Shown here: piece after piece, positions 1-53,779 of the stretch | How positions within the stretch are numbered: the first letter of the stretch is position 1 | Layout: each line of letters opens with the position of its first letter | Assembly: GCA_039588295.1 (NCBI GenBank) | Contig: JBDHAB010000029.1 | Coordinates: 1-53,779, forward strand | Reading direction: 5' to 3' | Source: Gemmatimonadota bacterium | GTDB taxonomy: Bacteria > Gemmatimonadota > Gemmatimonadetes > Gemmatimonadales > GWC2-71-9 | DNA: 53,779 bases | The notes under the pieces: model-generated | Seen by the model: only the letters and a program-made list of their open reading frames with translations | Told to the model about the DNA's origin: nothing | Databases searched by the model: none | Made by a program: the position numbers and the translations under genes

Positions 1-219
1 GTGCCGGACGGCGGTCCACCACGCTGTAGGGGATGCGGCCTGCGTTTGCAGTTCGGCACCGACCGCGATGGCCGGGCAACGGAATCCTGCGTCTGCGGAT
101 ACTACGCGTACGTACAGACACGGTGTGGGCGCGTGGGTTTGCGACGGGGCGCGCCCGTCGCCGGCACGCGTCAGGGGTGCTCTCCGCCGCTGCTCACCGC
201 AGCCACGACGCGACGCTGA
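1..219 (+). CDS. Putative small zinc-ribbon-like protein (5' end at window edge, may be truncated)
   Basis: 72-aa ORF with CRGCG and CVCG cysteine pairs spaced like a Zn ribbon. No upstream context is visible. Confidence 0.3.
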   Translation: MPDGGPPRCRGCGLRLQFGTDRDGRATESCVCGYYAYVQTRCGRVGLRRGAPVAGTRQGCSPPLLTAATTRR

Positions 220-302
220 CGCGGAGCGCAATCGCGAGCCAATGGGAGCGGTCGCGGTCTCGTGAGACGGAGGACGACAGGCCTTCATGCCGCCGCACGG
301 GC

Positions 303-515
303 TCAATACTCAGTCGTGTCCGGTGGCTCGGAGTAATCGCCAGACGTACACGTCACGCACTCCTGACGTTGATCAGCGTTCGCCCCCGTGAAATCCCTGT
401 TATGGCAGATGTACTTCTGCTCGCACCACTTGGCGTTGGTACAGCTACTGCCGCTGTGACACTTCCTGCAGAGGAGCATCATGTGCACCGCCGCGGTACG
501 TCCCTTGACGTTCAC
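303..515 (-). CDS. Putative small Cys-rich peptide (alternative ATG at 482)
   Basis: 70-aa ORF with 7 Cys (CRKCH...C...C...CH...CVTC). The region looks less GC-rich than the flanking genes. Confidence 0.3.
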   Translation of the reverse strand: MNVKGRTAAVHMMLLCRKCHSGSSCTNAKWCEQKYICHNRDFTGANADQRQECVTCTSGDYSEPPDTTEY

Positions 516-517
516 GG

Positions 518-549
518 AGAAACACGGCGCCCGGCCGGCCGACCGAGCG
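518..549 (-). terminator. Probable intrinsic terminator after tRNA-Asn
   Basis: Minus strand CGCTCGGTC-GGCC-GGCCGGGCG 9-bp stem (2 GU pairs) followed by CCGTGTTTCT, 12 nt after the tRNA 3' end. Confidence 0.45.
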
Positions 550-561
550 TTGTCTGCGAAA

Positions 562-634
562 CTCCGGAGGAGGGACTCGAACCCCCGACCCGACGGTTAA
601 CAGCCGTCTGCTCTACCAGCTGAGCTACTCCGGA
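562..634 (-). tRNA. tRNA-Asn (GTT)
   Basis: Reverse complement TCCGGAG TAGCTCAGCTGGTAGAGC AGACGG CTGTTAA CCGTC GGGTC GGGGGTTCGAGTCCCTC CTCCGGAG forms a cloverleaf with anticodon GTT. CCA is not encoded. Confidence 0.97.
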
Positions 635-704
635 ATGCCACGTCCCGCGCAGTGCGTCCGGCACGGCTATCCCGCGCCGTCACCGTGTTCGGGTTCTGGG
701 GGGG

Positions 705-733
705 AGTGTAATTGGCCCTAATCCGCCCCGCAA
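705..733 (-). promoter_or_regulatory. Sigma70-type promoter for tRNA-Asn
   Basis: Minus strand TTGCGG-17 nt-TACACT followed by a C-run (GC-rich discriminator). Confidence 0.6.
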
Positions 734-769
734 GCGTCCCGCAGCCTCCGCACGAGGAACTGTTGGGCG

Positions 770-3604
770 CTACGGCGAGTGAGATGTGGCGCCGACCCGA
801 TCTGTCACAGGGGAGTCAGCGATCTCCAGCATGCCCCGGAGATACCGCGCGGTGTGGGTGTCCTCGGCGGCGACGTCCTCGGGAGTGCCCTCCGCCACCA
901 CGCGACCCCCGTGGTCACCGCCTTCGGGCCCGAGATCGATGATCCAGTCCGCCCGTTTGATGATGTCGAGGTGGTGCTCGATCACGAGCACCGTGTGTCC
1001 ATGGTCCACCAGACGATCCAGGACTCTGATGAGTGTGCGGACGTCGTCCAGGTGCAGTCCGGTCGTCGGCTCGTCCAGGAGATAGAGACGGCGCGCGCGC
1101 TTCTTCCCGGCCGTCGCCAGTTGGCGCGCGATCTTCAGGCGCTGCGCTTCGCCCCCCGATAGCGTGGTTGCCGGCTGCCCCAGTCGGAGATAGTCGAGTC
1201 CGACCTGCTGCAGGTGCCACAGTGCCTTGCCCAGGCGTTCCTGGTGGCGGAAGCGGGACATCGCCTGCTCGACCGTGAGGTTCAGCACGTCGTGGATCGA
1301 GAGTCCCTTGATCCGGATATCGAGCACCTCCTTCTCGAACCGGCTGCCGCCACACGCCTCACAGGGGATGAACACGTCGGCGAGGAACACCATCTCGATT
1401 TGCAGGTGCCCGGCTCCCTCGCAAGTGTGACACCGGCCCCCGGCAGTCGCGTTGAAGCTGAATGTGGTGGGGCTGTACCCGCGGGCCCGCGCCAACGGTT
1501 GGGCCGCGAAGAGATTTCGGATCTCATCGAACGCACGCACATAGGTAATGGGGTTGGATCGCGGTGTGCGGCCGATTGGTGACTGGTCGATGAGCACCAC
1601 ATCGTCGAGGCCGTCCCAGCCCGTCAACTCATCGACGTCCCCCACCGGCTCACCGAGATGCTCTTTCGCCCCGTGCGAACCTTTGAGCCGTTGGGCGAGC
1701 TGCCGGTAGACCACGTCATGCACGAGGGTGGACTTGCCCGATCCCGAGACTCCGGTCACGACCGTGAGCGTCCCCAAGGGTACGGCGACGTCCACACCCC
1801 GAAGGTTATGCAGGCGCGCACCGTGCACCGTGAGCCATTGCGGTCCCGCGCGACGGCGTGAGCTTGGCACGGGAATGGATCTGGCGCCGCTCAGGTATTC
1901 GCCGGTGAGAGTGCCAGCAGACTCAGCGTCCTGAACTGGGCCCGCGTACACGACCTCCCCGCCGTGCTCCCCGCTCCCGGGACCCAGCTCGACCATGTGG
2001 TCGGCAGCCCGGATGGTCGCGGGGTCGTGCTCCACGATCACGACGGTGTTGCCTTCGTCTCGGAGCCGGCCGAGGAGGCCGACCAGTCGATGGATGTCGC
2101 GCGGGTGGAGGCCGATTGATGGCTCGTCGAGCACGTAGAGGGTATCGACGAGGCGGGATCCCAGTGCGTTGGCGAGGGCGATCCGTTGCGCCTCCCCCCC
2201 CGACAGCGTTCTCGTTTGCCGGTCCAGCGATAGGTATCCGAGTCCGACATCGCAGAGAAACGCCACGCGATCGTGCAACTCCCGAAGAACGGTTGCCGCG
2301 ACGGCCTGCTCGAAGCGTCCGAGCTGGAGCTGTGTGAGCCACGTGGCGAGTCGACTGGCCGTAAGGCAACTCACGTCCCCGAGCGATTGGCGCGCCACGC
2401 GGACCGCGAGCGCCTCCGGTCGGAGTCGCGCCCCCCCGCACGCTGGACACGGCTGCGCCAACTGGTACTGGCGCAGGAAGACGCGGATGTACTGCTTGTA
2501 CCGCTTGCGCTCGAGCGCTCGCAAGAACGGATACACCCCCTGGAATCGTCCCGACCTGCCGTGCAGGAGGAGGCGTCGCTGGGATTTCTTGAGCTTCCGC
2601 CACGGGGTATCGAAGGCAATGCCCTCATGCTCGGCGGTTTGACGCAGCAACCGCCGCCGCCTGGTGTAGCGCGGCTTGGTCCAGGGGTCGAGCGCCCCTT
2701 GCTTGAGCGATCGGTCGGGGTCCGGGACGATCAGTGAATCGTCGTACTCCAGCACTGCGCCGAACCCGTTGCAGCCGGGGCAGGCGCCCCGTGGGTTATT
2801 GAAGGAGAAAAGCGCGGGCGTAAGAGGAAGCGTCGGCGTATCACAGGCGACGCAACGTGGGTGCTGCGAGTACCGTGTGACGCTGGTTGTCCCGTGCACC
2901 TCCGCAATCCCGTCCCCTTCCGTGAACGCCACAGCGACCGAGTCCGCCAGGCGCCCACGGCCGTCCGCGGTGACGCGCAGGCGATCCACGACGACCAGGA
3001 ACGGCCCCTCGTCGAGCCGGGTTGAGGCCGGCAGGCCGTCGAGCCGGTAGACGGCGCCTGCGACCTTGACGCGGACGAAGCCCATCGCTCGGAGGTTCTC
3101 CAGAATGCGATCGTGACTCGGCTGTCCGTCCGTCGGGAGCGGGAAACACACCAGCACGGTTTCCGTTTCCCTCTCCTCCAGTACACGCTGCGCCGCGGTG
3201 GACGGAGAGTCGACCGTGACCGGCTCGCCGCAAAGGTGACAGAACGGCACCCCGACGCGAGCCCAGAGGAGACGGAGATAGTCGTGGATCTCGGTTGCCG
3301 TTCCGACGGTGGACCGACTGGACGTCGTAGGATTCTTCTGCTCGATCGCCACGGCGGGCGCGACACCCTCGATGTGATCGACCGCCGGTTTCGGCATGCG
3401 CTCCAAGAACTGCTTTGCATAGGTAGAGAGCGACTCGATGTACCGACGCTGGCCTTCCGCGTAGAGCGTGTCGAACGCCAGGGTGCTCTTACCGGAGCCG
3501 GAAGGTCCGGTGATCACCGTCAGGGCATGGTGAGGGATCTCCAGGGAGATACCCTTCAGATTGTGCTGGCGGGCTCCCTCGAGGACGATGCGTCGGGTCG
3601 GCAT
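770..3604 (-). CDS. uvrA: Excinuclease ABC subunit A
   Basis: GARQHNLK, Walker A GPSGSGKS, LYAEGQRRYIESLS, Zn-finger CxxC pairs, two LSGGEAQR signatures, second Walker A GVSGSGKS. Start placed at MPTRRIVLEG. Confidence 0.95.
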   Translation of the reverse strand: MPTRRIVLEGARQHNLKGISLEIPHHALTVITGPSGSGKSTLAFDTLYAEGQRRYIESLSTYAKQFLERMPKPAVDHIEGVAPAVAIEQKNPTTSSRSTVGTATEIHDYLRLLWARVGVPFCHLCGEPVTVDSPSTAAQRVLEERETETVLVCFPLPTDGQPSHDRILENLRAMGFVRVKVAGAVYRLDGLPASTRLDEGPFLVVVDRLRVTADGRGRLADSVAVAFTEGDGIAEVHGTTSVTRYSQHPRCVACDTPTLPLTPALFSFNNPRGACPGCNGFGAVLEYDDSLIVPDPDRSLKQGALDPWTKPRYTRRRRLLRQTAEHEGIAFDTPWRKLKKSQRRLLLHGRSGRFQGVYPFLRALERKRYKQYIRVFLRQYQLAQPCPACGGARLRPEALAVRVARQSLGDVSCLTASRLATWLTQLQLGRFEQAVAATVLRELHDRVAFLCDVGLGYLSLDRQTRTLSGGEAQRIALANALGSRLVDTLYVLDEPSIGLHPRDIHRLVGLLGRLRDEGNTVVIVEHDPATIRAADHMVELGPGSGEHGGEVVYAGPVQDAESAGTLTGEYLSGARSIPVPSSRRRAGPQWLTVHGARLHNLRGVDVAVPLGTLTVVTGVSGSGKSTLVHDVVYRQLAQRLKGSHGAKEHLGEPVGDVDELTGWDGLDDVVLIDQSPIGRTPRSNPITYVRAFDEIRNLFAAQPLARARGYSPTTFSFNATAGGRCHTCEGAGHLQIEMVFLADVFIPCEACGGSRFEKEVLDIRIKGLSIHDVLNLTVEQAMSRFRHQERLGKALWHLQQVGLDYLRLGQPATTLSGGEAQRLKIARQLATAGKKRARRLYLLDEPTTGLHLDDVRTLIRVLDRLVDHGHTVLVIEHHLDIIKRADWIIDLGPEGGDHGGRVVAEGTPEDVAAEDTHTARYLRGMLEIADSPVTDRVGATSHSP

Positions 3605-3611
3605 GCCCCGA

Positions 3612-3641
3612 AGCATAGCCGAGCCGTAGGGGCAGCTACAA
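3612..3641 (-). promoter_or_regulatory. Sigma70-type promoter for uvrA (leaderless geometry)
   Basis: Minus strand TTGTAG-18 nt-TATGCT-7 nt-ATG, with no Shine-Dalgarno. Confidence 0.5.
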
Positions 3642-3650
3642 GCGTGCCCG

Positions 3651-3680
3651 TTGACGAGTCCTCGGACCGGGCCGTAGGTT
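3651..3680 (+). promoter_or_regulatory. Sigma70-type promoter for the divergent membrane protein gene
   Basis: TTGACG-18 nt-TAGGTT, with ATG 10 nt downstream. Confidence 0.5.
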
Positions 3681-3690
3681 GCGTCGCGTC

Positions 3691-4758
3691 ATGCCGAACT
3701 GGCTGTCACCCTACCTATTGCGACGCGGGCTCGAGATCTTCGCAGCTATCTCGGTCGTTGTGTTCGTCGTCGTCCTGTTCTATGGAAACAATTTCGAGCG
3801 GTTCGTCGATGCGATGCTGCACCTGCGCTGGCATTGGGTCTTCCTCGGCGTGCTCGTGTCGTCACTCGATTGGTTTGGTGGTGGTGTGCGGCTGTATTTC
3901 CTCGCGCGCCACGTCTATCCAAAGACCACGTTGCACGGGGCCGTCCTATCGGCCGGTCTGAATGCCTGGGCCATGTTGATCACGCCGTCGCAGGCCGGCG
4001 GCGGCCCTATGGGTATCTACACGCTGAAACGATACGGCACACCCGTTCCCGAGGGGATGGTGGCCACGTTCATGGCGTTCGTCGCGAGCATCCTCTTCTT
4101 CTCCGTGGTTGGCCCACTCGTCGTGGTGTTGGGAGCCGGGAAGTCGCTCGCGGAGCACGGCGTGCTCGGCATTACCAACCTCCACGATCTCTTCCGGCTG
4201 AGCATGGGCGCGTTCATCACGGTCGGCGGTGTGATGCTCTTGGTGATCCTGTTTCCGGGCCTCGCCCGGATACTGGCGCGCCGCATCGTTGGGTGGCTGG
4301 AGCGTCGCGGAAGCTCCAAGCTGGCATCCCGCCTCTCGTCACTGAACGACGGGATCGACCGCGCGCACGTGGCGATGACGGCGTACTACCGAGGGTGGGG
4401 GTGGCTTTCGCTCGCATTGGGGGTGCTGCTCACGGTTGCGGCCATGGCCAACAAGCTGCTTGCCGGTTACATCGTCCTGCGCGCCCTGGGTATTCACGCG
4501 CCGTTCGTCGAAGTGCTCATGTTGCAGACCCTGATCGTCTTCCTGTTGTATTTCGCGCCGACTCCTGGGGGATCGGGTCTGGCCGAGGTACTCGCCGGGG
4601 CAGTGATGTCGATCTATGTACCCCGGGAGTTGACGCCGTCCTACGTGCTGCTGTGGCGGATCTTCGTCGCCTACCTCACCGTTGGGGCGGGGTCATTCGT
4701 GTTTTGGCGCTGGTTGCGGCTCTGGGAACGGCAGGCTGAGGAGGCTGGAGACAGCTGA
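3691..4758 (+). CDS. Lysylphosphatidylglycerol synthase TM / flippase-like (YbhN, UPF0104) membrane protein
   Basis: Multiple TM helices; motifs ITPSQAGGGP, PTPGGSGLAE and LLWR typical of the LPG_synthase_TM family. Confidence 0.85.
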   Translation: MPNWLSPYLLRRGLEIFAAISVVVFVVVLFYGNNFERFVDAMLHLRWHWVFLGVLVSSLDWFGGGVRLYFLARHVYPKTTLHGAVLSAGLNAWAMLITPSQAGGGPMGIYTLKRYGTPVPEGMVATFMAFVASILFFSVVGPLVVVLGAGKSLAEHGVLGITNLHDLFRLSMGAFITVGGVMLLVILFPGLARILARRIVGWLERRGSSKLASRLSSLNDGIDRAHVAMTAYYRGWGWLSLALGVLLTVAAMANKLLAGYIVLRALGIHAPFVEVLMLQTLIVFLLYFAPTPGGSGLAEVLAGAVMSIYVPRELTPSYVLLWRIFVAYLTVGAGSFVFWRWLRLWERQAEEAGDS

Positions 4759-4855
4759 GTCGGATGCTGGCGGTGGCGCCGCGCAGTTCGGTTGCACCGC
4801 TCCTACCCCAGGACTAGCTTTTGCCAGATACCCCTAGGGATTGAGGATCTGATCG

Positions 4856-6214
4856 ATGGCGTACTTGGAAATCGGCGGCCGCCGGCATGCTATTCTGGTG
4901 GGTGAGCTGGCGATCGGGAGTGACGCCGCGGCCCAGCTCTTGCTGTCCGATACGGGGGTACATGGCGGTCATGCCATCGTGCAGGGTCTTGCGGACGGCC
5001 AGGTGGCGATCCGGCTCGGCGAGGAACCCACGCAGGTTCTGGTGAACGGCGTGCGGTTGGGCCGACAGCCTGTTCCCTTGCTGCACGGAGACAAGGTCGA
5101 GATTGCCGGCCACGAGTTGTTGTTCGTGGACGAGAGGCGCAGCGGAAGCACCCAATACGTACAAGCCGTCGACCCGGCGTTGATGGATACGGCGAAACCT
5201 GCGGGGTTGCGGGCGGCGACGGCGGGAACCGGTGGACGGCTCGTGTCCTTGACCGACGGTCGCGAGTACAGCATCGGGGGCGGCTCGGTCCTGATCGGCC
5301 GGGACGCCGGCTGCGACGTGGTGGTGATGAGCAAGAGCGTCTCGCGGCGACATGCCGAGGTGATGGCATCGCCTAGGGGATACGTGTTGATCGACAGCAG
5401 CACGAACGGGAGCTTCGTCAACGGGAACCGCGTTCAGGGTCAACAGGTCCTGGCGCGGGGCGACGTTATTCGGTGCGGCGACTACGAGTTCCGCTTCAAT
5501 GCGGACGTCGCGGTCGCGCCAGACATGGCGCCGCCGCTGTCGGCAGAGCCGGCCGCGCCGGCGCCACCGCCAGGCGCAACACCGCCGCCCGGTGCCGAGC
5601 ATCGGCTGAGTCACACGCTCCACGGTATGCCGGCGGTCCCGAAGCCCGCGGGAATGCCGCGAGGTCGACCGGCGCGGCCGTTTGTGCCGCGGGAACCCGC
5701 TCCGCCGCCTCCGGAGGCCGCCGCGCCACCGCCGACGCCGCCGACGCCAGAGCCGCCGCTCGAGCCGAAGGCGCCTGCCCCCCAGCCTCGGGTGGCAAAA
5801 GAGCAGCCCGTTGCGGGAATGACGGTTCTGGCCAACCTCGTCGTGCGTAGCGGCGGGTTGAAGGGGCAGCGGTTTCCGATCAAGGTCCCGATTGTCAACG
5901 TCGGACGCGCGGAATACAACGACATCGTACTTCCCGACGACAGTGTCTCGACGACGCACGCGAAACTCCAGCGGCGCGAGGGCATTTGGGTCCTCGTAGA
6001 TCTCGAGTCCACCAACGGCACGATGGTGGATGGGGAGCGCGTGAGCGGGGAAGTCCCGCTGGCACCAGGCGCGCTGATTCGGTTCGGCGAGATCAGGACC
6101 ATTTTCGAGCCGACCGATGACACGATCGACGCGCAGAAGGGAAGTTCGACACGGCTTATCGACGCGATCCGACTCCCGGAGAAGCCTACCGACGATCGCG
6201 GGGGTGCTCAGTGA
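4856..6214 (+). CDS. Triple FHA-domain protein with Pro-rich linker
   Basis: FHA2 (IGR...VSRRHA...STNGSFVNG) and FHA3 (VGR...VSTTHA...STNGTMVDG) are canonical. FHA1 is degenerate. GAGGA RBS upstream. Confidence 0.9.
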   Translation: MAYLEIGGRRHAILVGELAIGSDAAAQLLLSDTGVHGGHAIVQGLADGQVAIRLGEEPTQVLVNGVRLGRQPVPLLHGDKVEIAGHELLFVDERRSGSTQYVQAVDPALMDTAKPAGLRAATAGTGGRLVSLTDGREYSIGGGSVLIGRDAGCDVVVMSKSVSRRHAEVMASPRGYVLIDSSTNGSFVNGNRVQGQQVLARGDVIRCGDYEFRFNADVAVAPDMAPPLSAEPAAPAPPPGATPPPGAEHRLSHTLHGMPAVPKPAGMPRGRPARPFVPREPAPPPPEAAAPPPTPPTPEPPLEPKAPAPQPRVAKEQPVAGMTVLANLVVRSGGLKGQRFPIKVPIVNVGRAEYNDIVLPDDSVSTTHAKLQRREGIWVLVDLESTNGTMVDGERVSGEVPLAPGALIRFGEIRTIFEPTDDTIDAQKGSSTRLIDAIRLPEKPTDDRGGAQ

Positions 6215-6241
6215 TGGGGTCGGGGCTCGGGCGGTCTCCCG

Positions 6242-6263
6242 GGTGCGGCCCTTGGGCCGCACC
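6242..6263. other. Perfect intergenic hairpin
   Basis: GGTGCGGCC-CTTG-GGCCGCACC, a 9-bp stem with a CUUG tetraloop and no U-tract. Confidence 0.6.
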
Positions 6264-6297
6264 ACTCACCGTCGACGGTGTCGACGCCGCCTAGTCG

Positions 6298-7080
6298 ATG
6301 CAGACCGTTCGCTTCACGTGCGCTGGGCGGACCGATGTCGGGGTTGTGCGGTCGGGCAACGAGGACGCGTACCTCATGGTGCCCGACGCCGGCGTGTTTA
6401 TCGTTGCGGATGGGATGGGGGGCCACGCCGCCGGCGAGGTCGCCAGCGAGATGGTGGTCCAAATCGTGGGCGAAGCACTGGAAGGCGTCACGGGACAGTC
6501 GGATCCCGAAGCGTCGGAAGTCATCCGTAAGTCGATCGTCCATGCGAACCAGGCGATCTTCCAGCGGACGCTGGTGGAGCAGGACAAGCGGGGGATGGGT
6601 ACGACGGCGACCGCGATGGTCGTCAACGGCCGACGGTACCTCGTGGGGCAGGTCGGTGACAGCCGTGCCTACGTGTACCGCAACCGGCAGCTGCTCCAGA
6701 TCACGAAGGACCATTCCTACGTGCAAGAGCAGGTCGATGCCGGCTACCTCACGCCGGAGCAGGCCCGGACCCACCCCTACAGCAATGTGATCACGCGGTG
6801 CGTCGGCGCGAACAGCGACGTCGCGCCGGACATCTACGGCGGTACGCTCCAGGCGGGCGATGTCTTCTTACTCGCGTCTGATGGTCTCACCGGCATGTTG
6901 GAGGACGACCAACTCGATTCCATTCTCGCCTCGGAGCGATCCCCCGGCGAACTCGTCGATACCCTCGTCGCTGAGGCGAACCGGCGTGGCGGCCTGGACA
7001 ACATCACCGTGATCATCGTGCGGATCGACGACGTCGAGAACATCCAGGACCAACAGACGGCTACCGCAGGCGCCGCGTGA
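6298..7080 (+). CDS. PP2C-family Ser/Thr protein phosphatase (Stp1/PrpC-like)
   Basis: TDVGVVRSGNED, VADGMGGHAAGEVAS, GMGTT, VGDSRAY, LASDGL and GGLDNIT motifs. Confidence 0.95.
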   Translation: MQTVRFTCAGRTDVGVVRSGNEDAYLMVPDAGVFIVADGMGGHAAGEVASEMVVQIVGEALEGVTGQSDPEASEVIRKSIVHANQAIFQRTLVEQDKRGMGTTATAMVVNGRRYLVGQVGDSRAYVYRNRQLLQITKDHSYVQEQVDAGYLTPEQARTHPYSNVITRCVGANSDVAPDIYGGTLQAGDVFLLASDGLTGMLEDDQLDSILASERSPGELVDTLVAEANRRGGLDNITVIIVRIDDVENIQDQQTATAGAA

Positions 7081-7280
7081 GCGCCGGTCCGAACCCCACC
7101 GCCGTTGGGCGGATTGCCGCCGAGCACCTCGGCCCCATGCTCTACGCCCTGGAAACCTGTGCGCTCACGATGCAGGAAGCGGGTCGGGCGGAGGAGGCTC
7201 GTTACTACCGCGATCTCGCGGGCCTCCTCGCGGAGGCGGGCGGGACCTCACCCACTGTGGAGTCGAACGGGCAGGCCTAG
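7077..7280 (+). CDS. Small hypothetical helical protein
   Basis: GTG start overlaps the phosphatase TGA (GTGA). The ORF fills the gap exactly and its stop shares CTAG with the convergent HD gene. Confidence 0.6.
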   Translation: MSAGPNPTAVGRIAAEHLGPMLYALETCALTMQEAGRAEEARYYRDLAGLLAEAGGTSPTVESNGQA

Positions 7281-8572
7281 GCGCTCGGGACCAGGAGCGG
7301 GGTGCCGGCCTCGAGATCCATCCTTGTTTCTCGAGCGGTGCGTTCTGCCAAGCCGAGGATTGCGCGGCGTTCAACGGTGACCCGACGAGCGACGAATACG
7401 CGTAACCGGCGAGCGCTCTGGTGCAGCTCATCCGCGATCCGCTGAATACCGATGTGCCGGCCGCGGTCGTACGTATCGAGGATCTCGACGCTGCCGTCCC
7501 GCAGAAGCAGCGGCAAGTCCACCTCGAGCATGGCGGGTTTTGCGGGATAGTCGATGAGGACTTCACCGCAGGCGACACCGAGCTCGGCCGCCAGCTGATC
7601 CTCCACCCGGCTGACGAGGTCGGGGTCATGCGCGATCCAGTCACCGCCGGCGCGTGGGACCTCAGCCGCGCGGATATCCAATGCGCGCTTGAAGAGTTCC
7701 CGCTGCCGCAGACGGCGAGCAAGGCCGCCCGAGGGGAGCTGGTGCACCGCCTCCATCAGCGACTCATCCGTGCTCCTCGCCACCCAATCCGCGTCCAACA
7801 GATCGGCCTGTATCGCACGATGCACGAGCCGCTTGAACATCGCGGTCGCGCTCCGGATGGCGTGGTGCCAGTAGACGGTACGGTACATCTGATACTTCGC
7901 GAACAGCAAAGACTCAACGGCGCTGAGACCCTTCTCGTGCACCCCCACGCGGCGCGTTCCGTCCGGCAGGGTGACGACGGTGATTGAATGCAGCAATCGG
8001 TCGACGTCCACGGTGCCGTAGGGTACGCCACACATGTGCGCGTCGCGGGTCAGGTATTCGATCTTGTCCAGATCCAACGATCCGGCGACGAGTCCCTGCA
8101 GCGGGCTGTGGGACGTCCCCTGAATGAGGTCGGCGAGGAGGGAGACGACGGACGGAATCCCGAGCGCCTCGAGCGCCTGCTGTACGGCTGGATGTTGGAG
8201 GTATCCCACCGCGAGGCTCTCGTGCGTCGGCAGCCCGGCTTCCTCGAGGGCGTGGGAGAATGGATAGTGCCCGATATCGTGGAGCAGGGCCGCGAGCCAC
8301 ACCATGGTGGCCTCTTCAGGAGCGATGTCGTCGAGTTCGCCGCGGTCACGCAGGAGACTGAGCGCCCGCCTAGCAAGGTGGTACGCGCCGAGGGCGTGCT
8401 CGAATCGGGAATGGGTCGCGCCCGGGTAGACGAGATACGCGTGTCCCAATTGGCGCACGTAGCGAAGGCGCTGAAACGGCGCCGAATCTACGACGCCGAG
8501 CGCGAGCGAATGCACGTGGATGTTGCTCCACAGCGGGTCGCGGATGACTTCGAAATCGCCGGCCAGTGCCAT
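7277..8572 (-). CDS. HD-domain phosphohydrolase (SAMHD1/dNTP triphosphohydrolase-like)
   Basis: FQRLRYVRQLG, HSRFEHALG, LLHDIGHYPFSH, DLDKIEYLTRDA and VYWHH motifs. Confidence 0.9.
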   Translation of the reverse strand: MALAGDFEVIRDPLWSNIHVHSLALGVVDSAPFQRLRYVRQLGHAYLVYPGATHSRFEHALGAYHLARRALSLLRDRGELDDIAPEEATMVWLAALLHDIGHYPFSHALEEAGLPTHESLAVGYLQHPAVQQALEALGIPSVVSLLADLIQGTSHSPLQGLVAGSLDLDKIEYLTRDAHMCGVPYGTVDVDRLLHSITVVTLPDGTRRVGVHEKGLSAVESLLFAKYQMYRTVYWHHAIRSATAMFKRLVHRAIQADLLDADWVARSTDESLMEAVHQLPSGGLARRLRQRELFKRALDIRAAEVPRAGGDWIAHDPDLVSRVEDQLAAELGVACGEVLIDYPAKPAMLEVDLPLLLRDGSVEILDTYDRGRHIGIQRIADELHQSARRLRVFVARRVTVERRAILGLAERTARETRMDLEAGTPLLVPSA

Positions 8573-8580
8573 AGGGAGCG

Positions 8581-10179
8581 TTACGCCACCGGTCCGGCCG
8601 CACGCACCTCGTCTGCCACCGCGCTCGAGTAGCGTGCAAAGTTCTCTCTGAACATCGCTGCCAGCTTTGCGGCTTGAGTGTCGTAGTGAGCTTGATCCGC
8701 CCAGGTCCCTCGCGGGTCGAGCAGCTTCGCCGGTACCCCGGGGACCTCGCGTGGCACCTCCACTCCGAACACCGGGTCGCGACGAGTCGGCGTGTCGCGC
8801 AGGGTCCCGTCGAGGGCAGCACGGACCATCGCGCGAGTGAACGGCAGGTTCATTCGATGGCCCTCACCGTACGGGCCGCCAGTCCAGCCGGTGTTGAGCA
8901 ACCAGCACCGCACGTCGTGACGGTCGATCCGCTCTCCCAGCATCGTGGCATAGACATTCGGATGCCGTGGCAGGAACGGTGCTCCGAAACACGCGCTGAA
9001 CGTGGCCTGGGGCTCCGTGACGCCGCGTTCGGTACCGGCAACTTTGGCCGTATACCCGGAGAGGAAGTGATACATGGCCTGTTCGGGTGTGAGCCGTGCG
9101 AGCGGAGGTAGGACGCCGAACGCATCGGCCGTGAGGAACACGATGGATTCGGGATGGCCGGCCTGTCCTTCGGGAAGATGGTTGGGAATAAAATGGATGG
9201 GATACGACGCCCGCGTGTTCTCGGTGATGGAGTCGTCGTTCAGATCGACCTGCCGTGTCGCGGGATCGATCACAACGTTCTCCAGAATGGTCCCGAACAT
9301 CTGCGTCGTGGCATGGATCTCTGGTTCACCCTCGGCGGACAGCCGAATGATCTTCGCGTAGCAGCCACCCTCGAAATTGAACACACCGCGATCACTCCAC
9401 CCGTGCTCGTCGTCGCCGATCAGCGATCGAGTTGGATCGGCAGACAACGTGGTCTTTCCAGTGCCGGAGAGACCGAAGAACAACGCGACATTCCCGTCGG
9501 AGCCGACGTTGGCGGAGCAGTGCATCGGCAGGATGCCGCGCGCGGGATACAGATGGTTCAAGATCGTGAACATCGACTTCTTCATCTCGCCGGCGTAGCG
9601 CGTGCCGCCAATGAGCACGGTGCGTTCAGCGAAATTGACGACGATGAACGTACCCCCGCGTGTGGCGTGGCGAGCGGGATCCGCTTTCAAGTCAGGTGCG
9701 TGAAGCACCGTGAAGTCAGGCGTGAACCCCTCGAGTTCTTGGAGCCCCGGTCGGAGGAACATGTTGTGCACGAACAGCGTGTGCCACGCGTTGGGTGTGA
9801 TGAACCGGACCGCTGTCCGGTAGACTGGATCCGCCCCGGCGTACACGTCCCGCACGAACAGTTCTTGTTGACCGGCGAGATAGGACAGGACGTCGCGTTT
9901 GAGGAGTGCGTAGTGCTCCAGGTTCATCGGTTGGTTCACGTCGCCCCACCAAATCTCGTGTTCCGATTCGGGTTCTCGGACGATGAACTTGTCGTTCGGC
10001 GACCGCCCGGTATGCGGAGTCGTGATGGAGATGAACGGGCCCCGCGCGACGATCTGACCTTCCTGCCGTTTGACGGCGGACTCGTAAAGCGCTGCGGGGG
10101 CGAGATTCCACCACACCTGACCGCGGGGATCGAGGCCCGGTGCGATGAAAGCGCCGGAGCGTGGGACGGATGTGCTCAT
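8581..10179 (-). CDS. pckA: Phosphoenolpyruvate carboxykinase (ATP)
   Basis: [48 protein letters not shown] and ENTRASYP motifs. Start placed at MSTSVPRS. Confidence 0.96.
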
Positions 10180-10332
10180 GATACCACGGCCGTTTCTCCT
10201 GCCTCGCCGAGGCGACGTGTCCGTGAGGGGCTGAGACCGACGTGACATGCCTCAGTCACGAAGTCCCACGAGTAGGGCGATAAAGGTAACACGTGACGAG
10301 CGCCGTGGAATCTCCGGGGCGCTCGGCTCTGG

Positions 10333-10995
10333 TTACGGAGGGGTACTGCTCCAAGGAAGGATATCTGAGGGAACATGGTACAGGGTCTGCACCGTCGCAC
10401 GGTCGCGGAGTGATGGAGTCGATACCTGGGGCTGCCCAAACATGAGATCCACAGGGTCGGCACTGTGTGCAAAGATGCCCAGCGAATGGCCGATTTCGTG
10501 CGTAGTGACACGTGCCAAACAGTTGACGATGTCACTCGGCTCGGGCCCGGAAAACCACCGCAACTCGATTTGCAGCCGCGATTCAAACTGTGGCTTGGCC
10601 AGACCCGCGTCGACTCTCGGGGGCACCAACGTGACCCCTTCGCAGACGATGCGAGGCGGGTCGTTCGTGAGCGGTGCGTCGGGCGGGGGAGAGCCGATCA
10701 ACTGGATCACCACGTCGGCAAGTGCCGAATCGAGCACTCGTTCACCGCGAAACTCGCCGTACAGGAACTGCTGCTGCCACGTGACGATGCCGCTCGCCAC
10801 GTATTCCGGAAGCTGTCCGACGGGCTCGACATAGTAGCGAACGGGGAGCGACGACGGTGGCCAGTGAAACACGGAGTCGGTCCCGGCCAGCCGAAATTCG
10901 TAGGGAGCCAGGCGCAGCGGCGTACCCGGTGTATCACAGGCTGTGAGCTGGACGGCAGCAGTCACGATCAGGAGCGCCGCACTAGGGCCGCGCAT
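10333..10995 (-). CDS. Matrixin-like (metzincin) zinc metalloprotease, lipoprotein
   Basis: Lipobox LTAC, HEIGHSLGIFAH zinc-binding motif, Met-turn DLM and D-x-x-T-x-x-x-LY tail. Confidence 0.85.
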   Translation of the reverse strand: MRGPSAALLIVTAAVQLTACDTPGTPLRLAPYEFRLAGTDSVFHWPPSSLPVRYYVEPVGQLPEYVASGIVTWQQQFLYGEFRGERVLDSALADVVIQLIGSPPPDAPLTNDPPRIVCEGVTLVPPRVDAGLAKPQFESRLQIELRWFSGPEPSDIVNCLARVTTHEIGHSLGIFAHSADPVDLMFGQPQVSTPSLRDRATVQTLYHVPSDILPWSSTPP

Positions 10996-11602
10996 CGGAC
11001 AGGCTCCTTCGGAAGGTCATCTCGATGCTGATCCGGTGGACGATGCGTTGACCAGTGACCCCGCTGGAGCGAAGCGCCTGCGTCCCGAATCGATGTGCAT
11101 CGTAGGCAATCTGCAACCCGATCGCCGTGCGGGCGCCGAACCGCCGCTCGGCGCGCACGGCGAGAGCGGCGGCGGCGAAGAGGGGAGCACCTTCCTGAAA
11201 CAGGGTTCCCACCTTGGCCTCGTCGCTCGGTGCGTACTTGATGGCGCCGATCGAGCCCTGCACCGACGCCCAGTCGTTGAGTTGGCGCCGCAGTCCCAAC
11301 GACCCACTCCACACCGTCATGGTCATGATACTGGTCTTCTCGTCTCCTTCACGGCGGGCGAGGTCGCCTCGCGTCCAGCGTACCCCAGCCAGCAGCTGCC
11401 ATGATGGGTCGAGCAGCGCTCCGATCGCGACGGTCGCGCTCGGCGCGATATCCGGTCTGACCGTGAGCTCCTGAACGATCGAGTCGCGAACGAGAATCGA
11501 GCTTCCGAGCGCCCCGAGGCCCACCTCGACGGCCACCTGCGCTACGGCTGCAGCTGGCATCGCGCCGACGAGGACCCCCACCAGGGCCGCCGTCGGTCTC
11601 AT
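10982..11602 (-). CDS. Secreted protein, probable small outer-membrane beta-barrel
   Basis: Signal peptide (AVA-Q) and alternating hydrophobic strands. The start overlaps the permease stop (ATGA). Confidence 0.65.
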   Translation of the reverse strand: MRPTAALVGVLVGAMPAAAVAQVAVEVGLGALGSSILVRDSIVQELTVRPDIAPSATVAIGALLDPSWQLLAGVRWTRGDLARREGDEKTSIMTMTVWSGSLGLRRQLNDWASVQGSIGAIKYAPSDEAKVGTLFQEGAPLFAAAALAVRAERRFGARTAIGLQIAYDAHRFGTQALRSSGVTGQRIVHRISIEMTFRRSLSDARP

Positions 11603-12441
11603 GCCACGCGCACCCGTATGACTCGCCGCAGTGCAAACGCCACGATGAGTGCGACGGCGAAGGCACAGACGACCACCGGTCCGGTGGGGAGGTCAACCTG
11701 GTACGACACGAAGAGTCCGAGGATCGTCGCCAACGTTCCCGTGCTCCAAGCGATCACGAGCATGCGACCCGGTGTGGAGGCGAAGAGGAACGCGATCACC
11801 GCGGGGATCACCAGAAAGCTGAATACCACGAGGACTCCGGCGATCGCTACCGAGGACGTTACGACCACACCAAACAGCGCGTAGAACAGGAAGTCCCACC
11901 ACGCGATCTTCCATTTCTCCTCACGCGCCCTGCGGGGCTCCAACGAGATCGTGAGAAACCGCTTGCGCAACAGCCAATGCACCCCGCCGATTGCGCCGTA
12001 CACGAGCGCGGTCTTGGCAATTGAGGGCCACGTGACCCACAGGAGACTGCCGGTCAACAATTGCTCGACGTGCTCCGAGCCGCGTGGTGCTTGTGCGGCC
12101 AGCAGTATGGTGCCGGCGGACGCCACGACGTACACGATCCCGATGATCGCCTCCTGGGGTATCCGGTCTTGCTCCATCCGCGTGATGCTGAATACTGCGG
12201 CAGCCACCAGGGTGGTACCCAATCCAATGAGATAGCCGGCCTCGGAGGATTGCAGGCCGAGCAGCGACCCGAGCGCATCTGCCAGTCCGAGCCCCGCAGC
12301 GGCCCATCCCAACGCGGCGACCTGAGCCAGCGCGAGATCGACGAAGATGACTCCTCGTGCGATGATGTGGATTCCCAGATAGCCATGGATGCCAACCAGG
12401 ATCAGCGAGGCCACGAGGGCCGGTAGCATCAATTCGAGCAT
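11599..12441 (-). CDS. Metal (Zn/Mn) ABC transporter permease, ABC-3 family
   Basis: GIHIIARGVIFVDLALAQVAALG, PQEAIIG, GVLVVFSFLVIPA and DLPTGP motifs; multiple TMs. Confidence 0.9.
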   Translation of the reverse strand: MLELMLPALVASLILVGIHGYLGIHIIARGVIFVDLALAQVAALGWAAAGLGLADALGSLLGLQSSEAGYLIGLGTTLVAAAVFSITRMEQDRIPQEAIIGIVYVVASAGTILLAAQAPRGSEHVEQLLTGSLLWVTWPSIAKTALVYGAIGGVHWLLRKRFLTISLEPRRAREEKWKIAWWDFLFYALFGVVVTSSVAIAGVLVVFSFLVIPAVIAFLFASTPGRMLVIAWSTGTLATILGLFVSYQVDLPTGPVVVCAFAVALIVAFALRRVIRVRVA

Positions 12442-12538
12442 ACGATATCCGTTGTGCTAAGACCCTCGAGGTCTCCCCGCCACCCCCGTGCGCTCGAGCA
12501 CCATGTGCATCACTCGATCGCCCGTCCGTACCGCGACG

Positions 12539-13636
12539 CTATTCGTTCGACGCCGGCTGACGGTATGCCTCCGCCAGCGCCGAGACCCACCGGTCCACCA
12601 GCGCAAAGTAATCGGTGACGGTATCCTCACCGTCGACGTGCTCGGGAACGATGACCGCCCTCGCCCCCGTACGGGAGGCCACACGCTCCACCTGCGATGC
12701 GTTGAAGTAGTTCGCCGCGAACACGACGGGGATGTCGGCCTCTCGGATGAAATCGATGACACGCCGCACGTGTCCCGGTGACGGTGGAATGCCGGGCTTG
12801 GGCTCGACGTACATCGCGCACTCCACTTGGAAGCGCGCGTTGAAGTAGGCCCAGTTCTTGTGGTAGCACACCATGCGCCGGCCGCGGAACGGCTCGGCCT
12901 GCGCGAGCCATCCGCCGAGATAGTCGGTGAGTGGCCGCTCTTCAAAGGTCTCGCTGCGCGCGAAATTCCAAAACCGGTGTGTACGCGCGAGGTCGAAGAG
13001 CGTTTCCTTGCCGAGCATCTCGACGATCCGATCGCCGAACAACCGTCGCATGACTTGATTCTCAAACTCCGTGAGATTGGCCCGATAGACCGCCGCGTTG
13101 CGGCTGTCCACCTGTTCGAGGCCCCCGACGATATTGCGGGCGATGATGATCGCGTTGATCGGGTCGGTATGGATGTGCGGATTGCCGAACACATGAATGT
13201 CCCCGCCAGACCGAGACACGTTCTGCGGGACATCGAGTAACGTGACACCGGCGTACGCGGCGACATGTCCCGATGCCCCCTCGAGCACCTGGGCATTGTT
13301 TGCTCGGTCGAGCAACACTGGCACCCAGAGTTCGAGATCCAGGCCTGTTGCCACGAACAGGTCTGCGCGCTGGAGCAGCGCGGCGAAGCTCGGTCGCGGG
13401 GTGACGAAGTGCGCATCCTCATCACCGCGTGCGATCGCGCGAATGTTCACCAACGGGCCAGCGACGTGCCGCGCGATGGCGGCATACGTGGGCAGCGTGG
13501 TGACCACGTTGATCTTGTCCTGCGCCGAGATTGGCGGTGCGAGGGCGGACCACAGTGCCGCTGCACCCCAAAGGGTCAGCCACGGGGAGGGCCCGCGTCG
13601 GCCATCCGTTCGCACACACGTGTTGCGGTGCATCAT
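12539..13636 (-). CDS. Metal (Zn/Mn) ABC transporter substrate-binding protein, ZnuA/TroA family
   Basis: Signal peptide; VVTT, DAHFV, GLDLELW, GDIHVFGNPHIHTDP, YHKNWAY and EPKPGIPPS motifs. GAGGA RBS before ATG at 13636. Confidence 0.92.
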   Translation of the reverse strand: MMHRNTCVRTDGRRGPSPWLTLWGAAALWSALAPPISAQDKINVVTTLPTYAAIARHVAGPLVNIRAIARGDEDAHFVTPRPSFAALLQRADLFVATGLDLELWVPVLLDRANNAQVLEGASGHVAAYAGVTLLDVPQNVSRSGGDIHVFGNPHIHTDPINAIIIARNIVGGLEQVDSRNAAVYRANLTEFENQVMRRLFGDRIVEMLGKETLFDLARTHRFWNFARSETFEERPLTDYLGGWLAQAEPFRGRRMVCYHKNWAYFNARFQVECAMYVEPKPGIPPSPGHVRRVIDFIREADIPVVFAANYFNASQVERVASRTGARAVIVPEHVDGEDTVTDYFALVDRWVSALAEAYRQPASNE

Positions 13637-13647
13637 AGTCGTCCTCT

Positions 13648-14958
13648 TCAATACGTCTCGTGCTTATGCGGCCCGATCGCCCACACGGCCTGCAGAAGCA
13701 GCGTGTGGTTGCTCTCGCCACCTTCCGGCCGCACGAAGTTGTACTGCAACCGCAACCGCACCCACTCGCTCTGCCACCAGCTGAGGCTTGGTGCCAGCTG
13801 CAGGATTCCGGTGTCGGTGCCGTAGCCTTCCACGTAATCGGCACGCACCCCGGCGATCCACCGGCGATTGAGCCGGAAACTGGCTTGCGCATACCCACCG
13901 TGACCGGACTCAGTGACGCCGTTCACTTCCTGTTCCGCGAAGTACCACTCGGACTTGAGCAGGAGTTCGCGGTACAACGCGCGGCCCGCCGGCGTCCAGC
14001 GGAAGGCGACGTCGATGCCGAGCAAACGCGAGTCCAGGAGCGCGTCGTCGTTCTCCCCGACGACGCCGGTTGCTCCGAATTGGACGAAGCTGTTGCCTCC
14101 ACCAACCTCCCAGAAGCTCTGGATCCGGCCGAGGTAACTCAGCTCGTTCCCGTCGGCGAAGAGGGCCTCGTTGTCACCGCGGGCGAGTTCGAAGGTTGCC
14201 GTCTGGGTCGATGGGCCGAGGCGCAGCGACGGAAACGTCACCGAGGCGCCCGCCTGAATGAGCCCGTCTTCGCCCAGGAACGTGACGGCTGCGAGCGGTC
14301 GGTCGACCTCCATCAGGGCATGGGTGTGCCACCGGTTGTAAAGACCGATTTCTTGGCGGAACTTGCCGACCTTGACGCCGAGCCTGCCGGGCAGACCCAC
14401 CCAATAGAGGTAGCCCTCCTCGATCGCGAACCCGCCGTGGGCCTCGCCTTCCGGGTCGTCCTCCGCGAAGCCGGCGATTGCAACATCCTCCTCGCGGGTC
14501 ACGAAGATCTTGGTCCGCGTGTACGGATCCAAGGCAGATTGAAACGAGAACTCGAACTCTCTCGGTACGGCAGTCACGTTGCTGGACTCACCTGCCGGCG
14601 CCACGAAGTTGCCCACGAAATCGCCGGTGACGCTGATCTCAGGGTTCAGAATACTGAGGTTCCGCGTGCGACTGTCCTGTCCTCCGACCGAGTCCGAAGC
14701 CGGAGGCCGCTCAGCCGCTGCCCGCCGGGCGGCGGCGCGAAGTGCTGCAAGCTCATCTCGTGCGGCCGCTGTGTCCTGACCTTCACGCGCGAGCCGTTGG
14801 ATGATCCGCTCGAGGGAGTCGACTCGCGCCTTGAGCCGCCGAAGTTCTCGCAGCACGGAGTCGGCAGGCTCCGCACGCTGCTGGGCTTCCAGCGGATGCA
14901 CCTCTGCACCGGCGACGATAATCCCACATGCGATGAGCGGCCCAAGTCGGGCAATCAT
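13648..14958 (-). CDS. Outer-membrane porin-type beta-barrel with N-terminal coiled coil and His-containing C-terminus (metal-uptake associated)
   Basis: Signal peptide, coiled coil, NPEISVTGD, DPY, EEGY, GKFR..G.YN.WH.H and C-terminal IGPHKHETY. GGGAG RBS before ATG at 14958. Confidence 0.8.
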   Translation of the reverse strand: MIARLGPLIACGIIVAGAEVHPLEAQQRAEPADSVLRELRRLKARVDSLERIIQRLAREGQDTAAARDELAALRAAARRAAAERPPASDSVGGQDSRTRNLSILNPEISVTGDFVGNFVAPAGESSNVTAVPREFEFSFQSALDPYTRTKIFVTREEDVAIAGFAEDDPEGEAHGGFAIEEGYLYWVGLPGRLGVKVGKFRQEIGLYNRWHTHALMEVDRPLAAVTFLGEDGLIQAGASVTFPSLRLGPSTQTATFELARGDNEALFADGNELSYLGRIQSFWEVGGGNSFVQFGATGVVGENDDALLDSRLLGIDVAFRWTPAGRALYRELLLKSEWYFAEQEVNGVTESGHGGYAQASFRLNRRWIAGVRADYVEGYGTDTGILQLAPSLSWWQSEWVRLRLQYNFVRPEGGESNHTLLLQAVWAIGPHKHETY

Positions 14959-15035
14959 GTCCGTGCTCCCAAAGTTCTCGTGACTGGTTACGGCTGGCTG
15001 TCCCCAATGATCGAACGGGGACCGTGCAATCGTGG

Positions 15036-15371
15036 CTAGCGCCAGGGCGGTGCTCGAACCGTGTTGGCGAGAACGCGGGGGATGCGCCGGAGCAAGGTCT
15101 GATCGGTGAGCGGTGCCTCCGATGAGACCGCGACCGACCAGGGGCGGGCGACGCGCTGGGACACGTCGGCGAGATGAACCGCCCCTGCCAGGGTGCACGC
15201 GGGTCCGGCATGGACCGTCGGGCAGTCCTTGGAGTGCTCCGATTCCAGGGCCGCAGTCGAGTCCAGTGTCTCGGTCTCGGCGTGCAGGATCCCAGTACCG
15301 GCGACGACGCCGGCGTAGGCGAGCATGGAGAGGATCCCGGTGATCCGCCGGAGGAACGGTGCATGCGGCAT
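15036..15371 (-). CDS. Leader peptide with N-terminal TM/signal segment, His/Cys cluster and C-terminal RAPP motif (DUF2946/CruR-like arrest peptide)
   Basis: 111 aa: MPHAPFLRR-ITGILSMLAYAGVVAGTGIL-HAE...EHSKDCPTVHAGPACTLA...LANTVRAPPWR*. RAPP codons at 15045-15056. Alternative ATG at 15389. Confidence 0.8.
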   Translation of the reverse strand: MPHAPFLRRITGILSMLAYAGVVAGTGILHAETETLDSTAALESEHSKDCPTVHAGPACTLAGAVHLADVSQRVARPWSVAVSSEAPLTDQTLLRRIPRVLANTVRAPPWR

Positions 15372-15411
15372 AGAGGTGGTGGATACCATCCGAGGGGCCT
15401 GAGGTTCCGTC

Positions 15412-16506
15412 CTACTGACGTACCATCTCGAGCAGCCTCTGGCCGACACGCTCGTTCGATAGCAATCCGCCAAACTGCTCGTTTCCGGGTCCGACAGCGA
15501 AGATCGGCACCAACGCCGCGGTGTGGCCACCCGTGGTATAGCGAAGCGTGGGAGCTCCGGTGCTATCGGTGTGCACCGCGAGCCCTCCGGTCTCGTGATC
15601 GCCGAGCACGACGATGAGCGTTTCCGGATGTCGGCGGCGATACGCTACGGCGACTTCAATCGCCTCATCGAAGGCTCGCATCTCGGCTGCGATGATGTCG
15701 AACGGTTCGTTATGGTGCGCCTGGGTATCGGTCTCCTCGTTCTCCACCATGAGGAAGAAGCCGTCAGGATCACGGTCCAGGATCTCCAACGCCGTTTGGG
15801 TCATTCCTGCGAGCGTGGGGGCGCGGGCGCCGGCGAGCGGCATATCGCGCTCGGAGAAGAGTCCGAGCAGCGTACTGACGGTGTCGAGGCTCAGCGAAGT
15901 GAGTTCTGCGGCCGACTCGACATAGGTGTAGCGTGCTCTGAGCTGCGCAAGCACGCTTTCCGTGGTGTCGGTGCTTGCCAGCCGGAAGAAGCTGCGCCCA
16001 CCGCCCATGAGCACGGTGATGTCGTGCCGCGCCATTTGCCGGGCGACCTCGAGGTGGTCGCGAGCGGGATAGTGCGTGCAGAAAGCAGCCGGTGTAGCAT
16101 CCGTCAGTGCGGTCGTCGTAATGAGTCCCGAGGCCATGCCCCGTTCCATCCCTACCTCGAGCACGGTCGGACGTGGCTGCGAATCCGGACCCAGGCCCAA
16201 CGCTCGCATGACTGTTCGCGTTCCAGTAGCATAGGCAGTCGCAGCTGGCGCGCTACCCGTCACGAGATGGTTCGAGCCCCTGGTATCGACGAGACCGAAC
16301 GCCTCGAAATCGTCGACCGCGAGTCGTCCGATGGCGACTCGCGCAACGGTCCAGTGCCCCAACCCGGCGCCGTCGGCGACGAACAGAATGATGCGCGGAG
16401 GGGTATCGGAGTTCGGGGCTGATACCGGGGTTCCCGACGAGGACGTGCAACTTGCGATCAGGCAGGCCAGGACGGTTGCGCCCGGCAGCACGGAGCGTTT
16501 CTTCAT
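15412..16506 (-). CDS. Alkaline phosphatase (PhoA family), lipoprotein
   Basis: Lipobox IASC. ADG, GSAPAATA (catalytic Ser), DATPA, VE...D..AH, GDHETGG and GHT metal ligands are retained. Confidence 0.9.
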   Translation of the reverse strand: MKKRSVLPGATVLACLIASCTSSSGTPVSAPNSDTPPRIILFVADGAGLGHWTVARVAIGRLAVDDFEAFGLVDTRGSNHLVTGSAPAATAYATGTRTVMRALGLGPDSQPRPTVLEVGMERGMASGLITTTALTDATPAAFCTHYPARDHLEVARQMARHDITVLMGGGRSFFRLASTDTTESVLAQLRARYTYVESAAELTSLSLDTVSTLLGLFSERDMPLAGARAPTLAGMTQTALEILDRDPDGFFLMVENEETDTQAHHNEPFDIIAAEMRAFDEAIEVAVAYRRRHPETLIVVLGDHETGGLAVHTDSTGAPTLRYTTGGHTAALVPIFAVGPGNEQFGGLLSNERVGQRLLEMVRQ

Positions 16507-16600
16507 GTCAGTGCCCTGGATGTTTGAGGTAGATCACCTTACTGTCCAGCCCTCGATCGGTGGAGTCTGGTGCTCCGCCCGCCACCCAGCGGAGGTAGGA

Positions 16601-17443
16601 ATGGTTCGTCGTTGCTTGCTGGTCCTCGTTACCGCACTGCTTGTTATACCAGGGTCGGCTGCGCTGGCGCAAGATTCGACCGCCGCGCCACGGCTCAGGA
16701 TCCTCGTCGCGAATGACGACGGATTCCAAGCGCCCGGTCTGGTCGCGCTGGTCGATTCGCTGGTCACCATCGCCGATGTCGTGGTGGCTGCCCCGCTCAG
16801 CCAGCAGAGTGGCACGGGTCACGGCATCACCTTTCGCGAGCCGATCAAGGTGACCGACTTCGGCAATCGGTATGCCATCCCGTGGTACGCCATTGATGCC
16901 CGTCCGGCAACCTGTGTGCGCCTCGCGCTGACGACGTTGCTCGACTCGCTTCCCGACTTGGTGGTTTCGGGGATCAACACCGGTGACAACGTCGGGGTCT
17001 CCGCCTGGCTCTCGGGCACGGTGGCGGCAGCACGGGAAGCCGCCCTGCATGGCATTCCGGCGATCGCGGTCTCCGCCGGGTTGGGCCAATATCAGGACTA
17101 CCAGATCGCGGCTGGCTACATCCGCCAATTGGTCGAGCAGCTCCTCGCCGATGGGACGCTCAAGAAGCGGCCGTTGCTCAACGTGAACGTGCCGGCCGGA
17201 GGACCGAGGGGCGTCAAGGTATCGGGGATGAGCCTGATGCTGGGCACCGAAACGTATGACGACCGACTGTCACCCCGAGGCCAACGCTACTTCTGGGACA
17301 CCTGGTCGCCCCCGGAGGACGACACGCTGGAAGGCACCGACCTCTATTGGTACTCGCGCGGTTACATCACGGTGACCCCGCTCAAGATCGATCAGACGGA
17401 TACCGCCGTGATGAAGGCGCTCGGCATCCGGCTCGAGAAGTAG
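16601..17443 (+). CDS. surE: 5'/3'-nucleotidase SurE with Sec signal peptide
   Basis: ILVANDDG..APG, QSGTG, VVSGINTGDN, SGTVAAAREA and VTPL motifs. GGAGG RBS. N-terminal signal MVRRCLLVLVTALLVIPGSAALA. Confidence 0.9.
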   Translation: MVRRCLLVLVTALLVIPGSAALAQDSTAAPRLRILVANDDGFQAPGLVALVDSLVTIADVVVAAPLSQQSGTGHGITFREPIKVTDFGNRYAIPWYAIDARPATCVRLALTTLLDSLPDLVVSGINTGDNVGVSAWLSGTVAAAREAALHGIPAIAVSAGLGQYQDYQIAAGYIRQLVEQLLADGTLKKRPLLNVNVPAGGPRGVKVSGMSLMLGTETYDDRLSPRGQRYFWDTWSPPEDDTLEGTDLYWYSRGYITVTPLKIDQTDTAVMKALGIRLEK

Positions 17444-17462
17444 CGAGCCGCGTCGGCGGGCG

Positions 17463-18122
17463 TCAGACCCCCGGCCGAAACGCTTCGGCGGAGACGAGCG
17501 GGACGAAGCGGCAGGGGCCGGCGTACGTGGTCCGGTACCCTCCGTGCGTGCGCTCGATGATTGTCAGGTCCTGGAGCGCGCGATCTCCGATCGGAATCAC
17601 CAGTCGGCCGCCAACCGTCAGTTGGTCCAACAGCCGTGTTGGCGGCTTCGGCGACGCGGCCGCGACGATGATGGTGTCAAACGGCGCCGCCGACGGGTAG
17701 CCGAGCGCGCCGTCCCCGACGATGAGCGTCACGTTGTCGCAGCCGAGCAGCCGCAAGCGATGTCCTGCGTCGTCGGACAGCGACGCGATCCGTTCCACAC
17801 TCCATACGTGCTTGGCGAGCTTCGCCAGCACGGCAGTCTGATAGCCCGATCCCGTTCCGACATCCAGGACCTTGGAGCGCCGAGTCACCCGCGCGGCCTG
17901 GGTCATGAGCGCGACGATATATGGTTGTGAAATCGTCTGCTCGTGTCCGATGGGTAGCGGGCCGTCGTCATAGGCGTGGTCCCGCAGGTGGGGTGGGACG
18001 AAGACCTCGCGGGGAACCGATACCATGGCTGCCAGGACCCGGCGGTCGTGGATGTCCCGTGCGGCGAGATGCCGTCGCACCATGGTGCGCACGTCTGCTC
18101 GTTTGGAGTGGGCCACGGTCAT
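17463..18122 (-). CDS. pcm: Protein-L-isoaspartate O-methyltransferase
   Basis: VPREVFVP, AYDDGPLPIG..QTISQPYIVA, VLDVGTGSGYQTA and FVPLV motifs. AGGAG RBS before ATG at 18122. Confidence 0.93.
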   Translation of the reverse strand: MTVAHSKRADVRTMVRRHLAARDIHDRRVLAAMVSVPREVFVPPHLRDHAYDDGPLPIGHEQTISQPYIVALMTQAARVTRRSKVLDVGTGSGYQTAVLAKLAKHVWSVERIASLSDDAGHRLRLLGCDNVTLIVGDGALGYPSAAPFDTIIVAAASPKPPTRLLDQLTVGGRLVIPIGDRALQDLTIIERTHGGYRTTYAGPCRFVPLVSAEAFRPGV

Positions 18123-18158
18123 GTGAGGCTCCTCATGGCCAAAGATACGCCTCACGGC

Positions 18159-19286
18159 CTAGGAGGCCATCGTCTTGGGGAAGCGCACGACGGCGAGGCG
18201 GAGCGCAGCCAGGGCGATGACGGTGATCGCCAGGTACTCGGGCCAGAGGCCGATCACCCCCTCACCCTTGAGGAAGATCGTGCGAATGATCTCCAGGAAA
18301 TGACGAACCGGGTTCAGCAGCGTGATCCACTGGAAGACCGGAGGCATGCTGCTGATCGGATAGAAGAAGCCGGAGAGAATGATGGCGGGTTGCAGGAAGA
18401 GGAACATCGACATGAAGGCTTCCTGCTGTGTCTTGGAAATCGTGGAGATCAACAGGCCGACCGCCAGTCCGGCGAGGATGTACAACAGGGCGGCGACGAA
18501 CAACGCGATTCGCGGGCCGCGGAGCGGAATATCGAACCAGAGGACCGCCATCGACGAGATGAGGATGAGGTCGGCAACGCCGATGGCGGCCACCGGAAGC
18601 GTCTTGCCGAGCATCAGCTCCTCTGGGGTGAGGGGACTGACGACCAACTGGTCCAGCGTACCCAACTCCCGCTCCCGCACCACGGCGAGTGCCGTAAGGA
18701 GGAGGCACACCATCATAATGATGACGCCGACCACTGCGGGCACGTTGTAGACGCGGGACTGGAGATTGGGGTTGTACCAGGCACGAACGCGCAGGTCCAC
18801 GCCCCCTTGGGGGAGTGGTCCGGACACGGAAGCGTGGTCGAGGGCGAAACGCTGGACAATGCGTTGCGCATACCCTTGAGCCACGGTGGCCGAATTCGAG
18901 TGGGTACCGTCGAACACGAGCTGAATCGTCGCTGTGTGGCCGGAGGAGAGTTCTCGCGCGAAGCCGACGGGGATTTCGATGCCGACGATGGCACGTCCAC
19001 TGTTCAGCGCCTCGGTCAGCGCGGCAGGTCGTTGGGAGCGGTCAATGATCCGGAAGTAGCCGGTCGATTGAAACGCAGTGACGAACTCGCGGGAGACCGC
19101 CGTCTGGTCGAGGTCGACAACGAACGTCGCCGTGTCCCGTATGTCGGTGTTCACCGCGTAACCGAACATGACGAGTTGGATCAGCGGTGCAACGAAGATC
19201 ACGGCACGGGTCCGTGGGTCTCGTAGCAACTGGCGAAATTCCTTCTTGACCAGCTCGCGCACGCGGGACGGCGCGACCCGTCTCAT
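18159..19286 (-). CDS. ABC-2 transporter permease (YbhR-like)
   Basis: KEFRQLLRD, WYNPNL, RERELGTLDQL and LSGFFYPISSMP motifs. Confidence 0.92.
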   Translation of the reverse strand: MRRVAPSRVRELVKKEFRQLLRDPRTRAVIFVAPLIQLVMFGYAVNTDIRDTATFVVDLDQTAVSREFVTAFQSTGYFRIIDRSQRPAALTEALNSGRAIVGIEIPVGFARELSSGHTATIQLVFDGTHSNSATVAQGYAQRIVQRFALDHASVSGPLPQGGVDLRVRAWYNPNLQSRVYNVPAVVGVIIMMVCLLLTALAVVRERELGTLDQLVVSPLTPEELMLGKTLPVAAIGVADLILISSMAVLWFDIPLRGPRIALFVAALLYILAGLAVGLLISTISKTQQEAFMSMFLFLQPAIILSGFFYPISSMPPVFQWITLLNPVRHFLEIIRTIFLKGEGVIGLWPEYLAITVIALAALRLAVVRFPKTMAS

Positions 19287-20398
19287 GCGATCTCCTTCTT
19301 GAACACCCCGATCGCGAGCGAGAGACCGATCAGCGCGAACACGATCATTGCAACGGCATCGACCCAGAGCACGCTGGCACCCACACCTTTGAGGAAGATG
19401 CCTTTCGTGACCGCCACGTAGTACCGAGCTGGGACGACGTAGGTGATCGCACGCAACGCCAGAGGCATCGTGGCGATCGTGAAGATGAACCCGGAAAGGA
19501 GTAAGGCCGGCAGGAGCGTGGCGATCATCGCAACCTGCGTCGCCAACACCTGCGTCTTGACCGCTGCGGAAATGAAGATTCCGAGTCCCAGCGCTCCCAC
19601 GAGGAACAGGAGCGTCAACATGCCGAGGAGCAGCACGCTACCGCGGAACGGCACGTCGAAGAGGAACACCGCCACACACGAGGCCACCGCCACGTCGAGG
19701 ATGCCGATACCGACGTAGGGCAGGAGCTTGCCGACGATGATCTCCAGCCGATGCACGGGGGTGGCCGCGAGTTGCTCCATCGTGCCGCGTTCCCACTCGC
19801 GGGCCACCGTCAGCGCCGTCAACATGGCAGCGATGATCGACATGATGACGGCGACGAGACCCGGGACGATCATGTTGCGGCTCTCGAGCGTCTCGTTGTA
19901 CCAGATGCGACTTTCCGCCGCAACGGGGAATTGCACTCGGCGGCCCTTCAGCACGATATCGGCGGAGTACCCTGCGACGATCGCCTCCGCGTAGTTTTGC
20001 GCTATCGTCGCCGTGTTTGCGTCGGCGCCGTCCACGAGCAGCTGCAAGGAAGCACCCGTTTCCTTTGACAGATCGCTCGCGAACGTCGGGGGGATGATCA
20101 GGACGAGCCGGGCGGCACTCGTTTCCAAAGCTCCGCTGGCGGCGTCATAGCCATCGAGATACGCCACAACCGTGAAGTATCCTGACCCCTCGAACACCTC
20201 GATGAGCCGCCGGCTCGCCTGAGATCGACTTTGATCGAATACGGCCATGTGGATGTCGCGAATGTCGAACGTGATCGCGTAGCCGAAGATCAGGACGAGG
20301 ATCAGAGGGAGGATGAAGGCCAGATAGAGGCTGCGTGCGTCCCGCCGGATCTGCACGAACTCTTTGCGGCTCACCGCCCACAGACGAATGAGATTCAT
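19283..20398 (-). CDS. ABC-2 transporter permease (YbhS-like)
   Basis: KEFVQIRRD, AREWERGTMEQL and LLSGFIF motifs. Start MNLIRL overlaps the upstream stop. Confidence 0.92.
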   Translation of the reverse strand: MNLIRLWAVSRKEFVQIRRDARSLYLAFILPLILVLIFGYAITFDIRDIHMAVFDQSRSQASRRLIEVFEGSGYFTVVAYLDGYDAASGALETSAARLVLIIPPTFASDLSKETGASLQLLVDGADANTATIAQNYAEAIVAGYSADIVLKGRRVQFPVAAESRIWYNETLESRNMIVPGLVAVIMSIIAAMLTALTVAREWERGTMEQLAATPVHRLEIIVGKLLPYVGIGILDVAVASCVAVFLFDVPFRGSVLLLGMLTLLFLVGALGLGIFISAAVKTQVLATQVAMIATLLPALLLSGFIFTIATMPLALRAITYVVPARYYVAVTKGIFLKGVGASVLWVDAVAMIVFALIGLSLAIGVFKKEIA

Positions 20399-21333
20399 GC
20401 GGTCACCGCACCGCCTTCCTGCCGCACCAACGCGACAAACACATCTTCGAACGACGGGCTGACCCGTTGCAGCTCGTCGCAGGTGCGACCGCTCCGTGCC
20501 AGAACCTGCGGCAGCTCGGCCAGCGCCCGCGCCTCGTCCGCGACCAGGACGTGGACGGCGCGGCCGAACATGGCCGCCTCGATGACCAATGGGTGACCGT
20601 GCAGGGCTTCCACCGCCTTGGGCGGGTCGTCCGTACGCAATGAAAGCAGCGGATGGGTGAGGCTCCGCTTGAGTTGGGCCGGGCGATCGAGGGCGATCAG
20701 ACGACCACGGTTCATGAGGGCGAGCCGGTAGCAGTACTCTGCCTCTTCCATGTAGTGGGTGCTGACGAAAACGGTCGTTCCTGCGCTCGCCAGCTCGTAG
20801 ATGAGGTCCCAGAAGCGGCGCCGGGACAGGGGATCGACTCCGGAGGTCGGTTCGTCCAGAAACAGAATCGGGGGCTCGTGCAGCACCGCGCATCCCAGGG
20901 CCAGACGCTGCTTCCACCCGAGGGAGAGCTGTCCCGTCGGTCGGCGACGATGCTCCGCCAGTCCGGCCATGTCGAGCACCCAGTCGCGACGCGCCGTGTA
21001 GCGATCACCGGCCACCCCATAAAGACCCGCGAACAGCTGGATGTTCTCCTCCACCGTGAGGTCGGCGTAGAGGGAGAACAGCTGGGACATGTACCCGATG
21101 CGGTGCTTGACTTCGGTGGTCTGCGCCCCGACGTCGAATCCGGCCACCTGGGCGGAGCCGGACGAGGGCGGCAACAGCCCGGTCAGCATCTTGATGGTGG
21201 TGGTCTTGCCCGCGCCGTTCGGACCGAGGAACCCGAAGATCTCACCGGACGCCACGTCGAACGTCACACGATCGACTGCGACGAAGTCGCCGAATCGGCG
21301 CGTCAACTCGTGGACGCGAACGGCGTCAGGCAT
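20395..21333 (-). CDS. ABC transporter ATP-binding protein
   Basis: GPNGAGKTT, LSLGWKQR, LDEPTSGVDP and STHYMEEA motifs. Confidence 0.93.
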   Translation of the reverse strand: MPDAVRVHELTRRFGDFVAVDRVTFDVASGEIFGFLGPNGAGKTTTIKMLTGLLPPSSGSAQVAGFDVGAQTTEVKHRIGYMSQLFSLYADLTVEENIQLFAGLYGVAGDRYTARRDWVLDMAGLAEHRRRPTGQLSLGWKQRLALGCAVLHEPPILFLDEPTSGVDPLSRRRFWDLIYELASAGTTVFVSTHYMEEAEYCYRLALMNRGRLIALDRPAQLKRSLTHPLLSLRTDDPPKAVEALHGHPLVIEAAMFGRAVHVLVADEARALAELPQVLARSGRTCDELQRVSPSFEDVFVALVRQEGGAVTA

Positions 21334-22261
21334 GCGAAGGCATGCGCGGTTGCACGAGGTCGATGAACACGTCCTCCAGCGACGGCTCGGTGGGGCCTTC
21401 CTCCAGAATCCGAACGCCGCTGGCGCGCAACGCCTCGCGAGCGACCGGCCAGTCGCGATCGGGGGTGTCCAACGCCACGTGGATCACGTCGCCGAACAGG
21501 GCCGCGTGACGCACCGACGCGTGCTCATGCAGCACCTGTCGGGCGCGCTGAGGAGCGTCCGGCCTGACGACCAGGATGTGACCCGCGAGGCGGTCTTGAA
21601 ATGCCCGCGGCGTATCCAGCGCGAGCAGGGCACCCTCATGCAGGAAGGCGACCCGGTCGCAGCGCTCCGCTTCGTCGAGATAGGCCGTCGACACGAGCAC
21701 GGTGATACCCCGTGCCACCATCTCGTGCACGATCAGCCAGAGGTCGCGGCGAGAGATGGGGTCCACGCCGAACGTCGGCTCGTCCAGCAACATGATTTCA
21801 GGTTCATGGATCAGCGCGCAGCTGAGACCGAGTTTCTGCTTCATGCCGCCAGAGAGCTGACCGGCGAGCCGGTGTTCGAACGGCCCGAGTCCGGAGAACT
21901 CGTACAGCCTTGCAATTCGCGCCGTACGTTCGACACGCGGCACGAGGAAGAGATCGGCGTAGAATTCGATGTTCTCCCGCACCGTGAGGTCGGTGTAGAG
22001 ACCGAAGCGCTGCGACATGTACGCGATGTGCTGCTTCACGCCCTCGGGATCGGTGGCGACGGAGACCCCGCTGATCAAGGCCTCGCCGGACGACGGGCGG
22101 AGCACTCCCGCTAACATTCTTAGCGTGGTCGTTTTGCCCGCTCCGTCGGGTCCGACGATCCCGAAGAGCTCGCCAGGTGCAACGTCGAAGCTGAGACCGT
22201 CGACCGCGGTGAGCGCGCCGAAGCGTCGCGTGAGACGGGAGAGAGAGACTGCGGAGGACAA
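21326..22261 (-). CDS. ABC transporter ATP-binding protein
   Basis: GPDGAGKTT, LSGGMKQK, LDEPTFGVDP and STAYLDEA motifs. TTG start. Confidence 0.92.
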   Translation of the reverse strand: MSSAVSLSRLTRRFGALTAVDGLSFDVAPGELFGIVGPDGAGKTTTLRMLAGVLRPSSGEALISGVSVATDPEGVKQHIAYMSQRFGLYTDLTVRENIEFYADLFLVPRVERTARIARLYEFSGLGPFEHRLAGQLSGGMKQKLGLSCALIHEPEIMLLDEPTFGVDPISRRDLWLIVHEMVARGITVLVSTAYLDEAERCDRVAFLHEGALLALDTPRAFQDRLAGHILVVRPDAPQRARQVLHEHASVRHAALFGDVIHVALDTPDRDWPVAREALRASGVRILEEGPTEPSLEDVFIDLVQPRMPSHA

Positions 22262-22269
22262 GGCTGCGA

Positions 22270-23268
22270 TTAGGGCGGTGAGCTGTCGAGGCGGACGTCG
22301 GCGGGGAGCCCCGGCTTCAAATCGAACCCGGGATCCTCGGTAATCTGTACCTTGACGCGATACACGAGCTTCACTCGCTCTTCGGTGGTCTGCACGTTCC
22401 GCGGCGTGAATTCCGCTTTGTCGGAGATGAACACGATCCGACCGGCGTAGTCACGATCGGGATAGGCATCCGCGTTGATCGTGGCCCCCATACCCAGAGC
22501 GAGCCGTCCGACCAGCGCTTCGCGTACATAGATACGGATCCATCGATCGTCCGGGTTCATGAGCGACAACACCGGAACGCCGGGCGGTACGATCTCTCCG
22601 GGCTCTCGGTGCCGCACCGTGATGACACCATCGAACGGTGCGCGAATGGTGGCATTGCTGAGCGCTGCGTCGATCTGTGCGACGGTGGCCTCCGCTTGGG
22701 CCAGGATGCCGCGCTGGGCGGCGATCTGCTCGGTCCGCGGCCCGGCTTCCATGAGCTGGAGTTGTTCGCGCGCGCTCTGATGGTCCGATTCCGCGAGGGT
22801 GAGCGCGGTGCGCTGGTTGTCGAGCTGCTGCTGACTCACCGCTCCCCCGTCGTACAGGCGACGTGACCGTTCCAGATCCCGCTGGGCGTCGCTGAGCCGT
22901 TGCTCGGCTGCCCGGAATGCGGCTCGCGCCTGCTCGATCTCTTCGGTACGGAATCCGCGTTGGAGCTCGGTCAGCCGAGCGCGTGCGCTCGCAACCTGTG
23001 CCTCCGCCGCTCGCTTGCGGGCGACCGACTCGGTCCGGTCCAGCCACGCGAGCGCGGACCCTGTGTGGATGGCGTCACCTTCGCGAACGGCGATGCTGTC
23101 GATACGGCCCGGCAGTTGGAAGCCCAGGTCTGCCTCCGTAGCCTCGACCGTGCCGGAGGCCTCGATGATTTCGCCATCTGCGCGCGACCGCATCACCGTG
23201 ACGATCACGATCAGCGCGACGATTACGAGGAGCACGGCGCCAATGGCGGTTCGCCGCTTCTTCGTCAT
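22270..23268 (-). CDS. HlyD-family membrane fusion protein (YbhG-like)
   Basis: N-terminal TM, ASGTVEA, coiled coil, APFDG, AEFTPRNVQT and LKPGLPAD motifs. Confidence 0.92.
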   Translation of the reverse strand: MTKKRRTAIGAVLLVIVALIVIVTVMRSRADGEIIEASGTVEATEADLGFQLPGRIDSIAVREGDAIHTGSALAWLDRTESVARKRAAEAQVASARARLTELQRGFRTEEIEQARAAFRAAEQRLSDAQRDLERSRRLYDGGAVSQQQLDNQRTALTLAESDHQSAREQLQLMEAGPRTEQIAAQRGILAQAEATVAQIDAALSNATIRAPFDGVITVRHREPGEIVPPGVPVLSLMNPDDRWIRIYVREALVGRLALGMGATINADAYPDRDYAGRIVFISDKAEFTPRNVQTTEERVKLVYRVKVQITEDPGFDLKPGLPADVRLDSSPP

Positions 23269-24623
23269 TGGGTCGTCTCCAGTGTGCGTTCCAACCACTC
23301 AGGGGAGAGCGTGCCCGTCGCTCGAGCCAACTGCATCCGTGCGAGGATCTCCGCGTGGCGTACTTCGATGAGTGCGGCCCGGGACCGGCGCAGGTCGGCT
23401 TGGGCGCGGAGGTAATCGGTTTGGGTCCCGACACCGGTCTCCAGGGCCAGCTGCTCGATGCGCGCCACTTCCGTGAGGTGGGCCACCGCTGTGGCGACTG
23501 CTCTGCTGCGGGCCCGGTGCTCGCGCAGGTTGGTGAGAGCACGGTCCACCGCAGCCTCCGCGAACAACCGCGTGAGTCTGAGCTGCTCCTGTGCTTGCGA
23601 CGCGCGTGCGGTCGCGGCCGAAACCGCCTTTGACCGGGCGCCCCCCGTGAAGAGGGGATACGAGAGCCGGACACCACCCTGCCATTCCGTCGCGAAGTCG
23701 CCGGCCCCGCTGCCGAACAGCAGGTACGCTCCGGCTACCTCGAGCCGTGGCAACCATGCGGCGGTCGCCGTGCGCCGCGCCCATTGTGCGGTCTCGACCG
23801 CCCGCGAGGCCTGACGCAGTTCCGGACTGGTCGTCGCCAACGCCTCGAGCGATGCCTCACGGGTCGGGACGGCGGTGTCGGCGAGCGCGACTGGCGCGAG
23901 CTGCGCGGCCCTCGTCGATGCGGGCGACAGGTCCAGCAGCCGCGCGAGGGTGCGCTCCGCGGCATCCAGCTGTGAAGCGGCGGTGATCCGTTCGGCTTCC
24001 GCCTGCGCGATGGCAGCGTCCACGCGTAGGAGCTCGACGCGTGCCGCCCGTCCTTGGCCGAGCAGACGTTCGACGCGGTCGCGTTCGGCACCGAGCGCCG
24101 CGAGATTCTCGCCCAATGCCTCCAACACGCCTGCCGTCGAGCGGATGGTGAGATACGCCGTTCCCACATCGGCGATGAGCGTCATCTCCGCGACCTCGCG
24201 GCGGGCTTCCGTAACTCCTTGTTGCGCGCGCGCGGCGCGGATGCGGGCGCCTCGTGCCCCGCCGTCGAACAACGTGTAGCCAAGGTTCACCCCGCCTCGC
24301 ACCAATGAGCGGTTGAAGTCTGGGAAGTTGTTCGGATCGAGGCGATGGAGCGGGAAGATGACCATGGGTTCCTGGAACTGCGTGAACGATCCCTCGACGC
24401 GAAGCTGAGGAAACCACGCGGCGACGGCCTCGCCGGTTCGTGCGGCGGCTTCGAGTTCGGATGCGTGCGCCGCTGCGACCGACGGATGCGCGTCGAGGGC
24501 CGTTCGCACCGCGGCGAACAGGGTGATGGACGCTGAGTCGCTGGACTGTGCCCCTGCCGTCGCGTGCGCTGAGACGAGCACCATGGCCAGCGCGGCCCCC
24601 CGCGGAGCTGAGAGAGGTATCAT
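23265..24623 (-). CDS. TolC-family outer membrane efflux protein
   Basis: Signal peptide and two OEP repeats (W.PQL...LFDGG / W.PRL...PLFTGG). Confidence 0.9.
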   Translation of the reverse strand: MIPLSAPRGAALAMVLVSAHATAGAQSSDSASITLFAAVRTALDAHPSVAAAHASELEAAARTGEAVAAWFPQLRVEGSFTQFQEPMVIFPLHRLDPNNFPDFNRSLVRGGVNLGYTLFDGGARGARIRAARAQQGVTEARREVAEMTLIADVGTAYLTIRSTAGVLEALGENLAALGAERDRVERLLGQGRAARVELLRVDAAIAQAEAERITAASQLDAAERTLARLLDLSPASTRAAQLAPVALADTAVPTREASLEALATTSPELRQASRAVETAQWARRTATAAWLPRLEVAGAYLLFGSGAGDFATEWQGGVRLSYPLFTGGARSKAVSAATARASQAQEQLRLTRLFAEAAVDRALTNLREHRARSRAVATAVAHLTEVARIEQLALETGVGTQTDYLRAQADLRRSRAALIEVRHAEILARMQLARATGTLSPEWLERTLETTQ

Positions 24624-25237
24624 GCGTCGCCCTCCGACGGCGGAGCGAGGCCGGCACGAATGAAGCGCACCGCCGTTTCGATCATGGCCCGGCGTATCTC
24701 GCGGTCGTCTTGATCTAAGCCGAGCGCCTGTTGCAGCAGGCGTCGCACCAGCGTGAGCCAGATGGGGATCGCGATGATGTTCAGCGCGAGCAACCCAGGT
24801 TCTTCGGCCCGCACCGAGCCGTCCGCCTGGCCCTCGGCGAGTAGCTCCGTGATTGCCCGGTGATTGCGACGCAGCGCGGTCTGCACCGCTTGGGGAATGG
24901 GCCGGGCGCTCCCGAGCAACTGCACCATGAACCGAGGGAGGTCCGGATGTTCTTGGAGATAGTCGAATACGGATGTGACGAGGGCCTCGGTGCGCTCTGT
25001 GGACGACCCGGGGCGAGTGACCAGATTAGCCACGTGCGCCGCTAGTGGCTCCACCATCGAGGCAGCGACCGCCTCATAGAGCCGCTCCTTCGACCCGAAG
25101 TGGTAGGTCACGGCTCCGAGATTTGCCCCGGCGCGTGCCGTGATGGCCCGAATGGAAGCACCGCGATAGCCGCCCTCCGCAAAGAGCGCCCGTGCGGCGT
25201 CGATCAGAGCTGTTGCAGTGTCTACAGTCTCATGCAT
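24620..25237 (-). CDS. TetR-family transcriptional regulator (CecR/YbiH-like context)
   Basis: LIDAARALFAEGGY..ASIRAIT.RAGANLGAVTYHFGSKE.LY HTH. Start placed at MHETVD. Confidence 0.9.
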   Translation of the reverse strand: MHETVDTATALIDAARALFAEGGYRGASIRAITARAGANLGAVTYHFGSKERLYEAVAASMVEPLAAHVANLVTRPGSSTERTEALVTSVFDYLQEHPDLPRFMVQLLGSARPIPQAVQTALRRNHRAITELLAEGQADGSVRAEEPGLLALNIIAIPIWLTLVRRLLQQALGLDQDDREIRRAMIETAVRFIRAGLAPPSEGDA

Positions 25238-25267
25238 ACGTATGTAGGAATTCGAACGTATGTATGA
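25233..25267. promoter_or_regulatory. Putative tandem TetR operator
   Basis: Direct repeat ACGTATGTA at 25238-25246 and 25256-25264 (18-bp period). Perfect palindrome CATACGTATG at 25235-25244 overlaps the tetR start codon. Confidence 0.6.
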
Positions 25268-25312
25268 TAATGATGGTAGGAGCACTTGGCAAGCGTGCGG
25301 TGTGAGAGTGGG

Positions 25313-26488
25313 CTAGCGCCTCGTCAGCCAGAGTTCGGGATCGAGCGCGATGCCACCCGAGCCACGGATCTGGAACTCGAGATGAGGCCCGTCCTCCGAG
25401 GTCTGGCCGCCGGAGGCTCCGATCACTTGGCCTGCCTGAACGTATTGGCCCAGCGAGACGGCTACCGCAGAGAGATACAGGTACAGGGTGTAGTAGTTAC
25501 CACCGTGGTCGAGCATGACCATGAAGCCGTAGGTGCCGAACGGTCCGGCGTGCGCGGCGGTCCCATCCGCCACGGCTCGCACGTCGGTGCCTACCGGTGC
25601 CGCGATCCCGATGCCGTGCTGACGCAACGTGGTGTCGTCCGGGCCGCTCTGCCGCCCGAAGCTGTAAATCACCCGGCTGTCGATGGGCCATGGCAGCGTG
25701 CCCAAGCTCGCGTCCGTGATGGTACCGGGGATGGCGGCGCCGGCGCGCCGGCGCTCGGCGTCGAGGTTGGCGATGATCGTGGTCAGCCGCTCCTCGTCGC
25801 GGGTCAACGAGTCGAGTCGGCTCGAGGCCGTTCGTCGTGACGCCTGGGTGGTGCGCAGCGCCCGCTGCCGCCGCCGTTCCAGCGAGAGGTACCGGTCCAG
25901 CTCGCTGCCCCGCGCCTCGCGCTGGCGCTCCAACTCGGTGTGGACGGTCACCAACTCTCCACGTTGCTGCGCCACGCGGTCACGCAGCTCCTCGACCGAG
26001 CGGGTGAGTGCCCGATCCTGTCGGCTCACGAGGAAGAGGTACTTGTAGCGGCCGATCAGGTCGCCGAAGCTCTCGGCGGCCAGCAATACCTCGAACATCC
26101 ACAGCCGCCCGCGCTTGTAGATCTCGACCAGCCGCGTATCGAGCACCGCCCGTTTCTCCGCGAGGGCGTCCTGAGCGAGCATGACATCGAGCGTCGCAGT
26201 GTCCACCTCGGCGCTGAGTCCCCCGATCTGCCGATCCAGCTCGTTGACGACCCGCGACGTGACCGTCTTCTGTCGCTCGATATTGCGCAGCTCGCTGGTG
26301 AGTGTGTGAGCGCGACCTTCCAGGCGTTCCATATCCGTTTGGAGTTGCGCTCGCTGCCGCCGAATCGAGTCGAGGCGCACCTGGTTCTCGCGGATGCGCG
26401 TGTTCACGTCCGGCCGTTGCGCGAGGAGGGCGCCGCTGCCGAGGGTGAGAAGACCGACGAGACCGAGTGTGGTGCGCATGCGCGTCAT
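25313..26488 (-). CDS. envC: Murein hydrolase activator EnvC (coiled coil + degenerate M23 domain)
   Basis: Signal peptide, long coiled coil and LPWP. The M23 fold lacks Zn ligands (HGIGI, TLYLYL, PHLEF). Lies downstream of ftsX. Confidence 0.85.
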   Translation of the reverse strand: MTRMRTTLGLVGLLTLGSGALLAQRPDVNTRIRENQVRLDSIRRQRAQLQTDMERLEGRAHTLTSELRNIERQKTVTSRVVNELDRQIGGLSAEVDTATLDVMLAQDALAEKRAVLDTRLVEIYKRGRLWMFEVLLAAESFGDLIGRYKYLFLVSRQDRALTRSVEELRDRVAQQRGELVTVHTELERQREARGSELDRYLSLERRRQRALRTTQASRRTASSRLDSLTRDEERLTTIIANLDAERRRAGAAIPGTITDASLGTLPWPIDSRVIYSFGRQSGPDDTTLRQHGIGIAAPVGTDVRAVADGTAAHAGPFGTYGFMVMLDHGGNYYTLYLYLSAVAVSLGQYVQAGQVIGASGGQTSEDGPHLEFQIRGSGGIALDPELWLTRR

Positions 26489-27342
26489 ATGCGAGGCAGG
26501 TGGCGGCCGATGCTCACGGCGCTCGCGGCGAGCCCCAGTACGGTGCCGAAGAGTACGAAGAGCGTTGACTGCAATCCGGAGAAGAAGGATGCCTGAAACA
26601 GGCCGCGACTCACCGCTAGGTACGCCCCGTAGTTGAGTAGGATGGCGAGGGCGCCGCCCAGTGCGCCTTTGATGGCGCCGTCGAGGAGGAACGGGCGCCG
26701 AATGAAGCCGTCGGTGGCGCCGACCAACCGCATGATGTGGATCTCGCGAGACCGGGCGAGCACCGTCATTCGTATCGTGGTGCCGATGATGATCACCGCT
26801 GCAGCTGCGAATCCAATGCCGATGATTGCGCCCACGATGCCGGCGATGCCACGCAGACGGTCGAGCTTCTCCACCCAGTCACCGCCGTACCGCACGTCTT
26901 CGGCGAACCGGAATCCCTCGAGCCGATCGGCGACTGCACGCACGTTCTCACTATCGCGGAACCCTTCCTTGAGACGGATCTCGAGCGAGGCGGGGAGTGG
27001 GTTGGTGGCGAGATCGTCGTAGATCCCCTGAAACTCGGTGAGTTGGTTGCGTGCGCGTTCCAGGGCCTGGTCCTCAGACACGTAGTCCACGGATGCGACT
27101 TCGGGGAACGCTTGGATATCACCGATCGCCACTGTTGCCACCTCGACCGGCGTGCCGCGCGTCAAGTACATCACGACCTCGACCCGCTCCGCAATCTCCG
27201 CAAGCGTATCGCGCAGGTTCAGTGCCACCAAACCGAAGAGCCCGAGCACGAACAGGGCAAAAGCAATGGTTGTAACGGCTAGGGCCGACAACACTGGAGC
27301 TCGGCGAAACGACAGGAGCGCTTCCCGGACGGTGAGCCTCAT
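26485..27342 (-). CDS. ftsX: Cell division permease FtsX
   Basis: NPLPASLE and EIHIMRLVGATDGFIRRPFL motifs; 4 TMs. Confidence 0.93.
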   Translation of the reverse strand: MRLTVREALLSFRRAPVLSALAVTTIAFALFVLGLFGLVALNLRDTLAEIAERVEVVMYLTRGTPVEVATVAIGDIQAFPEVASVDYVSEDQALERARNQLTEFQGIYDDLATNPLPASLEIRLKEGFRDSENVRAVADRLEGFRFAEDVRYGGDWVEKLDRLRGIAGIVGAIIGIGFAAAAVIIIGTTIRMTVLARSREIHIMRLVGATDGFIRRPFLLDGAIKGALGGALAILLNYGAYLAVSRGLFQASFFSGLQSTLFVLFGTVLGLAASAVSIGRHLPRI

Positions 27343-28037
27343 GGCGGGATGACTCCCACGCTCGCGCCGGTGTCCTCCTTGGAGTCGTAGACGAGGGCGC
27401 CTTCCTGCAACTCGAGCGTGCGGTAGTTGGCTTGCCGCACCAAGTCGAGATCGTGGGTTGCCAGAATGACGGCGGTCCCGGTTGCATTGATATCGCGGAG
27501 CAGCTCGAACACGCCGCGCGTCGCGCGCTCATCGAGGTTGCCAGTCGGCTCATCCGCCAGGATCACGAGCGGATCATTGACTAAGGCGCGTGCGATGGCG
27601 ACCCGCTGCTGCTCGCCGCCCGAGAGCTCGCGCGGATACGCGCGCGCCTTCGCCGCCAACCCAACCTGGGCCAGGACCCGCATCACCTTGGGGGCGATCG
27701 CAGTCCGTCTGGTCCCCGTGACCTCGAGGGCAAAGGCCACGTTCTCTTCAGCGGTGCGGTCCTCGAGCAGGCGAAAATCCTGGAATACGATCCCAAGTCG
27801 GCGGCGCAGGCGGGGGATCTCACGGCGGCTGATCTCCGCCGTCGTGAAACCCGAGACGCGCACGCTTCCTGAGGTTGGGAGATCCTCAGCGTAGACCAAG
27901 CGAAGCACCGTGGACTTCCCGGCACCGGAGTGGCCGGTGAAGAACAGGAATTCTCCCTTGGCCAAGTGGAAGGAAACATCTTTGAGCGCCAGCGACCCTT
28001 TGGGATAGGCCTTGAAGACCTTCGCGAATCGAATCAC
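27339..28037 (-). CDS. ftsE: Cell division ATP-binding protein FtsE
   Basis: [39 protein letters not shown] and ADEPTGNLD motifs. Confidence 0.95.
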
Positions 28038-28039
28038 TG

Positions 28040-29197
28040 CTAGAGTGCGCTGAAGGCAGCCTCGAAGTCAGCGATGATATCGCCGACGTCCTCGATGCCG
28101 AGGCTGATGCGCAGGAAGCCGTCCGGGATGCCCTGCGCCGCCCGCTGGTCCGGCGTGAGCGATGAGTGCGAAGTGAATCGCGGCTCCGACACGAGCGTTT
28201 CCACACCACCGAGGCTCGGCGCGTGGGCCACGAGTTTGAGCTTGCGGAGGACAGCATCGCTGGCTGCGGGCCCGCCGGCCAGCCTCAGCCCGACCATGCC
28301 GCCAAATCCGTTGAGTACCTCGGCGGCGATGTCGTGGTCGGGGTGGTCCTTCAATCCGGGGTAGTGAACCGCGCTCACGGCAGGCTGCTCGCTAGCCCAT
28401 GTGGCGAATGCCATGCCGTTGGCATTGTGTCGCTCCATCCGGACCGCGAGAGTCTTCACGCCGCGCTCGACGAGCCACGTCGCGTGCGGATCGGGAGACT
28501 GTCCCCATACCTGCATCAGCCGGCGCACCTCCTCGATCACGGCCTCGCTCCCCGCCACCACTCCCCCGATCACATCTGAGTGTCCGTTCAGGTACTTGGT
28601 CGCGCTGTGGATGACGACGTCCGCCTCGTGCTCGAGGGGACGGAAGTTGATCGGGGTCGCGAAGGTAGAATCCACGATCAGTGCGATTCCCCGCTCCCGG
28701 CAAAACCTTGCCAACGGCTCCGGGTCGGGGACCCGTATGAGCGGGTTGGTGGGCACTTCGACGAAGACCGCCCGCGTTTCTTTGCGAACGAGCTGCCGCC
28801 AGTTCCGCTGATTGTCGGGCTCGACGAACGTCACGTCTATCTCGAGCTTGCCGAACTCTTCCTCGAACAGCCGTCGCGTTCCACCGTAGATCCAGGTGCT
28901 AGCGAGGAGGTGATCGCCGGGCCGCAGCATGGCCAAGTGTGCGAGCGCCGTGGCCCCCATGCCGCTGGAGAGGAAGATGGCCCGCTCCGCCCCCTCGAGG
29001 GCGGCAAGCTTCTCGGCGAGGCTCACTTGATTGGGGTTGTTCCCATACCGTGTGTAGAGCACTTCCTCGGCGGAGCCCACCGGCTGATGAAACGTGCTAC
29101 TCTGGTAAATGGGAGTGGCAACCGGTGCGCGATCCGGGTGGTGCTGTGGCGTTCCGTGGACGGCGCGGGTTGAGGGGCCGGGACTCGCGGGCTTCAT
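28040..29197 (-). CDS. PLP-dependent Cys/Met metabolism enzyme (cystathionine gamma-synthase/lyase family)
   Basis: YTRYGNNP, SSGMGA, DSTFATP, HSATKYLNGHSD (PLP Lys) and SLGGVETL motifs. Confidence 0.92.
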   Translation of the reverse strand: MKPASPGPSTRAVHGTPQHHPDRAPVATPIYQSSTFHQPVGSAEEVLYTRYGNNPNQVSLAEKLAALEGAERAIFLSSGMGATALAHLAMLRPGDHLLASTWIYGGTRRLFEEEFGKLEIDVTFVEPDNQRNWRQLVRKETRAVFVEVPTNPLIRVPDPEPLARFCRERGIALIVDSTFATPINFRPLEHEADVVIHSATKYLNGHSDVIGGVVAGSEAVIEEVRRLMQVWGQSPDPHATWLVERGVKTLAVRMERHNANGMAFATWASEQPAVSAVHYPGLKDHPDHDIAAEVLNGFGGMVGLRLAGGPAASDAVLRKLKLVAHAPSLGGVETLVSEPRFTSHSSLTPDQRAAQGIPDGFLRISLGIEDVGDIIADFEAAFSAL

Positions 29198-29727
29198 TCG
29201 GTCGTGACGGAGGTGCGGTCCTGGGATTCTCGCTGCACCAGCCGTCGTGCGCGCAGCTCCTCGAGCACGTCATGCACGACGTCAGTGGACAACACCAACG
29301 GGTCTGCGGGTTCATCCGAGTCCGCCGTCCGCCGGTCACTGAGGTCCGAAACCGCGCGCCGCGCCTTGTCTGACACGGGCCCGAGCACTCGAATACGGCC
29401 ATCGCGATCTCGTGCCAACACCGCGAGTTGGTGCCGTTCGAGCACGTGCTCGATGGCTTCGCAGTGGGAGGCCGTCACCCCGTGCAGCACAAAATATCGG
29501 GCGTGGCCATACTCACGGAGTAGTTTGCCGACGATCTCGTCGGCGCAGGAGAAGTCGAGACACCGGACCGCGCTGAAGTCGATGACGGCGACCTGCTCAC
29601 CCTCGGATTCGGCCAGGGCCTGCTCGATGCCGTCGCGCACGGCTTTGCCGGTGGGTCGGGTTACGAGATCCCCGTACAGGCCCGACACGTTGCGATGGAG
29701 AATGGCTTTCAGATCGATCCAACGCAT
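29194..29727 (-). CDS. STAS-like (DUF4325-like) domain protein with possible C-terminal winged helix
   Basis: LVTRPTGKAVR...VIDFSAVRCLDFSCADE resembles the STAS phospho-Ser loop. The C-terminal LEELRARRLVQ resembles a wHTH end. Confidence 0.65.
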   Translation of the reverse strand: MRWIDLKAILHRNVSGLYGDLVTRPTGKAVRDGIEQALAESEGEQVAVIDFSAVRCLDFSCADEIVGKLLREYGHARYFVLHGVTASHCEAIEHVLERHQLAVLARDRDGRIRVLGPVSDKARRAVSDLSDRRTADSDEPADPLVLSTDVVHDVLEELRARRLVQRESQDRTSVTTE

Positions 29728-29732
29728 GCTCG

Positions 29733-30626
29733 TTATTTGGCCTCTTGTGCAGGGACGATCATTAGCACCTGACTGCCCGGGAATTCGGGAAGCCCCTCGG
29801 CCAGCGGCTGGTCTTCATCCCACGGCGGGACGATCGTGATGCGCGCGGACCCACTGCGTACGCTCAACTTCCCCGCCCAGCGATTGACATATCGGGCAAT
29901 TCCGCCGAGGCCTTGCCCGCGTCCCGGGTCCCGAAACCGGCTCGCGCCGTGGAACAGGGCAGCTTCGAGCGCCGCCGCGTCCCCCCAGCGATCCCCAAAC
30001 CGGCTGGCCTGCATCGTTTCGAGTGACCGGCGGAAGCCGATACCGGCATCCGCCACCGCGATCACCACCACCCGTCGCCCTAGTCGCTTGCGCCAGTGGT
30101 AGGCTTGCACCGCCACCCACCCCGACGTCCCGGCGTGCTCTACAATATTCTGACAAGCTTCCGAAAGCGCCATAGCGAAGCCCATGGTCGCGGTCGCCTC
30201 GAGACCCAGCTCACCCGATAAGATCGCGGCGGAGCGTTCCTGAATGGTCTGCACGACTCCGTGCACGTCATCGGAGCCGCGCACCGGGGTGATCTCCAGC
30301 AGCACGTCCGACGAGTGACTCACCGCAACACGTGGTACCTTGCCGTGGATCTCGAACCAGTCCTCGGCGTGATCGAAGAAGCCGGCACGGGCCCAGTAGT
30401 GGGCAATGTCTCGGTCGTTCGGGATGGTGAGTAGCGGCCGTTCCGGTCCGTGTTCCGTCGCCCACTGGCCGGCCGCCAGGAGTCCCACGAGTCCGTAGGG
30501 GGACGCCCACTGGGTCGCGTGGGCGTCAAACAGCAGCCGATCGTCCGTCCAGTCGCCGCACGCGCGGCCGAACAGGTCAAAGGATCGGTCGTCGAACTGG
30601 GCGGGGACATCGACCACCCGGGTCAT
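29733..30626 (-). CDS. STAS-like + HATPase_c (anti-sigma-factor-type Ser kinase) fusion protein
   Basis: N-terminal LLFD..TQWASPYGLVGL...GFF (STAS-like). C-terminal GHKL boxes EACQNIVEHA (N), DAGIGF (G1) and GRGQGL (G2). No HisKA domain. Confidence 0.75.
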   Translation of the reverse strand: MTRVVDVPAQFDDRSFDLFGRACGDWTDDRLLFDAHATQWASPYGLVGLLAAGQWATEHGPERPLLTIPNDRDIAHYWARAGFFDHAEDWFEIHGKVPRVAVSHSSDVLLEITPVRGSDDVHGVVQTIQERSAAILSGELGLEATATMGFAMALSEACQNIVEHAGTSGWVAVQAYHWRKRLGRRVVVIAVADAGIGFRRSLETMQASRFGDRWGDAAALEAALFHGASRFRDPGRGQGLGGIARYVNRWAGKLSVRSGSARITIVPPWDEDQPLAEGLPEFPGSQVLMIVPAQEAK

Positions 30627-31576
30627 GTCGGAACGATCTCACCGCGGAGGTGATGGTGCAAGCTGGTCGCGCCGCGGTACTGCACGTTGCGGGCGGCGAG
30701 CACGTTGGCCGCTTCGACGGCGCGCGCGACATCTCTCCCACGAATGAGTTGGGCCGCCAACGCCCCTCCAAATACGTCGCCGCATCCCGTGGGATCGAGC
30801 ACCTCAACCTTGAGGGTTTCCACCCGTGCAGTCTGGAGCGGTTGCTGGACCATTGCGGGACCGCCGCGCTCCTCGGCGAAGCGGAACTCCTTGGCGGTGA
30901 AGTAGACGGCACCCTGGTCGCCCAGCGTGACCACGAGTAATCGGACGCCGCATCCCATGGCGCGAGCCGCGACCTCCAACGGCTCGTCTCCGACGAGCGC
31001 GAGCTCGTCCTCGTTGAGCTGGACGACGTCGAAGCAGGTAAACCACTCCGCGATGTCGGGAAGCCGCTGGGGCACTCGCGTGCCGTCGCAGGCAACGCCC
31101 AGCAGCAGGCTATGGAGATCCGCGTACATCGGACCGTGGAAGGCCTGGCGTAGCTGGCGCGCGGTGTCCAGCGTCAGCTCGAATCCCGAGATGAAGTTGA
31201 CGTATATCGCCTGAAGATCGCGCACGAGCGGGCCCAATTCGTGCCATTGCCATGGCGGAACGCCACCGCTCAGCCGCTCCGCACGGCGCTTCTCGGACTC
31301 GTACCGTAGGGTGACGCGGTTGTTCGGCTCGGGCACTTCAATGAACCGGGCGGCCGACGAGCGTTTCGTCAGACTGTTCAGGAAAGTGTTCGCCCTTGGT
31401 GCGAGGTCACGCCCCACCTTGATCAGCGGAACGATCTCCCAGTTCCGAGGCAGCGACACCTCCAACGCCGAGAGCGCGTAGGCGATCCCACCCCACTCCT
31501 CGACGGGTTCGGCGCTCTCGCCGCGGCCGTAGATCGTGTCCCACACCATGGTGCCGACGATTCCCAATCGGTTCAC
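30623..31576 (-). CDS. PfkB-family carbohydrate kinase
   Basis: QLNEDE, VTLGDQGA and DPTGCGDVFGG signature. The GTG start overlaps the ROK stop. Confidence 0.88.
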   Translation of the reverse strand: MNRLGIVGTMVWDTIYGRGESAEPVEEWGGIAYALSALEVSLPRNWEIVPLIKVGRDLAPRANTFLNSLTKRSSAARFIEVPEPNNRVTLRYESEKRRAERLSGGVPPWQWHELGPLVRDLQAIYVNFISGFELTLDTARQLRQAFHGPMYADLHSLLLGVACDGTRVPQRLPDIAEWFTCFDVVQLNEDELALVGDEPLEVAARAMGCGVRLLVVTLGDQGAVYFTAKEFRFAEERGGPAMVQQPLQTARVETLKVEVLDPTGCGDVFGGALAAQLIRGRDVARAVEAANVLAARNVQYRGATSLHHHLRGEIVPT

Positions 31577-32553
31577 GCCGCGCCCCATGTCTGGACCTTG
31601 AACGCGGCCACGGCCCCGTACACCCCCGCCGTTCCGGCCAGTGCACCGGGTACGATCCGGCAACGCTCCACCGCTGGCCGAAAGGCGCGTTGTTTGACCT
31701 CGGCCCGGAGCGGTTTGAACAGGCGGTCACCTGCAGCTGTTACACCTCCACAGATCACCACCACCTCGGGATTGAAGATGTTGATGAGATTCGCGACCCC
31801 CGCACCGAGGAAGTGTGCAGTGTTGTTGATGACCTCCAGTGCGTACTCATCCCCTGCGTGAGCGGCATCGTACACCACTTGAGCCGTGACGGCGTTCAGG
31901 TCCCCATCCACATACGTCCCGAGTGTCGAATCCGCCCCCGCCTGGATCCCCTCCACGGCACGTGCGGCAATCGCCGTCCCCGAGGCGTACGCCTCGATAC
32001 AGCCGTAGTTGCCGCAGTTGCAGCGTCTGCCGGTGGAGTCGATCGTCATGTGCCCGATCTCACCGGCAATGTCGCTGGCGCCGTGGAAGATCTCGCCGTT
32101 GAGAATGATCCCGCCACCGATCCCGGTGCCGATGGTGAGCCCCACCACGGTCTGGGCATTGCGAGCCGCACCACGCCACCACTCGCCGAAGATGGCGCAG
32201 TTGGCATCGTTGTCGAGCGTCGCCGGAAGCCCGACCGCATCGCTCACGCGATCACGCAGCGGCAAGTTGCGCCAACCCAGGTTCGGTGTCAGCAGCACCA
32301 CGCCCGTCTTGGTGTCGAGCGGACCGGGCGAGCCAATCCCCACACCCGCGACGTCCACCGCCTCGCCGATGATCGACCGAGCCTCCGTGAGCGAACGGTC
32401 GACCAGCTGGGCGATCTGGGCGATCACCGCATCGGGACCATCCGTATTGAGCGTGCGTGACTTCTGCAGACCGTGTACCGCGCTCCCGTCCTCGGGCACG
32501 GTGCCCACCACGACGTTGGTTCCACCCACATCCACTCCGACGATGTAGCGCAT
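31573..32553 (-). CDS. ROK-family sugar kinase (glucokinase-like)
   Basis: GVDVGGT, DNDANCA..GE, TIGTGIGGG and GEIGH...CNCGNYGCIE motifs. Confidence 0.93.
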   Translation of the reverse strand: MRYIVGVDVGGTNVVVGTVPEDGSAVHGLQKSRTLNTDGPDAVIAQIAQLVDRSLTEARSIIGEAVDVAGVGIGSPGPLDTKTGVVLLTPNLGWRNLPLRDRVSDAVGLPATLDNDANCAIFGEWWRGAARNAQTVVGLTIGTGIGGGIILNGEIFHGASDIAGEIGHMTIDSTGRRCNCGNYGCIEAYASGTAIAARAVEGIQAGADSTLGTYVDGDLNAVTAQVVYDAAHAGDEYALEVINNTAHFLGAGVANLINIFNPEVVVICGGVTAAGDRLFKPLRAEVKQRAFRPAVERCRIVPGALAGTAGVYGAVAAFKVQTWGAA

Positions 32554-32563
32554 GGCCCGCTCC

Positions 32564-34360
32564 TCAGTCCACTCGCAGGACGGCGAGGAACGCCTCCTGC
32601 GGGATCTCGACCGTGCCGATCTGTTTCATGCGTTTCTTCCCTTCCTTCTGCTTCTCGAGGAGTTTTCGTTTCCGCGTTACATCGCCGCCATAGCACTTTG
32701 CGGTCACGTTCTTGCGGAGCGGGCGGACTGTTTCACGCGCGATGACCCGCGTCCCGATCGCGGCTTGGATGATCACTTCAAAGAGTTGTCTGGGAATCAG
32801 CTCCTTCAACTTCTCGGCCACCTTCCGGCCCCACTCGTATGCCTTGTCACGATGGATGATCACGCTGAAGGCATCGACCGGCTCTCCGTTGATGAGCATG
32901 TCGAGTTTCACGAGCTCGTTCGGTCGATAGCCGAACAGCTCGTAGTCCATTGACGCGTACCCACGAGAGACGGTCTTCAAGCGATCGTAGAAGTCCAGGA
33001 TGATCTCCGCCAGCGGAAACTCCCAGTCGAGCTCGACCCTGGTGGGGTTGAGGTACTGCATCCCGAGGTAGCCACCACGACGTTCCTGTCCCAGCTGCAT
33101 CACAGCACCGATGTATTCGGTCGGCGAGGTGATCCGCGCCTTGATGTACGGTTCCTCGACGCGATCGACCTCCGATCCCGTCGGTAGCTTGGTCGGGTTC
33201 TCGATCACGCTCGTCTCACCGCTCGTGAAATACACGTGGTACTCAACGTTGGGCACGGTAGCGATAAGATTGAGGTCCCACTCGCGCTGGAGCCGCTCAC
33301 GTACGATCTCCATATGGAGCAGGCCGAGGAACCCGCAGCGAAACCCGAACCCCAACGCGACGGACGACTCGGGCTCGTAGTGGAGCGACGCATCGTTGAG
33401 TTGGAGTTTCTCGAGGGCATCGCGCAACTCCTCGTACTGATTCGCGTCCGTCGGATACATGCCGGCGAACACCATGGGGTGAATGTCGCGATATCCGGGC
33501 AGCATGGTCGCTGCGGGACGCGCCGCATCGAGCACGGTGTCGCCAACACGCGTCTCCTGCACGCCGCGGATGTTGGCCACCACGTAGCCGACTTCACCGG
33601 CCTCGAGCGTCTCGGTCGAACGCTGGCCGAGCTGCAAGTACCCGACGTCGGCGACCTCGTACGCGTCCTCCGGATGGGTGCCGAACGCGATCTCCAATCC
33701 CTTGCGCAAGCGCCCGTCCACGACGCGGACACTCGGGATCGCTCCACGGTACCGGTCATAGTACGAATCGAAGATCAGCGCCCGGAGCGGAGCCTCAGGA
33801 TCGCCCGCCGGGGACGGGATACGGCTGACGATGGCCTCGAGTAGCTCCGTGATTCCCGCGCCCTCCTTCGCCGACAGGCGCAACACGTCGGACTCCGGGG
33901 CGCCGATCAGTTCCGCCAGCTCGGCGGCCCGCCGGTCGGGTTCGGCTGCCGGAAGGTCGATCTTGTTGAGCACGGGAATGATCTCGAGGCCGGCGTCGAT
34001 TGCCAGCAGCAGGTTGCTCACCGTCTGGGCCTGAACCCCCTGACTGGCATCGACCACGAGTAAGGCACCCTCGCACGCGTTGAGTGATCGTGAGACTTCA
34101 TAGGTGAAATCCACGTGACCCGGCGTGTCGATGAGATTCAACTCGTAGTCGCCGGCGGTCGTTGCATACTGCATGCGTACGGCATTGAGCTTGATCGTGA
34201 TGCCTCGCTCGCGCTCGAGATCCATGGTGTCGAGGACCTGCGCGCGCATGCGCCGTTGCTCGAGGGTCCCCGTCGCCTCGAGGATGCGGTCGGCGAGCGT
34301 GGATTTCCCGTGGTCGATGTGCGCGACGATGCAGAAATTGCGAATATGGTCCTGCCGCAT
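32564..34360 (-). CDS. lepA: Elongation factor 4
   Basis: [44 protein letters not shown] and [25 protein letters not shown] motifs. Confidence 0.98.
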
Positions 34361-34441
34361 GGGGGGGAATATAACGGTGGGGTGGCTGGCCCCTGCGTCC
34401 CCCCGTATCCTTTGAGCGAATCGGTCCGGAGTGCGCCCGTG

Positions 34442-36220
34442 ATGTCGCACGAGAGTTCAGCAATCCACGCGGTAGTGCTGGGTGTCGTGGGTCTGGTGGT
34501 CCTCACGGTCCAGCCCCCGGTACTCACGGCCCAGAATGTCCCGCGTCCCAATCAACGAGTGGTTGCCGAGCACGGGGTCGTCGCGGCCGCACATTCCGAA
34601 GCGGCCGAGGCTGGCCTCGCCATGCTGCGGGCCGGCGGCAACGCGGTCGATGCCGCGGTGGCCACCGCGTTCGCGCTGGGTGTGGTCGAGCCGATGATGG
34701 CTGGGGTGGGTGGGGGTGGGTCGATGACCATCTGGATGCCCGAGCAACGGGAACCATGGCATCTCGAGTTCTACGCCTCGGCCGGAGCGGATCCGGATAG
34801 CGCGCTGGATAGCGTTCCCGAATCGGAAGTGGATTCGGTGAGCGCCGAGCGCTGGGTCGGAGTGCCGGGTGCCGTCGCGGGACTGCTCGAAGCCCACGAG
34901 CGGTACGGCCGCCTCCCCCGCGCACAGCTCCTGGATCCGGCGATCCGACTTGCCGGGGAGGGGTTTCACGTCCACCCACTCCTGGCGCGTGTGATTGCGG
35001 ATTCGGAGGAGAAGCTGCAACGAGACGACCGTGCCGCCGGGCTCTTCTATCCGAAAGGCATGCCGCTGGGCGCAGGGGAGCGGCTCGTGCAACCTGCGCT
35101 CGCCCGCACTCTGGAGCGGATTCGCGACCATGGACGTGACGGGTTCTATCGCGGAGAGACAGCGGAACGTGTCGTCGCGACCCTCCGCAACGGTGGGAGC
35201 CGGGTCACGACGCAGGACTTGGCACGGTTCCGTCCACGGTGGAGGCGACCCCTGTGCGGCACCTATCGCGACTTCACGGTACTGACGGCGGCACCGCCGC
35301 TTTCCGGAGCGCAGGTGCTCGAAACCTTGAAACTGCTCGAGTCGATCGACCTGGCGTCGCTTGGCCTGCCGTGGGGTGACGCCGGAGCAGCAGGCGCGCT
35401 GATCGATGCCATCCGGATCGCCCGCGCCGATCGTGACGCGTGGTTGGGCGACGCGCCCGAGGTGGTGGCCCTGACGTCACCGGGGTACGTGCGGGGTCGC
35501 GTCGGACTGCTTGGCCTCGATCCCGTCCCAACGGTAATTGAGCCCGGCGACCTCGACTCGGACCGGCCGGACGGTGCACCGACCGCGTGCCGCCGCCTTG
35601 GCATCGGACCAGCGGGTGCGGCTCTCGAACGGCTCGGCGCGGCCACGGACGTCGGCCGCCGGCCCACAGACGATGGGGAGACAACCCACCTCTCAGTAAT
35701 AGACAGCGACGGCAACGCCGTGGCGCTCACCTTCACCTTGGGCGGTTACTTCGGCTACGGTGTGTTCGCCGCAGGCGCGTTCTTCAATGATGCAATGGAG
35801 AACTTCGGCGGTCCCGCGACCAATCGGCGCGGGCCGCACCGGACGCCGCGGTCCACGACCGCGCCGACCATCGTGCTGTCGGGCGATCGTGTGCGCCTCG
35901 TCGTCGGCTCACCGGGCGGAGCGCGAATCACGCCGGCAATCGTGCAAACGATCGTCTATGCGCTGGACTTTGACGTGGATCTCTGGACCGCGCTTGCCGC
36001 GCCGCGGGCTTTCCCTGCATACGACAGCCGCGAGGTCCGACTCGAACCGGGCTTTGCAGCACCCGTACTGGCGGAGCTACGCCGGCGAGGCTACGCGCTC
36101 ACCGCGCGCCCGCCCTTTGACCTCTACTTCGGCGGGGTACACGCGGTGCTCGTGGAGGACGACGGAACAATGGTGGGTGCCGCGGATCCGCGACGGGACG
36201 GGGCGGCGGTGGGGTATTGA
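34442..36220 (+). CDS. Gamma-glutamyltransferase-family Ntn hydrolase (secreted)
   Basis: Signal peptide; [26 protein letters not shown] (Thr nucleophile), GSPGG and GAADPRRDG motifs. Confidence 0.9.
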
Positions 36221-36271
36221 GAAGCGATAAGCGATAAGGGAGAAGCATCCCTTGTCCCTTCTTCGCTTCTC
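36219..36271. terminator. Compound hairpin between convergent genes
   Basis: Outer arms GAGAAGCGA / TCGCTTCTC and inner arms AAGGGA-GAAGCA-TCCCTT. Confidence 0.45.
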
Positions 36272-36280
36272 CCTCACACC

Positions 36281-37813
36281 CTATCTCCCATCCGACACGA
36301 TCTTCTCGTAGCTCTCCTGATACCACTTCGGCCGCTCGGCAGCGTTCGCGACCTCGAGGCCGAGATAGAACAGCAGCTTGACGATGCGGGATTCCTTTTC
36401 GGCGTCGATCTTCTCAGGGTGATCGCCGACGCCGTGGTAGTCCTCGTGCGTGCCGTTGAAGAAGAAGAGGATCGGTACTCCTCGCCGCGCGAATTGAATG
36501 TGGTCTGACCGGCTGTAGAAGTTCTGCTCGGGCCAGAGGTCATCGATCGCGGTCATGTTGAGCTCGGGATGGTCCACGTTCACCCGATTGAGCGTCTCGC
36601 CCAGATCCGAGTGTTCCTTGCCGATCACCACGATGGTGTCCGGCCAGTTGCGACCGACCATGTCCATGTTCATGTTCGCGATGATCTGTCCCATCGCCAC
36701 CGGGGGATTGGACGCGAAGTATGCGCTGCCCCACATCCCCCGCTCCTCTCCGCTCACCGTCAGGAATATCATGGAACGCTTGGGTCGCGGGTTGAGCTGG
36801 GCAAACGCCTCCGCCGCCTCCACCACCGCAATGGTGCCGGATGCGTCATCATCGGCTCCGTTGAAGATGCTGTCGCCGCTGGCCGCCTGGCCCACGCCGA
36901 CGTGGTCCATGTGCCCGGAGTACACGATGTATTCGTTCTTGAGTGCCGGATCACTGCCCTCGAGGATGCCGACGACGTTGGGGGCACTGCCGTCGTCGCC
37001 ACGACCCTGGCGAAGCGCGACGGATAGTCGGAGGCTCTCCAGTGCTTGTGCTTGCACCGGCTGATCCGCCGATTGCCAAGCGGCAGTGAGGTCGAACCCA
37101 TGCTGCCGCAACGTTGGCTCGATTGCACCCCGTCGTACCTCGACGAGTGGCGGTCGGGTGCTGGCTCTGCGCTCTTGACCCGGCCGAGTGACCGAAGCTC
37201 GTCGGACCGCCGCGGCGACTGCTGCCCAGGATTCTTCCGATCGGTTGGTCACGACGACGACCGCCGCCGGTCGTTGTTGGTCCACCGCGGCCACCGTACG
37301 TATGTGCTGTCGCACGCGGCCCGATTCGTCCACTGGCAGCACGATGACCGCCACCTTCCCGGCCAGCTCGAAGGACCCCAACGGTGTGCCCCGCTCGACC
37401 TTTCCCCACAAGACCACAGCTGGGCCGCCACCCTCCGCCGCCCCAGTGCGAAACGGCAGTAGGGCAACGTCGGTTCCGAGGGACCAACTGGGTCCGCCTT
37501 CGACCGCGATGGCCGGCTCTTCGGTGTCCCACAGCCAGCGGTCGAGCGGATAACGCTGAATGAACGTCCCGTCATCCCCACCGGGCGTGAGCCCGAACCG
37601 CTGGAACTCGTTTGCGATATAACTGGCGACTTCGTCGAGCTCCGGGCTGGGAGTGTTTCTGCCCAGCATCGAATCGTGCGCAATGACGCCGATGCGATGC
37701 GCGACGTCTTCCGGGGTGATCGAGGCGGCAGCTCGTGAGATGGACTCGGTGCTCTGTGCAGCGAGCACGGTGGGGATCAATAGCAATGCAGCAGCATACG
37801 TCGCGCGCGGCAT
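36281..37813 (-). CDS. M28-family metallopeptidase (secreted, PA-like insert)
   Basis: Signal peptide; GHMDHVG, NGADDDASG, GEERGMWGS, NMDMVG, RSDH and HEDYH motifs. Confidence 0.92.
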   Translation of the reverse strand: MPRATYAAALLLIPTVLAAQSTESISRAAASITPEDVAHRIGVIAHDSMLGRNTPSPELDEVASYIANEFQRFGLTPGGDDGTFIQRYPLDRWLWDTEEPAIAVEGGPSWSLGTDVALLPFRTGAAEGGGPAVVLWGKVERGTPLGSFELAGKVAVIVLPVDESGRVRQHIRTVAAVDQQRPAAVVVVTNRSEESWAAVAAAVRRASVTRPGQERRASTRPPLVEVRRGAIEPTLRQHGFDLTAAWQSADQPVQAQALESLRLSVALRQGRGDDGSAPNVVGILEGSDPALKNEYIVYSGHMDHVGVGQAASGDSIFNGADDDASGTIAVVEAAEAFAQLNPRPKRSMIFLTVSGEERGMWGSAYFASNPPVAMGQIIANMNMDMVGRNWPDTIVVIGKEHSDLGETLNRVNVDHPELNMTAIDDLWPEQNFYSRSDHIQFARRGVPILFFFNGTHEDYHGVGDHPEKIDAEKESRIVKLLFYLGLEVANAAERPKWYQESYEKIVSDGR

Positions 37814-37901
37814 GAACCGGCTCCTCTCCACCACGTGTCTTCGGTTATGCGAATGTGAATGGTACACCAAGGGGTGGCTGAGTGCCCCCGCGGTGCGCGT
37901 C

Positions 37902-39176
37902 CTACCTAGAGGGCTTACGTCTCGAAGGGGCCGTTCGTTTCGGGGACGCCGCGGGTCGGCGAGACGGTTGGCTCGATGGCTGGCGAGCGGCTGGGGGGTT
38001 GGGCCGCTTGGCAGGTGCCCGGACCTCCGGCCGGCGCTGGGGCGCGGGCGCGCTCGATTTGGTGGGCCGGCGGGGCTCCGTGCTCGGCCGACGCTCCGTC
38101 GGCTTGGCCGCAGGCTTGGTTGGTGTGCGGCGTTCGAGTTGTGGTCGCGCCTGCGGCGTGGGCTTCGTGCGGTCGTCCCGCTTCACCGTCGGCTGTCGGG
38201 AAGGCTGCTCGCTCTCGCTCCCGAGCAGGCGCCGCACCAGGCCGCCGAGGCCGCCTCGCTGGTTTGAGGGCTGCGACCGCCGCGCACTCGGGGTCGGGAC
38301 GCTTCCCGTTCCACCGAGGTCACGCCCTCGGACGCCGCGGTCCGGTACACGCCGTGTCGACGGATTGGCCGCGCCACGCACCCGAATGATGAACGGCTCT
38401 GTTTGAGTCCGTGTCTTGATGATGTACCGCGGTTGGATCGGCTGGACGGTCGGATAGACCACGCGCGTCGCCGGATACACACGCGCCGGGTATCGATAGA
38501 CGTCCTCGTAGATCACCACGCGGAAGGTGCCGCACCAGTCACGGTACGGATCCCAGACCGGATACGCCACGTAGGCATGACAATCGTAGCAGAGAAACCG
38601 CGGGTATTCGTACTGGCGCTCGACGAAGTACGGGACCACGTCGAACCCGTAGGCCGTGTAGCCCGAGGGCAGCATGGACTCGACGATCTCGCCAAACGCC
38701 ACATACGGATCACCGGAGATACGACCCGAGGTGGCCATGGCACGATAGTCCCAGTGATCGTTGAGCACGAGACGCTCGTACTCGAAGGGATCGAGGCTCA
38801 CGATCGCGAAGACGTATCCGACACCGGGGTAATCGTCTACGACGAACGCGTGGCGCTCGGAGTGACCGTACGGATCGCTGATGCGGTACTCCCGCCCGCC
38901 GACGAAGTAGTTGTCGACCCACGGCTCGCGGGGGTACATCACCCGGATGCGGCCGTCCGTATCCACCCGGAAGACGGTGACATATCCGTCCGTCGCCGCG
39001 CGGATCGAGACCGATACCTTGTCACCACGTCGGAAGAAGTCGCGTTCGGTGGTTCGCACGGTGATCTGGGGATACTGGTACTCCTGGGCCCGCGCGGCGC
39101 GGATCGGAACGCTCTCCGATCCCGCGAGCACGGCGACGCCCAGCGCCAGATGCACCGTGAGACCTCTCACCCGCAT
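37902..39176 (-). CDS. Secreted DUF4384-like protein with CxxCH motif and basic Pro/Arg-rich tail
   Basis: Signal peptide; GDKVSV...DGYVTVFRVDTDGRIRVMYP is the DUF4384 pattern; CYDCH; low-complexity tail. GGAGG RBS before ATG at 39176. Confidence 0.75.
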   Translation of the reverse strand: MRVRGLTVHLALGVAVLAGSESVPIRAARAQEYQYPQITVRTTERDFFRRGDKVSVSIRAATDGYVTVFRVDTDGRIRVMYPREPWVDNYFVGGREYRISDPYGHSERHAFVVDDYPGVGYVFAIVSLDPFEYERLVLNDHWDYRAMATSGRISGDPYVAFGEIVESMLPSGYTAYGFDVVPYFVERQYEYPRFLCYDCHAYVAYPVWDPYRDWCGTFRVVIYEDVYRYPARVYPATRVVYPTVQPIQPRYIIKTRTQTEPFIIRVRGAANPSTRRVPDRGVRGRDLGGTGSVPTPSARRSQPSNQRGGLGGLVRRLLGSESEQPSRQPTVKRDDRTKPTPQARPQLERRTPTKPAAKPTERRPSTEPRRPTKSSAPAPQRRPEVRAPAKRPNPPAARQPSSQPSRRPAASPKRTAPSRRKPSR

Positions 39177-39220
39177 GACCACTTCCTCCGCGTTGGCCAG
39201 GAACCTCCGCCCGCCAACAG

Positions 39221-39236
39221 TGCATGCGACGTGCCA
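39221..39236 (-). promoter_or_regulatory. Sigma54 (-24/-12) promoter
   Basis: Minus strand TGGCAC-GTCGC-ATGCA with exact GG-N10-GC spacing, about 45 nt upstream of the DUF4384-like start. Confidence 0.65.
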
Positions 39237-39341
39237 CCCGGGGCATTGCGAATATCTCATTTAATGGCAACGAGTTACGGGTGTTCGCTCAACCCCCGCC
39301 GCGGCATCTTCGTCCCCTTTGGTGGACGGTGTAGCCGTGGT

Positions 39342-39371
39342 TTGACTGGTCCCGCGCCACCTGGGTACGAT
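39342..39371 (+). promoter_or_regulatory. Sigma70-type promoter for the DUF58-BatA-mfd operon
   Basis: TTGACT-18 nt-TACGAT. Confidence 0.6.
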
Positions 39372-39430
39372 CCAGGGATGTCGGTAGCGGAACGCAGGGT
39401 CGGACGCGGTCTTCGGACGGCGGAGGTGGC

Positions 39431-40294
39431 GTGACCGGTCGGCGGCTCGATCTGCTCGATCCGTACGAGGTCGCTCAGTTGGGCGGCATCGAACTGGTGG
39501 CGCGCGGGGTGGTGGAAGGCTTCCTCGAGTTCGCGGAGCATCGACCGTATCAGCCTGGGGACGAGCTGCGCTATCTCGACTGGAAGATCTTGGCGCGTGC
39601 CGATCGCTTGTTCGTCAAGCAGTACGAGGAAGAGACCAACCTGCGAGCGATGATCGTCCTCGATGTGAGTCGCTCGATGGATTGGGCAGGGAAAGCACAG
39701 CGGCTCACCAAGCTCGAGTACGCGAAGCGCCTGGTCGCGGCGTTGGCGCTCGTGCTGCTGCGCCAGCGGGATGCCACTGGGCTGATTGGGTTCGACGAGG
39801 AAGTGCGGTCGGTGGTTCGTGCACGGGCCCGGTATCGTCATTGGTGGCAGCTCCTCGCGGCGATCGACGATCTCGAAGCCGGTTGCGGAACGGTCGCCGA
39901 ACCCGCACTGCGTCGGGTGACCGACCTGCTTCAGCGCCGCGGCCTGGTGATCTTCGTCTCGGACCTTCTCCTCGACCGAGACCTCGCACTCGTCGCGCTG
40001 CAGTACCTGCGCCACCGGGGGCACCAGGTGACCGTGTTCCACATCATGGATCCGGCGGAGCGGTTCCTGGAGGGATCTACCGAGGCCCGATTCGAGGATC
40101 CGGAGACCGGTGGCACCGTGGTCGCCCGCCCGCGTGAGCTGCGCGGCGTCTATGAAGACACGGTCCGGAAGACCGTCGACCAGTGGCGTGCGGCGTGTCG
40201 CGGCGGCGGCATCGATTACCATCACGTGTTGACCGACACCCCGTTCGGGTATGTCCTGCGGCGTGCGGCCGCGCGCCGATCGCGCCTCGGGTGA
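39431..40294 (+). CDS. DUF58 / VWA protein (MoxR-associated), apparently with an in-frame internal deletion
   Basis: EFAEHRPYQPGDELRYLDWK, VKQYEEETN, LDVSRSM and VSD motifs. GGAGG RBS. Confidence 0.88.
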   Translation: MTGRRLDLLDPYEVAQLGGIELVARGVVEGFLEFAEHRPYQPGDELRYLDWKILARADRLFVKQYEEETNLRAMIVLDVSRSMDWAGKAQRLTKLEYAKRLVAALALVLLRQRDATGLIGFDEEVRSVVRARARYRHWWQLLAAIDDLEAGCGTVAEPALRRVTDLLQRRGLVIFVSDLLLDRDLALVALQYLRHRGHQVTVFHIMDPAERFLEGSTEARFEDPETGGTVVARPRELRGVYEDTVRKTVDQWRAACRGGGIDYHHVLTDTPFGYVLRRAAARRSRLG

Positions 40295-42093
40295 TCGGGT
40301 TTCTGCAACCGCTGGCGCTCGTCGGCCTTGTCGCCGCGGCTGTGCCCCCGCTGCTCCACCTGCTCGGGCGCCGTCGACCGCCGACCGTCGTGTTCCCCGC
40401 GATCCGCTATTTGACGGCGACGGAGCGCGAGCACAGTCGACGGCTCAAGCTGCGCAACCTGCTGCTCATGTTGCTCAGGATCGCGATCATCGCTCTCATC
40501 GTGCTGGCGGCTTCTCGGCCGGTGACGCGAGTGGTGGGGGGAGAAGCGCACCCACCAAGCGCCATGGCCGTTGTGGTGGACAACTCCCTTTCCTCCGGAG
40601 CCGTGGTTGGTGGCCAGCGTGTGCTCGACCTGTTGCGTGCGCGCGCGCGCACCGTCTTTGGGCGGCTGAGCACGGGAGATCGAGCGTGGCTGGTACTGGC
40701 CGACGGCGTACCGCAGCGGATTGGACGCGATGATGCCATCCAGTTGCTGGACAGCCTCGCGCCGTGGGCGGTGCGGCTCGACGTCGCCGAAGCGGTACGG
40801 ACGGCGGCCAGAGTGGTGGAAGACGCGCGACTGCCGGTGCGGGAGGTAGTTGTCCTGAGCGACCTGCAGGCCACCGCGCTGTCGCCGGGTCCGCCGCCGT
40901 CGGTTCCAGTGCTGTTCGCCGAGTCTCCTCGCCCACCGGACAATGTGAGTGTGGACTCGGCGCTTGCGGTGCCACCGGTCTGGTCGCCGGTGGGCGCTGT
41001 GGTGGTGACGTTGGGGGGGGGAGAGCACGATCAGGCGCCGCGCGCGCTGCGCCTGGTGATGAATGGAGGGGACCTGGCACGTGCCGTCGCCAGTCCGGGC
41101 GACAGGGTCGTGCTCGAGGCCACGGTTGCGGAGCGAGGATGGGCGGTCGCCAGCGTGGTGCTGGACCCGGACGAGCTCCGCGCTGATGATCGTCGGTGGC
41201 TGGCCGTCCATGTGAGTGACGCGGCGCCGGTCCGTCTCTCCCGAGGTGCGGGTCCGTTCGCCGAGAAGGCATTTCGGGTGCTGCTCGAGGGCGGCCGGCT
41301 CCGGGATGGCTCGAACGTGACCATCGCGGATCGCGTCGAGGGTGGGAACCTCGTGCTCCTGCCGCCAGCCGATCCGGCGTTACTGGGAGCGACGAATCGC
41401 GCGCTCGAAGCACGGGGCGTGTCGTGGCGATTCGGTGACGTCCTGGACGGTGAGTGGCAACTCGATGGCGACGTCGGGCCGATTACCGGGACGGCCGTGT
41501 ACCGGCGGTACACGTTGCGGGGCTCGGGGAGTGTTCTCGCACGGGCGGATGGCGAGCCGTGGCTGGTGCGGGACGGCGGCGTGCTCATTGTGGCGAGTCG
41601 TCTGGAGGACACGTGGACCGCGCTTCCCGTCACGGCCGCGTTCCTCCCGTTTCTCGATGTATTGCTCAACCGCGTCGCGGCGGCGGAGTCGTGGATCGCG
41701 GAGGCCACCCCCGGGGCACGCGTCCGACTTCCGGCGAGTGCCGCACACGTACTCTTGCCCGAGGGCGCAGCCGCTGTCTCGTCCGACCGCTACATCACGG
41801 CACCGATCGAGCCGGGGGTGTACTTCCTGCGAGGTGCTGGAGACGACACGGTGGGTGCGCTGCAAGTGAATCCGGATCCCCGCGAGTCGCGACTCGCGTC
41901 TGCGAGTGCCTCCACCGTCGCGGCTACGTTCGGGTCGACCGCTCGGCTGCTCGGTTCCTCCGCGTTCGACCGCGAGCTCTTTGGTGGTGCCCAACGAGCG
42001 GAGCTCACCGGCGTCCTGCTGATTGCGGCGCTGGTAGCCGCGCTGGCGGAACTCGCGCTCGCAACCTTTGGTGGGGCGTTGCGACCCGGCTGA
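40291..42093 (+). CDS. BatA-domain / VWA membrane protein
   Basis: FLQP..L.GL....P.LLHL...FPAIRYL...LLR BatA N-terminus, VDNSLSS MIDAS-like motif, LSDLQ and a C-terminal TM. The GTG start overlaps the DUF58 stop. Confidence 0.85.
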   Translation: MIGFLQPLALVGLVAAAVPPLLHLLGRRRPPTVVFPAIRYLTATEREHSRRLKLRNLLLMLLRIAIIALIVLAASRPVTRVVGGEAHPPSAMAVVVDNSLSSGAVVGGQRVLDLLRARARTVFGRLSTGDRAWLVLADGVPQRIGRDDAIQLLDSLAPWAVRLDVAEAVRTAARVVEDARLPVREVVVLSDLQATALSPGPPPSVPVLFAESPRPPDNVSVDSALAVPPVWSPVGAVVVTLGGGEHDQAPRALRLVMNGGDLARAVASPGDRVVLEATVAERGWAVASVVLDPDELRADDRRWLAVHVSDAAPVRLSRGAGPFAEKAFRVLLEGGRLRDGSNVTIADRVEGGNLVLLPPADPALLGATNRALEARGVSWRFGDVLDGEWQLDGDVGPITGTAVYRRYTLRGSGSVLARADGEPWLVRDGGVLIVASRLEDTWTALPVTAAFLPFLDVLLNRVAAAESWIAEATPGARVRLPASAAHVLLPEGAAAVSSDRYITAPIEPGVYFLRGAGDDTVGALQVNPDPRESRLASASASTVAATFGSTARLLGSSAFDRELFGGAQRAELTGVLLIAALVAALAELALATFGGALRPG

Positions 42094-45000
42094 TGCTCCC
42101 GCGTCTCGTCGAGGCATTCCGGCAGCTTCCCACGTACCGCGCGCTTGCTCGCGCGTTGCCGCCGCAGGGGACCGCGCTGCGGGTAGGTGGTCTCCCTGGG
42201 TCGAGTCCTGCCGTGCTGCTCGCGGCGCTGGCTTCGGATCGCGCGCAGCGAGTGTTTCTCGCTGTCGCTGCGTCCCCGCCGATCGCCGAGGCGTGGCTGT
42301 CGGATCTCACGGTGCTTCTGGGCGAGCATGTGTGTCTCTTCCCGCAGCGGGAGGCGCTGGGCGAGGAGGAGCCGCACCTGGAGATTGCCGGCGAGCGCGT
42401 GGAGACGATCGAGGCGGTGATGTCGGGGCGGGCGCGGGTGGTCGTCACGACGCTGCGTGCCACCTCCGAACTCACCCGAATGCCGGCGGCGATCGTGGGG
42501 CAACGCCTCGCGATCCGACGCGGCGATCACACCACGTTGAGTCACGTCGTCGATCGGCTTGAGGCCATGGGATACGAGCGGAGGCCGTCCGTCGTCGACG
42601 TGGCGCAATTCGCGGTCCGGGGCGGAATCATCGACGTGTACGGGTTCGGCATGGCGGAGCCCGCGCGCCTGGAGTGGTGGGGCGACGAGCTGCGGTCGGT
42701 TCGAACGTTCGACCTCGACACGCAACGTTCCCTTGTCGAGGTCGACGTGGTGACGGTGCTCCCCGTAACGCCGATGCCTAGTTGCGACGGCGACGATTCG
42801 GATTCCGCAGGCGATTCTGAGGCCGGGCAACGCCGATCGCTCTTGGATCTCCTCCCGGCGGACACCCTAGCGCTGGTCGATGCCACGGTGGACCTGGAAT
42901 CGGTGACCCGGGTGTGGGACGAGTCGGCCCACCATATCACGATCGCGCGTCGCCGTGGGGAGGATGTCCCCGGACGGGAAGCCGTCTTTCTCTCGCCAGC
43001 GACCTGGCGGGAGCGCTGGCAAGCCTTCGCGCGCATCGAGCTTCGTGACTCCTCGCTCGACCACGATTTCCGACTACGCCCGGCACCGCCCATCGAGCGC
43101 AAGATGGCTCGCCTCGCGCAAGTGATCCGGGCGGAGCCCACGCTCCTCTTGTGTGACAACGAGGGACAGTTGGAGCGTCTCGAGGACATCTTGGGTGAAG
43201 ATGGTGGCGATCGCCGCCCCGTACCGGCCAACGCGGTGCTGGCGCTCGGGTCGCTGAGCGGCGGCTTCTCCATGCCGGGCCTCGTGGTGCTCACCGATCA
43301 CGAGATCTTTCAGCGCGCTCGCCGGATGCGCCGACCTCGCCGCTACCGCCAGGCACTTGCAACCGACGCCGTGGGTTCACTCACGCCGGGTGACTACGTC
43401 GTGCATCTCGAGCACGGGATCGGATTGTATCGCGGGATCGAGACGATCACGGTGGCGGACGGCGCGACGATCGAGGTTGCGATTCTGGAGTACGAGGGTG
43501 GAGATCGGCTCAATGTACCGCTCTACCGGCTCGATCAGCTCGAACCGTACCGGATTGAGGAAGGTGCCGACCGCCCGCCGCCGAAGCTGCACCGGCTGGG
43601 CGGCCGACGCTGGCAGCGCCAGCGCAGGAAGACGGAAGCGGCGATCTCTGCGATGGCCGCGGAGCTGTTGGAGCTGTACGCCCGTCGTGCCGTCGTGACC
43701 CGAGTGCCGTTTCCGCCGGACACCAAATGGCAGCGCGAGCTCGAATCGTCGTTCCTCTACGAGGACACACCCGATCAGCGCAAAGCCTCCGAGGAGACCA
43801 AGCGGGACATGGAGCGGCCGGCCCCGATGGACAGGCTGATTGTGGGTGACGTGGGGTACGGGAAGACCGAAGTGGCCGTACGTGCCGCCTTCAAAGCCGT
43901 GCAGGCCGGGAGGCAGGTGGCTATCCTGGTGCCGACGACCATCCTCGCCGAGCAACATGGCCGCACCTTTGGCGAGCGGCTGGCGGATTTCCCGGTCAGG
44001 GTCGAGGTGTTGTCCCGATTCCGCACGTCGACGGAGCAGCGCGGTGTCATTGACGGACTGACGCGTGGGGTCGTCGACATCGTCATCGGCACGCATAGGC
44101 TGCTGTCGAAGGACGTGAGCTTCCGCGAGCTCGGGGTGCTGGTGGTCGATGAGGAGCATCGGTTCGGGGTACGTCACAAGGAGCGGCTCAAGGCGCTGCG
44201 GTTGGAAGTTGATGTCCTCACGCTCACCGCAACGCCCATCCCGCGCACGCTCCACGGCGCACTGGCCGGGCTGCGTGACCTCACCATGATCGAGACCCCA
44301 CCGAGAGACCGCTCGCCGGTGCTCACGTTCCTCGAGCCCTGGGATGATGAGTTGTTGAGCGAGGCGATGGCTCGGGAGTTGGATCGTGGCGGGCAGGTCT
44401 TCTTCGTGCACAACCGCATCGAGACCATCGAGCCGATCGCCCAGCGCGTGCAGCGGCTGGCCCCGCGGTCCCGTATCGCGGTCGCGCACGGCAAGCAGCG
44501 TGAGCGCGAGCTGGACGAGGTCATGCGACGCTTCGTCGCGGGTGAGATCGATGTGTTGGTGTCGACGATGATCGTTGAATCCGGTCTCGACGTGCCCAAC
44601 GCCAACACGATGATCGTGCACGACGCCCATCAGTTCGGTCTCGCGCAGCTCTATCAGTTGCGTGGTCGGGTAGGACGCGGGCATCGGCGCGCGTACTGCT
44701 ACCTGCTGGCGCCAGACAGCGTGGATCCCGCAGCCGAGCAGCGCCTCAAGGTGCTCGAGCATCACACGGAGTTGGGCGCGGGGTACCGGATCGCCCTCAG
44801 GGACCTCGAGCTCCGGGGCGCGGGTAACCTGCTTGGCGCAGCGCAGTCGGGCCACGCGCAAGCCGTGGGCTTTGACCTCTATCTCCGGTGGCTTGACGAC
44901 GCCGTACGTGCCCTGAAGGGAGAGACCGGCGCCGCGCAGTACCGCCCACCCGACGTGACGCTCGACGCCCCGGCCCACCTGCCCGACACATACATCGCGG

Positions 45001-45392
45001 ACGACGACGCGAAGCTCGACCTCTACCGCCGGCTGGCGCGGGCCGATGAACTTGGCGACATTGCGGCCCTGCGTGAGGAGCTGCGCGACCGTTTCGGTCC
45101 ATTGCCAGAGGAAGCCGATCGGCTTCTCATTGTTTCGGAACTCCGTGCGCTCGGCACACGGCTGGGATTGCGCTCGGTGCTGGTGCGAGGTGATGAAGCG
45201 CGACTCAAGTTTCGGACCGAGGCGACACCGAAACTCATGCGGCTGACGGCGGCGCTCGACGAAGTGCAGTTCGCCGCGGACGTGCGGCACACCGTACCGC
45301 TCGCACTTCGACTCCGTCGTCTGGGAGGGATGGGAATCAGCCAGGGCCTGGTTCGGGCACTGGCGACGGCTGCCGGGACCGAGGCGTCATAA
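42093..45392 (+). CDS. mfd: Transcription-repair coupling factor
   Basis: FAVRGGIID, GDYVVHLEHGIG (CarD/RID), GDVGYGKTEVA, DEEH, TATPIPRTL, QLRGRVGR and TRG motif RDLELRGAGNLLG. Confidence 0.97.
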   Translation: MLPRLVEAFRQLPTYRALARALPPQGTALRVGGLPGSSPAVLLAALASDRAQRVFLAVAASPPIAEAWLSDLTVLLGEHVCLFPQREALGEEEPHLEIAGERVETIEAVMSGRARVVVTTLRATSELTRMPAAIVGQRLAIRRGDHTTLSHVVDRLEAMGYERRPSVVDVAQFAVRGGIIDVYGFGMAEPARLEWWGDELRSVRTFDLDTQRSLVEVDVVTVLPVTPMPSCDGDDSDSAGDSEAGQRRSLLDLLPADTLALVDATVDLESVTRVWDESAHHITIARRRGEDVPGREAVFLSPATWRERWQAFARIELRDSSLDHDFRLRPAPPIERKMARLAQVIRAEPTLLLCDNEGQLERLEDILGEDGGDRRPVPANAVLALGSLSGGFSMPGLVVLTDHEIFQRARRMRRPRRYRQALATDAVGSLTPGDYVVHLEHGIGLYRGIETITVADGATIEVAILEYEGGDRLNVPLYRLDQLEPYRIEEGADRPPPKLHRLGGRRWQRQRRKTEAAISAMAAELLELYARRAVVTRVPFPPDTKWQRELESSFLYEDTPDQRKASEETKRDMERPAPMDRLIVGDVGYGKTEVAVRAAFKAVQAGRQVAILVPTTILAEQHGRTFGERLADFPVRVEVLSRFRTSTEQRGVIDGLTRGVVDIVIGTHRLLSKDVSFRELGVLVVDEEHRFGVRHKERLKALRLEVDVLTLTATPIPRTLHGALAGLRDLTMIETPPRDRSPVLTFLEPWDDELLSEAMARELDRGGQVFFVHNRIETIEPIAQRVQRLAPRSRIAVAHGKQRERELDEVMRRFVAGEIDVLVSTMIVESGLDVPNANTMIVHDAHQFGLAQLYQLRGRVGRGHRRAYCYLLAPDSVDPAAEQRLKVLEHHTELGAGYRIALRDLELRGAGNLLGAAQSGHAQAVGFDLYLRWLDDAVRALKGETGAAQYRPPDVTLDAPAHLPDTYIADDDAKLDLYRRLARADELGDIAALREELRDRFGPLPEEADRLLIVSELRALGTRLGLRSVLVRGDEARLKFRTEATPKLMRLTAALDEVQFAADVRHTVPLALRLRRLGGMGISQGLVRALATAAGTEAS

Positions 45393-45409
45393 CAAGGGTA
45401 ACAGCAAGG

Positions 45410-46834
45410 ATGCAGATGCGGCGGATATTGACGTTGGTATGTGCGACCGGTTTGGTCGCATGCGGCACGGGTGATGCCTTCAGAGGCAGGGTGGACGTGG
45501 TCGCGCGAGCCGGATCGTTTGAGCTTCATCGTGACACGCTTGCGGCCGTGTTCGCGGTGGGAAAGACCCTGCAACTGCGCCGGGACTACCTCGAGCAGTT
45601 CACCCACCGGTGGGTCGAGTTTGCCCTATACGCCGAACGCGTGGTGCAAGGAGACTCACTGCTCGATTCTGCCACGGTCGCGCACGCCATGTGGCCCGAT
45701 GCCAATCAGTGGCTGGTGGACGAGTACCATGATCAACTCGTGGCCGATCGTGTTCAGGTCGATTCGGCGACAGTCGACAGCGCGTTCGCCGCCGGCGAGC
45801 ACCGGCTGATCGATCATATCCTGGTCCGCACCACTCCAGACATGTCACCACCGCAGCGAGCCGACGCTCAACGCAAGGCGGAGCGCTTGCGGGAAAGCCT
45901 CGAATCGGGTGGGTCGTGGGAGCGGGTAAATGAGGAGAACGACGATCCTGTCGCGCGGCGGCAAGGTGGCAGTCTCGGCGTCATCGAGCGCGGTCAGATG
46001 GTAACGCAGTTCGAGGACGCAGCCTTTGCGCTCGGCCCAGGCGAGTTGTCCGAGTTGGTGCAGACGCAATATGGCTTCCACATCGTGCGGCGCCCGCCGT
46101 TGAACGAGGTGCGGCGACGATATCACGACGCGATTGAAGAGGTCATGGTCGGTCGCATGGACGGTGTGATTCTCGAGGAAATCGAAACGCGGTGGGAGGT
46201 CTCGCTACGATCGGGTGCGCCGTCCGCTATGCGCGAAGCGGCGTCCGCCCCCCTCAGCACTTTCACGTCACCGAAGGTCATCGGGACGTACCGGGACGGG
46301 AAATTTACGACGGCCGACTTCGTGCGTTGGCTCCAGGCGCTTCCCACCGCCGTGTATCAGAACGTTGGCGGGGCGTCGGACGATCAGCTACGCGAGCTGG
46401 GCCGCTCGCTGTTGCGCAATGAGGCGCTCGTGCGCGAGGCTCGGCGCGCCGGCATGACGCTGTCCGAAGAGGATTGGGAGTCGCTGCGGGATCGGTTGCG
46501 TGGTGAGCTCACTCGGTTGGAGGACGCGCTCGGGCTCGATTCCTCGCTGGCAACAGTCGACGCAGCGGAGGAGCGCCACCTGATGGCCGATCAAACACTC
46601 AAACGCTACCTCCGGCAGCTGGCAGAATCGGGTGGGCGGGGGATGGTTGTCGTGCCGGCGTTTCTCGCCGACAAGCTGCGGCAGGAGATGGAGTGGGAGG
46701 TGTCGTCGGCGGGACTGGATCAGGCACTTGAGCTGGTCCAGCGGCTCAAGCAGCAAGCGACTACCGCCGAGACCGGGGAGCAGGTTCCAATGCCCGTCGA
46801 TACCGTGGGAGGAGAAGATGCCAGGGATCCGTAG
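45410..46834 (+). CDS. PpiC-type peptidyl-prolyl isomerase, lipoprotein
   Basis: Lipobox LVAC; HILV, GGSLG, FEDAAFAL and TQYGFHIV motifs. Confidence 0.85.
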   Translation: MQMRRILTLVCATGLVACGTGDAFRGRVDVVARAGSFELHRDTLAAVFAVGKTLQLRRDYLEQFTHRWVEFALYAERVVQGDSLLDSATVAHAMWPDANQWLVDEYHDQLVADRVQVDSATVDSAFAAGEHRLIDHILVRTTPDMSPPQRADAQRKAERLRESLESGGSWERVNEENDDPVARRQGGSLGVIERGQMVTQFEDAAFALGPGELSELVQTQYGFHIVRRPPLNEVRRRYHDAIEEVMVGRMDGVILEEIETRWEVSLRSGAPSAMREAASAPLSTFTSPKVIGTYRDGKFTTADFVRWLQALPTAVYQNVGGASDDQLRELGRSLLRNEALVREARRAGMTLSEEDWESLRDRLRGELTRLEDALGLDSSLATVDAAEERHLMADQTLKRYLRQLAESGGRGMVVVPAFLADKLRQEMEWEVSSAGLDQALELVQRLKQQATTAETGEQVPMPVDTVGGEDARDP

Positions 46835-48146
46835 GTGCTGGCCGTGGCTCCTCACCTGTGCAGCGTTGCTGCACGTGTCGCCGGCGCGCGCTCAGGAGGT
46901 GGAGTACCTCCTGGTGGATCGTATTGCGGCGATCGTCGGAGCCACGGTCATTCCGGTCTCGCGCTTGGACGAGCAGGTGAACATCCTCCGTCAACAGGGC
47001 GGTCGGGTGCCGGACGACTCCGCGGGAATGGCCGAGGTGCGCCACCAGCTCCTCAAGAGCATCATCGACGACGAGTTGCTGGTGCAAGCCGCGCTCCGGG
47101 ATACGGCTATCGTGGTGCAGGAGCAGGACGTGCAGACAGCGGTCGAGCGTGCGATGCGCGAGGTGCGCGGACAGTTTGCCTCCGAGCTCGAGTTTCGTCG
47201 CCAGCTCGAAACCTCCAACTTCGGGACGGTGGAGGAGTACCGACGCTGGCTTGCCGACCAGCAGCGGCGCGAACTGCTGCGCGACCAGCTGATACAACGC
47301 CTGCGCGAAATGGGACAACTCTCACCGCTCGCCCCAACGGAGGCCGAGCTCCGAGCGTTCTACGAGGAAACGAAGGCGCAGCAGCCCCAGCGCCCAGAGA
47401 CCGTGGGCTTCCATCAAATCGTGATCCGTATCGAGGCGGACAGCGTGGCCATCGCGGCGGCCCGCAGGCTGGCAGACAGCCTGGTGACCGAGCTGCGCGA
47501 CGGTGCGGACTTCGGTGCCCTGGCTCGTCGCTATTCCGGCGATCCAGGCTCACGCGAGCAGGGAGGCGAGCTTGGATGGGTCCGACGCGGAGTGTTCGTG
47601 CCCGAGTTTGACGCGGTAGCGTTCCGCCTCCGGCCCGGCGTGATCTCCCCTCCGTTCCGCACGGTGTTTGGGTTCCATATCATGGAGGTGCAGCGCTCAC
47701 AGCCGGCGGAGGTGCAGGTGCGCCACATTCTCATCCAGCCGGCGATTACCGAGGCCGATCGGGCGCGCGCGCGCGCGCGCGGCGAGGAGGTTGCCGGAGC
47801 GGTGCGCAACGGCGCACCGTTCGACTCACTGGTGGGGCTCTACCACGACGCGGCCGGACAGGAACAGGTGTTAGTCGCGGACTTTCCGCGCAACGAGCTG
47901 CCGCAGACCTACCAAGACGCCCTTTCCGGGGCCACCCCGGGTGATGTCATTGGCCCGGTCTTGCTCGACGTGGGTGACGGACGGCCGAAGTTCGCGGTGA
48001 TTCGTCTCGATGAGATCCGCCCGGCAGGCGAATACAGCTTCGAGGATCTCCGCGATCGTTTGCGTGACATGCTCTCGAACGAGAGCGCGATGAATCGGTA
48101 CTTGAAGACCCTCCGCGAATCCACCTACATCGAGATTCGACCCTAG
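46818..48146 (+). CDS. surA: SurA-like periplasmic chaperone/PPIase
   Basis: Signal peptide, VDRIAAIVG N-domain, two parvulin domains (GGELGW, FGFHI; VRHILI) and a YIEIR end. Lies upstream of pdxA. Confidence 0.85.
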   Translation: MPGIRRCWPWLLTCAALLHVSPARAQEVEYLLVDRIAAIVGATVIPVSRLDEQVNILRQQGGRVPDDSAGMAEVRHQLLKSIIDDELLVQAALRDTAIVVQEQDVQTAVERAMREVRGQFASELEFRRQLETSNFGTVEEYRRWLADQQRRELLRDQLIQRLREMGQLSPLAPTEAELRAFYEETKAQQPQRPETVGFHQIVIRIEADSVAIAAARRLADSLVTELRDGADFGALARRYSGDPGSREQGGELGWVRRGVFVPEFDAVAFRLRPGVISPPFRTVFGFHIMEVQRSQPAEVQVRHILIQPAITEADRARARARGEEVAGAVRNGAPFDSLVGLYHDAAGQEQVLVADFPRNELPQTYQDALSGATPGDVIGPVLLDVGDGRPKFAVIRLDEIRPAGEYSFEDLRDRLRDMLSNESAMNRYLKTLRESTYIEIRP

Positions 48147-48152
48147 GGACCA

Positions 48153-49043
48153 ATGCGCCCGCGCGTGGCCGTAACCGTGGGAGATCCTCGGGGCATCGGC
48201 CCCGAGGTGGTGGCAAAGGCGCTCGAGACCCCTCCTGCGGATGCCCAGTATGTGCTGATCGGTCCTGCCGCGAACATCCGTGACATTCCGGCGGCCGAGC
48301 ATCTCGCAGTCGAGCCCATGCAGGCGACGTACTCACCGAGGGAGGCGGGCGAGGTCGTGGGGCGTTCCGTCGAGCGCGCCGTCACCCTGGCGCTCGCGAA
48401 CGAGGTGGATGCGATTGTCACGGGTCCTGCCGAGAAACGAGCACTGCATCTCGCCGGCTATCGCTATCCGGGACACACCGAATGGCTCGCAGACTTGGCC
48501 GGCGGTGTAGACGTCGCGATGATGCTCACGACCCGCTCGCTGCGCGTCGTGCTCCTCACGACACACATCCCGCTCGCGGACGTCCCGCGAGCCGTCACGG
48601 TGGAACGACTCCTCACCGTCGGTCGCTTGACCCATCAGGCCCTGGAATCCTGGTGGGGTATCGAGGATCCGCGGCTGGCGGTCTGTGCCCTCAATCCCCA
48701 CGCCGGTGAGGGAGGAGCGTTTGGCACCGAGGACCTGGAGGTGTTGGAGCCCGCCGCCCGAGAGCTCGATGCCGCGGGTCCGCTCCCGGCAGACACGGTG
48801 TTCGTGCGTGCCCTCCGTGGGGAGTTCGACGCCGTGCTGGTGCCGTACCACGACGTCGGGATGGTGGCGGTCAAGGTGTCGGGGTTCGGAACCGGTGTGA
48901 ACGTGACGCTCGGGTTGCCGTTCATCCGGACGGCACCGGATCACGGAACGGCATTCGATATTGCCGGGAAAGGCATGGCGGATCCCGGCTCGATGCGGGA
49001 GGCGATTGCCTTGGCGACAACCCTGGCAGGCCGCGCTCGATAG
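48153..49043 (+). CDS. pdxA: 4-hydroxythreonine-4-phosphate dehydrogenase
   Basis: GDPRGIGPE, PGHTEWL, LNPHAGEGG, PADT, YHD and NVTLGLPFIRTAPDHGTAFDIAG motifs. Confidence 0.95.
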   Translation: MRPRVAVTVGDPRGIGPEVVAKALETPPADAQYVLIGPAANIRDIPAAEHLAVEPMQATYSPREAGEVVGRSVERAVTLALANEVDAIVTGPAEKRALHLAGYRYPGHTEWLADLAGGVDVAMMLTTRSLRVVLLTTHIPLADVPRAVTVERLLTVGRLTHQALESWWGIEDPRLAVCALNPHAGEGGAFGTEDLEVLEPAARELDAAGPLPADTVFVRALRGEFDAVLVPYHDVGMVAVKVSGFGTGVNVTLGLPFIRTAPDHGTAFDIAGKGMADPGSMREAIALATTLAGRAR

Positions 49044-49046
49044 CGC

Positions 49047-50390
49047 TCAGGGTGTTCGCGGCTTACCCGGCGGTTCCTCGGCGCTCTCCCGCACCATCCT
49101 GAGTTTCCCCACCCGACGGCCTTCCATCTCCACCACGTCGAACCGGACCTCGTCGACGCTCACCGAGTCGCCCGCACGGGGGAGTCGTCCCAACTCTCCG
49201 AACACGAAGCCGCCGATCGTCTGGTAATCCTCGTCGGTGATCTCGAGACCGTACTGCTGGTTCAGATCATCGATCTCCGTGTCGCCCGGTAACATCACTC
49301 CGCCGCCGCCAGGCTGGGGCTGCGGTTCCGTGCGGTCGTACTCGTCATAGATCTCGCCGACGATCTCTTCGAGGAGGTCCTCCATGGTGACGATGCCGGC
49401 GGTCCCTCCGTACTCGTCCAGCACCACCGCCATCTGCATCTTGAGGCGCTTCATGTCCGCGAGCACGTCTTCCACTTCGCGAGTGCCCGGCACGAACAGC
49501 GGCGGCTTGGCGATGCTCGTGACCGGCGCATCGCGACGGTCAAGCAACGCGGTGAGAATCTGCTTGACGTGCACGATGCCCACCACGTCATCCGGAGATT
49601 CCTGATACACGGGGTAGCGGGAGCGGCCGACCTGCGCGACCCGCTCGGCAGCCTGTGCAATGGTGAGGTCGCTGGGGAGCGCCTCCATCTCGGTTCGCGG
49701 GGTCATCACGTCGCGTGCGTTCTTTTCGGTGAATTCGAACACGCCCTCGATCATCTGCACGTCCTCGTGATCGAGTTCACCTGCGCGTTGCGTCTGCCGA
49801 GCCAACATGACGAGTTCTTCGGGTTTGTGCACTCGCTCATGCTCCGAAGGCTGGCGAATCCCAAGCAAGCGGAGCAAACCGTTCGCCGAACCGTTCAGGA
49901 CCCAGATGAATGGGTTGGTCGCCATCGTGAACACGATCAGCGGTCCCGCAACCCAGCGGGACGTCGCTTCGGGATACAGCAGTGCCAGTGCCTTGGGGGC
50001 GAGCTCCCCGAGCACGATGTGCAGGAACGTGATGATCATGAACGCGACCGTGCTCGCTATGGTGTGGGTCGCGATGACATCGAAGGGGCTGGCAAGCCCT
50101 TGGAAGGCGGACGAAATAGCTGAGGCAACAGCTGGCTCGCCCATCCATCCGAGACCGAGGCTCGCCACGGTGATTCCAAGTTGGGTTCCCGAGATGTACC
50201 GATCGAGAGACTTGATCGCTTTGCGTGCCAGCTTGGCTTTGGCGTCGCCCCGCAGTACCATAGCCTCGATGCGCGTGCGGCGCGACGCGACCAAGGCGAA
50301 CTCGGCGGCGACGAAGAAGGCATTGGCGGCGACGAGGATGATGACACCGGCCGCGCGCAACGCCAGCGATCCTGCGGAGAGTTCTTCCAT
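49047..50390 (-). CDS. CNNM/hemolysin-family (DUF21-CBS-CorC) membrane protein
   Basis: NAFFVAAEFAL, QLGIT, GELAPK, CBS pair (SRYPV, VLDEYGG..GIVT.ED..EEIVG) and CorC C-domain. Confidence 0.92.
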   Translation of the reverse strand: MEELSAGSLALRAAGVIILVAANAFFVAAEFALVASRRTRIEAMVLRGDAKAKLARKAIKSLDRYISGTQLGITVASLGLGWMGEPAVASAISSAFQGLASPFDVIATHTIASTVAFMIITFLHIVLGELAPKALALLYPEATSRWVAGPLIVFTMATNPFIWVLNGSANGLLRLLGIRQPSEHERVHKPEELVMLARQTQRAGELDHEDVQMIEGVFEFTEKNARDVMTPRTEMEALPSDLTIAQAAERVAQVGRSRYPVYQESPDDVVGIVHVKQILTALLDRRDAPVTSIAKPPLFVPGTREVEDVLADMKRLKMQMAVVLDEYGGTAGIVTMEDLLEEIVGEIYDEYDRTEPQPQPGGGGVMLPGDTEIDDLNQQYGLEITDEDYQTIGGFVFGELGRLPRAGDSVSVDEVRFDVVEMEGRRVGKLRMVRESAEEPPGKPRTP

Positions 50391-50508
50391 AAGTGTGCCG
50401 ACGTCAAAGCTTAGCGCAGTCTGGAAGAAAGGGAAAGCAGGACACGGGCGTGGTCCGGCGCCCTATCTTTCTCTAACGTTCTCTCCTCTCGGCTGGAGGT
50501 CATCGTCG

Positions 50509-51441
50509 GTGATTAGTGTGCAGGACACGAACGTGCCGCCTTCCGGCCGATCGTTGGATTGTGGGCATCGGGTCCCGGAACGGCCGGGTCACCGGCGGGC
50601 GTTGCGTTTCGTCCTGGTCATCACCGCGGTGTTCATGCTGGTGGAGTTGGCAGCCGGGTGGATCGCTAACTCCCTGGCACTCCTCGCGGACGCGGGCCAC
50701 ATGTTCACGGACGTCGGCGCCCTTACGCTGGCGCTGTTTGCCGCCTGGTTCGCGCGACGTCCGGCGACGGCGGACAAGACCTACGGCTACTTGCGGCTCG
50801 AGATCCTCGCGGCGCTGGTGAACGGGGCTGTGCTCTTCGTGGTGGCCGGCCTGATCGTGTGGGATGCCATTGGTCGCCTGGCCAGCCCGCCCGAGGTCGA
50901 GTCCGGCATTCTCATCAGTGTCGCCAGCGTCGGTTTGGTGGTGAACATCGTAGGTGCGAGAATCCTCCACCGCGGTCATAAGGATTCGCTGAACGTGCGC
51001 GGGGCCTACCTCCACGTCCTCGGCGACCTCCTGGGGTCGATTGGGGCAATCCTGGCCGGGCTCGTCATTCTGGTCACGGGGTGGTATCCGGCCGATCCGC
51101 TCATCTCCATCGGGATCGCGCTCCTGATTCTGGTTGGAGCGTGGCGGCTCACGCGTGAGAGCGTGGACATTCTGCTCGAAGCCACGCCGGGACACATCGC
51201 GTTGGGGGAGGTCGAGCGGCAGATCGCCAGCATCTCGGATGTGGACGGCATTCACGATCTCCACGTGTGGACGCTCACCAGCGGCGTCGTCGCCATGAGC
51301 GGGCACGCCATCGTGAGCGATCCGTCTCGCAATCAGGCGGTCTTGGAGACCGTGCAACACCGCCTGGCCGGGCTGGGGATCCAACACGTGACGCTGCAGA
51401 TCGAGCGCAACCACACCTGTGAACCGGAGGGCTCCGGCTAG
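50509..51441 (+). CDS. Cation diffusion facilitator (CzcD/ZitB-like Zn/Co/Cd exporter)
   Basis: SLALLADAGHMFTD, TYGYLRLE, NVRGAYLHVLGD and HDLHVW motifs. GGAGG RBS 9 nt before GTG at 50509. Confidence 0.92.
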   Translation: MISVQDTNVPPSGRSLDCGHRVPERPGHRRALRFVLVITAVFMLVELAAGWIANSLALLADAGHMFTDVGALTLALFAAWFARRPATADKTYGYLRLEILAALVNGAVLFVVAGLIVWDAIGRLASPPEVESGILISVASVGLVVNIVGARILHRGHKDSLNVRGAYLHVLGDLLGSIGAILAGLVILVTGWYPADPLISIGIALLILVGAWRLTRESVDILLEATPGHIALGEVERQIASISDVDGIHDLHVWTLTSGVVAMSGHAIVSDPSRNQAVLETVQHRLAGLGIQHVTLQIERNHTCEPEGSG

Positions 51442-51445
51442 GCGC

Positions 51446-51474
51446 TTGCGCTCCCGCGAGGACCCATCTATACT
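51446..51474 (+). promoter_or_regulatory. Sigma70-type promoter for typA
   Basis: TTGCGC-17 nt-TATACT. Confidence 0.6.
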
Positions 51475-51524
51475 GGCGCTCGCCGACAGACCCACACCAC
51501 ACGACGGAAGTTCGAAGGTTTCCC

Positions 51525-53393
51525 TTGGATATCCGCAACATCGCGATCATCGCGCACGTCGACCACGGCAAGACAACACTGGTGGACAAGATGCTCCGTC
51601 AGGCCGGGGTGTTCCGCGCGAATCAGCAGGTCGCGGATCGTGTGCTGGACTCGAACCCGCTCGAGCGCGAGCGCGGGATTACGATCCTGTCGAAGAATGC
51701 GTCGGTGCGTTGGCACGGCGTCAAGATCAACATCGTCGATACACCGGGGCACGCCGACTTCGGTGGTGAGGTGGAGCGGATTCTCCGAATGGTCAATGGC
51801 GTGCTGCTCCTCGTGGACGCGGCGGAAGGACCGATGCCGCAGACTCGCTTCGTCACCCGCAAGGCGCTGGCGCTCGACCTCCAACCGGTCGTGGTGATCA
51901 ACAAGGTCGACCGAGCCGACGCCAGGCCGGGGGCAGTGCACGACGAGGTGCTGGAGCTGTTCATGGAACTCGAGGCGTCCAACGAACAGCTCGACGCGCC
52001 GTTCGTGTATGCCTCCGCACGACTCGGCGTGGCGGAAACCGAACTGGCTGCGCTCGGTTCGACTCCGTCTGAGAACTCGGGAGATCTCGCGCCGTTGTTC
52101 GAGGCTATCGTGCGCCACGTTCCGGCTCCGAAGGGAGACCGAAACGGTCCGTTCCAGCTGCTGATCTCCACGATCGATTTCTCCTCGTATGTGGGGCGGG
52201 TGGGGATCGGTCGGATCGAGCGCGGTGCGGTGCGCGTTGGGCAGGAAGTGTCCTTGCTGCCGCCCGGCGAGCCGGGCTCCGTGGAGGTGGAGGACGCCGA
52301 GCAGGCGCGCGTCACGCACCTCTACGGGTTTGAGGGGCTGGAGCGGGTCGAAATAGAGCGTGCCAGTGCGGGAGATATCGTGGCGGTGGCGGGAATCGAC
52401 GGGGTGGAGATCGGCAAGACCCTCACCGATGTGGGCTCGCTCGAACGACTGCGGAGCATCGCCGTCGAGGAGCCCACGATCTCCGTCGACTTCATGGTCA
52501 ACAACTCGCCCTTTGCGGGGCGTGCGGGCAAATACGTCACGAGCCGGCAGGTGCGGGAGCGTCTCTTCCGGGAGTTGGAGCGCAACGTGGCGCTCAGGGT
52601 GGTGGAAACCGAACAGCCCGATATCCTCACGGTTTCCGGCCGCGGTGAGTTGCATCTGGCGATTCTCATGGAGACCATGCGCCGTGAGGGGTACGAATTT
52701 CAGGTGAGTCGGCCGCGGGTCATCACCAAGGTTGGCCCGACCGGTGAGCGGCTCGAGCCGTACGAGGAACTGGTGGTGGATGTTCCGGAGGACATGCTCG
52801 GCCCGGTGATGGAAACCCTGGGTCCGCGCCGCGCCGAAATGCTGGATATGCGAAACCACGGACAGGGTCGCGTGCGCCTCAGCTTTCGCGTCCCGGCGCG
52901 CGGGCTGTTCGGCTATCGATCGGAGTTTCTGACGGAGACCCGAGGGGAGGGGGTCTTGCACCACCGGTTTCTCGAGTATGGAGCCTGGGCCAGACCACTG
53001 GTTGGCCGCACTCGGGGCGTGCTCGTGGCGGACCGCGAGGGGGTCGCAGTGGCCTATGCCCTGTGGAACCTGCAGGAGCGGGCCACCATGTTCGCCGGCC
53101 CCGGGGACCCGGTCTACGAAGGTCTCGTGGTCGGGCAGCATGTTCGGACGGGAGACCTTGACGTGAACGTGACGCGAGGTAAGAAACTAACAAACATGCG
53201 GACGACGGCGTCCGACGAGAACGTCCAGCTGGAACCGCCGCGCGAGATCACGCTGGAGTTTGCCCTGGAGTACATCGAGGATGACGAGCTGATCGAGATT
53301 ACGCCCGCGGCCATTCGGTTGCGAAAGCGTGCCCTGGGCGCGATCGATCGCAAGAAGGCGGCACGTCGGGCGCGTGCCGCGAACGGATCATGA
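51525..53393 (+). CDS. typA: Translational GTPase TypA/BipA
   Basis: [45 protein letters not shown] and KKLTNMR motifs. TTG start. Confidence 0.97.
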
Positions 53394-53440
53394 GCAGGAG
53401 CACCTAACCACTCGCACCGCAAAGGAGCCTGGGAGGAGCC

Positions 53441-53653
53441 ATGTTGCCGTGGGGGACGTCGTACACGCTGCGAGTCGTCGCGCGGTACGAGTATGACGAA
53501 GATCTCGAAGGGTACAGCGACTTCGATGAGGACGACGAGGACGACGACGAGGAGTCCGACGACGAGTACGAGGAATACGACGAATACGAGGAAGAGTGGG
53601 ACGACGGGGACGAACCCAAGCCCCCACGTCGTCGCGGCGACTGGGAGGGCTAG
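53441..53653 (+). CDS. Small highly acidic protein
   Basis: GGAGGAG RBS immediately upstream. 70 aa with 32 Asp/Glu, encoded mostly by GAC/GAG codons consistent with the genome bias. Confidence 0.7.
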   Translation: MLPWGTSYTLRVVARYEYDEDLEGYSDFDEDDEDDDEESDDEYEEYDEYEEEWDDGDEPKPPRRRGDWEG

Positions 53654-53704
53654 ACGCGCAGTTTGGCCCCTGAGTTGGGGCAGTTAGATTGTGGTCGTCA
53701 AGCA

Positions 53705-53778
<74 letters not shown>

Positions 53779-53779
53779 T

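What the first reader, a model, noticed from the sequence alone, without database searches (positions are those of the whole stretch)
10333..15371. Candidate undescribed system: arrest-peptide-led, TonB- and ATPase-less metal uptake operon with a Zn protease
Seen: six co-oriented genes, namely RAPP leader, porin with His tail, ZnuA-type SBP, ABC-3 permease, small beta-barrel and matrixin lipoprotein. Gaps are 77, 11 and 97 nt, then overlaps of 4 and 14 nt. There is no ABC ATPase, TonB/ExbBD, Zur/Fur gene or recognisable Zur box. Known: ZnuABC/MntABC operons normally include the ATPase and are repressed by Zur/MntR. Inference: a complete outer-membrane-to-cytoplasm metal route regulated co-translationally, which borrows an ATPase in trans or uses another energy-coupling mode.
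Basis: partly seen in the sequence, partly recalled or inferred. Interest (0 to 1): 0.8.

Follow-up and report, generated by a model that had tools for sequence, protein, structure and literature searches.

The report
Zinc importer that lost its motor
Four linked genes appear to form a zinc-uptake route (a metal-sensing stalling peptide, an outer-membrane pore, a binding protein and an inner-membrane channel) descended from an ATP-driven pump but now without its ATP motor, while the neighbouring protease and small barrel genes are bystanders.

Summary
The six genes and all gaps are as described, but only four belong together: RAPP leader, porin, binding protein (SBP), ABC-3 permease. Barrel and matrixin are bystanders. 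The core is not undescribed: it is homologous to Vibrio omr-znuA2-znuB2, which is Zur-controlled and zinc-starvation induced, and the leader is CruR/DUF2946-like. The 'TonB-dependent receptor' is a 16-strand OprP-like porin. What I found no description of is the permease clade. It had no ATPase in any operon read. No ZnuC exists in this genome, and one closed genome lacks every type II importer ATPase. The ATPase-docking segment is 15-19 residues shorter in two lineages, though the window's copy keeps its length. A sister operon still carries the ATPase, which points to one loss. Likeliest reading: a leader-switched zinc importer running without ATP hydrolysis (about 0.55); nothing is shown experimentally. 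The scan noted this module before on other DNA (four notes). New variant of a known kind; interest 0.68.

The parts
15036..15371 (-). CruR/DUF2946-like leader, 111 aa: hydrophobic N-terminal segment, H46-x3-C50-x3-H54-x4-C59 cluster, R106-A-P-P three residues before the stop
   Evidence: C59, R106, P108, P109 invariant in 52 leaders; 18 of 52 members match PF11162 at E<=1, best 1.9e-5; the window's own has no match
14959..15035 (-). 77-nt spacer between leader stop and porin start, the expected site of control
   Evidence: spacers of 17-233 nt in relatives, no shared fold seen in single-sequence predictions; no Rfam match near a gathering score
13648..14958 (-). Outer-membrane porin: signal-like N-terminus, two long helices, 16-strand barrel, invariant H211/H213 and C-terminal H431; homologue of Vibrio Omr ('zinc-regulated TonB-dependent receptor')
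   Evidence: pLDDT 82; last 4 residues below 50; OprP Z 28.9, rmsd 3.2, 302 aligned; TonB receptors Z<=12.7; E 2.6e-42
12539..13636 (-). Cluster A-I binding protein of the Vpa1307/ZnuA2 subfamily; invariant H76, H148, H154, H259, E278, H289; about 41-residue insertion
   Evidence: (E 3.9e-54)
11599..12441 (-). ABC-3-fold permease of the ATPase-less clade: F-x-D35-x4-Q40 in place of ZnuB D36-x3-H40; coupling-helix segment of full length, conserved Gly replaced by Lys
10982..11602 (-). Small beta-barrel protein; neighbour, probably co-transcribed here, not part of the conserved module
10333..10995 (-). Matrixin-like lipoprotein (LTAC lipobox, HExxHxxGxxxH); neighbour, not part of the conserved module

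Best explanation
The four upstream genes are a high-affinity zinc importer derived from an ABC system that lost its ATPase. (1) Zn diffuses through the His-bearing porin (fold modelled; selectivity inferred). (2) The SBP binds it with His76/His154/His259 and perhaps His148/His289 (residues shown conserved; binding inferred from Vibrio Vpa1307). (3) The SBP docks on a permease dimer and releases the ion, which moves inward down the membrane potential into the zinc-buffered cytoplasm, with Asp35 as the in-membrane ligand; no ATP is hydrolysed (inferred; proton coupling at Asp35 is the alternative). (4) At low metal the ribosome stalls at RAPP and the operon is expressed; metal bound to the His/Cys cluster 47-60 residues upstream releases the stall and Rho ends transcription, as for CruR (inferred by analogy). 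Step odds: module real 0.97, metal import 0.9, leader regulates 0.85, zinc 0.7, no ATPase at all 0.65.
For: Porin-SBP-permease in order in 31 of 35 relative loci, the other 4 cut by contig ends; SBP-to-permease distance 0-111 nt. No co-oriented metal ATPase in 80 genome-contig loci, nearly all Acidobacteriota, 80 metagenome loci, Vibrio campbellii or Sulfurovum; many of these loci are short. Own genome: one ABC-3 permease; of 40 ABC ATPases the nearest to ZnuC is BtuD in a BtuBCDF operon. In 31 module genomes without a canonical ZnuABC, the best ZnuC-profile hit is BtuD/FecE-type in 27, unrelated in 2, none in 2, at 176 bits or less, while non-seed ZnuC-type proteins score 273, 222 and 221 (local profile). 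Single-contig genome G169 (100% complete) has the four genes, no other ABC-3, no FecCD, and LptB as best hit. TM5-coupling helix-TM6 span: 70-75 aa in 10 canonical permeases, 56 in 119 of 120 Sulfurovum-like proteins, 51-53 in 118 of 120 Vibrio/Shewanella-like proteins and 79 of 80 metagenome loci, 67 in G169. Sister operon with ATPase in 3 of 151 genomes; its ATPase has no orthologue in the other 148. Zinc: Vibrio homologues induced 283-1033-fold in zinc deficiency, Zur-box-like repeats upstream, Vpa1307 His69/His148 needed for growth in TPEN.
Against: The window's permease, all 27 aligned Gemmatimonadales and 77 of 81 Acidobacteriota permeases keep a 71-72 aa span, most with the coupling-helix Ala and Gly. 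FecCD permease occurs in 58 of 61 relatives, so borrowing BtuD cannot be excluded by co-occurrence in most genomes. The modelled Vibrio permease keeps a 5-residue helix at that place. In one study the single znuA2 deletion and the znuA znuA2 double deletion grew like wild type; the role was minor. The only tested DUF2946 leaders sense copper. The genome has ZIP, NRAMP and two DtxR-family genes, so it does not depend on this route, and transcriptional control is not excluded. Genome searches score only the best first-look candidates. Trees are quick trees with 10 canonical rows.
Confidence: 0.55

Rival explanations
1. Same importer, but the permease borrows an ATPase encoded elsewhere (BtuD the best candidate) and is an ordinary type II ABC system with a shared motor.
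For: Full-length coupling segment in the window and most Gemmatimonadota and Acidobacteriota; BtuD is the nearest ATPase and almost universal in the order; Vibrio has its own znuABC.
Against: Closed genome G169 has neither ZnuC nor FecCD/BtuD; 15-19 residue deletions in two lineages and a 4-residue one in a third; Gly replaced by Lys in the window; no orthologue of the sister ATPase in trans.
Confidence: 0.2
2. The architecture is right but the cargo is copper, nickel or cobalt, and the leader senses that metal.
For: CruR and CutF are copper sensors; CxxC sits 47-49 residues before the Arg in 51 of 52 Acidobacteriota leaders, as in CruR (49); the SBP has two extra invariant His and no conserved fourth Asp/Glu.
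Against: All three Vibrio homologues are in the Zur regulon and zinc-induced; the window's leader and seven others of its genus lack the second Cys and carry His-Cys-His-Cys; no copper-chaperone family among 70 first downstream ORFs.
Confidence: 0.2
3. The permease no longer translocates; it anchors or unloads the SBP so that zinc is held in the periplasm for exported zinc enzymes such as the flanking alkaline phosphatase and matrixin.
For: ZnuB His40 is replaced by Gln and Asp36 is shifted by one position; the D36A-H40A double mutant of ZnuB loses function; both flanking genes in the window encode predicted zinc enzymes.
Against: Those neighbours are not conserved; ATPase-bearing sisters lack both residues too (FVGAALAQ), so their loss does not mean loss of transport; Vpa1307 supports growth in zinc chelator.
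Confidence: 0.1
4. One reading: barrel and matrixin free zinc from proteins and feed the importer.
For: 4- and 14-nt overlaps in the window; matrixin lies within about 1.5 kb of the permease in 15 of 23 relatives that have both.
Against: Among 60 relatives: both 23, module only 11, matrixin only 12, neither 14; barrel-matrixin-PEPCK or matrixin-PEPCK blocks occur without the module nearby; 0 of 162 loci outside Gemmatimonadales match barrel or matrixin.
Confidence: 0.08

Closest known systems
Vibrio omr-znuA2-znuB2 (VP_RS21430/21425/21420; Vpa1307), PMC9817125, PMC3794297
   Same: Same three genes in the same order, no ATPase; V. campbellii copies match the window-family profiles at E 2.6e-42, 3.9e-54, 3.6e-33; residues encoded by the Vpa1307 mutagenesis primers match that SBP (read by eye).
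   Different: Vibrio uses Zur boxes and has no RAPP leader; its permease lacks 19 residues at the docking segment. The passages read call the pore TonB-dependent and do not remark on the missing ATPase.
CruR (Bordetella pertussis Bp2923) and CutF (Rhodobacter capsulatus), DUF2946/PF11162; PMC9426467, bioRxiv 10.1101/2025.02.05.636593
   Same: Small first gene, export-like N-terminus, Cys 47 residues before a C-terminal RAPP, heading a metal operon; Rho present.
   Different: Window has CTLA, not CxxC, plus two His and a further Cys; downstream genes are a porin, SBP and permease, not a TonB transporter or copper oxidase; likely metal is zinc.
ZnuABC / PsaBCA / AztABC (ABC-3, cluster A-I metal importers); ZnuBC structure PMC12236471
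   Same: SBP and permease folds (PsaC Z 23.1, rmsd 3.3, for the Vibrio homologue).
   Different: No ATPase; D-x3-H motif absent in 0 of 27 Gemmatimonadales, 0 of 81 Acidobacteriota rows carrying it against 10 of 10 canonical; dedicated porin.
OprP/OprO and DcaP porins
   Same: 16-strand barrel with N-terminal extension.
   Different: 8-13% identity; conserved His instead of the known anion-selective residues; trimer not tested.
TRAP and TTT transporters (review PMC8276074, passages only)
   Same: SBP-dependent uptake without ATP hydrolysis is the proposed working principle.
   Different: Those use unrelated membrane folds (recalled); here the membrane part is an ABC type II fold.

Membership tests
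ZnuABC-type ABC-3 importer | Cluster A-I SBP with three His ligands | tested here: met
   PF01297 E 3.6e-44; H76, H154, H259 invariant
ZnuABC-type ABC-3 importer | PF00950 permease | tested here: met
ZnuABC-type ABC-3 importer | Cognate ZnuC/MntA ATPase in operon or genome | tested here: not met
   genome 96% complete. Control: 8 of 8 canonical loci of the order have the ATPase adjacent
ZnuABC-type ABC-3 importer | TM2 Asp-x3-His metal site (ZnuB D36/H40) | tested here: not met
   F-x-D-x4-Q instead
ZnuABC-type ABC-3 importer | Intact coupling helix | tested here: inconclusive
   Length kept and Gly lost in the window; segment shortened in relatives
ZnuABC-type ABC-3 importer | Zur/MntR repression | tested here: inconclusive
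   No PF01475 match in the genome or in 7 of 8 congeners; no Zur-like box; two DtxR-family genes present and their sites not tested
CruR/DUF2946 leader | C-terminal RAPP | tested here: met
CruR/DUF2946 leader | CxxC about 45 residues before RAPP | tested here: not met
   Window has C59-T-L-A at the right distance; met by 51 of 52 Acidobacteriota homologues
CruR/DUF2946 leader | PF11162 match | tested here: inconclusive
   None for the window; 18 of 52 aligned leaders match at E<=1, best 1.9e-5
CruR/DUF2946 leader | First gene of a metal operon, export-like N-terminus | tested here: met
   Position and hydrophobic segment seen in the alignment; no signal-peptide predictor run
CruR/DUF2946 leader | Metal-dependent ribosome stalling controls downstream genes | not testable with these tools
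   needs toeprinting and reporters
TonB-dependent receptor | 22-strand barrel with plug domain | tested here: not met
   436 aa, 16 strands in the model, N-terminal helices; best match OprP
Vibrio omr-znuA2-znuB2 module | Homologous porin, SBP and permease in this order without ATPase | tested here: met
Vibrio omr-znuA2-znuB2 module | Zur box upstream | tested here: not met
   against the upstream sequence printed; pattern recalled

The most novel reading that the evidence does not exclude
A widespread class of binding-protein-dependent metal transporter built on the ABC type II membrane fold but working with no nucleotide-binding domain, arisen once from an ABC ancestor that still survives as a sister operon, and switched by a zinc-sensing RAPP arrest peptide that stands in for Zur.
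Probability: 0.45. Interest if true: 0.88.

Novelty: new variant of a known kind. Interest (0 to 1): 0.68.

Why it matters
An ABC importer's membrane subunit is taken to need its ATPase. A natural clade that lost the ATPase, and in several lineages the docking segment too, would show directly what ATP contributes to metal import and how a pump can become a gated carrier. The ATPase-bearing sister operon gives a matched control. It would also correct the 'zinc-regulated TonB-dependent receptor' label to a porin family, and extend RAPP-leader metal sensing from copper to zinc. The permease type is present in 68 of 151 Gemmatimonadota genomes sampled (matches of 240 bits or more) and has culturable homologues in Vibrio and Shewanella.

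Tried and rejected
Six-gene system: rejected. TonB-dependent receptor: rejected. Riboswitch or known RNA: none near a gathering score in 10000-17000; no conserved spacer fold seen in single-sequence folds (no alignment-based covariation test). ATPases flanking relative loci: 8 of 35 loci have one, several kb away; 5 are FtsE, 1 is ABC-2 type, 2 at locus edges were not classified. The one Acidobacteriota ATPase scoring high on the ZnuC profile is a two-domain soluble-type protein on the other strand. A conserved fifth gene as energiser: none among the first downstream ORFs of 70 of 124 loci. The first ZnuC-profile search was inflated by its own seeds, so I calibrated with non-seed proteins. The careful tree did not finish; quick trees were used. 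No RNA holder listed. Paper searches that found no description of the ATPase-less clade or a zinc-sensing RAPP leader; the library lacks most subscription papers.
Full report
Source and observation. The window is contig C29 of a 4.5-Mb, 96% complete genome; close porin homologues are labelled Gemmatimonadales. Pfam names the SBP and permease clearly, the barrel and matrixin only below cut-off, and nothing for leader or porin.

What travels together. The SBP was found in 34 of 60 relatives. In 35 loci fetched from them, porin-SBP-permease stand in order in 31; 4 are cut by contig ends. A C-terminal R[AG]PP ORF lies before the porin in 26 of 30 loci with enough upstream DNA, window included; one more has RSPP and three have no leader; chance is 0.04 per window. 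The same holds in 80 genome-contig loci, nearly all Acidobacteriota (52 of 65 with upstream DNA have a leader), and in 80 metagenome loci (27 of 30). Barrel and matrixin do not follow: among 60 relatives 23 have both module and matrixin, 11 the module only, 12 matrixin only, 14 neither (my count, matrixin at E below 1e-18). They sit by PEPCK without the module in other genomes and match none of 162 loci outside the order. The overlaps suggest they are co-transcribed here, but they are passengers.

The porin. The model (pLDDT 82) has two N-terminal helices and 16 strands. The best structural match is OprP (Z 28.9); TonB-dependent receptors score 12.7 or less. Absence of TonB is therefore expected, and the genome has TonB proteins elsewhere. 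H211, H213 and H431 are invariant in 28 rows. The family is large: 1483 clusters at E 1e-30 or better.

The known core. Vibrio species carry omr-znuA2-znuB2 in the predicted Zur regulon, induced 1033-, 543- and 283-fold in zinc deficiency (PMC9817125; passages and one section read). The V. campbellii cluster matches all three window-family profiles and has Zur-box-like repeats and no leader (box pattern recalled). Vpa1307 of this subfamily needs His69 and His148 for growth in TPEN (PMC3794297, passages). The second study saw only a minor role, visible when zrgA was deleted. This is the main evidence for zinc, and it is indirect.

The leader. CruR has CxxC 45 residues before RAPP; copper relieves stalling and Rho terminates; its signal peptide was dispensable (PMC9426467; passages and one section). 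CutF senses periplasmic copper with the opposite logic (abstract only). In Acidobacteriota leaders the first Cys is 47-49 residues before the Arg in 51 of 52, and 18 of 52 aligned leaders match PF11162 weakly. The window's leader keeps that Cys but not the second, and has His46, Cys50 and His54 instead, as do its congeners. Nine rows of the source table of PMC12992588 list RAPP ORFs before 'zinc-regulated TonB-dependent receptor' genes; the section I read does not discuss them. That file was cut when stored, file 10 was not searched, and I did not see the CruR or Vibrio supplements, so the pairing may be noted there. No Fur-family gene was found in 8 of 9 genomes of the genus, but 47 of 61 genomes of the order have a match. 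Rho is present; so are two DtxR-family genes.

The missing ATPase. The genome has one ABC-3 permease and 40 ABC ATPase ORFs. The nearest to ZnuC is BtuD inside BtuBCDF. All 8 canonical ABC-3 loci of the order have their ATPase adjacent. In 31 module genomes without such a locus the best ZnuC-profile hit is BtuD/FecE-type in 27. A single-contig, 100% complete genome (G169) has the four genes, no other ABC-3, no FecCD, and LptB as nearest ATPase. This is one genome.

The permease. In ZnuB the coupling helix is residues 154-162 and the D36A-H40A mutant fails (PMC12236471, passages). Family members carry F-x-D-x4-Q (27 of 27, 81 of 81, 120 of 120, 115 of 120 in four sets) and canonical rows D-x3-H (10 of 10). 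The span holding the coupling helix is 70-75 residues in canonical proteins, 56 in Sulfurovum-like, 51-53 in Vibrio/Shewanella-like proteins and the metagenome set, and 67 in G169 and two others. Against a simple story, the window's permease and most Gemmatimonadota and Acidobacteriota keep 71-72 residues; the window has only lost the conserved Gly, and the Vibrio model keeps a 5-residue helix there.

A sister with the motor. In a sample of 151 genomes of the phylum, 68 have the family permease and 3 have a related one at 166-173 bits (my count). I read 17 further loci of the first kind, none with an ATPase; the three others have an AztA/ZnuC-like ATPase directly before the permease, two of them as complete leader-porin-SBP-ATPase-permease operons. 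Their permeases have a canonical coupling segment and lie between canonical and ATPase-less rows; the ATPase-less rows are one side of a branch with support 99 (quick tree, midpoint root, 34 rows). Orthologues of that ATPase (77% or more) were found only in those three genomes. One loss of the ATPase, with gain of Asp35 and later repeated erosion of the docking segment, is the simplest account; direction rests on canonical permeases as outgroup.

Mechanism and verdict. I commit to a leader-switched zinc importer in which the SBP hands the ion to a permease dimer that lets it in down the membrane potential. Gene content, conservation and folds are shown; binding, transport, energy source and stalling are inferred. 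It works like ZnuABC with a porin and like CruR in control, but is not a member of ZnuABC (no ATPase, altered metal site) and is only CruR-like. Unpublished genome G021 is one of the 34 module genomes and one row in alignments A1-A3; G131 is one of the 151; no conclusion depends on either. Four earlier notes of this scan describe the module on other DNA. I saw one, after finding the leader conservation, and the rest, after my own tests. The Vibrio homology, the closed genome and the ATPase-bearing sister are not in the lines shown from them.

Noticed in passing
L259 (G132:C171), L261 (G168:C21), L260 (G084:C91): Sister operon leader-porin-SBP-ATPase-permease; a natural ATP-driven control for the ATPase-less clade.
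   Followed up: yes
L253-L258, L271, L272: In other classes of the phylum the module has two tandem permease genes, one often with an altered coupling segment, suggesting a heterodimer; L145 also has two.
   Followed up: partly
window 15372-15390 and L032, L035, L037, L038, L041, L051, L063, L064: A -10-like hexamer (TATACT, TATCCT, TATATT) lies 5-9 nt before the leader ATG, so the leader may be translated from a leaderless mRNA.
   Followed up: partly
L048, L053, L065 upstream of the porin: Three loci lack the leader; two carry GAGTTAGCCTGGA just upstream, faintly like a DtxR-type site (recalled consensus, weak).
   Followed up: no
L052 5449-6640: Porin gene is frameshifted near its 3' end in G034; assembly error or decay.
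   Followed up: no
L167 2441-2797: Sulfurovum leader ends in HAPP and has a longer CxxC-to-motif distance than the rest.
   Followed up: no
genus of the window (G000-G008): No Fur-family match in 8 of 9 genomes, unusual within the order; two DtxR-family genes in G000.
   Followed up: partly
window 10286-10336: Inverted repeat with 24-nt arms overlapping the matrixin stop, a possible end of the transcript before PEPCK.
   Followed up: no
window 15412-16506: Alkaline phosphatase lipoprotein 40 nt upstream of the leader, same strand; conserved there in the genus and in G016 and G032.
   Followed up: partly
G000 C6:18243-19484 and C15:25607-26719: Two Rho-like genes, one below the family cut-off.
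   Followed up: no

Follow-up and report, generated by a model that had tools for sequence, protein, structure and literature searches.

We report that a small open reading frame ahead of a porin-ZnuA-ZnuB operon in a Gemmatimonadota bacterium is a real, conserved gene, that it almost certainly encodes a ribosome arrest peptide and that this peptide probably responds to a metal; on balance, we favour the reading that it acts in cis, arresting translation according to the zinc supply and so controlling a zinc importer. The basis for this proposal in the data is the conservation of the leader, the spacing of its motifs, its gene context, a codon bias towards anti-Shine-Dalgarno (anti-SD) words and a pattern in which the operon has either the leader or Zur boxes. 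The window is the whole stretch of DNA that was analysed (53,779 nucleotides), and the features discussed below are collected in Table 1.

Table 1. Coordinates of the leader, its parts and the neighbouring genes in the window.
Feature	Position	Strand	Remarks
ABC-3 (ZnuB-type) permease, only one found in genome	11599..12441	minus	
ZnuA-family solute-binding protein (SBP), three His ligands	12539..13633	minus	PF01297, E 3.6e-44
Porin homologue, 436-aa outer-membrane protein	13648..14958	minus	faint porin O match, E 0.11
Porin translation-initiation region	14959..14980	minus	SD GGAG at 14969-14966
Short intergenic hairpin	15000..15022	minus	no U-tract, not a terminator
Leader ORF, 111 aa, arrest peptide distantly akin to DUF2946 (CruR/CutF-like)	15371..15036	minus	
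RAPP arrest motif R106-A107-P108-P109	15045..15056	minus	P-site at P108 by analogy with ApdA, ApdP and CruR
Linker, length fixed, sequence free	15057..15194	minus	Pro/Ala/Ser/Thr-rich, C-rich mRNA
Predicted arm, codons 97-101	15068..15080	minus	pairs with 14968-14980, masks 5' side of porin SD
Candidate metal site E43-x2-H46-x3-C50-x3-H54-x4-C59	15195..15245	minus	from alignment
Export signal/anchor, residues 1-31	15279..15371	minus	ends in conserved P-x-x-[HD]-A; predicted helix 4-42
Promoter-like element GGAACC, 17 nt, TATCCA, then 8 nt to ATG	15380..15408	minus	poor -10 match
Alkaline phosphatase, PhoA family	15412..16506	minus	context, 40 nt upstream of leader

Architecture and conservation of the leader

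The basic N-terminus, hydrophobic segment, HAE, His/Cys cluster and RAPP two residues before the stop that the original prediction described are all present in the 111-aa translation: R8 and R9 are followed by the hydrophobic stretch I10-L29 and by H30-A31-E32, and RAPP occupies residues 106-109 with two residues remaining. The long linker stood as well, although its length of 'about 40' had been counted from H66, which is poorly kept (14/66 leaders); 46 residues separate C59 and R106. At C59 the leader reads C-T-L-A, i.e. CxxC is absent. The gene lies 40 nt downstream of the alkaline phosphatase gene and 77 nt upstream of the porin gene, and the features of the RAPP arrest-peptide class are present, namely a small exported-type protein, R[AG]PP near the C-terminus and a co-oriented gene downstream. 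A GTG start that would give 164 aa overlaps the phosphatase gene and was dropped. The leader matched nothing in Pfam or NCBIfam, a Foldseek search with its AlphaFold model (pLDDT 69, pTM 0.35; helix 4-42, ligand loop, helix 57-74 and disordered linker) gave no match, Rfam found neither a riboswitch nor another family over 10000-17500, and no second leader copy was found in the source genome.

Loci for comparison were picked by the porin and not by the leader; the porin search confirmed 145 relatives, and the best 80 of the 145 were used. The rule applied was strict (an ORF of at least 85 aa whose R[AG]PP lies no more than 8 residues from the stop, at most 1 kb upstream of the porin match): by it, a leader was present in 65 of the 78 Gemmatimonadota loci with enough upstream DNA, compared with 2/402 other same-strand 1-kb windows and 0/74 reverse strands, and an RSPP variant in three further loci brings the loci with a RAPP-type ORF ahead of the porin to 68/78. 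Roughly 10 of the 78 have no leader ahead of the porin, one of them being masked by N. Among 40 further porin loci, mostly from genomes missed by the leader profile, 29 leaders were found and two loci were truncated. The leader is missing ahead of the porin in several separate clades (L015, L023, L049, L051, L052, L054, L071 and L072); a promoter-like motif seemingly lies directly upstream of the porin in L015 and L023, and L042 as well as L054 carries two tandem copies of the operon, of which the second has a leader in L054.

Collecting uORFs upstream of porin homologues had been suggested as a check of RAPP and His/Cys conservation, and its outcome favours the original prediction: H54, C59, R106, P108 and P109 are invariant in an alignment of 66 leaders, which were selected on the RAPP motif itself, the enrichment of that motif being shown by the controls above. 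The metal-site residues are kept in 63 (E43), 60 (H46), 60 (C50), 66 (H54) and 66 (C59) of these leaders, the complete E-H-C-H-C motif is found in 58/66 leaders and 130/148 database relatives, and residue 30 is His in 37 leaders, Asp in 29 and nothing else; Met makes up 0.5% of the sensor region. The distance from C59 to R106 is 47 in the source leader and ranges from 43 to 48 (46-47 in 51/66), and the tail after RAPP has 2-4 residues in 65/66. Within the motif, each of the six Arg codons and each of the four Pro codons is used somewhere, and over the whole gene dN/dS is 0.37 (14 disjoint pairs), with lower values for the sensor region (0.21) and higher ones for the linker (0.49). The leader profile matches 179/301 genomes of the phylum (one of those counted, G155, is flagged as unpublished and is used for no other result) and, at 50% identity, 1,241 clusters; R[AGS]PP closes the sequence in 147 of the 149 best non-self clusters, although these were found with the same profile and are not independent.

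Relation to DUF2946, CruR, CutF and other arrest peptides

An HMM search against DUF2946, a further check that had been proposed, found no match for the source leader itself: PF11162 gave nothing at E<=5, and its gathering cut-off of 23.7 bits was not reached. The same profile matches 6/66 close relatives weakly (best E 0.012) and 17/66 more distant relatives at E<=0.05, of which L160 alone is over the cut-off (23.9 bits) and also matches the leader-family profile (E 7e-8); a neighbouring cluster in the ESM Atlas carries 11% DUF2946. CxxC starting at the C59 position is found in 8/66 close leaders and in 20/27 more distant leaders of the same operon, and both CxxC and leader loss are scattered over a FastTree porin tree (110 sequences, Vibrio root), which we regard as indicative only. 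With CxxC scattered in this way and the family shading into DUF2946, little about the metal can be read from the absence of the second Cys. Judged from these profiles, the leader family is a divergent branch of CruR/CutF-like leaders.

CruR (Bp2923) of Bordetella pertussis is likewise an exported uORF and the first gene of a metal-import operon, with a Cys site about 46-49 residues before a C-terminal RAPP (PMC9426467), and its stall is the ON state, as proposed here for the leader. The first Cys of CruR lies 49 residues from the Arg and its CxxC-RAPP gap is 45, so that the 47 residues from C59 to R106 agree with CruR in a spacing that is reported to be required for regulation (PMC9426467). 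CruR stalls in vitro (PMC12992588). It is reported to need no signal peptide, and cytoplasmic sensing has been proposed for it (PMC9426467). The leader is unlike CruR in having no PF11162 match and no CxxC, in the extra residues H/D30, E43, H46, C50 and H54, in its target (porin-ZnuA-ZnuB as opposed to a copper TonB receptor), in the spacer to the next gene (77 nt vs 162 nt), in the anti-SD signal of its family, where CruR has a demonstrated Rho switch, and in its host. CutF of Rhodobacter capsulatus resembles the leader in being a co-translationally exported sensor of periplasmic metal, whose stalled ribosome melts a stem that hides the SD of the next gene (PMC9973294; bioRxiv 2025.02.05.636593). 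However, CutF is described as stalling on PPP in an EF-P-dependent manner, copper turning it ON for detoxification, whereas the leader has RAPP and precedes an importer for which metal should be the OFF signal. Sites made of His/Cys or of His only have been described in CutF-like proteins, some of which are suggested to bind Ni or Co (PMC9973294).

The leader has its arrest core and the position of that core in common with SecM, ApdA, ApdP and the RAPP/RGPP uORFs reported by Fujiwara et al. (2025), but these either monitor export or are untested (PMC12992588). RAPP is reported to stall with its third residue in the P-site, to do so with many upstream sequences and to be strongly avoided in proteomes (PMC12992588). 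The words 'zinc', 'ZnuA' and 'Gemmatimon' are absent from the main text of that paper, and at least 10 rows of its source table hold, uncommented, RAPP uORFs ahead of the same porin annotation; these leaders were not found in the text supplements of PMC9973294, the full list of which may hold them.

The distance between the metal site and the stall bears on the compartment in which metal would be read. C59 is 49 residues from the P-site proline P108, and the path from the peptidyl-transferase centre (PTC) to the periplasmic exit of SecY is given as 160 angstroms, or about 50 extended residues (PMC7513700). This spacing fits a metal site held at the periplasmic mouth of SecY, in line with the earlier suggestion that the spacer is long enough to span the exit tunnel. 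Sensing could nonetheless be cytoplasmic, since a large periplasmic domain is reported to exert force only about 70 residues from the PTC (bioRxiv 2021.02.06.430026) and CruR needs no signal peptide. Zn2+-driven folding releases SecM in an engineered construct, the ADR1a zinc finger-SecM fusion, which is like the proposed leader in that a nascent His/Cys domain folds on Zn2+ and arrest is released, and unlike it in being artificial and in folding in the tunnel at 24-26 residues, compared with 49 in the leader (PMC4571824).

The target operon and other targets of the leader family

The claim that the leader lies upstream of a Zn/Mn-type ABC and porin operon was right as to the genes named and is to be amended as to the transporter: an ABC ATPase is found in the porin-SBP-permease operon in 0/80 loci and in neither the Vibrio nor the Sulfurovum loci (L191, L192), and no cognate ATPase for the ABC-3 permease was found in the source genome. 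The operon may borrow an ATPase or work without one. The comparisons support a CruR-like RAPP arrest leader that precedes a porin and a metal importer of the cluster A-I type. Two His motifs mark the porin family, an invariant H-x-H and, at the C-terminus, G-[PA]-H-x-H/x; apart from the faint porin O/P match, no structurally solved relative was found, the single-sequence model has a pLDDT of 37.5, and the annotation 'TonB-dependent receptor' looks wrong. A 516-aa frame for the porin was dropped, its length not being conserved.

His occupies all three main ligand positions of the binding protein in 70/75 homologues, a pattern as in Synechocystis ZnuA and unlike the ligand set that we assume for YfeA, although YfeA and MntC are among the top PDB matches. 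The protein also has invariant C256 and C272, extra invariant H147 and H155 and an insertion of about 40 aa that is absent in Vibrio. The alkaline phosphatase, as a PhoA-family member presumably a zinc enzyme, is adjacent upstream in 29/80 loci, and an OMP beta-barrel with an M10-like metalloprotease (10333-11602 in the window) lies downstream in 11/80; these neighbours are likely zinc clients or plain synteny.

Other target classes come from hand-picked matches (60 regions favouring multi-copy genomes and other families, together with the 29 top loci, of 213), in which the leader family also precedes 37 TonB receptors and five TolC/CzcB-type efflux operons (L132, L137, L149, L158 and L169). 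ZnuD is the top NCBIfam match in 22/37 of the receptors, always far below the cut-off, and the efflux operons need the opposite polarity. As the family heads efflux operons and TonB receptors too, one metal and one polarity cannot be assumed for it. In several loci (L128, L131, L142, L146, L152, L164-L168, L170, L172 and L173), the gene after the ZnuD-like TonB receptor encodes a lipoprotein of about 155 aa that has no annotation and no significant Pfam match; in most of them an acidic stretch containing His follows the lipobox. This lipoprotein is a candidate surface metal-binding partner of these receptors.

Zinc, Zur boxes and the Fur family

The zinc reading rests on the target operon and not on the leader motif. 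An operon of Vibrio campbellii is homologous to all three genes (E 7e-18, 4e-34 and 5e-25, the porin match being that at 7e-18), has two perfect Zur boxes and lacks the leader. The omr-znuAII-znuBII operon of V. parahaemolyticus, which we link by annotation and gene order, sequences having been compared with V. campbellii, belongs to the Zur regulon and is reported to rise 283- to 1033-fold in zinc limitation (PMC9817125). The Vibrio operon has the same three-gene order without an ATPase and is controlled by Zur boxes, a leader being absent. Among 48 loci of a metagenome scan, 18/18 Vibrio-like loci have a Zur box and no leader, and the other 30 have no Zur box, 20 of them carrying a signal-CxxC-xAPP leader, five being truncated and five having none found. 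Upstream of the leader, a Zur box at 3 mismatches occurs in 1/65 Gemmatimonadota loci, under a proteobacterial pattern (PMC4176598) that need not be the box used in this phylum. Boxes of other regulators were likewise scarce in the 65 upstream regions. Scanned with what we take to be the DtxR, Fur, MntR and actinobacterial Zur patterns, these regions gave 2, 0, 0 and 1 matches, respectively.

No Fur-family gene was found in the source genome (96% complete) or in 3/4 genus mates; the source genome has two DtxR/MntR-type regulator genes. Across the phylum, a Fur-family protein over the cut-off, counted for the Fur family as a whole and not typed as Zur, is present in 256/301 genomes. Lack of Fur does not hold up as a general correlate of the leader: leader matches are missing from several genomes without Fur, and a Fur-family gene is present in most genomes that have the leader. 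The metal of the importer is most likely other than copper, as the original prediction had proposed, but this follows from the target operon; its argument from the loss of CxxC falls, given CxxC in 20/27 distant leaders. That zinc is the main ligand, with the stall as the ON state, seems to us somewhat probable.

A different leader lies ahead of the same porin in Sulfurovum-type loci (L192:2713-3069; L217, L220, L223-L239 and L241). It combines a signal and CxxC, frequently with a pair of His, and closes with a conserved G-[FY]-x-x-[TH]APP-x-x-F that lacks Arg, the APP lying about 70 residues after the Cys and its codons often reading CCTCC. This end is a candidate for a new arrest-motif variant with periplasm-length spacing. 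The Sulfurovum leader did not align with the source leader family (probability 0.7%), and homology is for this reason not claimed.

Promoter-like element and predicted masking of the porin start

Between 14800 and 16700, the scan listed neither a sigma-70 consensus promoter nor an intrinsic terminator. A GGAAC-type -35 is found in 25/65 loci and a TTG-type in 19/65, and many leaders begin 5-9 nt after a -10-like hexamer, which implies an mRNA that would be near-leaderless and have no SD for the leader. The hybrid motif GGAAC-N16-19-TAnA lies ahead of the leader ATG in 25/65 loci; its strict form has only 6 occurrences genome-wide, and a dedicated sigma factor or regulator may recognise it.

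The codons at the stall are biased. CCT encodes the P-site Pro in 34/66 leaders, compared with 7% in the porin genes and 10-17% where Pro is the first of a Pro-Pro pair, and CCTCC falls within -9..+15 of the P-site in 36/65 loci, compared with 6.7 expected after synonymous recoding. The porin SD pairs mainly with the stall stretch in 23/65 loci vs 4-13 in six recoded controls, with starts picked by script, a few of them probably wrong, and L004 left out for its doubtful start. The footprint of the stalled ribosome alone frees the SD by more than 0.25 in 8/65 loci (3, 3 and 1 in controls), and in 24/65 if upstream ribosomes are included. Since the Pro-Pro codons so often spell an anti-SD word, stalling probably opens the porin start, although the case is weaker in the source locus, whose stall codons are CCG-CCC and which lacks CCTCC: there, pairing of the SD is 0.99 and is unchanged by blocking -15..+15, falling to 0.31-0.34 once the arm at 15068-15080 (27-39 nt upstream of the P-site codon) is covered. 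By a strict measure, stall region and SD covary weakly (cognate duplex -12.9 vs -11.9 kcal/mol; cognate best in 3/66), the related loci not being independent. The original prediction had overlooked this anti-SD role of the Pro codons, as well as the near-leaderless promoter and the conserved H/D30 and E43. C exceeds G in the last 120 nt of the leader in 65/66 loci and does so beyond synonymous expectation in 56/66 (0.128 vs 0.09), most of the skew following from amino-acid content; Rho is present in the source genome and a T5 run in 0/66 leader-porin spacers.

Proposed mechanism and rival explanations

We propose the following mechanism. The mRNA would begin at or near the leader ATG, the signal would engage SecY and, as RAPP biochemistry elsewhere suggests, the ribosome would stall with P108 in the P-site, while geometry suggests that a chain under tension would just bring the H/D30-E43-H46-C50-H54-C59 loop into the periplasm. 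Without metal the stall would persist, and the stalled and queued ribosomes would cover mRNA that otherwise pairs with the porin SD, so that the SD would be free and porin-ZnuA-ZnuB translated. Binding of Zn2+ would compact the loop, pull the chain and release the stall, upon which the masking helix would form, possibly with Rho termination, and uptake would be turned off. C50 and C59 may be ligands or may form a disulfide that staples a His/Glu site.

Several other explanations have to be weighed against this mechanism. The same arrest switch could have another divalent metal (Ni, Co, Mn or Fe) or several metals as its ligand, which we regard as rather improbable: cluster A-I binding proteins are promiscuous, with YfeA and MntC among the top PDB matches here, His-only CutF-like leaders are reported ahead of Ni/Co genes (PMC9973294) and the leader family is also found ahead of CzcCBA-like efflux, but the third SBP ligand is His as in ZnuA in 70/75 homologues, the homologous Vibrio operon is Zur-boxed and its namesake is zinc-induced. 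The chance that we are dealing with an ordinary copper-responsive CruR-type leader minus one cysteine appears small. Despite the continuity with DUF2946 (17/66 distant relatives at E<=0.05, one over the gathering score), the CxxC in 20/27 distant leaders of the same operon and a spacing equal to that of CruR, the targets are ZnuA/ZnuB-type and not the CruR partners OprC, PCuAC, SCO or YcnI (the copper-gene scan of the loci not being exhaustive), the site is almost Met-free, and the homologous Vibrio operon has Zur boxes. Slightly smaller still is the chance of a SecM-like monitor of export or disulfide formation, released by translocation force or by a DsbA-made C50-C59 bond and not by metal. 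Such a monitor leaves the invariant H54 and H/D30, together with E43 and H46, unexplained, and every identified target class is a metal-handling-type transporter, even though every target is exported, disulfide-stabilised periplasmic folding is reported to release SecM (PMC7513700), a disulfide model has been put forward for CutF and dsbA-like genes are also preceded by RAPP leaders.

Least probable, and to our minds very much so, is a small secreted metal-binding protein in which RAPP has no regulatory role; the signal peptide with its peptidase-like site and the His/Cys cluster would suit it, but RAPP, which is avoided in proteomes, is invariably placed 2-4 residues before the stop (65/66), the linker keeps its length while its sequence drifts, and the gene is always first and in cis. 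A different question is that of the output. If metal is sensed as proposed, Rho-dependent termination, as for CruR, could be the main output in place of masking of the ribosome-binding site, which we think unlikely but worth taking seriously: C exceeds G in 65/66 leader ends and does so above synonymous expectation in 56/66, Rho is present, neither an intrinsic terminator nor, in any of the 66 spacers, a T5 run was found, and the footprint alone leaves the SD of the source locus closed. Against this, the C skew comes mostly from amino-acid content and the CCT-CC bias at the stall would go unexplained, although both outputs are compatible.

Taken in full, the most far-reaching reading is of a natural arrest peptide that reads periplasmic Zn2+ across SecY and takes the place of Zur in the control of a zinc-import operon, in a lineage from which Fur-family regulators have been lost; this operon is Zur-boxed in Vibrio and has a non-Arg (T/H)APP leader in Sulfurovum-like bacteria, and the stall prolines often double as the anti-SD arm. 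In this complete form we advance it tentatively, as a little short of an even bet.

Implications

The general mechanism is already known, and the association of leader and porin is already in a published source table. In the literature that we found, most subscription papers lying outside its scope, sensing of metal by a stalled nascent peptide is tested only for copper (CruR and CutF), other metals being only suggested, and we found no tested zinc-sensing arrest peptide. The leader family is a concrete zinc candidate for which Vibrio, where Zur controls the same operon, provides a natural control. If the proposal is true, it would amount to a repressor-free route to zinc homeostasis, would help to decide whether such sensors read metal in the cytoplasm or in the periplasm, and would offer a genetically encoded reporter of periplasmic zinc.
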